From: Hyphochytrium catenoides
Lineage: Eukaryota > Protista > Hyphochytriomycota
Direction of reading: 5' to 3'
NCBI GenBank assembly: GCA_900088475.1
Contig: FLMG01003436.1
Coordinates: 1-64,000 of the forward strand
Length of the DNA stretch: 64,000 bases
The position numbers and the translations under genes were made by a program. The stretch's first letter is position 1; every line of letters begins with the position of its first letter. The notes below the pieces were generated by a model, which was not told where the DNA came from, made no database searches, and worked only from the letters and a program-made list of their open reading frames with translations. Shown here in pieces: positions 1 to 64,000 of the stretch.

Positions 1-2722
1 GTTTTTCTCATCCGAAACCCCATAGTTAATATTCCTAGAGGCCCGGATTCGCAACTTTTCCCTAGAAGTGAATTTTAGCCCTTCGCCCTTAAGGTAAAAA
101 TGTTCCACTAGCATAAGCTATTCTTTTACTGTGTGTGATGAGTGGCCGCAGTGATGATCCTCTTTGCCGTGTAGTTTGTAACTCACGATCAAACATAAAA
201 ATCGGTCGGACTTCACAGGTTGTGTCACGTCGCGGCTCCTCCCTCGATCACTCCTTCTTGCTCTTTGTGCAATTGCAAAAAAATATTCGTCCACACAAAA
301 GCTTCACAAAGGAGGGCCAACAAACAGCAGCTAATAGAACATGGCTCTCTTTACTTTTCCTGCGCACTCCACCGCACCTCCTCTTCTTCAGCTGTTATTA
401 TCTACTGCCTCTTCTGGGAAGTATGTATACTAATAATAAGTTTTGTCGAAGAAAGGAAGGACGACATGTGGAAGGAGAAACTGAAATGCCGAGAGAAGGA
501 GGATGGGAGCTCATTTTCAGTGCATAGGCACCTTCTTCTCTTTGTGCTAGATGAACCACAAATGCTTCCGAGCTGCCCATCGGCAACAGCCCAAGTAGCT
601 AGTGATACATCACTTCTCTGTCTTGCCAGTACCGTATCTATAGCTCCACCGGTGGACAACGGGGCATGGCCCATGTCTGATGGTCTCAGAACTCTAACTT
701 CACTTCTGCTCCATCAGTAGGCTGGCTATAGCTGATGAAGACAGAAGCAAGAAAGAAAGGGCCCACAAGTATCCATACGCCTTATTATGCTGACGAGTGA
801 TCGTTCTCTTTTTATTATCTTCATTCTTTGGAGAGAAGCATGTCATATGTTGTCCAGTGTGACTCCTCTTGAGGAAGAAAATCTTCGTCGTACACAGTAG
901 ATCTCCTGCATCAACACTCGCCTTCTGAAAAATAACCTCAGGGAAACTACCCACTTCAGCTCATCAGAGCTTCTTCTTTAGTCGGAGAAGAAAGCAAGAG
1001 CCTGCACAGATCAAAATCACTTGGGCTTCTTTGTTGGTTGATGGCGTTGTCGCTTGGTCTTGATAGAATGCAGGGAAGCAATAATAGTATCTGGCCCCTG
1101 TTGGAGCGCCCTTGGATAACAGCTTCCAGAACTGAGCGCTCCCCTAATGAAGAAGAATAACCGGCAGCTAGATGAATTCTGTGTGTTAGAACTCGCCTTT
1201 TGATGAACCCAATCATGATCACCAGCCTCGCAATAAATAGGAGATCTGTATGCTCCTTTAGGGACAAGAAGAGTAAGGCTTCTCTCTATCTATCCTTTTA
1301 GACATTATAAAGGTCGGCGGGCCAGCAGCGATAACTATGGGTTTTCCGACGCTGTTGTCCATCCTATGGGGCTCAGTCCACGGAAGAAGAGATGAGGAAA
1401 AATGGTGATCACTATGCTGTCTCGGTGCAGTCTGACAAAGAAAACTACTACTCACTGAGCTCTTCTTCTGAGATGTTCCGTTCAGCCACCAGAAGAAGGA
1501 AACAACACTACTCATTTTTCGCCCAGCTAGGAGGGCTTCCTAGACAAAAATGGTCTGCTTCAGCCCATTAGAGGAGAAAAATGCTTATTGAGGGCTATTT
1601 TGAAAAGCATAAAGATGACCAAATAATACACATGCCGCGCTGCGGCTGCGGCTCCGAGTGTCTCGTTCTGCGACTTCTCATTCAGCATGACCCAACACTA
1701 CTATTATTTAATATAGATTACTGTAGGGACGAAGAAAGAGGAGGAGTGAGCAAAAGAAGTTGAAGAAGCAGCCGCTCACAGCCGCAGCTGGGGGAAGCAA
1801 GATTACTTGCACGACAAAAGAAACCAACGGTGATTTATAAAAGATGAAAACGCTGCTGCGTACGAGGACGAAGAACAATCCAACTTTATCCTACAGGACT
1901 AGTCTTCCACTGCTGGTTAGCCTTTGTTCACTCAGAGAAGAGGAAACTAGTGAAGGACCAACAAAGTGGGTGCAGCGGCGGAGCGCCGCTACTCATAAAC
2001 AGATGTATCCTCCTCCACCATCAACATACCACACGTCGTTGGTTGTTGCACAATTCAACTCACTTCTTACTGCTCCTTCTATGATGCTGCTTGCTGATTT
2101 TATCACTTCCTTTATTTGCCTCGGTCCGCTTCCCGCCTTCTTCTTCTTGTTGATACAACGACGAAAACATCAAATAACAATGGCAATACTGACCAGTAAG
2201 AAGGAAATGTGCACAAGTTCGCTTGTCTTTCCCTTTCATTGTCGGCAGGCATTGTTATCATCGACCAAATACTTCCAGTACGTAATATAATCAGCAGTAG
2301 ATAACGATCTCTTTTCTTGGGTCCTGGTGGGCGCTTCATCCAAACCTGGGCAGGCGGGGTGATTGTGCTTTCCCATTCGCCAAAGACGTTCGCTTCAGCT
2401 GTTTGCCCAACCAAAATAATACCAGTTCCCCCAATCATCAGATATCATAATCTTACAAGGCTGACCGCCAAGATGCGTAGTAGTAGTGAGCGAGTACCAA
2501 GTGTTGTAGCGATCCCTTCGTCTGTCTTTTGTCTCTGCTCTCCGCTCTCAGCACCAACACTACTCCCGACATAAATCAGAATTCAGAACAGGAATTCGGG
2601 CAGTTGCAGACTTTCAATACTTTATAGTCCTCGCGTAGGAGACACTTCTCACCAGCCAGAGCTTGGCGGCTAGCCAATCGCTTTGATGTTTGAGCTGCCA
2701 ATGGAGGCCCCGACAGGACTCA

Positions 2723-4751
2723 ATGGCATCCCAGGGCTCAGCTGGAAATCTTCGCTTTAGGTCAAGTGCTAGCTCGTCTGCCTCTCCAAGGCTGACCAAA
2801 GGAGAGTCGTCGTCAGAGGAAGACCAAGAGATAGAGGTTCCGACGAGAGACACAATCCTCTTGGCACCTCCTTCGTCAGCAAGACAAGACCTACAAGTGT
2901 TTCAGTATAAGCCCCAGGAGAGGAGAGGTGCAGAGAAGCTCACCTTATCAAGCCTCGTTCTAGCATTGTGGCAGCTAGTGGTTTATTTGATCCAAGGATA
3001 CATCAGAGTCCTCCTCTACTTTCCCCGAATCATGTAAGTGCTTTTGCATTTGTTGTGGTCCATTCAGCCTTGTTAACCTCGCAGAGTAGCTGGCAGCTGA
3101 ATTTAGACTGGAACCCCCTAGTGACAGTCCCCCGATACGCTATTCGACAAGTCAAGGGTGACTTTGGAAGCAGGATGTCGCCAAACGACGATAATGATGC
3201 TAGAAATAACGTTGTCGCATCGGAAAATATTATTGGCAAGGATGGTCACCAGAGCTTAGTCGTGAAGGGGCCGCCTTCAGGGCCAATTGGCAGTCTGGCC
3301 ACTGGCGTTCCTCGATCGTTAGGTAAGGATTTCAACAAACACTACCTTCGTGGGCACGTATTTGAGAAGCTGTGTATCCCCTAACCTCAAATGACTACTG
3401 TACTTGTTCCTATCGCACCCAGGACCACCGTCAGCATATGGTGAGGGTTTTCGATGGCTAGAGCCTGGTGAAAAGAATGGGAAGCGGATAGTTCTGGCAA
3501 GCTATCCGCGTTCCGGAAACTCTCTTATGAGGAGCCTTCTGGAGCAGATCACAGGGATATATACTGGGGGTGATACAAGGCCAGAACGCAGCCTAAGCAA
3601 AGCTCTTAAGGACATGGGGCTACAGGGAGAGGTATGACATGCACCAAAGAAGACTTACCGACGCTAGGCCAAGAGCTAATCCCTGTGCATGCTTCTGTAG
3701 GGTGTAGTTGATGACTCTGTGTGGTTCGTTAAGTCCCACTTTCCAGAAAGACATGGCTGGAAGTCATTTAGAGCACACAAGTGCATTTTGGTGGTAAGTG
3801 TGCTTCCAGGACTTCTTCCGCAAGTGTTTTTGAGGTTCCGTTGAAAGTCTTGGGGCTATGTGACTGACGCGGCGCTGGCATTATATCCTTCTAGATACGA
3901 AATCCTTTCGATGCTATGGACTCCTACTTTAACATGATACTGACAAGGAGCCATAATAAGAGCTTGCATCCTTCGCAATATGAAAGATTCGCGGACGTCT
4001 GGGACCGCCTCGTCAAGAACGAAATTGAGGTGAGAGCATGCAGTTACGGCTGACCATGAAGCCAGCGAGAACAAATGGCTGATTGTAGTGTCCCAGGTTT
4101 GGAAGCGCTTCCACAAGTTCTGGCTTTCCCAGGAGATCCCTGTCATGATAGTTCGATACGAGGACCTGCTAGTCCACCGGTAAGCTCCTCCCTTTCCGTT
4201 GTTAGTGGTGCCGTAGTCCTGTTTGGTCCTGAGGGTACTTTCTGTGTTTCAGGCAGGAAATGATGAGGAGAGTATTAAGCTTCGTTCTGGATGTTCCCAC
4301 CCTGGAAGGAACAATGTGGGAGAGCAGAATTGCAGAGGTTTGCAAGGAAAGCAATGAGACGCGACCCTACAAGCCTCGGAGTGGCAAGATAGGAGGGAGC
4401 TTCTCTCACTACAACCCGGAGCAGCTGCAGTACGTCCTGCAAAGCGCAACGCCCCAACTCACAGGATTTGGCTACCATCCTGAGACACAAGGCTTTCCAA
4501 CTCGCATCGAAGTTCCCAAGAAGAACATCAAGCCAGGTAATGCCGACGCAGAGCTTCTAGTTAACAAGGGAAAGCTTGTACGTCAGGATGATGACCCTTT
4601 TGGGCGACTCTTTACACGCTTTCGCAAGAGTTTGCTAGAGCCTGTCCTCGATAGTGAGGGGCAGCCGCTGAACGTTGAGGAGGTCCTCGCGGCGAGAGAA
4701 CTAGCAACACAGAAGGAGGCGTCTTTGCTAGAAGGTTCAACAGAGTCGTAA
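2723..4751 (+). CDS. PAPS-dependent sulfotransferase, multi-exon (about 7 exons), with an N-terminal hydrophobic anchor
   Basis: Spliced translation gives 5'-PSB motif IVLASYPRSGNSLMRSLLEQITG, VKSHFPE, 3'-PB motif IRNPFDAMDSYF and IVRYEDL. GT-AG introns (e.g. 3034-3084) join the frames. ATG 2723, TAA 4749-4751. Confidence 0.9.
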
Positions 4752-4847
4752 GGCGCACTGTGGCTTGAGAAGAGATAGGACGAAAAACTTGTATCACAGT
4801 TCAAGGCGCTCTCCTTATTAACTTTTACCTCCAATACCTGACGACTA

Positions 4848-5601
4848 TTAGATCAGTTTCTTGGACTTGAAGAAGTTCCGCAGGTAATAGACCTGCCAGG
4901 TACCCATAGAGATGAGGATGACTATGGAGAATAAGCTAAACCAGAGAACACGAGAATTTGTCTCTTCGTTCGTATCTCTCATCTTGTGCTCTCGCTCACG
5001 CATCGCTAGCATCTCAGCGTGGATTTCAGCAACAGCATCTTCCATTTTGCGGAGCTCAATCTCGACTGGTTTCAGGTGCTCTCGCTTGGCTACTTCTGAA
5101 TAGTCCTTGGCTTCCACTCCGGTCTTCAATATGAGCTCGCATCGAACTCTCTCGGCAGCATTGTTTCTAAAGCAGATGCTGAGCCTTCCTTCGCTGGATG
5201 AGGTAAACCTAAAAAAGCACCGTGGTGAGGTCGGTTCTCTGACTTCATTCTATGCCTTTTTCCCATGCTGTACTTACCTTGTGGAATGAAGCTCACTGGT
5301 TCCGTCAATGTCGTCCTTTTGATGGATCACCTTCTGTTCCGGGTCAATGACGGTCACCTGGACCCCTGTCTTGCCTGCCTGGACTCCCACGACACCATAA
5401 CTACGGCAGGGGTCATTAGACCATGTAACTAGTGCAGAGCACAACTCTGCGTAAGGTTGCTCACCTGATTGCTACAATGGATGATTTAGTAACCTCATCG
5501 CTTATGCACTTATACTCTCTTGGCGTCAGGTCGAACATGATGGCAGATGAATGTACTAGGAACGAAGCCAAAAGGGAAAGAACAAGGATTCGTGTAGCCA
5601 T
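4848..5601 (-). CDS. TMED10: p24/emp24 GOLD-domain cargo receptor, delta subfamily (TMP21/Erv25-like)
   Basis: Signal peptide MATRILVLSLLASFLVHSSA, GOLD domain with two Cys, KTGVEAKDY...HLKPVEIELRKMED, MRDTNEETNSRV, a TM helix and the C-terminal FFKSKKLI dilysine motif. Two GT-AG introns. Confidence 0.95.
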
Positions 5602-6469
5602 GATTCCTCACTCCTCCGGTTCGGTCTGTGGTCAAGTTGAGTTCAAGTTGAGACAAATGCCAATAGTAAATGTGCAGACTTGCTACCAGTCAACGAACTT
5701 CACGTATACTGTAGCTCTTTGCTGCTGATTCAGCAGGGATTCACTCGAGATAGAGAATAGCCTCCGACCGACGGTTGTTGGCTGTATCAATGGTGATCTT
5801 CCTAGTCCGCAATGATCTTCATCTGGAATCTGGAGTCTGGAAGTCCGCAAAATTGTATTATCGTCTCATTGATATGCCCTTTTATCGTGGCCACCATCAA
5901 AAAAGCTATACCTCCTTCCTACTTGTTCCAGGGCAAAATGACCTGGAGATATCAGACTGCACAGAGTATTCGAAGAAAAGATTCTGCCACCAACCCAAAG
6001 CTTTGGAACTCGTACATTTGAGGTCTACTCGGGGAGGAGGTCTGAATGACCAAATGAGTTCGTCATTTGACATGCTGAATCGGTAAGGTTGAAACGAAAG
6101 GACACTTTCCTTCTTGCCATCAACATCTCCCTACACACATGCAGCAGCACTGCCCGCCTGCCTGCCTGCCTGCCGTTTTGCCGCCTCCTTCGGCGCATCG
6201 CATCCTTCATCACCTCGATGACCTGCACTCCGCAATGTGCAGCACGGCTGTCAGCCACCATTCCTCATAGGTCTCAGCACAGGTTTGGCTTCACTAGGTG
6301 ATGAGAAAGCAGCTGGGAGCTTCACTCAATGGTCATAAGGCTGAACATTAAGACCAGTGGGAAGGCCGCGGGGAATTTGGTTCCCTAGCTAGAGGATCTG
6401 CTAGGCCTAGCTTCTTAGGGAAAATTTGTTTACGGGGGCTGGACTTCAATTTGAACTTCCTTCGTAGCT

Positions 6470-9400
6470 ATGGGGGACGTTAATGTGCGGGTGGCGCTTC
6501 GTTGCAGGCCCTTAAGCTCGTCCGAGAACGCTGTAAGGCTCTTTCTTGCTTCACTTCTTTTGCGGTGTGAGCTTCGAGGATTAATAAGCTGATATTTACA
6601 ATCATGGGCTCAGCCAATAACCCGCTCAAATCGATAATTCCTGTTATCGCCTTTCTGCGCATCCTGCTATACAGAGAGGAGCCAAGGTCTGCGTCGTAAT
6701 TGACGACACCTCGGTAATTGTCACTGCTCCGGATGACACGGCCACGCATGGGGAACCAAAGCAGAGGGACTTCGTCTTTGACAAGGCTTACTCCATGACA
6801 TCTACTCAGCTTCAGGTCTACGAAGATTTGGGAAAGCCGATCATAGAGAAGGCATTGGAAGGCTACAATGGTACGATGGCTTCTACCGTGCAAATACCGC
6901 CAAACGAAGAGTCCCAGTAATTCTAGTTCTATACTTTTCTGAGCTCGCCTACCTCGTCTTCCGCTGCAAAAGCCCATGTAAGCTGCAAATTTCTTATTCT
7001 TACTTACCGCCCGACCAGGGACCATCTTCGCTTATGGCCAAACGGGCTCGGGAAAGACTCACAGCATGATGGGCAGTGGCACTGACATTGGATTGATTCC
7101 TCAAATGATCCAGCAGCTCTTTCGGTACGTCTACCTCTCTATCAATCTTCCTTGCACATTCTGTGCGTGGCCATACTGCATTCAGATCTTGTTCTGATAT
7201 CAGCTACGGCGTTGCCTTGCTCTCTGGAAAGATCTCATGGGAGTTTCGGTGCCTGCGTCTGCAGGTCCCTCTACACCTCCCTAGATTGACTGTGTCACGT
7301 CGCCTTTCGTTTGTGTATGACATTTGGAGGTCCTACAGCCTTAGACATCTCATCTGATTCTTGTTTTCCGCTCTGCCGCCATTTGTCTGGCGGGGTCTCC
7401 TGTTCTTCTAATGTCAGTAACCTTGACGAGACAATGAGTAAGCCAGACTTGAACACAAAGTTCCTGGTGACCGTCTCCTACCTTGAGATTTACAACGAGG
7501 TGGTCAAGGACCTGCTTAACCCCTCAGACAAGCATCTTAAGATCAGAGAGCATCCAGACTTAGGTATTTATGTGGAAGGGTTGGCAGAGGTAAGGCAGAG
7601 CTTGGACGACAGAGGGCACTGACAAAGATAGTCGAGCGGAGTGATTAGCGTAGTTCTGGGAAAGTGGGATAAGCTGTACGGTTCTGTTGACCCTGCGTCA
7701 GCATCGGAGAGGAAGCTTCAGGAAGCAGTTTCTTCTCTCTCTTAGGCAGCTTCTTCTCCCTCTTTCAGTCCTTTTGGGGAGAGGACATGTCCTGTTATTT
7801 GTATGGGAAATCAAAAGCTGCTTAGAGCTACCTCTGGCCAATCCACTTCTTGGGGCTAACTCTCTTTATGCCTTGGTATCCCTTTGTCTCTCGTACCGTT
7901 CTGCCTCTTTCTGTCATTCAGCTGGTTAGCAAGAATGCAGAAGAAGTATTGAAATTGATAGACCAGGGCAACTCCGTCCGTCAAGTCGCGGCCACCCAAA
8001 TGAATGAGCGAAGTAGTAGATCTCATAGCTGCTTTACCATCAAAATTGGGCAGAAGAAAACAGAGATCCTAGGAGAAGTTGCGAGGGAGACATCGACAGA
8101 GGCCAAGATCAACCTGGTACGCAGACGATGTTCCTGAACTTGAAAAGCTTATACCTGGGGCTCCTCTAGCGGCGGACTTCCTAAGCCTTTTTTTCTTGCC
8201 TATCTTTCTAAAGCTTGCAAGTGAGCTTCACTTATTCATTTAACGTTCTCACCTGTGTCTGAATCCGACTCTTTTAAGGTTGATTTAGCCGGTTCCGAGC
8301 GAGCGTCCAAAACAGGCGCAACAGGGGATAGACTGAAGGAGGGGGCGGCCATTAACAAAAGTCTTAGCGCTCTGGGTAACGTCATCAACATGCTGGCAGA
8401 TCCTAAGAGGAAAAGCCAGCACGTGCCATACCGAGATTCCAAGCTGACACGACTGTTGCAGGCAAGGTTTCAGCTCCTAGCCTCTCACCTTTCGATGCAT
8501 TGTCACCAGCCAAAAATCTCCGCAATCAAATTACCTAAGTGAAGTTCTACAGTGATTCTAATCTCTCCTTCAAAGGAATCTCTTGGTGGCAATGCTCTCA
8601 CAGTGATGATTGCTGCCATTTCCCCGGCTGATTACAACTACGAGGAGACGATCAGCACCCTGCAGTATGCGAGCAGGGCCAAAGCCATCACGAACACTAC
8701 CAAGAAGAACGAGGGAGTGAACGAAAAGATTATTCGAGAGCTTCGAGAGGAGATAGAAAAGCTCCGGCAAATTGTGGCACAAGGTATAGCATGCTCGAGT
8801 CATATACATTGAGATCCGTCAGTCGTCGCCAAAAGTTGGTCATTTACCCTTTGAAAGGATACCTCTGTCTCTCGTCTCTCATAATCTGGCCCTCGAGGAC
8901 CTGGCATGTAGTCACCAACAGTGCTTCTAACACTCTCTGCCCAACATTTTGCTTGAATGTCTCCCTTTTTGGCACTTCCATAGGAGGAACTGCTCGTAGC
9001 AAGGATGAAGGTTTGGATCGGGAAGCAATGAAGAAGATGGAAGAGATGATAGCTAACCTGGAGCGTGCCAAGCATCAGGTGCTTTGTGTGTATGTGTTTT
9101 TAGTTTTGCATTAATACTGCTCTATGGAGTCAATGACCTTTATGAGGTCTCTTCTTGTCTGCTTATCCTGTCTAAGCGTTGCCAGCACATTGGGCCAAAA
9201 AGTGCTTTGTTGTCGCCATAAAGATTCACCTCAAGAGCTTTTCTGTCAGTAGATCTTGTGCCTTCAGCTTTTCAATGCTCCTGCCTTCGGAATAAGGACA
9301 ACAGGACTCACTTCCCGGTGGTCTCCACTGCCATCTCCTTTGTCACAGTCATGGGAAGAGAAGGAAAAGTTGGCAAAACTCTATGAAGATGAGCGACAGA

Positions 9401-11249
9401 AGAACTTAGGGAGCGATGGAAAGATTCTTGCTGCCATGGAAACAGTAAAAGATGAGAAGATTGCTATCATGAAGAAGATTAGAAAGCTTGAGCAGGTGGT
9501 CCATTTTCCTCCTGCATGACTCACTCGACATTCAGTCATTAGTACACCCTGTTCTCTGCACTGTAATGCTCACCTGGTGGTTCTGCATCTGTTGACAGCA
9601 CAAAGCGAAGATCAGCAAGGCGCTCCAACACAAGAAGGATTCTATGACAGACCTGAAGGCAGAGCTTGGGGAAGATCTAAAACGGTAAGAGAGGAAAGTG
9701 CTATGGAGGGAGGATTGGAAAGGGCCGCGACGGGTGGTTATCTCTGAGACGGTTCTCTCATAAGGAATTCGCTCCCTTCTTTCTCTTCATACTCTCGGCA
9801 TTTCCAGCTACAAAGATCTTGAAGGCAAGGAGGATGCAGCAAGCCAAGAGAAAGGTCACGCACTTTTGAGTGCCATCGAGAGACGCCAGGCTGACTATAT
9901 GAAGGTACACAAGTGGGACGAGGCGCACAGAGACCTACAGCAGCGAGCTGAAAGAACTAGTTTGGCGTCTTCAAAGACCGCTACGAACGGACGATAAAAG
10001 TTGCTAAGCTCTATCTGACCTCATTTTAATCTGTATAGGAGAAAGAAGAGCTCGGGATTCTAAAAGAGAAGCTAGGACAGATTGACGACCGCCTGGTATG
10101 ATGTAGCAGGGATCTCTGGACATCGACTGCCTCTCCCTCTTTGCGGCCAGAAACATTTCTGCAGGCATGCCGTGCCTTTTTTTAATTTGCTCTTGAGGGC
10201 TGGGTCCACGTTGTGCCTTACTATTCCGTCCGTTTGCTCCCTTACATCTCCACATCAGGCTGAGCTTGATGCGGAGCTGGCTGCAACCACGGCCATTCTC
10301 ATGGAGCAGAATGACCTTAGAAAGGTGAGTCGTTCATCGCTATCTCCATCCTAATCCTTTAGGACTCTAAATGCCCCTTCGTCTGTTCCTATGTGCTTTT
10401 ATTCACCTCCACCTTCTTTAACAGGCCATTGAGGATGACGAGAGAAAGAAAATTCAAGCAGCGAAGGAGGACTACCTCAAAACCTTTTTGGAGGAAGAAA
10501 GGTCTGCTTACTTTGCCCTAGGCGTAACAGCAGCGTAACGTCATCTCAACACCTGCCGCTGAATACGACTTTCCTTGTGCAGAAAGAAGTTGCAGGAGGA
10601 GACAGAAAGACAAAGAGCTGAGTTGGAGCTTAAGTATGCTCAAGAGGGCACAGCACGTGAGAGACAGCTCGAGTTAGAACTCTTGAAAGAGAGGGCTCAA
10701 AACAAGGCTCTTTCTCTCGAACTGGAAGAAAGAGATGATAGGATTCAGAGGTTGAACAACCAGTTCCGCGAGATACTTGATAAGACTAAACATGAGGCAC
10801 AAGACCTTGTGTCAGAGGTACGGTCACGTAGCGCGTCTGTAGAAGAGAATGCATGGACTGCCACTTGTTTATTTATAAGCCTGCATTTGCCGTCTGCTTT
10901 GGGCCCCAAGTGCGTCTGCTTTGACGCTCCTTCTGCATCTAAGAGCCCTTGTCACTTCCTCCAACTGTTCTGAGTCCTTCCCTTCACTCTTTTACTTTGA
11001 TGGCCGCGGGAGAATAGTTGAGACTATGCTAGTGCGATTCTGCGCATCCTTAGCAAACTCATCCTCAATTTTCTCCAGTTGGAAAGCTCATTTGAAGAAG
11101 AACGTCAGTGCCTGATGGAGCAGCTACAGGAAGCGCAATCTCTACTTCGTGCGGCTCTAGAGGATCTCCAACTGGTGTCAAGAGAGAATGAGGATCTAGA
11201 AATCAGATTGAAGGCTGCCTATTACTGGGAGCCGCCAGCAATTAAATAG
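6470..11249 (+). CDS. Kinesin motor protein (kinesin-3-like N-terminal motor) with a coiled-coil tail, multi-exon
   Basis: [15 protein letters not shown]-loop [20 protein letters not shown], switch I NERSSRSH, switch [41 protein letters not shown]|[24 protein letters not shown]. Coiled-coil exons run to ...[11 protein letters not shown] at 11247-11249. Confidence 0.95.
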
Positions 11250-12068
11250 GGAACCAGGGATCCGCCAGGCACCAGATAGGTGTGTCAGAGAGGGCAGAGT
11301 ACTCGGAGCAGAATGTGGCTATTCAGGAAAGCAGCCACATTTTAGGGCAGAACTGATTGACTCTGTTTCACTCTGGAGACTAGCTTCAAATATGAGACAG
11401 CTTTGGCTCTCATGACCCAGCTCCATCCGTGAACTACATCACTTCCCAGTGCATTAGTGTGAAAACAAGGATGCTGATAAGCACGTCCAGCTTGGTCTTC
11501 TTTAAGATGAGAAGATAAGCTCAAGACTCCTGAAGCCCATACTCCCAGGAGCCACGAGTTGCGTGACACCCCTCAGCTTCCTAGATTACGTCAGTAGAGA
11601 AAGTAAGGTTGCAGCGATGTACAGCGTTCTCTGCCATTTCTCATCAACCCTAAAAAGTAAACAGCGCGATAGCAACTGATAGTACCTTAACCATCCTTGA
11701 GCTGCGCGCACAGTTCTTGTGAGAAGAGAGCCTCTAGGAGGAGCGGTAACGACCTCCAGTTAACACGACACCATATATTAAGCTAGTAGCTATCCTGCCG
11801 AACTTGTGTGCAAAGAAATAGGCACTTCTAGCTGACTAGCAAATCGAAGACAACAAGCCCCTGTTAGCGTCAAACATTGCCGTGTCCTCCTTCAAAGCCC
11901 TACCGTGCCTGGAGGATGCTCATATTGATTGTCATAGGTTTTATTCTATTGTAAACTGAAGGGAACAAGGTCTGCAATTGTGATCTGCAGTTGTGATCTA
12001 GCACAGAGAATCCAAGAGGCTGGCTGCTCTTGAGGGCCATGGAGCAGGCCCAAAAGGGTATGGTATAT

Positions 12069-13295
12069 CTAGGTCTCTTCCGAAGTTGAACAAGCCAGAA
12101 CACATACTGCTGTCCTATCAGCCTGCACACTAGCGAGGGCCTGTAGATAGTCAAGACCATAAGAGGAGCACACAGCTTGCGCGTTGCCGTCTCCCCCACA
12201 ATAGACCAAGGACAGCACCTGCTCGTAGTTCAAATCCTCATGATTGCTTTCTTGCTGAAGAGACTTCACGGCGCAAAGGACGATGGGCAGCGCCACGAAC
12301 TGGTGCTTCTCAAGTCGCACAGCAGAGTACGGAGGTGAGAAGGTCAAACTCTCGGGCCAGTCCTCCTTCCTAAACCACTGATAGAAGCTTGATTCATCGC
12401 TGAGGTCGTATTCAACACTCTGATGCATGGAATGCTCGTCTTGACCCCCCATAACTTCGAAGTTGTCGTTGAGGACCTGCGCTGCTTGATGAGAGCACAC
12501 ATGAGCAAGAGCCTTCATTAAGCTTTCCCGGAAGTATTTTCGGTATCGAGGGTCCAGTTGTGGAGCTTCGTTGTCTCTCAGGGCCACAAAAAGAGAACGT
12601 GCAACGGCGAGCGCGCACCTGCCCATTGCCCAAATATAGCTCTTCAGATCTCGCTTAGTCGTTGATACCAGACGAATCAGAGCTTTAACCATTAGTGGCT
12701 GGGGATCAAGGCTGTCCGCTTCCTCCTCACACAAGCCGACAGCCATGGCGACAAGATACTTAAGGACCCGAAACTCTACGTCCTTAAGGTAGTCATTCAA
12801 GTGGGCCGTGAACTGGCTTATGACCGTGTCCACATCGTCGTTTTGCGATGACGCAGCCCCATGACTAACCCACAGATCAAGCAGCGACTGCCGCAAGGAA
12901 AGCTCTTCCTCTCTTAGTCTTTCCTCCTCTTCTTGCTGCTTAGCGGTAAATCCAGGCGTCGATCTTGCACTAGCATCAGCGGACAGTGTGGTTGTGGAGA
13001 TGGCCCCACTAGTAGTGGCTTCAGCATCTTCTCCTCTATGCAATAGCGTCAACCGACGCTCGTGGATCGCTTGAATCTTATCACAAAGCTCAGGCTCTGC
13101 CACAGTGACGAATGCCGCTTTATAATGATAGAGGAGGAAGCCCGCTACCACGTGAGAGACAACGCTCGCATGGGAGCTAAAGTCATAAGTCTCTTGCTCC
13201 TGTGGGACTGTAAGAGTGTCCTCGTCCACGTACTCTGGCTGAATGTGAGGAACTATCTCTTCCTCGCCTGCATCTGCTGGTACTCCACCTGCCAT
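12069..13295 (-). CDS. Hypothetical protein (~400 aa, acidic and helical)
   Basis: 1.2 kb open frame with protein-like composition; first ATG at 13295. There may be an in-frame 78-nt intron near the 3' end. No family recognised. Confidence 0.7.
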   Translation of the reverse strand: MAGGVPADAGEEEIVPHIQPEYVDEDTLTVPQEQETYDFSSHASVVSHVVAGFLLYHYKAAFVTVAEPELCDKIQAIHERRLTLLHRGEDAEATTSGAISTTTLSADASARSTPGFTAKQQEEEERLREEELSLRQSLLDLWVSHGAASSQNDDVDTVISQFTAHLNDYLKDVEFRVLKYLVAMAVGLCEEEADSLDPQPLMVKALIRLVSTTKRDLKSYIWAMGRCALAVARSLFVALRDNEAPQLDPRYRKYFRESLMKALAHVCSHQAAQVLNDNFEVMGGQDEHSMHQSVEYDLSDESSFYQWFRKEDWPESLTFSPPYSAVRLEKHQFVALPIVLCAVKSLQQESNHEDLNYEQVLSLVYCGGDGNAQAVCSSYGLDYLQALASVQADRTAVCVLACSTSEET

Positions 13296-13493
13296 CCTAT
13301 TGGATCCGTCAACTAGTTCTCGTCGTTTGCTTCTCTCAACAAGCACCTGAGCGCAGTAGCGCGAATTCTAGTTTCTTCGCTTCTTCTGCTTGTTTGGAAA
13401 GAGGTACAATGTTGAAGAGAGTCCCCTTGTTCCTAACCCCTGCTAAAAAGGCTATGTCGAAACCACCTATTCTCATCATGGCTAGCAGTATGA

Positions 13494-13543
13494 TGAGAGA
13501 GAGAGAAAGAGAGAGACAGAGGAGATGAGATGAGAGGGAAGAG
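13494..13543. repeat. Imperfect (GA)n microsatellite
   Basis: Directly visible GAGA-rich run. Confidence 0.8.
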
Positions 13544-14351
13544 AATGTGGACAAGTGATCTGATGTGGGCAACAGAAAATTATAACGGCTGAGACGCTTT
13601 GTAGGTGATCGACTTGTCCACAATAACTAGGGAGGAAGCAGCAATAGGTTCCGTTGTCCATCCACAACGCCACAGAAGAGTCGAAACGCAATCAAGCCTC
13701 TTGATGGGTTAACGTATGGACAACAGTCATGTCTCATCCCCCTTGTTCACCTTGACAAGATGAGGACGCCTGTTACCAGACTTGGTGCTTTGTGGCGACA
13801 ATAGCTGCGACAATTCTGGACATCCTCACTGATAATAAGTGACAGCCAGCTGCCGGCCGCGCCGGGCTCGCCACACCGACAACCACAATGATGACCATCA
13901 TCACGAGTAGTGGGAAGGACGAAGAGAGGCAGAGGAGATGGGAGAAGAAAAGGACGTTGCTTGTTGTTGTCTGCCATCATCAGCGTCTGCCAGGCCTACA
14001 AGTACCTAGCAGTCAGCCACCTTCCCACGGGAGTCCCCGGACTCACTCACTGCTTGCTTGTGGGCTGGCTGCTTGGTGGATGGATGGCTTGCCTGATGAC
14101 AGACAGCGGTGAGGATGACGGGAGGAGGAGGAGGAGGAGGGGACGACGACCTGACCAAAAACGGACCGGCTTCTGACGGTGACCACACCTTGTGCGGGTG
14201 AGAGCTCTTGACACAGCCTGATTCTAAATAGAGCGACGCTCTTGTGTAATATACATAACAAGTAGTATACTAATTCAGAAGCCTAAGGCCCACCGCGCGC
14301 GGAGAGGTCTGTCCAGCGTCTGATTCCATCTTCTTTCCGCCAACCTCAAAT

Positions 14352-14357
14352 AGAGAG

Positions 14358-14395
<38 letters not shown>

Positions 14396-14399
14396 CAAT

Positions 14400-14435
<36 letters not shown>

Positions 14436-14454
14436 GGACACAGAGAGAGAGAGA
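14352..14454. repeat. (GA)n microsatellite, ~100 bp, interrupted
   Basis: Directly visible long GA dinucleotide tract. Confidence 0.95.
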
Positions 14455-15281
14455 GGATGGCAGATTCGTTCTTTTCCCCCCCTTCCTTCCCATCATCATC
14501 GCCTTCCTCCCTCTCTGGATGAGTGAATATCTACCCACCTGTACCTGTCTGTACGAAGTACAATGGCGGGTTGTTGATGGTCGGTTCCTTCGGCCGTCGA
14601 TCAGTCTCCCTCATCAGTCGGTTCAGGTGTGGGTCACATAGAAAGAAGGAAGGCACCTGACCAGCTGACCTCGGTCGTGTCGTCTAGTGGTTTCAGGTCT
14701 GTCTGCGCTGCAGCTCTGCAGAGAAGACACAGCTCCGCAATCTTCTCTATGAGCTTGACACGGGCTTTTTGAAGAGACTGGGAACAAACCAGGACAATGC
14801 GCGGGTGAGTGTGTCCCTTGTTAAGCAGAGAAGCGTACATAGCCTTTCCGAATAGTAAATAACAAAGGCGATAGATGATCCGTAGAGTTGTTCATGATAT
14901 CACTATTATTAACAGCTCAAGATCAACGGGATGTCATGGTAACATCAATAGAAGAGTGGTTGAGCTTCCTAGACGAGTTGCTAGATGACGAGTCCGGTCG
15001 CCAATCCGAGTCGCCTTCTAACTCCTGCCAACCTTGGGCTAACAAAACTGAGACAGTGGATTGTAAGGTGGAACTTTGATGATCTGAGGCGTCGTTATTA
15101 GACAAACAAGCACCCTCATTTGCCAGCGCGCCAGCGCTACAAAGCTGACATCGTATAGCTTTCCATTTGCCGCAGATGTCTAATAATACTAACTAGCACT
15201 AGTCCCAACTCTCGCTCTGCGTGATGAAGCTTTTAAGGAAACGAGATAACGGAAATGACATCGTTGTGCCTCATGCTCTAT

Positions 15282-18200
15282 CTATGCGCCTTCCTCTGAA
15301 AGCTGTGACAGCGAGTTGAGGGGACTTGCCATGGAAGACTTCTTCCTCAACCCCGAGCTTAGATCGGTGACCGCCAAGCCACGGGTCGGCTGCCGTTGAA
15401 GTTTTCCGGTAGGCCTTCGGCCGCTTTCACCTCCTCCGCCCACTGATCCTCCTTGCTCGGGCAATCCTCCTAAGGCTGATGCAGCCCCACGGACTGGAGC
15501 TATAGGGCTGAGCTGTGCTTTCATTGACGGGGAAGAAGCAGGAGAAGAAACAGAGGAAGAGGCGCTTCTGAGGTAGAGAATAGGCCTGAGAATGGCGTGA
15601 CTTTGCTGCCTCATTTTAGCAAGGAGAACCTTGCCTTTTCCGATAACATGTTCTGAGGAGTCGGATTGCATTATCTCCTCTGTCTTGAGTATAAGAGAAG
15701 AGAGTCTCCTGTCCAGCACCGCACTCTCTCCCTTCCTCTTTCCTCCGTTCATGGGAGAAAGAGAGGAGGGCCGCTGAAGCGTAGGCCTGCGAGTAAGTGT
15801 ACTCGATCTTTTACCCTCTCCTGGGTTTCCGCCTCCATGCAAGGGAGAATGTTGAGAACCCTCAATCAGCTGACTTTCCCTTCCTGCTCCGTCTGTCTGC
15901 GCCAGATCGAGCTTGTGAAGAGAGGATAATTCCAGTCCTAAGGAGGGACGAACTGAGCCCTCTGGAACCTTCGACTCCAACTCCCCGCCAGTAGAGACAG
16001 TCGAAGTAGCAAAAGGGCTAGCAGAGGGAACAGGCTGAAGAAGGTTGCTGTTGCTGGCTTCTGCAGCTTTTTGGACGCTGACAGCCGTGGTCAACAGCTG
16101 GGCAATCCGCCCACCTGCGCTCCAGCCATTTGGGATGGGAGGGGAGGGAGGAGTTTGTGGCTTGGTGAGGGAAGATACCTCCTCTCCGTCCTCTGTTGAG
16201 GAACTCCGACCAGTGAGACCATCCTCTTCCTTGCTCCGTTTGACATCACTTCCTCCCTTACTCGTGGGAGAGGCGCCGGACAACTCTTTCTTGATAGCCT
16301 GATTCGTGAGACCGGTTGCTGGAACGGAAGGAGGCGTTGAGATAGAAGACTTGAGGCCATTCTGCTCGTCTTTCCTTGCTGTTCTATCCTCTTCATCATT
16401 CTCGCTCTCTGGCCCTGCGCCCGGAACTCTAAAGGTTATAGGGATCCCGACTCCCTCCTCCTCGTCCTCTCCTTGGCCAGGCTCCTCTCTGTCTCTAACG
16501 ACCTCGCCATTGATCGTCTCTGGAGGAGCTAGCTTGCCATACCGAGCAACATTCTCCAAGAGAGCGCTATCATCTCTATCGCCCAACTCTGTCCGATAGA
16601 ACGAGGTCGACAAGGGTAGGTCAGAAATAAGGTAAGTGGATGACCTCAAGGTGGACCACTGCACTATATGAGGGACTTACTGTTAAGGGCAGACGACGGA
16701 GAGGGTGCAGAAGAACCATTTGCCGACTCCACAGTCCTTTGCTGCTTCTTATTATTTGCTGGGCTAGAGCTGCTGTGTTGATCCTATCAAGCAATGGGCA
16801 ATGGAAACACGAAAATTTTACATTTGAAGAGGAAAGATGCAGTGCAGAAGTTCCCGATTCATGGAGCAAGGTAAGAAAAAGAGAAGCCACAGCCCACAGT
16901 CCGTTAGAAGAGTGATGCGGTGTCTCCAGCATTAAGAGAAAGATACACATGTATAACGGAAGGTAGTACCTCGCTGTCCTCTGCGGCGACAGTCCAGTGA
17001 GAAGACTCCTCGATCGCCAGAGCCTCTGGAGGAAGGCGAGAGATAAGAATACCCGCGCCGCTTTTCTCTGTCACTTCCTCAGTGTTCACCTACACAATGT
17101 GCACATTTGTTTAGAGGAAGAGCAGAAGAAGACAGGTTGATGGTTCTTTTCTAGGAAGCCCGCTGTTTACCTTCCACCACGGCACTAACGCAGGGACAGT
17201 AGAGGAGAGCTCCAAATGTCTTGGATGTCTCTCTTCTGCAGCTGCTTTAGGAAGGAAGCTGAGGTTCAGTTTTGGGCGGTAGCACCGAGGAAAGGAGTTT
17301 GTTGGGGAGGTTGAGGAAGCAGTAGATGATGTCGAAGGGCCGTTCGAAGATGCAGGAAAGAGGGCTCCTTCTAGACTTTGTTGCAGGTAAGCAAACGGCC
17401 CGCCATCGTCTGGATTGCCTCCCTTTCCCTCAACCGTGGAGGACTTGGAGAGGAGAGAGCCCCATCGTCCGCTCTATAAAGAGGAGAGACAAGAAGAAAG
17501 GGGCCCAATGCCAGCGATGTAGGCAATATGTAAAGTCCGGGTGAGTCAACATAACAGACACAAGTGGAGGATCTACAACTTCCTTCAGTCCTACCTCAAG
17601 CACAGCTGGACTGCCAGCCTTCGCCGCTTGGCTAGCTTCCAACAGAGCTGCCGTAGAGTCCAACGGCCACTCCGTATTCGGCTTCTCGTCTTCTTCTTCT
17701 CCCTCACCACAAGCCATTATCGCGTTCACTAACGATTGGTTGATGGCTTCCATATGAATCAGCTGATTCTTAGAAAGATTGGCGAGGATACCTAGGCAGC
17801 ACGTCCTTGAAGGTCGACAAGAGAGGGTTGAAAAGAAAGAGAGTGAGAGAAAGCAAAGAGCAAGAAGTGAGCTCAGATGGAACGGGACCGACGTTCAAAG
17901 GAACCCTGAAGAAAGGAAGCTAAAGAAGGTCACCGCAGACAGCTAGAATGGAAAGGAAGAGCCATCGAGGAAGAAGTGAGATGACAGGCATGAGAGACCC
18001 TACCGTGTGACTTTATCCTCAGCCTCCGCCAAGTTGATGATTGCATTCAAAGAGCTTTCTAGACCCAACCTTAGCCTGTAATGAGAGGAAATGTATCCAT
18101 ACATAGATGAAAAGAGAGATAGGGAAGAAGAAGAGAAGCGGTCAGAAGGTGAGGAGCAAACACGTCAGGACTGGAGTTGCAGTTGTCTCTTAGGGAGAGA

Positions 18201-21200
18201 ACTTTAGCGAGAAAAACCGATGAAGAAGTCCTGAGCTCAGACCTTGCTCTAGGATTGCAGGAAAGCTTTTGAAGGGACTCTGCACAGTTTCTGATCGCTT
18301 CTTCCTCTTCTTCTCTCCTAACGGAAGAGGAGGAGATGGCGCAGGACTGAAGCGTCGCGAGAACAGAGAGGATGGTCTCGACGATTTTGTCATCTACCAG
18401 CTGCTCATGATTTCCTGGTGGCGTCACCAGCTTCTTGATCGAAGCTGTTAAGTAAACGAAGAGTGAGAGAGAGATGCGAGCGCGATGCGAAGCGAGAGAG
18501 AGTAAAAACCAAGAAGAACTAAGTATCGCTTCTACTTATCGACAGCTAGACAGAAGTAGAGGATGAAGAGCACTCGTGCCTAACAATTGAGTGCTTCCAA
18601 TACAGGTGCCTGATAAGCAAGAAAACAGAGGGAGGATCCGTGGGATTGGGAGGATATCAACGCCGACAGAGGAGAGGCTGAAAAATACCTGTCAGCAGAA
18701 CCATTCCACCTGGCACTGCCAGTCGCCTTCCGCTCGCTTTATGCAGGATTTGGCCTCCCCCATCTCTGACAATTCTATGAGTATTTACACGGCCCAGTGC
18801 TGCTCGACAGACCGCCACCGCACACTCCTGCACTAGCTCTGAAAGAGAGGAGTGCGACCTTTCCTTGTCGTTGTAGGTTCCTACCCTTCTCTCTTTTTCC
18901 TCCAGCAGGACGAGAAGAGATGATACCAGTCTTTGGTCCACCAGTAGAGGAAGGCAAGTAGCATGGCAAGAGAGATTACTGAGAGTAGCAGAGAGGAGAA
19001 GGAGGGTGCCGTTGGATGCAGGACGAGAAGAACATCCCGCCGATGACGAAGAGACAAAGGAGATTATAAGGTCCAATGCTTCCATTACTGGAGAGCTATG
19101 GAGATCATTAGACAGGTGGAGAGGATTGAGGGTTGAGGCGCGGGAGGAGGAATATGCGCAAGATGGAGGGAAGGGCAAGAACGACAATCGATGGTTAGAA
19201 ACAATGCCTTCCATACGCATCAGGACTATAATCTTCTGTCTCACCTCTGCAGAATAGGCAACAGGTCCTGGGTAAAGCAAGAGAGATGGTAGAAAATCCG
19301 AGTTGCAGCGTATAAAACCAGCTCATCCTCTTCCTTCTTAGCCTCATGGCTGTTATCCTCTCTCTCCTGGTCACTATCTCTCTCTTCATATTCATTTTCG
19401 CTCTCTGTGTCCTCCTGCTCATCCACTCTCTCAAATTTTTGTACCCCGGGGGCTTTGACGCGCCTCTCATCTCCTATCTTCTTCTTTTCCTCTTCTTGTC
19501 TCCTCTTCAGAACCCGTAGGACCCCGTCCACTATTCCGCAGCGGAGTAGACGCTGAAGAAACTTCGGCTCATTGGAGACCTTCAGCAGAGCATATAAGCA
19601 CCGGTCTCGGACGGACTCTGGTCCTTTAACAGCTAGGGAGCAGAGGAGAGGGAGAATGTCCTCCCGCTGTACAAGGATGTCTCTCAGCTGTGGAGTGCCA
19701 AGAAGCACGAGAGAAGAAAGGATCTGAGAGCATAAGTTGGGTATGTCGCTGGAAATGAGGCTTGGGAGAGAGCGGAGAGGAGATGCCTCTGCAGCGGCAG
19801 AGAGGCTGCATGAGATCTTGATAGCAGGGATGAAGCCTTCCCGGACAATAAGCTCTCCTGTTGAACCAGAAGTGAGAAACATAACTATCAAACCAGACGC
19901 AGGATTGGAACTGAGTAGTCATTATCTCACACTCACTAGTAGCAGACGGCAGCAGTAACAAGAGAGAAGTAGCTAAGCGTTGCTTAAGAAGAAAAGGCAG
20001 GTTGAATGTAAAAGTGGAAACCAGAGGTGAGAAAGAGGTGGTAAGAGATGATTCTCACCGTGCTCGGGATTCGCCAAAAGGTTGCACACTGTTTGAAGAC
20101 AGATCTTCTCTGTCTCCCTCTCGCTTGTCTCTTTGTCTTTCACCACCTCTTTCATTAGCAAGAGACCTCTGAGAGCAGCTAGGACGCTAATGGTCGTAAC
20201 TTCTCCTCTAGTGCGCGGATTAAGGGCAAGGTTGCAGAAGGAGACAGCACAGATTTTGCGCAGCTCCTCGTCTTCCGCTTTAGCGTACTTTGACAACGCC
20301 CAAAGAACTCCATCCTTCACCTGAGATACGATACAGAGAGAGAGAGGAGAGATCAGTAAGAGACCCGCAGACTTGACCAAAGGCCACCGTAAGAAACCCT
20401 ACAGAGGAGGAGAAAGCTCGTAGGAGCAGTAGCACTATAACCAAACTATAGATAGCATGCCTTGGCGTTGGATGATGATAGAATAAGGACAATATTATCT
20501 CCCCAGAAAGGAAACAAGAAGAAGCTGAAGGGTTGAAGGTCGGAAGTCGACTCTTCAGCAGCCTCTATGCGCTCAGTAAATTCACTTGCTAATTTGGTTT
20601 GTACGGCCACGTTACCAGCTTGAGCTGCAAGCTCTCAGTACCCAGGAGGTTGAAGAGCGAGAGAACACATAGCTTCTGGGTGTACTCAGACGTGGAGCCA
20701 ATAAGCGCCATCATTAGCAGAGCGGCGCCTGCTCCCATTGCCAGGATTTTCTCCTCGTTCCCAGGTATCTCGGCCAGCCTAATAAGCAGAACAAGAAGAG
20801 ATCGAAGATCATTAGATATTTGCCGTCCCAACACCAGCCACCGGAGGACGGCGTGGGTAGTCACAATAGAGATCTGTTACCTGCAGAGCGCGATGGCACA
20901 GCTCCTCCTTAAAGATTCGTCATTGGAACTAGCTGCTTTGACAACGGCTGGCAACAGCTGTTCGTGGAAATAGTAGAAAGATTAGTTCAGTCAGTTGAAA
21001 ACATCTCGAAGCCATGAGACGGCCTTCTTGTCCGGCCTCCACATTGTTCCTATCTTTGGTTTCTGTCTGGTACATCTACCCCTTACCTCATGAGTAATGG
21101 GCTTTCCTTTGTTTCCTTGCTCATGGCAGCAGCGAGCTGCCAAGAAGGAGAGTCCAATGGCGGTAAACTGCAAGAGCGCACTGGCAATGTCATCGGAGGC

Positions 21201-24200
21201 GGCAGAGGAGAGAAAGACGAGAGTCTGGTCCACGCCCTCCTCGAGGAGAGCAGCAGGTGATGCCGTTCGGCACAAGCGGCAAAGAATGCCTGCGGGGCGC
21301 GGGACGGGCAAGGGATTCACGGCAAGCGTGAGAGGGAGACGATTCAGGGTAGAGTCAGTTACCTCTGGTATCCCTCATTCCTGTCACTCTAATTTAATGT
21401 TGCCCTTACCGGCGATGAAGATCTTCCTACTCGCTGTTTGCTTAGGTTGCTCCTTTGCCAACCTCACAAGAGCCTGCAAAAGTGCCCTTCTTTCTTCTTC
21501 CTTACTGATTCTGCTTTCGTCCTCTTGAAACAGATAGAGAAGAGACGAGAGGGAGTGCAACTGAATCCATTCAAATCGCAGCTGAGAGACAGGATCGTCA
21601 ATCTTCCTGGTCATGGCTTCTACCTCTGCATTCCGTCTTCCTCTTCCTTGGGAAGACGAGGAAGAGGGCGTAGAACCAGAGGTAGAGGGACTTGAGGAAG
21701 GACGTGAAGGCTCGCCCTCCACAGCCTCTCCCTCTCCAGCTCCAATCAAGCGGAAGAGGAGCGGAAGCGTCTTCTTCTCTAAGATAGCATCGTGGAGCTC
21801 AGGGAAATAGCAGCATTGCCGCAGGATCTTTGACAGCCTCAATAGGAGGAGGAATGAAGGGGGAACGAGGAAGCCAGACGGACTTTTAAGAGATGACGAT
21901 GTCTCCTGCAAGTTAGAAGACGAAGTGGAGGAGGTGAAGGAAAAGCAAGGGAGGATTTGTCCCCTGATAAGGTGGATGACGGGAGAGAGAAGGTCTAGCT
22001 CAAGGAGCTGACGGGTGGAGAAGCGGGAGAGGGAGAGAGCATTGCACAGCCCCGCAGCACAGAGCTCCAGAGTTTCCTGCACGAACACAAAGACTGATTA
22101 GAGCGCATCGAGGAAGTCACACAAGCTGTTGGGAGGGAGAGCAATCAGACGAAACGGACAACTAAGGCGGCAAATTAGGCTTTGCTATCAAGGAGTGTCC
22201 TCCTTCAAGGTTCGTTCTCTGTGGGTAAGCTCTCCCTTTCACGAAGGAAGGGAAAGACGCCCACATGAATTGGCAGGTAAGGGCACAACCAAGTCATAGG
22301 CGGCAGTTCAGGCCACATAGGCAGTTCAGGCCACAGGGTAAGACAATCAAGCTCTAAGAGTGCCGTACCGCAGTCTGCCAGTCAGAGGACATGGTCTGGA
22401 CCAGCAGCCGCGCAGCATCAAACTCCAAGTCGGGCAGAACGCCGACCTTCAGTTTGCTACAACGATGAAGAGAAAGGATAGCGGTAAGGTAGGTCTATCA
22501 ATGAGTAAGGAGGGGAGTAACAGCAAGAGAGAGTAGTGCCTGCAGCGCCGTAACATATCGAGAAGAGAGAGCTCTGGAGGACACAGGGGACAGGAGAACA
22601 GAAACTAGTAGCAATGCGTCAAGGAAGCTAATAGCTGATTAACGAAGGGGAGAGGGAGTCATAAAGATGGGTTCGCTCTTTACGTTAGTACGGCGCAAAG
22701 AGCGCTGATGCAGCCAATAAACGTCTGAAGGTCTTTTTCCCCTTCCTCGCGCAGAACTCTGCTGATGTAAGAGGAGAGAAGCGGGATAACCGTCTCGCCT
22801 GCACATGGTTAAGAAAAGATGTTCAATTGAAGCTAAGACAAAGAGGTGCGCCTTTCTTGTTAACACTCTTTTTGTGAAGCAGCGAGCATCACGGGCTAGA
22901 TCGGTAACGCTGGAAAATCTACCTGTGAGCCTCTGATGCTCTGTGTCTTTGTGGCACTTCGTTGCAAGCCTGAGAGAAGAATACGTTCGGAGAGGTAAGA
23001 GCAACAGATGGGACCAAGGCATACTTTAGAGGAGATTGACGTCGAATAACACGAAGAGACAACACTAGCGGCAAAACCATGTTCGGATTGACCACCCGCG
23101 CATGGACGCGTGCTCTCCGACTAAACTGTCGCCATAGAATGGCAGACTGACAGGGAAGAACTTCACATGGCAAAGTCGATATTTCTCGGTTGTTTCCTGT
23201 CCCTTGTTACCTTTGTAACGCCGTCACAGTAGCTCTGCGAGCCTCTGGGGGCACCACTGGAGACGAGAAGAATACTGAAAGGAGAGGCAGCGCAAATCCT
23301 CCAGCTAGCAGGAGACTGCAGCTTGACGAGTCTTCCGTGAGATTCTGCAAGATTCCTGATGGAGGACGAGAGGGGAGGACAGACATACTTTTATTGACAA
23401 GAGAAAGGAAAAGATGAAGCCTTTGGAGCTCATAGAAACAATCTGGTAGCAGCAGCTGCAGGTAGATGAGAGGAGTGAGCACCCATTTTTAGTCGGCGTC
23501 ACGAAGAAGACGTATTTGCCATGCGTCATTCACTGTACTCTATCTCACCAGCCACAAGCGTTAGTATTCTTGGGTTACTGCTCTTCGCGGCCTCAGCCAT
23601 GAGGCGGTCGATGCGCTGTTCAGCCATTGGACGCTGGCACTGGGGAGACTTTGACAGCACCTGGAAGATCTCTAGGACCACCTGAGGACCACGACCATAC
23701 AAGGATGTAAGTAAAGCGAGGGACGATTAGAAGGATAGAGGAAGAAGGACTTCCAGCGGAGTTGTCTCTAGTCAATAGGATTTTCACTCGCCCGGCAACC
23801 GTTGTCACTTCGCTGTTGTGGCTGTTTCTCCCCTTTCTCAACCTACGACGCTTCCATATTTTCTACTTAGGTCCGCCCATGCTGCGGAGTTTCCTCTTCT
23901 GGCCACTGTTTCTTTTAAAGGGGCAATTGACTAACCTCCCGCGTTTCCTCCAACGTCATCCTCTTCAAGGATGTGCCGCCGCTGCTCATCTGGGCTTGCT
24001 CCGCACTTGCCGCCTCAAAGACCTGCAGGAGGGTAGCAAAGGTTCCGTCCTTCAGGAGACGGTTGGAGAACTGACGGAACCTGAAACAAACAGAGATAGT
24101 CAACGAGCTGCACCAAGAGTAAGGATACAAGCCCCAACAGAATGTCCCCTTTCTTTGAATGGCAGAAGGGGTAGAAAGGAGTGTCTGAGGCAGCTGCCGA

Positions 24201-26476
24201 CCGCCATATCTTCAACTTTAACTGGCATGTGCACTTTCTTCTCTGGTTCAGAATAACCCGTACCTGCTAAGATTGCATATTGTCTTCAGAATCATGAGGC
24301 GGACCTCCAGAGTGATGCCTGGGCCAAGACGTGAGAGCAGCTCCAGTGCGGCAGCGAGAAGCTCCTCCAGCTCGAACGAGGACGAGCCGCCGCACGTCAG
24401 GTTGTGAAGGAAGGCGGTGGCGGTTCCAATATCCTCCTAAATATAGAGAGGTAGAAGGAAGAAGATAAGGTGTCAGAGTGGTCAGTTATATAAATAAGGC
24501 AGGTGGGCTTAAACGTGGATGAGTCGGTGCCGCCTCTCTCTCGTCTGCTGTCTGTCCTGATATCTCTTAGGCTCCATCTGATTCTTCTCCCTCTCTCACC
24601 TTCGGTACGGTAGAGAGAATTGGCCTCAGCACATTCTCTCTCAGTAAGACTCCCTCGTATCCGAAGACCTTGCTCATGTTATAAAAGGCGCTTGTGCAAC
24701 AATAGCGGATCTTTCTGTTGGAAGGAGGCGAACGAAGAAGGGAAAGGAGGCTCTGAATGGCAGAGGAGTCTTGCAGTATCTTGAGGCAGGTGGAGGAGTT
24801 CAGCGAGAAAGAGTAGAAGGCTACTGCCACGTTTGTCCTGATGGTGAGGTCCTTGCTCGCTGCCAGTTTGATGAGCGCCTGCCAACATCGGGAACAGAAT
24901 GGAGAGAAGCCAACGCGTGAGCGAGGGTAGTAGAAAGAGATATCTGCTAGAAATAAGAATAGAACAGAGTGAAGGCAATTGGGACCTTTTAAGCGGTACG
25001 GAACGGTGGCGCTTGCTACACCTTCAGAGGTTAAAGTTCGAGCTCTTTGATGGACGTAAGATAATAGAAATAAAGAGCAGAGCCTAGACTATAGTAGGCA
25101 TTTAGACTTCTGCCGGAAGATTGGTTAGACAAAGAAGGAAACAATGCAGCCTAGGAGTGAGGGCTTGTGATAAAGAAGACAAAAAGACAACGATTTATCA
25201 CCTGAATCCCTCCGCTTTCTGATATGCGTTCAGTGGTAGCATCCTGTGACGCTAGAATAGCAAGGACAGTCGCTGGATTAGGCCTTCCCTTCCTGTTGAT
25301 AAGGCTCATTCCCTTATGAAGTTCCCCTTCCCCTGCCTCCTCCTCCTCTTCTCTTTCTTGTTTCTCTGGTGAGGGAGCTGTGTTTGTTCCTCCCGGTATG
25401 CCGGAACCTAGGAGCTTCGTGAGTCCTCGATCTGTCTCATTGGTGGCGAACCTAGAAAGGTAGAGCAGGCCTCCGTTCTTTTCAGAGGACTTTTGTCCAA
25501 AGAGGTCGCCCTTATACTCCTTGAATATGCCTCTGGAGGAAGGAAACCGGGACCAGAGGAGAGCATCGTCAGCTAATGAGCAAGCTGAAGTCTAGCGAAG
25601 AGAGACTCCCACCCTCATAAAGGTTAGGAAACTATAGGCAAGATCTAGTGGGGAAAAGGACTGGCGGCAGAATTGAACGTTCGGCAAGAGATGGGAGACG
25701 GTAGTCCGGGGGAGGAGGGGAGAAAGAAGGGCTATGACAGAGTCAACCTAGAGATCAAGAGGCGAAGTAAGAACTACCGCTGAGCGTGATGAGGAAAGGA
25801 ACAGATCAACGGCCGAAGGGAATGAAGGAATAGTTGCCGTTTTAGGAGCTCGGACAGTCAATGTTCAAAGAAGTCTTCTTCGGAGTGTCCTCTGTACTAG
25901 AAGCCTTTTTTGTCCTCAGGACTCTCTCTCAATCTCTACGTACTTGTATGACTTGTCAGGATCCACCTTTAACGCCATTGCCGCGGCAACATCCGCCAGC
26001 TGTGCAGCTGGTTGCCTTGCTTTCAGGACTTTTTTCCTCAAGTGTTCAATGTGGTCATAGCCAACCACTGCTTTCGATCCGGCTCCTCCTCCTTCTTCGG
26101 TATCCTTCTCGCTTTCAGCGGACTTGTCTCCTCCTCCTCCTCCTCCGCCTATTCCTCCTTTCTTCAGGGCATTCAGCGTCATGCTTGAGCGGGAAGAGGA
26201 CGTCATCGAGGATCTTGTTCCTCGATTGCTGAAGGTTCTCCTTGATGCCAGAAGAAGGCGAGAAGAGCGAGAGCGGGAGGTGAGATTGCCTGCTCCTCCT
26301 TCACCTCCATCTCCTGCCTCCTCTGTTATAGCGGAGGCGGCATTTTTCTCGATATTTTTCTTCTTCAAGTTATTGGCCGCCCTCAAGGCCCGAACGGCCT
26401 GACTCGCCTCAGAACTTATGAGTGCGGTCTGCCGACGGCCAGGAGTTCTCTCGGTGGTCCGGCCCCTGGGATTCAT
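15282..26476 (-). CDS. Large armadillo (ARM)-repeat protein with low-complexity N- and C-terminal regions, roughly 20 exons
   Basis: Phase-consistent exons give repeated ARM-like helices (GGIQ|ALIKLAASKDLTIRTNVAVAFYSFS; CCTSAFYNMS; LRKICAVSFCNLALNP; CAESLQKLSCNP; TCCLGILANLS). ATG 26476 follows a splice-acceptor-like CCCTAG. The Ser/Pro-rich last exon ends at TAG 15282-15284. Confidence 0.85.
22302..22336. repeat. 18-nt tandem duplication in an ARM-gene intron
   Basis: ggcagttcaggccacata followed by ggcagttcaggccacag. Confidence 0.8.
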
Positions 26477-27481
26477 GCTTCCTGGTTCCTAGGGAGAAGT
26501 CCAGGTAGACAGGGCTCTTATAGTCTACTGTTCTGGAACCAGCCCTTCTCCCTAACCTAGCTTTAAATTTCTCTGCTCATCAATCCCGTCTTTGAATCTC
26601 TTTCCACATGCACCAGGTGCTAACAGAAAGAAGATCCGCGGCGTGACAGTGTGGCAACAGTATCATCCAACCGAGTGCATCAGCTACATAGATGCCTTTA
26701 GTTTACCGTGCGATACTTCTACGAACAACCGATTGCATCAAGGGACCAAACCCAAACATGTTAGGAGAGTCGGAATCTGGGCAAAAGAACTGGTATTGCT
26801 GAGGGTGCTACGCATGCAATCCCTCCATCCAGAGTTCCCTGCCTCTTGGTCCTCTTCTTTGATACCCATAGGGAGACCAAGGCTTGTCTTCTTCCCTCAG
26901 CCATCTTCCCCTCTCGCCGTCTGCTTGTCCGTCCGTCCAGAGTCCTCTTCTAACATTGCCTATTATCGCGATCGCTCTATCTGCTAGTGCTTGTCGCACT
27001 ATTGTGGTGGGTCCCTCGCTCTCTGGCTTGCTCATTCCCTCGCTCCCTGCTCTGTACCTCTGTCTGTCTCTTGGCTCCACACTCCCTTCCCTGCATCCAA
27101 AGCTCTCTCGCTCTCTCACTGGCGGTGCGGCAGCGGCAGGAGAACCAGCTCGCAAGCCTCACACGGAGAACAGAAATGTAACGTCCCCAGCACCCCACTT
27201 ACCCCACCCATTTTGCTATGACAAATCCGATTACCTTTATTTGTGACACTACCAATAAAGTCTTTGCTTATCCCTAACAAGAGGAAACTCATCCAGAGCT
27301 CCTCCCGTAGTGCACGTCGTAGCAATCGTTACATCCTTGTTCATATCATTGCTACTTGCGTATATGGACCACCGATGGAGTGGAATTGTTATTATATATT
27401 GTGAGCTGGAGGAGGTCCTCAGAAGGGTGATTCTTGAGTGGAGGTGATCTATGGTCTCCTCCCACTTCAAGCTCCCTCTAA

Positions 27482-27570
27482 CTCTCTTCCTGGCTCTCTC
27501 TCTCTCCCTCTCTGGCTCTGGCTCTCTCTGTCTCTGTCTCTGTCTCTCTCTGTCTCTCTCTCTCTCTCTC
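27482..27570. repeat. (CT)n / (CTCTGT)n microsatellite
   Basis: Directly visible; lies between the divergent ARM and IQ genes. Confidence 0.9.
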
Positions 27571-28078
27571 CAGCTTCTGCAGATGATGGATTCTTGGCCT
27601 CAGGAGCGACAGCGTGACAGAACGAGAGGAGGAAATGAGCGGGAGCCAGGGCCCAAGACCAGCCAGCAGCACGTTATAAAGGAATGCATCAGTAGGCTAG
27701 GCGGACGAAGTGAGGAGGACAACGCAGGGGAAGGCTCTTCTCTCTTCTGTCCCCGGCTAGGCCACTATTAGGTAGTGGCGGCCTGATAGCGAAGGAATAA
27801 AGGAAAGAAAGAGGAACCTGATCAGAAGGGTTCGAACGGGAAGATGGCGTCAGAGGTCGTAAGCACAGCATAACTGGCGTGCCTCCCAATGGTTTAAACC
27901 TTCTTGAGAAGCGTGCCTCTGCGGCACTCGCTCTAGCGAACGCTTTGCGTCAGGTCAACTCTAAATTATGGCTCGTCTGCGGCAGTTCTCCAGGAGATGC
28001 GGCAGAAAGTGACCCAAGATGACGTAGTCTCAGCAAGGTTCGGCTTGGTCTAGTTGACCCAGACCCTACTCTCTAAAA

Positions 28079-31000
28079 ATGGCTCTATCTGGATCAAAGA
28101 GTCCCACGCAGCGGCCACCAGGTGAGGAGGTGAAGCTAGCATGTTGAGCGATGCGCTGAGCGAGAACAGCTCCCTTAGAACACTCACGCAGCTTGACCCT
28201 TGGTGGTCTATCTATTCTTTCCTACGGCTCACTCCCTCTCTCTGTCTCTCGGTCTCTTTCTGTGGGTCTCTCTCTCTCCACCTAACTATCTTCTCTCCCT
28301 CTCTTCCTCCCCTGTTCTCAAAAGTCTCTCTCTTCTACTTTTTGTCTCTCTCGCTGTTGTTTGCACAAAAAACGTATTCTGCTCCTCGTCACTGCCCTCG
28401 CTAAATCTCCTCATTACCTTCCTCTCTCGGGATTACCTCAGAGCCTCCCAGCCCAAGCATCAGTCTAGCCCTTAAGAGCAAGAAGATTCCCTCCCCAGAG
28501 AAGCTGAAGCAGAAGGTTGAGGCCGCGAGGAAAGCAGTGCCAGAAGACTCACATTTTTGGGGGTTTTCTGTCTACTATTCGCCAGAGAGGGACGAGGTGA
28601 GAGAGAGAAGGCTGAGGGCATGGGCTTGAAGGTCTTCTTACCTAAACTTTTGCCTTAGCATGCTCGTTTGACCATCTTTTAGACAGACGTCCGTCCTGAT
28701 TTCAATCCACTCTCACCCCACTTGAAGAGCTTCCAAGCGTATTGACGATCTTTACCTGACAACCTTCTATAACCTAGCAACGCCGTCAGGCGGAGGAGGC
28801 GGAGAGGTTGGAGAACGCAAGGCTTCAGTCCGCAATAAAGGACAGAGAAAGGCTTCAGAGAGAGGCGAGGCAGAAAGAGCAGAGAGAGCAGGACGAGGTT
28901 GTTGGCCGTAGCTCTCCTATTCTCATTGCTATCGTTTTGACCCCGCAATCAATCTAATAGCATACGCCTGCACCTGCGTCTGCTTAACCTCGTCGTTCTC
29001 CTAATGTTCATTGGTCGTCCGATCTTGTGCCACGCCTTTTGAAACCACTTCCTTTCACACGTTAGGACTTCGAGAAATTTACCTATTATTGCACACGCTA
29101 TGGTCCATTGGATGCTCTACTCTTCAGCTGCACAGGCAGGCCAGGTGCAGGTGAGATGGCCTCTTGAGACTGAGTTCATCCCCACTTCCTCTCCCGGCCC
29201 AAAACTTGTCAGTTTTCTCTACTTTTCTTTAGTGACCTTTCACTTAGCTCAGCTAGCTTTCCTTTAGTGTACGAGCTGATGGTCTATCACTACGGCAAAA
29301 AGTTGCAGCTATGGGCGAAGGAAAGGCTACGCAGAGAGAGGTGAGACTGTCACTGATCCCATCAAATTGGCTTGCTTAGCTTGCCCAACTTTCGTCTTCT
29401 AGCTCCCCTGACCTTGGGAATTATGCTGGTTTTAACGTACATATCAGGGTGAAGCGCTGCCGAGCCGCTTCAGCACTCTATTGGCGTGGCATTGAGCAAG
29501 AAGCCTGTCACTTCTATCTTCGGCGCCATGCACTGGAGAGAAGAAGAGAGATCATATTACACAGAATGACACTGCAGAGACTTCATCCAATTTTTAGACT
29601 GTGGTCCTGCCTCTCCAAGAAGGCAAAGGGCTGCAAGAGAATCAGGGCAAGGTTGGTGGAAAACCTAGCTTACCGACTTCCTTCTCCTTCCAACTCCACC
29701 TTAGTTGGCTGGCTAAAATAGACCCTCTACGTACGTTGACTTAACCCATTGCTTAATTTCTGTTGCTCTGGGCCGGATGCAAGCTAGCTAGCGCGCCACT
29801 GGAACTGTGTCCTTCAATCTCTCTGCTCGAGTCGATTGTCCTTATTCATCTCTCCGACCTCTGCTCAATTGTTATCACCATTCCTTGGTGCTGCCCCTAT
29901 CTGCTGAGAATGTTTTGTCACGCTTATTATTCTCATCAGAGTGGACCATCGGGACTTGGAGAAGGCAATTCAAGGCATTAGAGAGGCATTGTCACAGAAA
30001 TTGATGAAGGTAAGCATCACTGGAGCTTGTTCTGACCTTCTCAATCCTGCCTCTTGCTAAGCTGTATCATGTTGTAGGAAGAGAAATCCTTCGTCTACGA
30101 TAAGAAGCGAATCATTCTTACGCCCATTCGCTGCTGGAAGAGGTACACTCTTGTCTCCAAGAAGGTATATTTTGATCCATGAGAATTTCCTTGCGCCTAC
30201 CTTGCCGCTTGCTCATCACTGGTGCAACTGACGTATTCAATGGAGTAGATAGCAAAGATGCGTTCGGTGTCCCTTAGTAAGAGGAAGCTAGAAATCTTGT
30301 CGAGATGGCACTCTTTTTTACTGCTTCAGCGGCTTGAGTACAGAGCAGCAGCCACTATCCAAAGAGTTCTTCGGGGCCGCAGAGTCCGACGCCATCTCAA
30401 GAAAATGAAGGCTGCAGGTACGCACTGGTTCTCTTTTTACTAATCTCGCTTGGATCTGCTCTTCTCCAGTAGACGCCATCGTCTCTTATTTGATCTATCT
30501 TGGGAGTCTCTTTGTCTTTCCTCCCTTGTATTCCTTCTTTCCTCGTTCTTCCATCGCATCTCTCTTGTATCACTTGTGTCTTTAGATTTGACATTGAGAT
30601 GAAGGACAGGATGATCCTTCCTACGTAGTGTTCTCGGCGCACTCCGCGTTCTCCCTTTCCGTGTCTAGTATCGTTTCAGGCATTTACCTCGCTTCATATG
30701 GATGTCCTCAGCTCTTACCATTCAGCGTGTCTACCGGGGACATCGAGTTCGGAGGAAAGTTAGAAAGCTTATTCAGGAGAAAGCTCTTGAGCTGGTCAGT
30801 TGAATGAGAGAGGAACAGGAGTTTGTGTGATACCCATGAAGCGGGCAAGACAGGGAAGCATGAACGGATGAAAAGGGAGGGAAAGGAAAGGACTGAGGAA
30901 GGAGGAATGGGTGAAGTGACCCTTCATTAACTCCCAGCATTGATTTCATTCCTCTCGCTTCAAACAGGAACAGTCGTACAATGCCCAGGCAGCGCAAACG

Positions 31001-32038
31001 AAGACAATGATAGAGGCGGAACAGGCGAGGGCAAAAAGGGAAGAGGTAACATGAGATCCTTTAGTTAAGAGTATGACTGGCCAGTTTCCGCTTCCATTGT
31101 GAACCTACGGGCCTTACCTCTCTTTTTGATAGCTTGTCAGAAGGCTGGCCTCATTTATTATTCGCCCTATGTTGCCGTTCTGCTCTCTTCTGCAAGGCTG
31201 CTGTCCAGGCTGCGGGCCAGAAGCGTCGCCAACAGGTGATCCAAATGGCAGGGCAGAAGTTGCTATCGAACCCAGTGAAGGCGGCAATAAAAGCGAGAAT
31301 GAAGAAGCTAGAGCAAGACACAGGTAGCACTCAGACCTTTGCTTCCTTTTCCATCCTCCCGTGAAGGCATGACAACGTCTTGCCTAAAGCCTAAGCACAC
31401 TTTTCTGCCTCTCGTAGCTGGTAGTGTCACATTCTTTCGAACCGTGCATCTCGTAACCTTTTAGCGGCCGGGTGGCCCTTCATCTCCAGCGGTGGAGGTC
31501 TCCTCGGAAATTGTCTGTTTGTCTGTTCTTGATGATCCAATCTCATGCTGTCATGGCAATCTGTCTTGTGTCCCCCATCGTGCACAGTAGGCAAAAAGAT
31601 CCCTGCCGCTCAGCTTCTGCAGCAAGCTACTACGCAAGTCACTGAGGAAGAAGTGGCCAAGGCTGAGGAGAATGCGAGGGCCGAGTTCAGACGACAAGCT
31701 CCGCCTGCTGCCTCATGCAGGGACTGCGGTATGGCTATGGCCTTACAGGTACGGTCCGTGCCCTCTCCTTTCTCCCTTGCCCGTTTTTTAGTTATGGCAT
31801 TCGCCTGCCACGAACTGGATTCATACACATGAAGTTACTAGACGCCCTATTATCATCCCTCTGTATACCCTCTCCCTCCTTGCCTCTATTCACTCGCTGC
31901 TTGCTCAACCCACAGGAACAGCTACAGGCCCACAAGTGTGGGGAGCAGTCCAAAGATTTGGTTACGAGGTGGGAGAAGGAGCAGATGGCAAGAAGGGAAG
32001 AGCACCAACAGAGATTGAAGATGCTAAGAAAGCTGTAG
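28079..32038 (+). CDS. IQ-motif / Sfi1-like basic helical repeat protein with a C-terminal C2HC zinc finger (probable calmodulin/centrin-binding, basal-body type)
   Basis: aaaaATGG start at 28079. Spliced exons give IQ motif AAATIQRVLRGRRVRR, periodic Trp in basic helices (FRLW, IRCWKRY, LSRWHSF) and CRDCGMAMALQ|EQLQAHKC. Stop TAG 32036-32038. Confidence 0.7.
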
Positions 32039-32542
32039 AGGGACTAGTCAACATGACGTAAAGCGAGGCAATGCGGAATGGAGGTCTCGCATGAGTGAAA
32101 TCGGATCTACTTATCCCAGGGCTGCAAGTCCGCGCCAGGACGGAAGAGCAAAGGTCCTCAGTCTTCCATGGCCTTAGCAACAGATTCTTATAAGACTTTG
32201 TCTGAAGCAACTGGACATCGCCTGCCTTTGCCAAAGGTGCTGGTCTGGGGCCACAGACCTATTTATGGTAATACAATCCGCTGAAAGCAACGCAATAAAC
32301 TGCTGCCTAAGCCTAGTCTCAGACTGCATAAGGGTGGACTTATAGGCTAGTAGACAATGGCGGACACCGCTGCAACTAAGCGAGGCTAGGGATAGTCCGC
32401 AGTACGATTCAAGGGGAATCAGGGTGACAGGGATGGTTACACTTGCGATTGCTTAAAACTGACCAGCTTGCCACTGTGGAGTGAAGAGAGTATCATTCAG
32501 TCTTAAATTTGGCTTCAGGAAGCTACTCGAACTTCAACCCTT

Positions 32543-35500
32543 TTAATGAAGAATCTTTTGCTCAAGGATATGGTGAACTAGGGCATGGTAATCTCTTTCC
32601 TTCTCTCGGCTAGGACTAGCAGACTTTATTCTTGGGGTCACCTGATACTCAAGTGAGTTCAGACCCACCGTCAGCTGTAACAGGAACCACATATCGCTTT
32701 CCTGACATCACGGAGAAAGGCCAATGTTAGCTTACGATGGCAAACAAACAAAGAGTCTGGAGGTGCCAAAGGGCCCATTAAGTGTCCGAACAGCTTGAAG
32801 ATCATAATCATAAATGAGCACTTGCGGTACAGGGACATAATTTAAATATAAAACGGCATGAAAGTAAGATCACTCCCGAATTGAGAAGAAGCACAGCCCG
32901 GACAACACGTAGCGAGGCAAATGATGTATAACAGGGGAACCGGAGACCAGGCTGTAACTATAGAGGAATCTGGGAATATGTGGAGGGTAAGGACGAGAAA
33001 GCAGGGATAAAACCTTCTCCCAAGCATAGAAAAACAAGCGCAGCTCTGAATTAACAGAGCCGCTGGCTATGCAGAAGATAGCAGCCTCCTCAAAAGCTAA
33101 GCGTATGTTCAGCTCGTCGGGCTTTGAGCTACCTACTAAGGACCAACCCGGTCTGGGAGGGGGGAGCAAGAGATCAGTCTTACAAAAATAAAGGTAGAGG
33201 GGGAAGCAGCATCAAGGAAGTTATCTGGGAGCGCACATCTCTAAAAAGAAGAGCCCAAGCTTACCCTGGTTGTGAAGAGTTCCAATAGCTCTCAAAAACT
33301 CCAGCTGCCAATTGAGCATCCGAAGCAAGCTTCAAAGTTCCTGTCCAGAACGAGAGAGGTTAAAATGAAACGTCACCTCTTGCAAGCTCCACTTGGCTCA
33401 GTTCGGAACGCCTGGCAAGATTCACTCTGAAGGTCCCTGTGCTATTTTCCCATTCCTCCTTACTTAATTCGACCCCTAAATATAAGCCTCGGCAAGTTGC
33501 CTTTTTGACTTAGCGTGTAAGTTTTATGATCGCCTCTTTGTACCTTTTGGAGGGGCAGGTTTCACGTCTTTGCTCTGCTTCTTTAAATGCCTTTCAGGGC
33601 TGGTAACACTGATGCCATTATTGTTTGTGGCAGGCTTGAGACTAGGAAGCTGGCGCCGTGTGGCATCCTCCCTAAGGGTCACAAATGTCACATATAGGAG
33701 GCTGAAGAACAACCCCTTAAGCTGGCGATACCAGAAGTCTCAGTACTGGGTAGGTCTATCTGAAGGAGCCAACATAAGGAGTAACATGCGTATTGCCAAG
33801 AGTAGGGGGACCGACGTACTCTGCTGGAGGCATCGTAGTTACGGACTTCAAATCTGCCCTCGTTGTATCAGTTTTTATCGTATCTTCCTGTGACCTGTGA
33901 GGTACCGAAAGCTGAAATTCTCCTGTTGCTTCATCTTTAATAATTGCTTGCTTCTCTTCCGGTCTGCCTTTCTCTCCCTTACTAGTTATACCCTTAGACG
34001 GTTTGGAGGAAGACAGCTTGCCTCCACCTCTTGGTGTAGCGAGAAAAAGGCTTGAAAGTAGCAGTCTTGTGCCACCCAGTCGCTTACGCGTGATAAACAC
34101 CACGCTGGACAGGAGGGCTAGACCGAGCAGAAGTAGTAGCAGGATCACCTCTATAGAGAGCAATATCAAGAGGGCACAAGCAAACAAGACAGGCAGGTGT
34201 ATTAGCGAAAGAAGACGTAAGGCTATGCAACAGAAAAGATGGGAAGTGTCAGACGTGTTGAAGAGCCTAAAGGTTAACTCGGATAACCAGCGTCATCAAC
34301 AAGAGGTACTAGTAACAGCTACGCAGTATCTCAACAATTCACGTCAGAGGTCAAAGAAATGGTAGAAGAAGACGGAGAGAGGTACCCGGCGAGGCCTCTC
34401 CTTCTTCAATATCTGTGCTGGATAAAGCCAAGGCTGTCCTAATCATTTCTTCAGTGCCATCGGGTCGGATCCGCGATACTCTCTCCCGTTCGGCACCGGT
34501 AACCACCTCCAGACTGATTTCTGATGCACTGGCTGCGCTTGCTGCAAACTTTACTACGCTAGTGTATTTCTTCCCATCACGCAGGAGAGAGGGGTCCAAC
34601 CGGATGTAACAGGACAGAGAACTCTCTGGAGAGAGGAGCAGAGGTAGAATATGATTACAGCTAAAGCTAAGCCAGGACACAGTCGGCCTTGCGCCGATGG
34701 GCGCGTCGTCGACCTCTTCCCAGGAATGGAAAAGGGTCAGAGTTTCGCTGCCGCTATTATAGAGCTTCACAGCCACCACTTTTTCTCGGCTCTCTCTTGT
34801 CAAGTCAACACTAACCGATCGAGCGTCAAAAGATAACTCCCCTGAGCACACAATAACGAACGACGAATCAGCCACGGAGAGGACACGTAAGCCATACTTC
34901 CACTTAGATGAATGTGCGGAGAGAGGCATAGCCTTTCAAAGTCTCATCCAACAGAAGGAAAAGCGTTTTTAAAAAAGAGAAAGGGACAGGAGGCTCTGAG
35001 AAGAGGGTCAAATCTCCTGGATCATGGAGCTCAAAGAGGATCGGCTTACCAGCAGCAAAGAAATTAGACGACAGATAAGGCCATAACAAGACTGATATAG
35101 ATTGGTGTTCGTCATCACATCCCTCACCTAGCGCCAAGCCGTTCTTTGACTTCGTTTTCAGTACCGCGGTTGAGGGCTTCCAAGTTCTGCTGAGGTATTT
35201 CCATGACCGGCTTCGACGGGCTGCAGAAAGCTGAGCAACGATAGACTCAAAGTTCTTCCGCACGTCGCGCTCCGAGCTAAAGGGTCCTATGCCCATGAAG
35301 GCTAGGGTACCATGATCCTGGGGTGAGAGGTTATAGATTTTTATCCTGTCGGTCTTGAGCTCAAGAGTAGAAGCGATATCGGTGGAGAGCGTCTCGAGAA
35401 ACTCACGCCGCCGACTCGGAGCTACCAAGCCACCGTATGGGAGGTCCAGCAGCAACGATATCTGGCCCAGATAGTACCTCAAGGAGCCATCATCACCTGT

Positions 35501-35740
35501 TATATCAGCCTGAGAACGATCCTGCCCAATGACGTGATCATCAAAGCGCGTGACGTCTTTGATGTCCAGACCTCTTAGAGAAGTCTGAGCCTCCCCGGTA
35601 GCAGGCGGAGCAAACTGTAACCCCCAACCATCGGAGACATCCGAGGTATAAGCGTGGACCAGTTGTCCTAACAGGACTACGGTTGCGATCCTGACAAAAA
35701 TCGAGAACAGCACTCTACATTCTCTCTTTGTGCGCATCAT
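32543..35740 (-). CDS. Type I single-pass membrane protein with a C-terminal beta-adaptin appendage (platform)-like domain
   Basis: Signal peptide (IATVVLLGQLVHA), luminal SEA-like and Ig/BACON-like segments, TM EVILLLLLGLALLSSVVFIT followed by RKR, disordered linker, then LASDAQLAAGVFESYWNS...IRLAFEEAAIFCIASGSVNSELRLFFYAWEK|ESDMWFLLQLTV...IKS...LVHHILEQKILH. All 8 exons join in phase through GT-AG introns. Confidence 0.75.
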
Positions 35741-36321
35741 GCCAACGCGGAAGCTCTTTCGCCTTGCCCACTAGAAGGGCTTAATCATGTCATAATGGTG
35801 CCAGATACAGTTGTGCGATGCCGCTCTAGCGCGTACAGCTGTGTCTTAGCCTCTGGGGGGTTGCCCCTGACCGCCTTTGAACCTTGGAGCGCCTACGAAT
35901 GGAGTGCCCAGTTGTTCTCAAGTGCAAGGCGATCTGGATAATGCAGCTTCTAACCCGTTCCCCTCAGCGGTTTTCTGATGGGGCAATGTCGATCTTCACT
36001 TGCTGCGTCGCCAAGACATTAAGAATTTATTTGTACTCTTTCTTCGCCAGATCTTCAGTGCAAGGTATAGAACTAGTCAAGAGCTTTCTTCTATAAAAGG
36101 CCTTAAAATCTGCAGCGAGCTCAACGGCAGCCGCAATGAAGAATCTGTCAAAATCTGTCCCTTCTGAACTATCCAGAAACTGGCGGATTATTCCTTTCAC
36201 GTAGCTCTTAACATTGCGGAATACATATAGGTAGCTCAGCCAAAAGCTATACTACTACGATATCATGTAGTTCATAGTCCTAATATCGTCGCTTGTGGCA
36301 TGCTAAGGATGTGAGACCTGA

Positions 36322-36359
36322 CAATGATCTTTCTTACTGGCAATGATCTTTCTTATCGG
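36322..36359. repeat. 19-nt tandem duplication
   Basis: caatgatctttcttactgg / caatgatctttcttatcgg. Confidence 0.8.
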
Positions 36360-36654
36360 CGATAAAAAAGGCGGATGACGGCATTGGCCTGTTATTCATC
36401 CATCTGTTTCTTTAGGGGGTGCTAAGCTAATAAACATACCACTTAACCTCAGAGAGGAGCGCACATGACCAGCTTAAGGTTCTTTCTTAGTTCTTACCAT
36501 CACCACGAAACGACATTCATAAGCTAGTCAAGAAGTCTTACTAGCAACAACCACGTCTTATATTACTATACATGCAACGCCTAGGAGGCGTGAAGAATAA
36601 AATAATGAGGAACTAAGCTCTATCGCAGCCACTAAGCTAATCTCAACAACTTGC

Positions 36655-37653
36655 TTAAAAAGGAAGCGGATTATTGAGAGTGCGAAATGAAGCCACTGAA
36701 ACGAGCAAATCCAGTGTGCTTGCCGAAAGCGGGTCCAGGGGAAGTGCAGACCTGGAGGTGTTAGGTGTCAGATCCATTGCGTCATCCTTCCTGCTAGAGT
36801 CGTTTAAAGGAGGTATGAAACTTGAATCAGGGGAGATCAGGCTAGGCCCGTCATTGCCGAGACTGAGATCGAGATCTTGGACATCTAAGACTGGAACAAC
36901 TTGTTCAAAATCGTCGTCTTCACCAGCTTCTTCGATCAATTCCGTCAGTTCTGAAGCTTCCTGAATAAGCCCTTGTTCTGCTAGCTGTGCTATGGCAACT
37001 GCCTCACTCGTAGACCTCCGGGCAGCGTCCAGCATCTGCTGTCCAGCAATGAGTTCTCCAGCTAAAGAATCCGATCGCTGTAAGCTTCTGAGCTGCAATG
37101 CCGCACTCGTCTGAAATAAAGGGTTATCTTGCGGTGACCGTTCCTGTGTCAAAGTCTTCAATGACGCGAACGATTGAAGGGCGGGAAAGGGACTGACTGT
37201 TTGTTGAGGATCCGCCTGTCTACCATAGATGCTTGCTAAGACCGCCTGCTGAAGTTTTGTAGGGTCGAACGTCTTCTCTGTCACAGGTAATGATGCCCCC
37301 AGACTGTTGAGATTTACGAGGCCATTATTGGTTGGCTGAGCTACTCGCTCATAGATGTTGGCATCCTGAAAGAGCCCGGCCGCGTTGTGCAAACTATTAT
37401 CAACTATGAGATCTCCAGCTCTCGAGTTTACGCGATGTAAGCCCTGCATTCGGGCTGCAAGAAACATGCTCTCATAGGGAGCAAACCTGGCAGCCTTCGC
37501 TAGTTTACTCCGCCGACGGTCCACATTCCTTTGGGTCGCATTCGCTTGTTGTCTATGCTTCTCACAGAACCGGTGCAATTGGCCGTTCTTCTTTATGGCC
37601 CTCGGCTTTTTGCAGTTTCCCACACCGTAACTACAAAGAGAACTTTCGCCCAT
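36655..37653 (-). CDS. Intronless protein with an N-terminal oomycete-type C3H zinc-binding/basic domain; putative transcription factor
   Basis: CSYGVGNCKKPRAIKKNGQLHRFCEKHRQQANATQRNVDRRRSK followed by Q/S/acidic low-complexity sequence; 332-aa ORF. Confidence 0.8.
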   Translation of the reverse strand: MGESSLCSYGVGNCKKPRAIKKNGQLHRFCEKHRQQANATQRNVDRRRSKLAKAARFAPYESMFLAARMQGLHRVNSRAGDLIVDNSLHNAAGLFQDANIYERVAQPTNNGLVNLNSLGASLPVTEKTFDPTKLQQAVLASIYGRQADPQQTVSPFPALQSFASLKTLTQERSPQDNPLFQTSAALQLRSLQRSDSLAGELIAGQQMLDAARRSTSEAVAIAQLAEQGLIQEASELTELIEEAGEDDDFEQVVPVLDVQDLDLSLGNDGPSLISPDSSFIPPLNDSSRKDDAMDLTPNTSRSALPLDPLSASTLDLLVSVASFRTLNNPLPF

Positions 37654-40236
37654 ATTTGATGGACTCAGTCAGCGCTAGTGCACGTGCTCTTCGTTTGATG
37701 TCAAGTCCGGGTTTCCCCTATGGAGGCCCAACCAAGTCTATGGAAGTTCCTCGTATAAAGATTACTTCTGACTGAGAAGCAAATGCTGTCAGCCCAATCT
37801 TGCGATGCTAGCAGGCGTGAGAAGTGGAATGGACACGCAGCAGACGGCGGTAAAGTCAAATGTCAGCCGGCTTCTGCAAGAGCTCTTGCATCAACAATGG
37901 ACAATGGACAATGGGACTGCAGCAAGCACAGAAAGGAAGGAAGACTTCCAGCAGCTGTCCTGTTCCCTCTTTCTTACCCCTACCCAGACGAAGCTCGAGC
38001 AACTCATCAGGGTTGCACCACTGGTACAAGTAATTCTTAGCTTGTGACGAGACAGAATGAAGTGGTCTCAAGACAGAGCAATTGTAGAACCGTCAAGAAG
38101 AGAGCGCGAGACACGGAAACAATCTGTGTGTTTTTAGCCCGCATTGGTCCACTTTAGAATCCATCATGGGAGTGAGAAAGAATGGGGTGAACTGAGACAG
38201 GACAATCATGCATCAGCCGCTATTTGCAATTAGCACGCACTGGTACCATTGAAGTGAGTTGAAGTGAGCGGTATTCCAAAATAGAGCCTGCAAAATGCAC
38301 AATGTAAACCCTCTACAGTACAGTGTACAGTGTACGAAATTACAATACAGCATTGCAGGGGAGGGTAAACAAGCACTCAGCATTCAGGATGGTGAATCAA
38401 CTTTGACACCTCATAACCTTTCTGGAATGTTTCATTTCTCTGTCTTTTATCTAAGTCTGGATCACCTACTTGTATAAGGATTTAGAATCGAAGTATTCGT
38501 TGTTCTTTTCAATGAGGCGCATTGACAATGACTTCCAACACGTACGCTCACAATGCGGCCAAGCTCACTCACAAAAAACAACCCACCACTAGTGCTGCTG
38601 CGAGAGAAGAAGCTTCACTACTACCGGTAGAACAACTTCATCCCTCCAACTTCCTGTTGAATCTCTGGCGTCTTCCTCTGCTTCGTCGTCTACTTATTAT
38701 TTTTGATGATGACGAACACGATGACGATGAACAAGAAGAAGAAGAAGGTGAAAGAAGAAAAAGGCCATCTTCATTCACTCTGCTGACCATCCAACATATG
38801 TCATCAGCTAGTAGAAAGAGAGATAGATAGATAGCAACCAACAGTATCGGCGGGCGGGACCATTCCGACCCTTGTGGACGATGCCACGGCACGACTCATC
38901 ACTCGTCTCCTCTGTGCGGTGGCCTCCTATAAACTCTCTCAGCAGAAGTGATCTAGAAGTCGTGTTAACTGCTAATAGTAACAACAAACAGGAGGTAATA
39001 ACCACCCCCCCAGACTGATAGGTCGTATGAAGTTAAACCACAAGAAGGGTAGATTTCCCAGAAGGAGAGAGTGACTGACGGCCGTGATGGATGTAATATG
39101 GATCAGCGACGTATGAAGTAGCCAGGGCTCTTCAACTACTACTACTACTCGTGAGTGATTGTTGTATATTATTCTTCTAGGGCGCTACTATATCACCACG
39201 ATCCATGATGATGATGATGTTGAAATTACTTTACTTCTCATCACTCTGCAGCCTTTTTGTCGTCAGCCAGGAAGTGATAATGCTTTCAACTTCTTCTTGC
39301 CTCTTCCACTAGGAAGAAGGAGTCAACCTTAAACCTAATGTTGGCCGGTCTGAAGAGCGTCATTGTCATGGTCTGTTATTAGCAGAAGATGGAGTTTCGC
39401 TACTACCTACTGTGTAGCCTCACCTCTGACAATATTATTGCTATTTTCTATTCGTAACCCTTTCTGCCTTATTCGGAATCCATGGGACCTAGTCTGGCAA
39501 CCCAAGATAGTCGCCCTACCTCACAGAATTTCATAGTGTTATTGTGATTTCACCACACTCTAATACCTGGCGCTTATCTAGGGTGGCAGTATCTACCATT
39601 GAAAGACCTACAGTATTCGCCATTGGCTATTGGCATAGGGCCAGAGACTCTTCTATCCACCACTTGGCCCTTTGCAGAGAAAAAGAAGCTTTCTTCTGCT
39701 TCTGCTGTCACTTAGAAGTAAAGTGCCTTTGCTGTCACGCAGATCCTTCAGCAGAAGGTCGTACTCTTGACTTCAGAAAGAAGACCTCTCTGCGTGATTC
39801 CCTCATTGGCTAGAGGATTCCCATTGTTAGGAAGGCAACTGGCGTGGCCCAGACCTCTTAAGCTGACAAAAAGCTGCCTTGGGAAAGCGATCGGCCAAGA
39901 ACCTGCGCTTCCTAGCTTGAATCTGAATGAGCGCTACGTTTTGCCACTCTAAAGATTGTCAGGTTGCCAGGTTCATTATTGCTTAGACAACCTCCCATTG
40001 TTTCCTGAAGGATAGCATCTTAAGAGCTCCTCTAGACTCAGCAAGGATGTGGCAGCAATAACAGATGTTATGTCTCGATTCGTGGTGTCTGTGAACTATA
40101 AGCAGCAGTACTTGTAATAGCGATCTTAGTGGATGACGGGTAGGCAGGCCTTAAGTCTCTTAAGCACGAAGCAAGCTCGTGAAGATTGAGGGTTAAAAGA
40201 GGAAAAGGTACTATCCCAACCACTTTATAAAGGAAT

Positions 40237-43200
40237 ATGGGCTGGGAAGGAGAGCAAGAAGTTACCGAGGCTCTGGAAGCACTTCGAAAGAAGCCTTCAG
40301 CGACTACAGTCAAAGGTGTAGCGCAAGCGGCCATCAAGAATATAAGAGTAAGTCCCGCAAGACCTATGTGTCTCGTCTCTACGAGTACGAGACTTTTCTT
40401 ACTTCCATAATCATGTACAGGAGTATAAACGCGTTGTTCACGCTATTGAGCATTACCTGTGGAAAGCAAAGCCAGAGCAACGGCTACCAGGTAGGCGAAC
40501 ACCCTGGAGCATCCCATCTTGACGTAGACTGACGGTCGTTGCGTCCACCTCTAGCCATTCACTGCATGGATGCCATTTTCCACCAGGTACCATGCGCAGG
40601 TCGCGTGTGCTTCTGAGAGAGCAGCGGTCACTCAAAATTTCTTTATATAGGCTAAGAGCGCAGATCGGACCACGTACATCAAGAGGTTTTCCCTTCATCT
40701 TAGGCAAACGATGCAAGCAGCTCTCCAGATCCCCAAATCCCACCAGGTGGAGCTTATTTGTTTACTACCACTACTGAAAAAGAGATGTCAATGCAGTCAG
40801 ACTCAAGTTTCTCAATCAGGACTCGCTCAGAAGGACAATGAGGGAGTGGGTGAGGAAAGGCTACTACGATGACGACACCTTTATCGAAAACGGAGCCAGC
40901 GAGTACGTTCACGGACTCTTTGGCCTTGGCTTCACCAGCATTTTGCTATGCAAAGCTCACTTTATCTATCTAGGCTAATTGGTCCTGAGAATGACTCTGA
41001 GGAAAAGAAAGCGTCACCCCTGAGGGAAGGCGGCTTGGGTGCAGTGGGAACGGCTGATGCTGGAAAGAAAATCAATGATCTCTTGAACATATTGAAGAAG
41101 CAGAAAGAAGCGGCTGGGACTGCTGCAGTAACGTCGTCTAATGTGCCGACTACCAACATGCCAGTAGCCCCTATTGGCTCAGCGGAAGGACAGTCTGGGC
41201 CTCGTAATTACCAGCAGGCTGTAACACCAACGAAACAACAGCAGAACCTAGGTAGAGTAATGATCAGGATTCGTCCCTTTGACTTGTAACCTAATGCTCT
41301 TGGACGGCTATAGGACAGGCTTCAGATCTTCGCATTTCACGCCTATTTTCATTCTCATACCTCTATATCTGACAAACGGTTTCTGCAGTCCATGCGCCGC
41401 AACCTCCTGCTTGGCCTCCTGCGCCACCTTCAACTTCTGGTCCTCCCGTATGGCCGCACACAGCACACGCTGCTGGTGGTATGCAGGTTTCTGCCGCAGG
41501 TCCTTTTCCACCAACCCAGGCCCCCGGTCACCCTCAGCCTCCCGGAGCGTTCGCAGCTTCTGCTGCACAACAGCCTTTTCCTCCATCGCATGTGGGAGGG
41601 GCTAATGTGCACTCTCAACCCCCACCTCCTACAACTAGCTATGCGCAGAATTCAGGGGTGCCATACCCTCCACATCCCAGAGGAAGCTATGCCCAAACGC
41701 CAGTACCTCGACCTGGTAATTTTCCTCCCCATATGCTACCGATGGGTAGAGGCTATCCCCCTACACCGTCGCAAGGATCAGGACTTTACGGCCAGCTGCA
41801 AGGTCCAGGAACTTATCCACAGCATCAGACTGGTAGAAGTTATCCTCAGCATCAGCCGACCACTATGGATCGCCAGACTCCATCCTCGGGAGTGTACGCC
41901 CACAATCAAGTGCCAGGAGGAGGAATAGTCCATAACAAGCCTCCCGAACAAGGTCACCTTCAGAATGAAGGAGGGTCGGGAGGAGCGGTGTTTTCTCAAA
42001 CCCAAGGGGATAGAATTCCGACCTTGAAGACAACACTGCCGCCATCAGCCCCGTCAATGGAGAGCAAAAGTAAGATGAGCGTTAAACCAACATCTGAACA
42101 GAGAATACTAGAGATTGTTATAGGAGTGCAGCTAGTGGAACCTCTGTTTGGCACGCTCAGTACCTTTAGCAAAGTTAGCTGACGTCATGTGCCACCTGTC
42201 GTCCTTTGATTACAATTGATGTAGGACGATCCACTCGTTGGGGTCCCCGATCTTCAGATGCTGATAACAAAAGCCAGGCCGCTCCCCAGAACTCATTGCC
42301 CCAACCAAGTCAACCCCCACCCGTGACACCTCAACCCCCTCCGCTGACTCAAGCTCCGGGTCATTATGGTCCAGGATCCAATGGCGTCGGTCCGCAAGTT
42401 GAGGCACGTCCTCCCATGAATATGGAGCAGGACATTTGTAGAAATTTTCAGCGAGGGTCTTGCAAGTTTGGAGACAGATGCAGGTTGATCCCTTCTCCTA
42501 GTCCCAAAATCGCCTTTCTCTCTCCCATCTGTCAAATGAACTCTGCGCTCGCTCAATGGGAGGATAAATCGGCCTTCCGAGTGAGGCGGTACATCCATAC
42601 TGAGCCGTCGCTCACTAATGTAGCGGTGTCGTTTCCTCTACCTCGCTATTCCTCTTATGTGGTGTAAACGGCCCTTCTTGTCTTCTGGGATATTATTTTC
42701 CCCGGATCATAAGCCTTACTCAACCTACACCTTGTCCTTCCGATGAGCTACTGCATTTATAAATCTCCCTTTCGTCTGTGACAATATCCGTCTTGGTGCC
42801 TCTGTCAGATATCTGAACCTAGATGAATAAGGTAGACTTATCCTAACAAACTGCGTATGTGTATCAAGATATCTCCACCTGACGCCTGGTGAAGCTCCAC
42901 GCTCACCCAACTTTAGGAAGGGCATGCCCACCTCCAGCGACGGAGGACGACCACGAGCCACTGGCGACGAGGCCCTCAGAAAGACCAAGTTGTGTTCCTT
43001 GTTTCTCCAGGGAAACTGTCAATTTGGTCAGCGGTGCAAGTAAGTGTCAGTTGCGTAGTACTATTATTGCCTCTCAAGGCTGACGGTCTCCTTCCTCTAG
43101 CTTCGCACATGGGCAAGAAGAACTTAGGCGTCTGCCTAGCCGCCCTCCGTTCTCCCGCACACCATCAGTTGGTCCTTCCTCTTCTCCTTCCCCCACCAAT

Positions 43201-43872
43201 TGGAACAGTGGGAACAGTGCGGTTTACAACCAGGCCTATCCTTCCTCCTCACCCTCACCTCAGAATAATAGACAAAAAGAAGCAAAACCTGATAGAGATG
43301 CCCCTTTTCAATCTCCATACCACGCCTATAACGAACATAAGAAGCCTCCTGCTCCTCATGGTCCATATTCTGGGGACCTCAACGGTGGTGTAAGAGCTCC
43401 AGGATGGTATAATGGAGATCAGGGACCAGATAGGGAGAGGAAAGGTAATCAAAATGGACATCCAGCGGGGCCCGTTCCTCCTCCTCCCGTCATCACGAAT
43501 GCTGGCGGCTGGCGGCAGCAGCACCCTGCTGATAGACGCAGCCCATCAAAACCGCCTACTCAAGTGGGTTCTACTGCAGTCTCTACAAGTGCTACAACAC
43601 CTTCGGCTGGCGTCGCCAAGATTGGACAGACAGAGAGTAAGCCGCCTGTCCCTGTTCCCACTTTTCTGCACTACGATGATGATGAAGAGGAAGATGATGA
43701 AGACATTCCTATCAAGGAAGAAGGAGCTCCCAAAGTCACGTCACAACAAGGAAGTACCCCTCATGGAGTTTCTGCGGAGGCTACCCCTGCGGAAGGAGCC
43801 AAGGATACCAGCGATATGCCCTCTGAGTCCCCGACAGGCGCTGGACGAGTAAAGCGCCAGCGGAGGTTCTAG
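40237..43872 (+). CDS. CID (Pol II CTD-interacting domain, SCAF4/8-Nrd1 type) protein with a P/Q-rich region and two CCCH zinc fingers
   Basis: Spliced N-terminus PSATTVKGVAQAAIKNIR|EYKRVVHAIEHYLWKAKPEQRLP|AIHCMDAIFHQ|...YIKRF...|RRTMREWVRKGYY matches the CID pattern. Fingers CRNFQRGSCKFGDRC|RYLH and KTKLCSLFLQGNCQFGQRC|NFAHGQEELR. Ends RVKRQRRF-TAG. Confidence 0.85.
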
Positions 43873-44045
43873 CAAGTTCGTGTTTAGAGTTTAAACTCTA
43901 GTGTGACTCTGCCATCACCTCTAGTTTCACTTTGCCTCTCTTAACTATTTATAGGTATTCAATACAGTCAGACAAAAGACGATAGCAACCGTAGGGTAAG
44001 AGCTAACAACTCGACATATTGAGAGAACGTCTGGATGACTAACAG

Positions 44046-44859
44046 CTATAGACGACGGAGTCCCTTCTTCTTGGCCGCCTTCTGCTTCTCAACAAGAGCC
44101 TTTCCTTTGCTTGCTAACCCTGATAAATGGCTCGACTCGCCCAAAGGAGCATCACCGGCCTCAGACGCCTTCAGATCACCGCCCGATGGCGCTTTTGCCG
44201 CATGTACACTATGATGAAGCGTTGGCAACCAGCGTACAACATGAAAAGATTAGGAGCAATCGTAGGACGAGAAGATGATTGTGCTCCCTTTTGGAAACTG
44301 ACCTCGTCATGAGCTTCGCACGTCGTGCGTATTCGTCATAGCTTTCCATGAAAAACTTTCCTGCCTCATCATTCAAGGAGGATTCCGGGAAAGGAACAAT
44401 TAGTAAACAGTGGATGACCTGAAGGACATGCTTCAGAGTATTGTCCGGACTCCAATCTCTCTTGAGTGTGTTCACACAAATCTCTCCGGTTGTGGAGATG
44501 TTTGGGTGATATATCTTCGTCAAGAAGTAGCCTAAGGGTAGACAATCAGCTTGGTTAGCAACATCTTCATTAGCTCAGGTTCCACAGCGGGCAAGAATGC
44601 AAAGAAGTGACCGCAACAAGCTGGACTGCCTACCTTTAGGTGGAGCGTTCGGGAAGTCTCCGCCGAGGACCAGCTTCATCTTGAACACACCTCCCTCGTA
44701 GGGCGTCCCTACTGGGCCAGTCATCTCTGCCAAAATTTCTACCAAAGAATCTTCGTCATCCGGAACATACTTGACTCCCTCCGGTGGATCTCGTGCTAAC
44801 TCACGGATTTCTCTTTGAATCCTTAGAAGAACTTGTGGAGAAAGATTTTCCGAAGACAT
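44046..44859 (-). CDS. UBE2S: Ubiquitin-conjugating enzyme E2 S (UBC22-like), 3 exons
   Basis: [40 protein letters not shown] (catalytic Cys), [18 protein letters not shown], and the C-terminal KKKGLRRL tail typical of UBE2S. Confidence 0.96.
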
Positions 44860-45730
44860 CTGCAACGAAAGACATAAGTATATGAAGGCTGCCAAGTCTA
44901 CTAGGCCCGGGGGATTTGCTCCTACCGCAAGCTTTCTCTTGCTCATGGCAATCCAGGATCTAGACGTGAGTACTCAGCCTAGTCAGGGCATACACTAAGC
45001 CGAGGAGCGGCCCGGACCACGCACACACTTTAGCAGACCACTTGGTCTCTGGGAAATCGATGCCGTTCTTGGTAGTTTCTCAAACACCTTGGAGGGTAGA
45101 GAGTGTGAGGGATCCTTCTATACGATCTGACTACGTGGCAGAATGGTAACTGTAGCAATCTCTTCGTTCTGCCTCTCCCATCACCGCCGGGACATCATCA
45201 GCAGACGCTGCACTACAATGGTCTTCAATGACTGTAGAACTCGTAGTTCTCCGAGTCTGTAAAAGGCTCATCGAGAACACGCAGTTCTCTGTCTGCACTC
45301 AGCTGGCCCTGGATGGAGATTCGTAATCGGCCAAACCGTTAGGTGAGCCCCACTACGTTCCTCTAGTTATCATAGCCTAGATCCTTTGAAGATAATCACA
45401 GGATGATATTGGTTTCTGGAAGTGTTCGCAATGCGAAGGGGAGCGAAGGGAAGAAAAGCAGTGAGTGGCGCCACAGAAACTCTTGCGGCAGACGGTCAAT
45501 TGCGCGTCGTCGGAGATCTGATTCTCATCTCCGAATCTGCCGATGATGCACGCTGAAGGCCCGGACACCTGCCCACAAACTGACCAGCGTCGGCCATTGT
45601 ACTGCTCTGCAAGGCATCAATGCGCCGACCCAGATGCTAGATTATCCTAGAGAAGCTAGTTGACCCTTTCTTGTGGCCGCCCTTACCTGGCTGACCAAGG
45701 GGTCTGCTTCGAGACTACTGTGCAGGCATA

Positions 45731-48700
45731 ATGGGCAAGAGAGGGAAAGCTAAACAGCAGAGTCCTGCTGCAGAGGCTTGTGGGGTAGTTGGAAAACAGA
45801 AGTCTTCTAAGCTAAAACAGCCATCCGGAGCCAAAATGGAGGGTACGGGCAACTCAAAGAAGAAATCCTTATCACCGCCTAAAGGGGCCACTCAACCCGA
45901 AGTGCTGAGCACTGAGGAGTGGGCCTGCCCAACGTGCACTTTTCATAATGCTTCTGCGGCAGGTATCTGTAAAAAACCGCGTTTGCTACGTGCTTCATAG
46001 CACTAAACACTGATTAAAACCCTCCCATGGCCTGATAAGGAATCTGTGAGATGTGCGGAACAGCCAACCCAGATAGCACCACCTCTACATCTTCTGGAAC
46101 AAGTGAGATGTGGACCTGTCAAGCATGTACAATGAGAAATCGGCCCAATGCTCAGGTGTGCCACATGTGTGGGACGGTCAACCCTACCGCGAAGAACGTC
46201 GGGGTCCCTGCCACGTGGACGTGTCACACGTGCGGTAAGTGGAAAGAAGCAAACTACACTCTACCTCTCCCTGACCTGCATGACACTGAGCGTATCCTGG
46301 CCTAGGCTCCAGCGTTGAGCGGGCTGTCTGGTGTGGTGTTTGCGGTTCGCCGCATCAAGCAGCTATCTTGAGCAGAGAACTGGGCCTACTTAATGGAGCT
46401 ACGACTGACGAGCCTGAGCTTGGTACCTTGTTGACTCTGCATCTTGATGCTCACGACTGACTGAAGAATCTGACAATGTTCTCCCCGGCAGGCCTTGATT
46501 GTGAAGCTCTGACAGAGCTATACCGGAATAAGCAATACGGTCTACTATCGGTAAGAGTGGCATCGGGTGCTACTGCATACCTAGACGCCTTCCTGTCTTC
46601 TTCTAACTGTCCCCAAACGCACAAACCTAAGCCCCAAACATTGACGACTCACACTGAGTTGGTAGGACAAGCTGCAAAGTTTGGTGCAGGCTCTCACTAC
46701 GGAGGGCATAGGGTTACAGTCGAGCTTTCTTCTCGTTACGGGCCGGAATTCACAGCGGATGGCAATGCAGAAGAAGTGCGAGCAGTTCCTACCACTGCTA
46801 CGTGACTTGCTGATTGATCCTGAGACGCATGCCAAAGAAGTGGCCGTCGTCGCCCTACAGGTACACACCTGCTTAATATTTTGATGTTTTCTGGCCATTA
46901 TCAGCAGGTTTAATCTTCTGCCAAAAAGGTTCTCCGTCATATCATGACTAACAATACCAAGATTGCGGGAACAAAGTCAGACAATGAGACTTGGGTGGCT
47001 ACCATTGTACAGTCCCTGGCAAAGGCGGTAGATATAGCCACAAAGAGTCCCAGGATGCCAGAGCTGGTTCTTCGACAGTTCATCGAGGAGGCAATAAAAC
47101 TGCTGGGAGGGATCTCAGTACAGAGCAATTGCACCGCGCAGCTGGTCGTGGAATCCCAAGGGATTGACGTACTCCTCCATTTTATGACTAATTTTGAGTC
47201 TACGAATTGCCACACCAGTTCTTTGATGACGGCCGCAAAGCTCTTGGAGAAAATTTTGACCTTACCTCCGCGAAGCGCCTCAGGCTCCACCAGCCAGGTG
47301 ACAAAGATATATCTGATGGCTTACTACATTCGCTGATGTTACTTCCTTTCATTATTCTGTTCTTACAGGCTAGCGTAAATAAAGTAAGTCTTTGGCTACA
47401 AAAGCGCTCAACGGGGCTCGACTACTTGCTGTGGCATGAAAATGACAACGTCCGACAAACCCTTTTGCGGGTACTAACTGCCGGTGCAAAGGTGCTAGTC
47501 TTGGAAGAGCGAGACACTGGGAATCGCACACCCCAATGCCAGGAGTTCATCGCAGGCATTCTGCAATATCTGAACATGCTAACCCCAGAGCAATACCGGC
47601 ATTGTGGAGGGGCTTATGAGCTCCTTAACACAATGTGGAAATGGAATCCTCCTTCTCTCAAGCTGGTGTTCGGCGCAAACTTCATTAGGAAGACGATCGA
47701 CATTTTGCAATCATCAATCGCAGGGGACACGGAGGCAGTTTCCAGTCCAATCGTCTGCTTTCTAGCTGACCTCGCCGAGGTGTTTTTTCTCGCTTGGGCA
47801 GAAGAAAGAGAAGGATACGGAGGGACACCGGGGGCAGAACTCCCGTCCGATGACAGCGCCAAGGCATATTTCAAGGCTCTTATTGACGGCACGTTACCCG
47901 ATTTCATGTTCTCAGAAAAGCTTCTCCTGGCTTGCCTAGCGGCAGGAGCGAGTTCTGAACTCATTCAAACCCTAATTAAAGAAGGTGTTGACTGCAACGG
48001 TGAAGATGAGAGTGGCCTGGAACTACCTCTGGTGGTGGCCGCGAGATATTCTTGTCACGATGCACTGAAACTTCTTATCGACGGAGGTGCAAAAGTTAAC
48101 AAGAAGGGAAAGAGGGGCAGTCCGCTTGCCGTGGCGATAGAGAACGATAGACTGGACAATGTTGCTGCTTTGATGGATATGGGGGCAGGTGAGCTTTGTA
48201 CAAGCGTGTATCCTGGCAGAAATTTGACGTTTAACATTCTACTTCACACTCAATCCTTCCCAATAAATTCCGTGCGTCAATATAGACCTAAAGGTTACGG
48301 GTGAACTCCATCTTCGCGAATCTGACAAGCCACAGATATCAGCTTTGCTCCACTTGGAGCCCACGAAGGATAGCCGACGCGGACGAGATCTCTGGGTTTC
48401 AAGTTTGAAGGGATTGAGTGAGAACTCTCACTTTTTTGAAGCATATCAGTCAGATTACAGTGATGAGTCAATTGAAGATTCAGTAAGAGATCCTCCTTGT
48501 CGTTCTTATCTGTCTTCCCACGTCTTCTTGTCTCTCCTCTCTCACTTTTAGCGGTCTGCTAAAATTATTCTACGTCGCAGCACTACTTCAACGACTCATC
48601 CGGGGAGGAAGAGGAGTTATTTCCAGCATTTACTGTCTCTGATCTGATAGACGAGCTGAACGCGAGAGAACCAGATAGTGAGGATGAAGAGGAAGACGAC

Positions 48701-51700
48701 GACCGGATGAGCTATCATGGCCTTGAAGATGAAGGAGAAGGGGCCCAGGTCGAGGATGAACACGAGAACAGAGAAACAGACGAGGGGCATGGAGAAACTA
48801 ATGGCTCCACAGCGAAGAGATTAAAAACAACTACTACTACTACGAGCAGCGGCGCACTGATACCAATAGGAACTAAGAAAGCGCGGGCAAAGGATCACGC
48901 TTCCTTGGCTAGCACACCCAAATCAATTCAGGACTCTCAAACTGCGGCTAATAATGGAACTCTCTCCGCTGGCCAACCGGGAAGTCGGCACGAAGGCCGT
49001 GACGCAGGCGAAATGCTTTGCGCAGGAGCGAAGAGCTCCAGAGAAAGTGACGCCAGAATCAGTGAGCGCTTAGACCTTTCGGAAGAGGAAAAGCTGCAGT
49101 TCATGGCAGTCATTATGCCCCCACTCTTCTCCTGCTTCTCTATCACCCGCACAGAGGATCTTCGAGAATCTCTCGTCTGTCTTATCATTACATTGCTGGA
49201 ACAGGGGACCAGTTATTTATTACAAATAGAGGAGAAGGCCCTCAAGCAGCTCCTGATAGACGCAATCGAGCTGGTTCAAGTTCTGAGAAGAAACACGTGG
49301 AGAAAGATTCGCTATCCGCTTCATGGGGTAAGTGCACAGGTCTTCCCACTTGCGTTGTTCGATGTGAAGAGCCTGTGGAAAGACCTTTTGGAGGAAGTGC
49401 ACCTATTTCTTGGCTGTCCCTGCTCCTTTCTGTTATATTTCGGCCGGCGGTCGCTGTATGGATGTTAACTTCTTCAAGCTAACCTATTGTTGCATCCCAG
49501 CTTCGAGTAATGGCTGCTCTTGTTAGATTATCGGGGTCTCGCCCAGAAGTGAATTCAGAGATGCAGAGAAGAGGTTTATTTCATGTGGGGTCCACCTCTC
49601 CGCGCAATGGTCTAGTGGATGAGACTAGATGGCGAGACGCGAAAGCCCTGAACCAGCTGATGTTATTCGTCCAAGAACATGCCACGTCTATTGGGGGATG
49701 TCCTTCTGGACTTCCTAAGCTACGACAGATATCAAGGGCTATCAGCTCTCCAAATTCGGGGAAACGCAGACAAGCGTTGATCGACTTTAAAAAAGTCTTA
49801 TCTTCCGCCGATGGCATGACGAGCTATGAACTTGTAGAGGTAGGTCGTTGAGAAAAGACCGGTAAATCTGGTTGTCTGTATCAAAACTTCTCTCGCTCCT
49901 TTGCTTGCATAGGGTGGATTCCTTGAAGCTCTGGATGGCCTAATTAGCGTTGGCGACGAGAATGAATGTGAAGAAAAATCCCGGTTCCTGTGGGACGAGT
50001 TTGTAGGGCTTATCGGGCAGGACAATTTAGCGTCAGGCCGCTCTTCAGCTCCGTGTTCTCGCTTGGTGTCTCTTCTTGACCAAATCGTGTCCGCTTCGAT
50101 CCTGCCGCAGCTTTTGCGGGAGCTATTGAGGCCTGGAACGGGTTTCGTTGGAGCAGCAGGGAGCGGAATGGAGTCTCTTTTTCGCCCAATACGTATTAGC
50201 CTCCTAGCTAAGAAAGAGGAAAGTAGTGAAAAGAAAGATGTGAAGGGTTTGTCCAACACATGTCTCCTTCTTTCGCCGCTTACGCCGTTGGCCCAACTTG
50301 AGCGGACGCTGCTAAGGAGCTGCGTGATAGAGGACCCCGAGCTGAAGAGGTAAGGACAGCAATGGCAATCATGAAGGAAAGGGGCTATGGGCCTAAGTCC
50401 TGTTATCGGCTCTGCTTTTATTCGCAGATTCTTTCAAGCGGTAGTGGGCAGTTCAATCTTACTAAAGGCCTCCCCACTGCTGGCTGAGGGTGTCAGAGTA
50501 CGTCCCATTTCTGAGCTACAATCCGACGGCAGTAGGGAAGAAAAGAGCACAAAAGAATTCGGAACAGTCAGAGGAGGAAAGGCTACTATACACCTTCAAG
50601 GTGTGTGGGTCGAAGCCCAAGTGGTTGGCTATGATGAAAGTAGATGTACTCACTTGGTTAGGCTCGAAGCCGGCAAAGAGCTCTTTAGCGTGCGGCTAAT
50701 ACTGGTAAGAGGACCATCTCAGTCCTTTGTTGTTGTTTTTCCCTTCCTGCCTACGTGTTACTATTCCTACTCTTGCACTCACCCCTTTGTGCCCGGAGCA
50801 CCTCGTCTCTGGCTTCTTCCATGCCCACAACCTTTCTCGGATCTCACAACGTGGATTGTTTTGGTTTCCTTTTCCTAGATGGAGTACCTTCTGCTTGAGA
50901 AAGGGAACCTAGCCAAAGCAGTCCCTGTAAGTCCCGAGCAGCAACGTGTAAAACAGCAAGTGCACCAGAATGGACAGCCTACATTCAGTGCTGCAAAGGT
51001 AATGGTGTTCTTCTTCACATGGTAAAATCTCATCTTCAACTACCCTATGTATCGTATGGAGGCTGACGATGAAACGTTTTCCTGCTAGGTGAAGTCAGCA
51101 CCTATTCAAACTAAAGGTAATAGGCACCTCAAAACTTACAATGAGCGATGATAGGACGTTTCGCTTCTTATACATGGTCTTGCTCCCATCATGCGGAAAC
51201 TGTTTATCACCACTTCTCACTGTGCAGGTGGGAAGAGGAAGCGTAAGGCGGATGAGCTATCAAGAATTTCGGAAGAGAACTCCATTGCGGAAGCTGAAGC
51301 CACTCCCACCCCTTCACCTCCTCCTCCTGCCTGGATAGCTCTTTCACGTCCTGGCCTTGGCTCAAAAGTCTGGGTCAAGGGTGGGCGCCTTCCATCATCC
51401 TCAAAAAGAGCTCTTAACGAGCTCTATTGGGCCGGAGTGCTGGTGTCAATTCCCCAAGATTCTGCAGTGCTGGTAAGCTGCCTAAATTACGGACCGCGCA
51501 TTATCAACCTATATTTCGCGCAGGCGTCTGGTTGCTGCAAACAAATCGTCGCATTTGGCTATGTAATGCTGCCTTATAGTGATTTGGACGAACCTCGATG
51601 CTGCGACTTCCTGCCTGTGGAAGAATCACCGCCGATCTTTGTCTCATGCATTCGTGCCTTTCTGAAGAGGGTAGTCTGACAGCCGCTTGTACCAGGTTCA

Positions 51701-54700
51701 AACTGGCAATGGAGATATGCATCGCGTAGCAGTTGAGGACCTCTACCGAGTGGAAGTAGAGCCATCGACCGTTACCGACAACGCACAGACGAGAAGAGAA
51801 AGATGTGGGCTACAGGATGAGGAGAGAAATAGCTTGGAAAGAGTTTTGGCACGATACCGAAAGGTCGTTTGGCAGCCCCCTCAACTTCGCTTTCGCTACG
51901 CTTTGGGTCCTGACCAGAAAAGCACTTTGGAACACAGGGTCACTTCAGAGCACAATGACCCGCACCTGTCGGAGTTTACCCTCCCATCGTTCATTGAAGA
52001 TGCACTTCATGAGCTATTTAAGTCTAGAGTTAACCCGGTGGATCCTTCACCATCGTCACACCTTTCAAAAGAGAAGATTAAGGGGAAAAGTTCGGCTAGG
52101 AGGCCACACAAGAAGCAGAAGAGATTGAAGAAGGAAGATGCCACCGAGGATAAAGGTTCTTCCCATGTACGGCTCCAGATAATCACCGTGATCATTCCCG
52201 TACCTAACTTAGCTTGTGCTCTCAAAGATGAATTTGAACCGGTTCTTCGGCATTCAGAGAGATTGTGGCAAAGGAAGGCGGCTTAAGGAGGCAGTATATT
52301 TCTTCAGCTTCTGCGACAACGTACGGATCTCTACATCTCTCAGGCTATTCTTGTAGCTCTGGCTTCTGTATCGCTCGCCACTATCGTAGCCGTTTTGGTC
52401 GTCTCTGGGGCTTTAGTAGTGCGTGTGAGTTTAATATTAAGCTAATCATGGTACCCATGCAGGATACAAAGGATGAGATGTCCTGGACTGGGTTCCTGCT
52501 TTATTTCAAGAGCCTCTGCTTTGTAAGAAAGAAAATGATGGATGCTCTTGACATCCTCACTCTTGCTGGCGTCAAAGGTAACCTCTCCCCGTCCATGCTC
52601 ATCTTTTGGTTCTTGTTTTCTACTGATCACGCTCGTCTGCACCTGATGTGTCTGGAAAGAAGTAACTCTTAGTCTGCATGTCTGCTATTGTAGTGTCATC
52701 AACGACCTTGTAGAGAAAAAGCTCAGTTTGATCCCGTTAATCCTAACTTGTCTCTCACGGTCTACGCAGAGCCAATGATGTCCAATTTTTCTGCACACGT
52801 GCGGAAGGAGATGGCTGACAGGGCAGAGGAAAGAGCTTCTCCGCCCTCTTTTGCAGAGTTTACAAACGATTCGACAGTCTATTCGGCACTCCGCCATCTA
52901 CTAAGGGACCAAGATAACTCCCATATTTCTCTACAGCAACGAGGGGACATCACCCTCACCTATACTTTGAGATTTGAACAAATGAGGCGATTGCGGACCG
53001 AGCAGGACGGTGTTGCTAGCTCAGTATCCATCGCGAAGGAAGAAGGTGAGCCTGTCCGTCGTTTGACATCATGGCCCGAGCAAGGGCCAGCCCAGTAACG
53101 TCTTACCTACTTACTGGACATCTGTTGGTTGCAGGCCCAAGAGTAGTCCGCTTCCATCGATATGAGATGATATCGCAGATTGTCTCGTCCACTGCTAATT
53201 TACAAATGAAGTAAGTACAATAGGGAAGACGTTTAATCCCTTCCTCCGTTAAAGGACATAGCCCTCGTCTGCTCTTACTCACGCCGCTCCTTGATATCTC
53301 TGACGTGGCCCAGGTTTTTGAATGAGACTGGAAGGCGCTGTATGAGACTCTTATATGTCCTTCATAGAGTAGACAGCCGAGAGTGTGTTGAAGGAGAGCC
53401 AGAGGAAAACGAAAGACAGAACTCTCGATGGGCTCTCTCAGATCTCGGTCGATTGGTTGGCTCCGCGTTGCGAAACTCTCTTCTCGTTGGGACTGGGGCC
53501 CTGCCGGACTGGGTGGTCACCCTGGTCGAGACGGTGCGCAACTTATTATATTTATGGTGCTGAAGGAAAGAAAGGATGCATTTGATTGACCCACAATTCT
53601 GCTATCTCCCATCTCCCTTAAATGCCCGAGCAGTTCCCTTTCTTACTTGATGACCCTGTTCGAGAGCTTTATGTCAAGATGACAGCTTTCGGTACAAGAC
53701 GGACATTGCGGTTTTTGCAGGTGCTTCTGCTAAAGAGAGGGTTCCGATTCAATTCTATCACTCCATTGCGCTGTCAACAAAGTCTTAGACTCCCATTCTT
53801 AATGTATAGTGTTGCATGCCTCCGAAGAATTTCAGCTAAAATGTCTTTATCCCTTGTCCTTCTGGGGTCCAACAGCAATTAACGCCCAAGAAAAAGCGAC
53901 AGAACAACCTGATACATATACCCAAGGAAAAGGTATGTTCTTACAGCTGTGTGCTCAATCGTCCTTTCTCTTCTAACTCTTTATTGAAATATTAGGCTAT
54001 GGTAGATCGTCAAACACTTTTTTTGTCAGCGGAGCGTCTGATGGAAGCCAAAGCTTCATCTCGGAATATCCTTGAGATCATCTTTAAGGGAGAAAAGGGC
54101 TATGGGTCCGGTGTCACCGCATCGTTTTTTTCTGCGGTAGCCGAAGAACTGCAGAAAAAATTGCTTCCAGGGGACCTGCGGCTTTGGATAGATGCGGATG
54201 TCGCTGAGGACACCGTGGCCCATCCAAATGGGCTCTTTCCTCGACCTGTATTGGAAGGAGATCCAAGGCTGCCCAGTATTGTAAAGTACTTCAGACTCAT
54301 TGGGTGAGCATGCGATAATCGCGCTATCTCTTGTCGTCTGAGCGACTTGTCATGAGAGCTGCTTGGATGCGGCCTTAGCTTGTGTTCCTTGGGTTGATGG
54401 CTGTTACTTCGCCCACGCGCCTTCGTTTCCTATCCCTTTGGGCAAATGAACTTTGTCTATATGCGGAGATTATCTCTTACGAGACTGTTTTGCCGTTATA
54501 GGCGGATGGTGGGCAGGGCACTGATGGATGAACGCATTTTCCCTTTGGGTTTGTCCCCTTACTTTCTGGCACTGGTGAGGGGCGACCACTTTGTCTTGGC
54601 GGATGCACCTCGAATTTACTTGGAGGCGGGGAGGTAAGCTGTACAAATTGTTATTCCTGCCTCGTGCGTAATAGGACGGGCGCTGCTTTACCTTGTGAGA

Positions 54701-55974
54701 CCTATAGTCGTTTATCCACAGCTTGTAGAGCTCTCCCTCTGATCCGTACGGTCTTCATATGGGCATCTGTTCTCACTGGCTTCTGCGGATTTTGCAGACA
54801 CATCTGGAAGCTGGCGGATGCAGTTCAGGCAAGAGGGCACGCAGCGGAGATTGATGGGATGCCTCTGGCTACGTTTTTACAAGCAGTGGACTTCTCCTTC
54901 ATTGACCCTCTCACTCAGGCTGAACTAGGTAAGTTCTTCGCTCTTGTATGTCGACTTCTTACTCTCTCTTTTGCCCCAGGAGGTTGTCATCGGTGATTTT
55001 ACTATGAACACTTTCCTTTCATCCCCCATACTACTGTCCCAAACCGTAAATGGATAGGAGCTAAGTTCTTCTTCGTGTGTTTGCCGACTAATAGTTCCAG
55101 GAGGCTTGGACAAGGAGGTGACGCCTACGAACGTACGGGATTTTCTCAGTGCTGTCGCGCGCTTCTGGTTCCACGAGGGAATAGCTCCACAGGTTGCCTT
55201 CGCTAAATTTCTTGCAGATTTCTACTCCTTCAAGGTCCCTAACCGTTGGCAACTCTCTCATCGACGGTAGGTGGCGGCTTTCCGATCGGGGTTGAACGAT
55301 GTCCTGCCGCTGCAGCGGGTCCTTGTCCTCCGACCCAAGCTATTGTCACAGATGATTAGTGGTGATAGCGATATCCAGTGGACGGAGAGCAGTTTAAAAA
55401 GAGAGATGATCGCCTCACATGGCTTTGACAGTTCTTCAGCTCCATTCCTCTCCCTAGTCTCAGTATTAGCGGAGATGACGGTGCAGGAGAGGAGAAGTTT
55501 CTTACTATTCGCTACCGGTAAGTTTAAGGATATGAAAATACTCTTTTTTGCATAGCTAAAAGAATATATATCTGGAAGTCGCTCGTTGGAGCTCGATAGC
55601 GGGGGAACGGCTAAGGATGTGCAGAGACACATAAGCGATGACTTTAGAGAGAGAGACAGGAAAGACCGTAGAAAGTCCGGCCTTGGTTGGCAGGATCTGC
55701 CAGCGGTTCGTGGCGTTAAGGGTTATCAGAATCTCCTAATCGCTGCTTCCATACAGGCTGTCCCAATCTTCCTCCAGGAGGCTTATCAGCGCTTTCTCCT
55801 CCATTTGAAGTGAGCAGACGTGTAGGGACGGGGAAGGATGCCGACACAGATTTGCCGTTTGCGCGGACATGTACGAACACCTTACATTTGCCACCATATT
55901 CGTCAAAGGAGGTACTAGCACGGCAGCTCAAGTATGCGATTGCAAGCAGCAAAGGGGTAATAGACCGGGACTAG
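45731..55974 (+). CDS. HECT E3 ubiquitin ligase (TRIP12/Ufd4/UPL3/HECTD1-like HECT) with 3 NZF/RanBP2 zinc fingers, ankyrin repeats and Tudor-like segments
   Basis: WACPTCTFHN...CEMC, WTCQACTMRN...CHMC, WTCHTC...CGVC; ankyrin LPLVVAARYSCHDALKLLIDGGAKVN..GSPLAVA; FPFLL; LEIIFKGEKGYGSGVTASFFSAVAEELQ; NGLFPRP; RRSFLLFATG|CPNLPPGG; LPFARTCTNTLHLPPYSSKEVL (catalytic Cys). TAG 55972-55974. Confidence 0.92.
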
Positions 55975-56218
55975 CCCATCCATAAATCGAAGGGGCGTGT
56001 CTCTGCCTCAAAGGTCATGGATCGCTCAAGCTCTAGGTAGCAGGACAGAAGGGAAAAAGGCTAGGCAAATCGCAAGGGTCGGTGTCCTTCCAACTTTAGT
56101 AGAGTACTATATTTGTTTATAAAGCATGATAAATAAGAAATATAGTCGCATAGAATTAACTGGTGTCCTACTGGGGACCTTTCTGTTTGGTGCAGTGTGG
56201 GTTATCTGTGCTGTTCGC

Positions 56219-59200
56219 TTACTGAGCAAAGACAAGCTTAGCCAAGAGCTTCCTCTGTACTGGTTGCCGACATGCTGGACAAGAGTTCCTTGTACTTAGC
56301 CAGCGCTGAAGAGCCAGGCGAATGTCAAAAAGGTTAGTTGGACAATCTGACAAAGTTGACGAGAACAGAGGAGGAGAGTGATTAATCCTAATGAAGAAGA
56401 GGACTTACCGCCCAGCAAGGGCCACAGCAAATATGACCACATTCTCTGTTAATGAGAGGAGACTTGGCTGTCCCAGTACAGATTAAGCAGGAAGCAGTCC
56501 CTGAGGTAGCGGGTATCAGCAGACACGAAGGCCACACAGCAAGGCATTAGCAAGAGCGGCAGAACATCGACTTCATGATGCAGAGATAGACACAAAGCAG
56601 GAGAAGGTTGACTTTATGGCTCCACAGTCCTACCTCTTGGCCCTGTCTTCTGCCTCTTCACCTCACTTCCCTCCTCTGATGAAGCCTGCGAAAGGGCTTC
56701 AAATTCAGTCCTGAGCTTTGATGAAAGAAAGGAGGTAAAGCGCTCCTTCAGGTCGGTCTCATGTGAGACAGAGGAGAGAAGACGATGGATAGTTCTCAGC
56801 TCCTCAATAAGTGGAGAGGTATCAGATGTCTCGCTTCCCTTTCCTCTTAAGCTCCTCAAGGAAGCAACAAAAGTCCCATAGTCATTAGCCTCGACCTTCG
56901 TCTTTAGCTCAGAAAGAAACTCTTTAATTCTCTCCTGCTTCTGGGAAGCGGCTGCTTGTGAAGGGTTCCCGGAGGAAACAACACGTTGTAACATCGAGTT
57001 GACGCGGGCCTTTTCTCTCTCTTCCACATATCGAGCCGTATTTTCCTTCCCCTGGACCTGGTCCTCGTCGCTCTCCTGCTTCCCTCCGCTGATAGCTCTG
57101 GAAAGGCCAAACGCCCTCTTCGGCTTGGAGGATGCAGCTCCGGAACTGGAGACCGCAGAAGAAGGCAAAGTCGCAGTGTATCGAGAAGACAAACTCTTTG
57201 CTGTCTTCTGCGCTGTGATGGAGTTAGACGAAGCAGTATCAGGGCGAGAGCGAGCTTGGGAGGTCGGACGCGAATCGCTAAAAATGTTGGAGAGGGACAT
57301 GCTGCTTTTCTCCTCTGGGGCAATAGGACGCAAAGAAGCAATCTGCTTTCTCTCGTCTTCGGCCTTCTCTGACAAAGTCCTTCTTAGATCCTTCGTAAGC
57401 TCCAACGGGTTAGAGGACCGTCGCAGGGCGGATGGATCGATATATGTTAGCCCGTTGGCAGAAGAGACAGTCGGAGCCGTGACTTGAGAAAGGACCTCGC
57501 TTTTGAAAAAGGTATTTTCATTCCTCCTTGATGCTGAGGAGGAAGATGTAGAGAAGGGAAGAGGTCGAGGAGCAGGGGCAGAATTATCCGTCAAGCTGCT
57601 CGACCCTTTCTCTTCAGTCACAGGACATCCATTTGGAGGACCACCTCCAGCTGTTCTAAAGAAATGTATGAGCTTTTGGTTAAGCTCCCCAAATTGCTCA
57701 CAGACCTAACTCCAAGAGGAGAAAGTTCGAACGCTGTAGTTAGCCAACAACTGTTTTCTTCAGCAAGATACGTGTGCCGGAGACAGAGCAGTAGGAGGCT
57801 GGCAACATACACGCGGTAGAAGAGGTCCTTAAACAACGAAAATGCTTGCAGAGCCATAGAATAGTCCCTGAGGCATATGAGAGGCAGGCCAGTTGGATTC
57901 ACCTTGATATGCGGCTGAAGCCATTTGCTTATGTTCTGTCTGTTGCCTTGATTTGCGAAGCGCTCGTCAGCGAGGATAATGGCACCCCAGTCTCGACGAT
58001 GCCGGATGACTCGACCTATGGCCTGGTTGACTGCCCGCAGCGCTTGTTGATTATACCACTCTCCTCCAGACAAACGAGCCACTGCGAGCAATGCACCAAG
58101 GTGTTAACAGCAGTGAGCCGCCAGCGGACGGTTATCGTCATACTGAGAGCACAGAAGGATCAAGAATGAGGAGCACGGCAGAAGTGCCCTCACCTTTTGA
58201 GGTCTTGGCCGCCTCATCAAGAAATTGCCTCTTGAGGACTACTCTCGGATCTTTGAAGGGCGGGAAGGGGATCCCAGTAATGATCACCGCGCGTCCAAAG
58301 TTGTTTGCAAAATCGATCCCTTCGCTCACTTTTCCTCGACATACCGCCAGCATTGCAGCGCCTTTAGGGTTCTCCTATGAAACGAGATAGATTAAAAGAG
58401 CATTACTTCGCTGCCGAGAGCGGAATCATTTGAACAACCTTAAGATAAAAAGGACATTGACGTGTAGTACTGAGGGCGAGGGATTGGTGGCCAGGGGGTA
58501 AAAGGCCAGGCGCCTAGCACAAAGAGATAAAGCGAGGCTTCTCGCGGTGCCTTCCCAGAAAGAGAAGCTTGATGGCAGGTCCACGACCCTGCAACGTATT
58601 AATGTAGAAATGCGTACAGATTTTGAGGAGCCTCTCACCGCGATCTGCTTGTAATAACTGTCCACAGCTTCCTTAAATTCCGCAGCCCGGCGAGGCTCAA
58701 TGACAGGGACCTTGTAAGCTTCTAGGCGCGACCACAAGCCAAACCTGTCAAGGATGGAAGAAACGTTAGCTTAGAGGTGCTTTAGTAAAAGCGAGGAGAA
58801 GGAAAACTGAGTCTAGAGTCCGAGCATGGCGCATCCCGGAACCAAGCAAGCCATGCACTTAATCCCCTTAATGTATCATCACCTGGAGTTCTTCCAGTTG
58901 TTAATGGAAGTCTCTAAAGAGCCGTACGACGGGAAGAAAGACAGGAGGCCATGCGGGGTAATCTTAGCGATAGATGTGAGTGTTAGACCTAGTTCTGCTA
59001 TGTAATCCTGCGAGCGTCGGTTCTGAAATGAGCCATTCAAAGAATTGCTGGTGACTCCTTTCTTCAGAACTGCAATGAGCACCTAACGCCGTCGTAATAA
59101 GCAAAGAGAGGAGTGTACTTAGAAAGGGACAAAGAGACAACCCCAGGCTACTTTGACGTTAAAGGGCAAGATGCACTTCAGGTTCTCAAAAGACAAACTA

Positions 59201-61030
59201 ACGAGCTTGAATAGAGTAATGGCCGGCTGAGGGGACCACACCAGAGCCAGCTCGCACGGCCACAAAATAGGGCGAAGGGACTCATAGAAGTATCGCTGAG
59301 GATAACGGAGACGTGAGTTCTGATAGAAGAGCAAATACCTGCGACGGATCGATAACGTGCGGATTCTCCAAACGGACGGGGAAAGGAATCCTAAGTTCTT
59401 CGCCCAAAGATGGTAAAGGCGCTAAAGTACCACTGGTCAGTATGATAGTATGAACTCCTAACGCCGCCAGCTCCTCCATCGCTATGCCAGGATTGAAGCA
59501 CCAGTAACTCAGCACGGTCTTCTGCTTGTGCTGCCTTCCTGGAGCAGTCATAAACCCTTTCTCCTTCCTCCTCCCTTTCTCTTGTCCACCTTGCTCCCCT
59601 TCTTTCATGACGTGAAAGTGCACTCGGTAGGAGTCACTGATAGCTACAAGCTGCTCCAATGTCTGCTGCGAGCCAGTTCTAAAGATGCGCTGTAGGCACT
59701 TTTGAAAGTATTCCAACCGCGAGTGTTTTCCTCCTCCATTGCCCCCACTTGCACCGTTTCCACCGCTAGCAGTTAGATCTGTCTGCTGCAAGAGAACACT
59801 TTCCAAAGCCTTCAAGAAGGTAGTCACGTTATCCATGGTCAATCTCATGCGCCCAAACAACTCAAAGATGAACGATCCAGGCTTGGTAAGTCCATCCGGA
59901 GGCAGATTCATGGTCGCGAGGGCTCTTTCGAAGTCTATAAAGAAGGAGTGGAGAATGCGAAGGTCCGCCATGGTCAAAGGTTGACTGTCGCCCCTTCCGC
60001 TGAGTAGTCTGTCCATTCCTGTCGCCATCTTCTCATCATACTTTCCTATCACGTCAGCCATTTCCTTGGCACAGTGGGCAATATCTAATACTGAGAGGTC
60101 AAAAGAGGCTGAGTCTTCCGCCACCCGTTCAAGGTTGTGCGCTTCATCAAAGATCAATATAGCTGCCTGCCAGTCGAGTTGAAGAGTCTTTCGGTAGGAG
60201 GGTTCTATCAGGTAGTTGTAAGGTACAAACACTATATCTGCTTGAGCCTGCATGTCTCTGCTGAGGTAAAACGGACAAAACTCCTGCTGACGTCCAAGTG
60301 CCACCATCTCCTCAATATCCATAATGCCCACGGAGCTCGCCCTGTCGCCTCCTCGGCTTCTTTTCTTCCCACTTCCCACTTGAGCTATATCAAGGGCCTG
60401 CTTGAAGCGAAGCGCAACCTTATCCACCTCATTCTTGTATCTGCAGTTGCGCCCCATGCTCCTGCACATGTGGTTCTGAAGATGTCCTTGCGCTTTAGAG
60501 ACCTTTGGGTGAACACACATCTGTTCTCTAGAGGCCAAAATCGAGACTCGGGGTCGATACACCGTGTTCTTAAGCTCCTTCACTACCTGAGACAGTTGGC
60601 TGTGTGTCCTCGAGGTATAGACGATCTTCGGTAGTAAAGCGGCTTTGCTGGTCTCTGGTAGCAGGAAGCCTTCTGTCTTCACCCGAATATTATTTTGACT
60701 CTGAGAATCGAGTTTCTTTAGCCAGACTTTCCCAACAGCTTGTCGCAGCGCCTCCATCTCCGATTCAGACTTTTCATACTGAAGCTTCATCGTAGCCTTC
60801 GGCATAGATTGCATTAGACCGGCGTACTCCATGTACGTGATGACACATTCTCGCCAGGCGAGCGTCGCGCATAGTAGACACAAAGTCTTTCCGGTACCCG
60901 TGGGGCTCTCTAAGAGTGCATTTGTGCCAGTCTGTAAGGTCTCAATAACCTTCTCCATATAGTCCTTTTGGCAAGGGTAGGGATCAAACGGGAAGTTCAC
61001 GGCTATGCCGCGGAGCATGACGACTGTCAT
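56219..61030 (-). CDS. RTEL1: Regulator of telomere elongation helicase 1 (XPD/DinG-family Fe-S helicase) with a harmonin-like helix and C-terminal RING finger
   Basis: FPFDPYPCQ, Walker [19 protein letters not shown], Fe-S cysteines, [51 protein letters not shown]. The last two exons encode CLIC...[11 protein letters not shown]|[13 protein letters not shown]. Confidence 0.93.
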
Positions 61031-61689
61031 AGTGCTGTTGCCCGATGGCCAGCTCTCGCTACTCGACGGAGCTCGTTTACCACCTCCGCTTCATTACGAC
61101 CTACGATGATATGGGACAGCTAATAAGGATGGCGTCTACAGGCATGGCACACAGCACTCTCCTCAAAGGCATTAGGATCGATCATCGCGAAAACGGAGCT
61201 TCCTAGCCCATCGTTGTCTCTCAAAGACGCCAATGCCTGGTTACTTGGTTGCTTTGCCGATGAAGGCGCGCTGCTGGGAAACGGGACGGAGTATTTTGGC
61301 GCGAAGAGCGCAAGCGACCAAGCTTTGAAGAGAGCTTCTTATGTCTTGTGTTGGCGGCAGATCAGATGTACCCCTGGACACCTGGATCAGTTAATTTGGT
61401 CTGGTTTCTGGTTTTCTGCCACTGATTCTTGGTTCTGAGTGCGCCTGCCCCTGTGGTAGTTGAGCTTTCTATTGCAAAGCTTCAACCTCCAGTTTCTGCC
61501 AGATGATTCCTAGACGAGCTCAAGAGATTGGGAGGTCTCATCAGACGCCAGCCTGATCTTCAACGCTTTCATGTCTTGGTGTCATTGCTGGCGTGAAGAG
61601 GTTTCAAGTGTGAGCATATGCGCTACCTCGGGTCATAGGAAGAGAAAGCTTGGAGAATTTGTAAGGCCGAGCTCAGCCTGCCGCGGAGA

Positions 61690-63346
61690 ATGCCGTCCTT
61701 CTTAAGATTCCTAAGAGTGGCCAGGCCTCTGGACGGTCAATGGCAACAGGTGGATATGATATGTAGCATATCTGTAGCTAGTCACTGATTCTCTCCATGA
61801 TTCTCAGGTCCGGAGATCAAGAGTAGCCCGTCTGGCGTTCGGTGGGGCTAGTTTAGGCATTGGATTTGCTTCAGGAATAGCTTCATGTGACAACAATAGG
61901 ACCCGACCAGGTGAGTTGCTGAGGTTGCTCTGTCATCACATTCAAAGATCTTTAAGGCTTTATTGTCTGCAGAGGAGTCGGAATGCTGGCAAGACCTCTT
62001 CTACGTGGCACCATCCTCCGAATCCAGCATCAAGGTAACCACTTTCAAGATTGTAGGCATGTCAGCAAATGTCCCTCAGTGCCCTTCTCTTCCTTTCTCC
62101 CAGATCTTCTCAGGAACTGCAAACCCACAACTAGCCACTGAGATCGCAATGCATTTAGGTACCCAGGTAGGGACTTCTANNNNNNNNNNNNNNNNNNNNN
62201 NNNNNNNNNNNNNNNNNNNNNNNNNNNNNNNNGAGATTCAAGTCAACATCCACGACAATATTCGTGGGAAGAAGGTCTACATCGTCCAACCCACTTGCCC
62301 ACCAGTTGATCAGCACTTGGTGGAGCTTCTTCTTATGATTACTGCTATGAGACGGGCCTCTGCCAAAGAGATTACAGCTGTCATTCCCTACTTTGGGTAC
62401 TCTCGAAGCACTCAAAGTCTAGCCGGTCATAAGACAGTTGCCGCTTCGGACGTGGCCAGGATGCTAGAAGTTGCAGGTGTTGACCGAGTTGTCGCCGTAG
62501 ACTTACACAGAGGACAGATCCAGGTGACTCCATTAACTCTCTATGTCGTGTGACCCCATCTGATCCGATCTTAACTTTGAAGTCTTTACTTGTTTACTAG
62601 GGCTTCTTTTCGCCAAAGGTTCCCGTGGATAACCTGGACATTTCAGGAGTTGCAGTGCCATACTTCCATACAAAGTACCTGAGGGCCCCGGTGGTCGTCT
62701 CTCCTGATGCCAATGGTAGCCTCTACGGACACTCTTAGAGCTGGCGGCACTGCTGATCTTTTACTATGCGTAGGGACTCAGAGGGCCAAGAGCTTCAGAG
62801 ATCGACTTCTGAATCACGGTATGGACGCTAGCTTTGCAGTGGTGGTAGACTCAAAATCTCCTGCGGACGATGAAGACGTGAAATACAGGAAACAAGGACA
62901 TATCGCTGGGTCAAGCGAAGGAAAGGATTCAAAGGTATGGCTGCTGTGGGCCCCCGTAGGCCCCTGCTCTATATGGTTGCAGTCTTCGTCTCTAACAATG
63001 TGCCCCACATTAGACGTACGAGCTGGTGGGTGATGTCAAGGGCAAAGATGTGATCATCCTTGATGACATTGTAGATTCAGGGAGAAGAATCTCCCGCACT
63101 GCTGAGCTTCTGAAGCAGAGAGGCGCCAAGCGAATCTTCGCCTTCGCTACACATGGGCTTTTCACTGGCAGCGCGATCTCCATCATTGAGAAGTCGCCAG
63201 TCATTGAAATGATTGTGCTGAACACGGTTCCATTAGACCGATCTCAGACTTCCCCAAAAATCTTGCAGCTCTCCGCCTCTGCACTTCTGGCAGAGACCAT
63301 CCGAAGAATACATGGCAAGTCTAGTGTCAGCGAATTGATGAGATGA
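61690..63346 (+). CDS. PRPS: Ribose-phosphate pyrophosphokinase (PRPS)-family protein with an N-terminal targeting-like extension and divergent catalytic motifs
   Basis: IFSGTANPQLATEIA, IRGKKVYIVQPT, ELLLMITAMRRASAKEITAVIPYFGY, VDLH..QIQ|GFF, VVSPDA, LVGDVKGKDVIILDDIVDSG, FATHGLF, LAETIRRIH..SVS. The start is inferred from phase-consistent upstream exons. Confidence 0.88.
62180..62232. other. Assembly gap (53 N) inside the PRPS gene
   Basis: Run of N; hides the region normally encoding the F.DGE motif. Confidence 1.
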
Positions 63347-63386
63347 TAGTTTCTTTATTGTATGAGCTGGTAACACCCGATCAGGT

Positions 63387-63811
63387 CTAATAATATACTC
63401 CCGCTTGCTTTCGCTTGAGACGTGCTTCAGTTCCTGCCGAGTCTCCTACAAGCTCAATGGGACCTCTCGGAACTTTCTCTGCCTTCCCTTCCATTAAGAG
63501 CAGATTATGGTAGCGCGTGCGCCTCGAGACCTTAAGATTGTCAATCACCTTACTTTCAAGACAGCATTTCATTTTTATAAATGGAAATGAAGAAGAGTGT
63601 TGGTCAATGTGAAGAGAGGCTAGGAATTTTTATAGAGCAAAGCCCGACTTTTCTTTCGTTCGACCTCTTCACTAGGGAACTCATTTCCTTCAACCGCGCC
63701 AAGAAGTGTCCATTAAGACTTTACTTCTGTTGTAGGAACCTTCCAGTACCTTTTTCAAGTATGGCTCTTTCTGCAAATCCCAGGCTTCTTATTATTAGTT
63801 CTTTCCTTCTA
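63387..63811 (-). CDS. Possible 3' exons of a gene entering from beyond the window
   Basis: Acceptor-like CATAG with upstream CTAAC, exon-like RKELIIRSLGFAERAILEK, and a terminal ORF ...EARLKRKQAGVYY-TAG convergent with PRPS. I could not join the exons in phase. Confidence 0.3.
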
Positions 63812-64000
63812 TGAACAGGTTAGGGAGCATGAAAGGCTGAAGATGGTCAGTCGTGATAGGGAGGAGAATGGGTGTTCGTCTATCTTGAGAGGAACACATG
63901 GCACGAGCGCATAGTATTGCAGGGGAACGAAAGAAATATCTACGTCGGACTTAGCAGGCAGTCTTTGTGGTGGGCGTGGAACTGCAGTTGAACTTCAGCA

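Follow-up and report, generated by a model that had tools for sequence, protein, structure and literature searches.

The gene described here occupies the minus strand of a 64,000-nt stretch of Hyphochytrium catenoides DNA (hereafter the window), where positions 35740-32543 can be read as an in-phase, eight-exon GT-AG model whose seven introns leave a coding sequence of 2001 nt, or 666 aa (Table 1). The coordinates, exon borders and peptides given for it in a preliminary description are all present in the sequence, and those quoted for the three final exons agree letter for letter. The locus is present once in the genome and contains no N.

Table 1. Exons (E1 to E8) and predicted features of the gene model; positions are those of the window.
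Feature	Positions	Strand	Description
E1	35740-35128	-	204 codons + 1 nt; start codon
Signal-peptide-like N-terminus (E1)	35740-35651	-	
Rest of E1			predicted disordered, acidic stretch followed by alpha/beta core at ~aa 91-182
E2	34841-34386	-	151 whole codons; beta-rich luminal region, then acidic juxtamembrane stretch
E3	34150-33820	-	TM helix, T-RKR stop-transfer and first 90 aa of low-complexity cytosolic linker
TM helix (E3)	34148-34092	-	
RKR stop-transfer (E3)	34088-34080	-	
E4	33671-33544	-	42 codons; linker continues, K/P/S/T-rich; phases fit
E5	33475-33377	-	32 codons; doubtful exon
E6	33340-33265	-	24 whole codons; ear-like first strand with D.QL....FE..W motif
E7	33152-33014	-	46 codons; ear-like helix and two strands (..IASG.., ..FFYA..)
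E8	32701-32543	-	52 codons + TAA; strands W.L..L and ..IKS, then C-terminal helix

Codon-usage log-odds, trained on the other long open reading frames of the window, were positive for every one of the eight exons when read in the model frame and negative when read in either of the others. Of the introns, the five of at least 112 nt scored negative in all frames, and the two short ones, of 68 and 36 nt, were marginally positive in one. The signal was strongest in E4 (+0.197), with E2 at +0.106; the sum over E5 was only +2.7 bits, and the weakest bias of all was found in the ear-like part (E7, +0.023 bits per codon). The phase of E2 is compatible with both E1 and E3, and an alternative E1 donor at 35050 would leave the phase unchanged while adding 26 aa. 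At the 3' borders, the E3 donor (GTACGT) is of a type also present in the genome's AP-4 beta gene; that of E7 (GTTTTA) is atypical and is a weak point of the model. A further weak point is E5. The introns on either side of it, introns 4 and 5, are the two short ones, as compared to ~200 nt in this genome's adaptin genes and a published mean of 208 nt (PMC5795050). Since E4 can be spliced directly to E6 through a 203-nt intron with the frame kept, E5 may not be an exon, and its peptide has no similarity to ear sequences.

The amino-terminal half of the product has the hallmarks of a type I single-pass protein, as judged from hydropathy and motifs: a signal peptide, one TM helix, and positive charges on its C-terminal side. 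The signal peptide, TM helix, stop-transfer and cytosolic linker that had been described earlier were each recovered. The N-terminus consists of a basic n-region, a hydrophobic core (residues 10-28, with a best 19-residue Kyte-Doolittle window of 2.25) and a V-H-A cleavage-type site. Approximately 330 luminal residues separate it from the TM helix at the opening of E3, where the 19-residue Kyte-Doolittle value rises to 3.07 immediately before T-RKR. Acidic residues precede the helix and four basic residues follow it, so that by the positive-inside rule everything downstream would be cytosolic, and the cytosol is the only side on which an ear could act. The rest of E3 and the whole of E4 are low-complexity and belong to a cytosolic linker of ~120-150 aa. 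The ectodomain is less clearly defined. A low-confidence model has a SEA-like look, and a domain of that kind looks as much at home in surface or mucin-type proteins as in cargo receptors; the AF2 single-sequence model of E2 is all-beta with a pLDDT of 47, and at that value it is unreliable.

The preliminary description had also claimed that the protein ends in its own beta-adaptin ear-like domain. The tail in question comprises 123 aa encoded on three small exons, E6 to E8, that end the protein, with the stop codon directly after the C-terminal helix as in beta-adaptins. When the eight pieces of the gene were scanned exon by exon, the only Pfam match was to the beta-adaptin appendage family PF09066 (B2-adapt-app_C), in E7 (E 0.25, 11.8 bits, spanning profile positions 39-68 of 112); E6 and E8 taken singly were stopped by the HMMER filters. 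This score is below the curated cut-off of 22.6 bits; 36.5 bits were obtained with a 52-aa piece of a genuine ear. The structural part of the original claim is supported exon by exon, as a collinear match to beta ears in which no single exon reaches the family threshold.

The exon-by-exon match was established against two ears encoded in the same genome, one of the beta1/2 type (on contig C283) and one of AP-4 beta (on contig C454). The latter is a true AP-4 beta ear, with a PF09066 score of 63.9 bits, far from the 11.8 bits of the one matching exon here, and with the human AP4B1 appendage (2MJ7) as its sole PDB match. E7 matched the C454 ear with a BLASTP E value of 6e-6, and E8 matched the last piece of the C283 ear in the expected position (E 0.007). 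Each exon also scored above shuffled sequence at its collinear ear position (p = 0.003 for E6, <=0.0003 for E7 and 0.009 for E8), with none of 3,000 shuffles of E7 attaining the real score. When 2,608 six-frame segments of the window were scored against the reference ears, E6 and E7 each ranked first, with the start of the C283 ear as the reference for E6, and E8 ranked 23rd; the runner-up segments came near to E6 and E7 (47 vs 52 and 36 vs 37). Of 2,604 chains in the window, that of the three exons came top, scoring 118 as compared to 98 for the next independent chain. The similarity of the tail to ears is significant only because the three pieces match in order, and chance triple-match chains are estimated at ~0.1 per genome, which is not negligible.

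Individual residues follow the same pattern. In E6 the residues D, Q, L, F and W are spaced exactly as in the C283 ear, and the motif can be found by eye in human AP-4 beta. In pairwise alignments two aromatic residues, Trp in F...W and Tyr in FYA, fall on beta-ear positions that we take to be W841 and Y888 of beta2; MAFFT applied to the short ear pieces stacked all Trp residues and so misplaced the pieces. The beta2 positions that bind the motif Arg, presumably E902 and R879, are Q and G in this tail, making a beta2-like specificity doubtful. When the three exon peptides were co-folded as separate chains the score was 0.01, a result that counts neither for nor against the platform fold of a strand, a helix, a sheet of four strands and a C-terminal helix. 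Overall, the tail statistically resembles a beta-adaptin platform ear, each exon match being weak, and its middle part is, by sequence, closest to the AP-4 beta ear of the same genome.

We also looked for relatives of the gene. No homologue of any part of it was found in any collection searched, and hence neither its conservation nor its architecture is confirmed in other species. Word searches with the E1 and E7 open reading frames and with the C454 ear were blank or spurious, and when E2 was run in full with HMMER against 1.84 billion representatives, it returned only spurious bacterial or low-complexity repeat proteins. There were no homologues of E2 or E8 among metagenome loci, none of E7 or E8 in the ESM Atlas, and no ear among PDB sequences searched with E6, E7 and E8; the only PDB match in that search, PCNA, was a chance one. 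Within the genome, no paralogues of E1, E2 or E7 were found, two weak matches to E2 being translations of CT repeats, and genome-wide searches with PF09066 and the two real ears did not retrieve the locus.

Whether the ear-like exons and the membrane protein belong together is a question of gene structure. There are no Pfam matches in the exons upstream of the ear, and none of the genome's 34 matches to the adaptin trunk (Adaptin_N, PF01602) lies on this contig (C167); lacking such a trunk, the protein is not an adaptin subunit. It is rather unlikely, in our estimation, that E6 to E8 are carried on a different transcript, as a small soluble free ear driven by an internal promoter (its start could be Met 33833) or as an alternative isoform, with the membrane protein ending after E3 or E4. 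A shorter membrane protein could be made, since read-through of the E3 or E4 donor meets a stop within 20 or 5 codons, and the junction region, with E5 and its two short introns, is the weakest part of the model. However, from 33833, which lies close to the E3 donor, as far as E8 there is no in-frame ATG, and just one other ATG and donor could be joined to the acceptor of E5 or E6, the donor (GTCCCC) being poor. Both the E4-E6 and the E4-E5-E6 splices are in phase with the upstream gene, and E4 itself has the strongest codon bias of any exon. With no adaptin trunk on the contig and no separate in-frame start before the ear, a fusion is the most economical gene model, and the most economical reading places all exons on one transcript. 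It is very improbable that E6 to E8 are instead silent remains of a beta-adaptin gene, part of which was duplicated and came to lie downstream of a membrane-protein gene unrelated to it. Although the low codon bias of E7 and its odd donor would suit a relic, the tail has diverged far from both paralogues, with about 25-33% identity to their ears over short stretches, and still all three of its exons are open, with phases that match, borders that are GT-AG and a stop right behind the last helix, where neutral sequence of such age should carry stops and frameshifts. At roughly 25-30% identity to the paralogous ears, frames would not be expected to stay intact unless the tail were expressed.

The remaining alternative concerns the resemblance itself, which could be chance or convergence, the tail then being an unrelated, lineage-specific small alpha/beta domain on an orphan membrane protein. 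Every match is below the family threshold, E8 is well down the ranking of window segments, the runners-up to E6 and E7 are close, and the estimated genome-wide expectation of such a chain is ~0.1. Against this, consecutive parts of the domain are matched in order by three neighbouring exons, two of these exons are the window-best matches of two different reference ears, Pfam independently names PF09066 and no other family, and the length of the domain, its C-terminal position and its cytosolic side all fit an ear. A coincidence of this kind seems to us quite unlikely. The gene of this oomycete-related protist most likely encodes, as predicted from its sequence, a single-pass membrane protein with an adaptin-ear-like cytosolic end, and the combination is unusual. 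The fuller statement, that one gene specifies a type I membrane protein whose C-terminal platform domain is homologous to beta-adaptin ears, with that of AP-4 beta as the nearest, is one we hold to be somewhat more probable than its negation.

If the fusion is real, the product would be a protein of about 630-690 aa with a cleavable signal peptide and a luminal or extracellular part possibly composed of a SEA-like alpha/beta domain and a beta-rich domain. Beyond the TM helix, a floppy cytosolic linker would carry the ear at the very C-terminus. Exon shuffling, or partial duplication of the 3' end of an adaptin gene, is the probable origin of the ear, which would since have diverged under selection. 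As on adaptins, the tethered ear could then provide a surface on which cytosolic trafficking proteins dock by their short linear motifs, such that the membrane protein would bring or hold ear partners at its own membrane without an AP complex. The sequence features, exon phases, codon bias and collinear likeness to ears are observed directly; the single transcript, the fold, the binding activity and any sorting role of the tail we infer, and the suggestion that the protein is a self-sorting receptor recruiting coat accessory factors is to be read in the same conditional sense. Candidate ligands can be pointed to in the genome, as LFGG[LM]SL-type sites are clustered on contig C1128, and a motif of this type in tepsin binds the beta4 ear (PMC13335578). 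A more specific scheme, in which an AP-4-beta-type ear recruits tepsin-like or LFGG[LM]SL proteins, directly to its membrane, allowing a cargo or surface protein to nucleate or hijack part of an AP-4-style coat without AP-4, is conceivable but unlikely.

Adaptin ears are known on soluble coat adaptors, and cargo carries short motifs for adaptors to read. With an ear on a membrane protein this arrangement would be reversed: a reader domain would have passed, in nature, from adaptor to cargo, and the hub domains of coats would be seen to be open to shuffling onto membrane proteins. Such a protein would also allow one to ask, in a simple natural setting, what a tethered ear suffices to recruit, a question that links to a protein of this genome with many AP-4-ear-type motifs. 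If the tail is unrelated to ears or is separately transcribed, the locus is an orphan surface-protein gene only.

Among known systems, the protein is most like the AP-4 beta appendage, both human AP4B1 (2MJ7) and the C454 ear: its tail, like theirs, would be a platform-only ear of ~120-125 aa that closes the protein and is preceded by a flexible region. For human beta4, the appendage construct has 125 aa (residues 615-739; PMC11064669). The order of motifs is also shared (D.Q.....F...W, ..ASG.., FFYA and an aromatic-.L..L strand), and the C454 ear is the best match of E7. The differences are that a signal peptide, ectodomain and TM helix here take the place of the Adaptin_N trunk, and that two introns interrupt the ear-like domain, which in C454 is encoded by a single exon. 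The beta1/beta2 platform (PF09066, C283) is matched by E6 and E8 through its first and last pieces, each in the expected place, and in both genes the conserved Trp has a phase-2 intron after it, at a distance of 6 codons here and 8 in C283. Unlike the beta1/beta2 appendages, however, the tail has no sandwich subdomain ahead of the ear, and the residues presumed to contact the Arg of FxxFxxxR in beta2 are not conserved. Among membrane proteins, TANGO1 and cTAGE5 are single-pass and engage coat machinery directly through a long cytosolic part, binding COPII by coiled coils and proline-rich regions with no adaptin-type domain; the analogy is functional only, as neither is related in sequence to the present protein. 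Classical type I sorting receptors such as sortilin/Vps10 and the mannose-6-phosphate receptors carry short linear sorting motifs that are read by adaptors, whereas here the reader domain itself would be on the membrane protein, the reverse of the usual arrangement.

Open segments in all three frames on the minus strand between positions 35740 and 32543 can be joined through seven GT-AG introns whose phases all agree, and the stretch reads as one gene. Its eight exons (E1-E8) give a CDS of 2001 nt encoding 666 aa, and the locus, which is free of N, occurs in one copy in the 61-Mb assembly. The borders given for E6-E8 in the preliminary description recur unchanged in the spliced model, and the peptide quoted there matches the translation of these exons exactly. 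Twelve other long ORFs from the window served to train a log-odds model of codon usage. By this model, all eight exons were positive in their assigned frame (at +0.02 to +0.20 bits per codon, compared with +0.04 to +0.19 for the training genes), the remaining two frames were negative, and the introns of the gene of at least 112 nt were negative in every frame.

Exons of the gene model, with the matches of the last three to pieces of the adaptin ears encoded on contigs C283 and C454 of the same genome (rank among 2,608 window segments)
Exon	Position	Strand	Remark	Reference ear piece	Shuffle p	BLASTP E	Rank
E1	35740-35128	minus	two donors of common phase, the second at 35050				
E2	34841-34386	minus					
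E3	34150-33820	minus					
E4	33671-33544	minus					
E5	33475-33377	minus	doubtful				
E6	33340-33265	minus		first C283 piece	0.003		1
E7	33152-33014	minus		middle of C454 ear	<=0.0003	6e-6	1
E8	32701-32543	minus	TAA at end	last C283 piece	0.009	0.007	23

The model is weaker around E5 and at the end of E7. Introns 4 (33476-33543, minus strand) and 5 (33341-33376, minus strand) would be 68 and 36 nt long; introns in adaptin genes of the same genome measure about 160-400 nt, and the published mean for Hyphochytrium catenoides is 208 nt (PMC5795050). E5 is doubtful because a direct splice from E4 to E6 leaves the phase unchanged: either the two putative introns are unusually small, or E5 is unreal and a single 203-nt intron separates E4 from E6. 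The tail encoded by E6-E8 is in frame with or without E5. The E7 donor, GTTTTA, is atypical, and three more in-phase GT sites follow it downstream within that open frame; the donor chosen in the preliminary description makes the loop shortest and aligns best with the ears. Elsewhere in the genome, two adaptin genes (C4646:59531-61165 and C3584:374-1705) have uninterrupted frames of 1,022 and 917 aa, with Adaptin_N scores of 320 and 217 bits; the other adaptin genes have many exons.

At its N-terminus the protein is basic at first, then has a hydrophobic core (Kyte-Doolittle 2.25 over 19 residues) and a V-H-A site. Signal-peptide cleavage as predicted would leave an aromatic residue in first place (the Y following V-H-A, residues 30/31, position 35651, minus strand), as in plastid-targeting signals of photosynthetic stramenopiles; this is likely meaningless, since an acidic stretch comes next and descriptions of the organism say that it has no plastid. 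At the start of E3, a 19-residue segment (Kyte-Doolittle 3.07) is preceded by acidic residues and followed by T-RKR and more Arg, which makes the topology type I and the C-terminal part cytosolic. The luminal exons gave poor single-sequence AlphaFold models (that of E2 is all-beta, with pLDDT 47), and the ectodomain is therefore labelled as possibly a SEA-like domain plus a beta-rich domain. The remainder of E3 and E4 encode a low-complexity linker rich in K/S/P/G/T. Within it, positions 33894-33935 (minus strand) encode D-E-A-T-G-E-F-Q-L-S-V-P-H-R, in which the Phe is preceded by acidic residues and an Arg stands at +7, both features of the beta2-ear motif [DE]nX1-2Fxx[FL]xxxR; compared with that motif, the hydrophobic residue is at +2 rather than +3, and the helix would be broken by the Pro. 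E-K-Q-A-I-I, encoded a little upstream (33939-33956, minus strand), is a loose acidic di-hydrophobic pattern, and both resemblances may be due to chance.

The preliminary description had proposed that a transmembrane receptor is fused to an ear-like domain, resembling the C-terminal platform subdomain of the beta-adaptin appendage, and had named the family PF09066. In a Pfam scan run exon by exon on the eight pieces (E <= 10), this family was indeed the sole match, but a weak one and on E7 alone (E 0.25, 11.8 bits against a curated cut-off of 22.6, profile positions 39-68 of 112). With the same profile a true 52-aa ear piece scored 36.5 bits, and E8 scored nothing. Two genes of the genome have real PF09066 ears. 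That on C454 has a platform-only ear (63.9 bits) in a single exon behind an adaptin trunk, the sole PDB match being the human AP-4 beta appendage 2MJ7; the C454 gene is the orthologue of AP-4 beta. The ear on C283 is of the beta1/2 type and is broken up by CT-repeat introns and assembly gaps; at C283:2843-3662 it occupies at least three small exons with two N runs, and the assembly lacks part of the platform domain.

In searches likewise run exon by exon, every match of E6, E7 and E8 fell at the collinear position of the reference ear. E6 and the first C283 piece share equally spaced D, Q, L, F and W; by BLASTP, E6 had no match to the C454 ear. When all 2,608 six-frame open segments of the window (106,530 aa) served as a control, the E6-E7-E8 chain scored 118 and the next independent chain 98 (2,604 chains). 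Each piece by itself is weak. A rank-based estimate was made of the chance that the best-ranked hit in a window to the middle piece is directly flanked by the best-ranked hit to the first piece on its upstream side and, on its downstream side, by a hit to the last piece ranked 23 or better: such an ordered triple is expected at ~1e-4 per window, or ~0.1 per genome over ~950 windows, a figure that leaves out splice phases, the stop after the last helix, domain length and the cytosolic side. The splice phases do match, the stop directly follows the last helix, the tail is cytosolic, and its length is 123 aa, the human beta4 appendage construct having 125 aa (PMC11064669). Genome-wide searches with real ears as queries did not retrieve the 35740-32543 locus. 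We consider it highly probable that the tail is truly homologous to adaptin platform domains.

Adaptin_N has no match on the contig of the gene, so the ear does not terminate a gene of the usual adaptin kind, and the membrane-protein exons are the sole upstream coding exons on the same strand. There is no in-frame ATG from the Met at 33833, close to where E3 ends, as far as E8. Only one other ATG-plus-donor pair fits the acceptors of E5 or E6, and its donor, GTCCCC, is poor. Identity to the paralogous ears is ~25-33%, which implies a long evolution of the ear exons; that they are still intact argues for their expression. A single transcript carrying both the transmembrane part and the ear seems likely, though the gene may also give a short isoform or, from Met 33833, a soluble ear. 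Its upstream neighbour, a 332-aa ORF (36655-37653, minus strand), has an N-terminus rich in Cys and His (C..C...C, then H..C..H) and is without a Pfam match at E <= 1.

The tail is a tethered C-terminal domain on the cytosolic side, and its sequence is ear-like. It would be expected to fold as a platform domain and, in the manner of adaptin ears, to bind short linear motifs; accessory proteins of trafficking could then dock on the membrane protein itself. Instead of a self-sorting receptor, the protein could equally be a sink for ear ligands or compete for them and, with a possibly SEA-like ectodomain, a surface protein fits as well as a cargo receptor. E7 is closest to the AP-4 beta type (..ASG.. 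motif). Since the tail does not conserve the positions that contact the Arg of the beta2 motif, its specificity is more probably beta4-like. In tepsin, the motif bound by the beta4 ear is LFxG[M/L]x[L/V] (PMC13335578). LFGG[LM]SL-type sites number 35 genome-wide, against 23 with a reversed-pattern control, and six of them cluster on contig C1128 (5114-5574 and 12986-13122, minus strand), a locus that is a candidate ligand, nothing more.

No relatives came up in word searches that took the ORFs of E1 and E7 and the C454 ear as queries, a blank that says little on full-length relatives, as these searches cover proteins of 0.55-1.75 times the query length. Neither two metagenome scans nor an Atlas search yielded relatives. 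A full HMMER search with E2 against 1.84 billion representatives returned repeat-protein noise alone, and this points to a lineage-specific luminal domain. The proposed architecture, unusual but open to testing, is partly supported; it is known from one orphan gene, and the sequence statistics behind it are weak though coherent. In a word-based literature search, no adaptin ear was found described on a membrane protein. Unlike a beta-adaptin, the present protein has no trunk, and hence is not one; if real, it would place a known domain in a new context.
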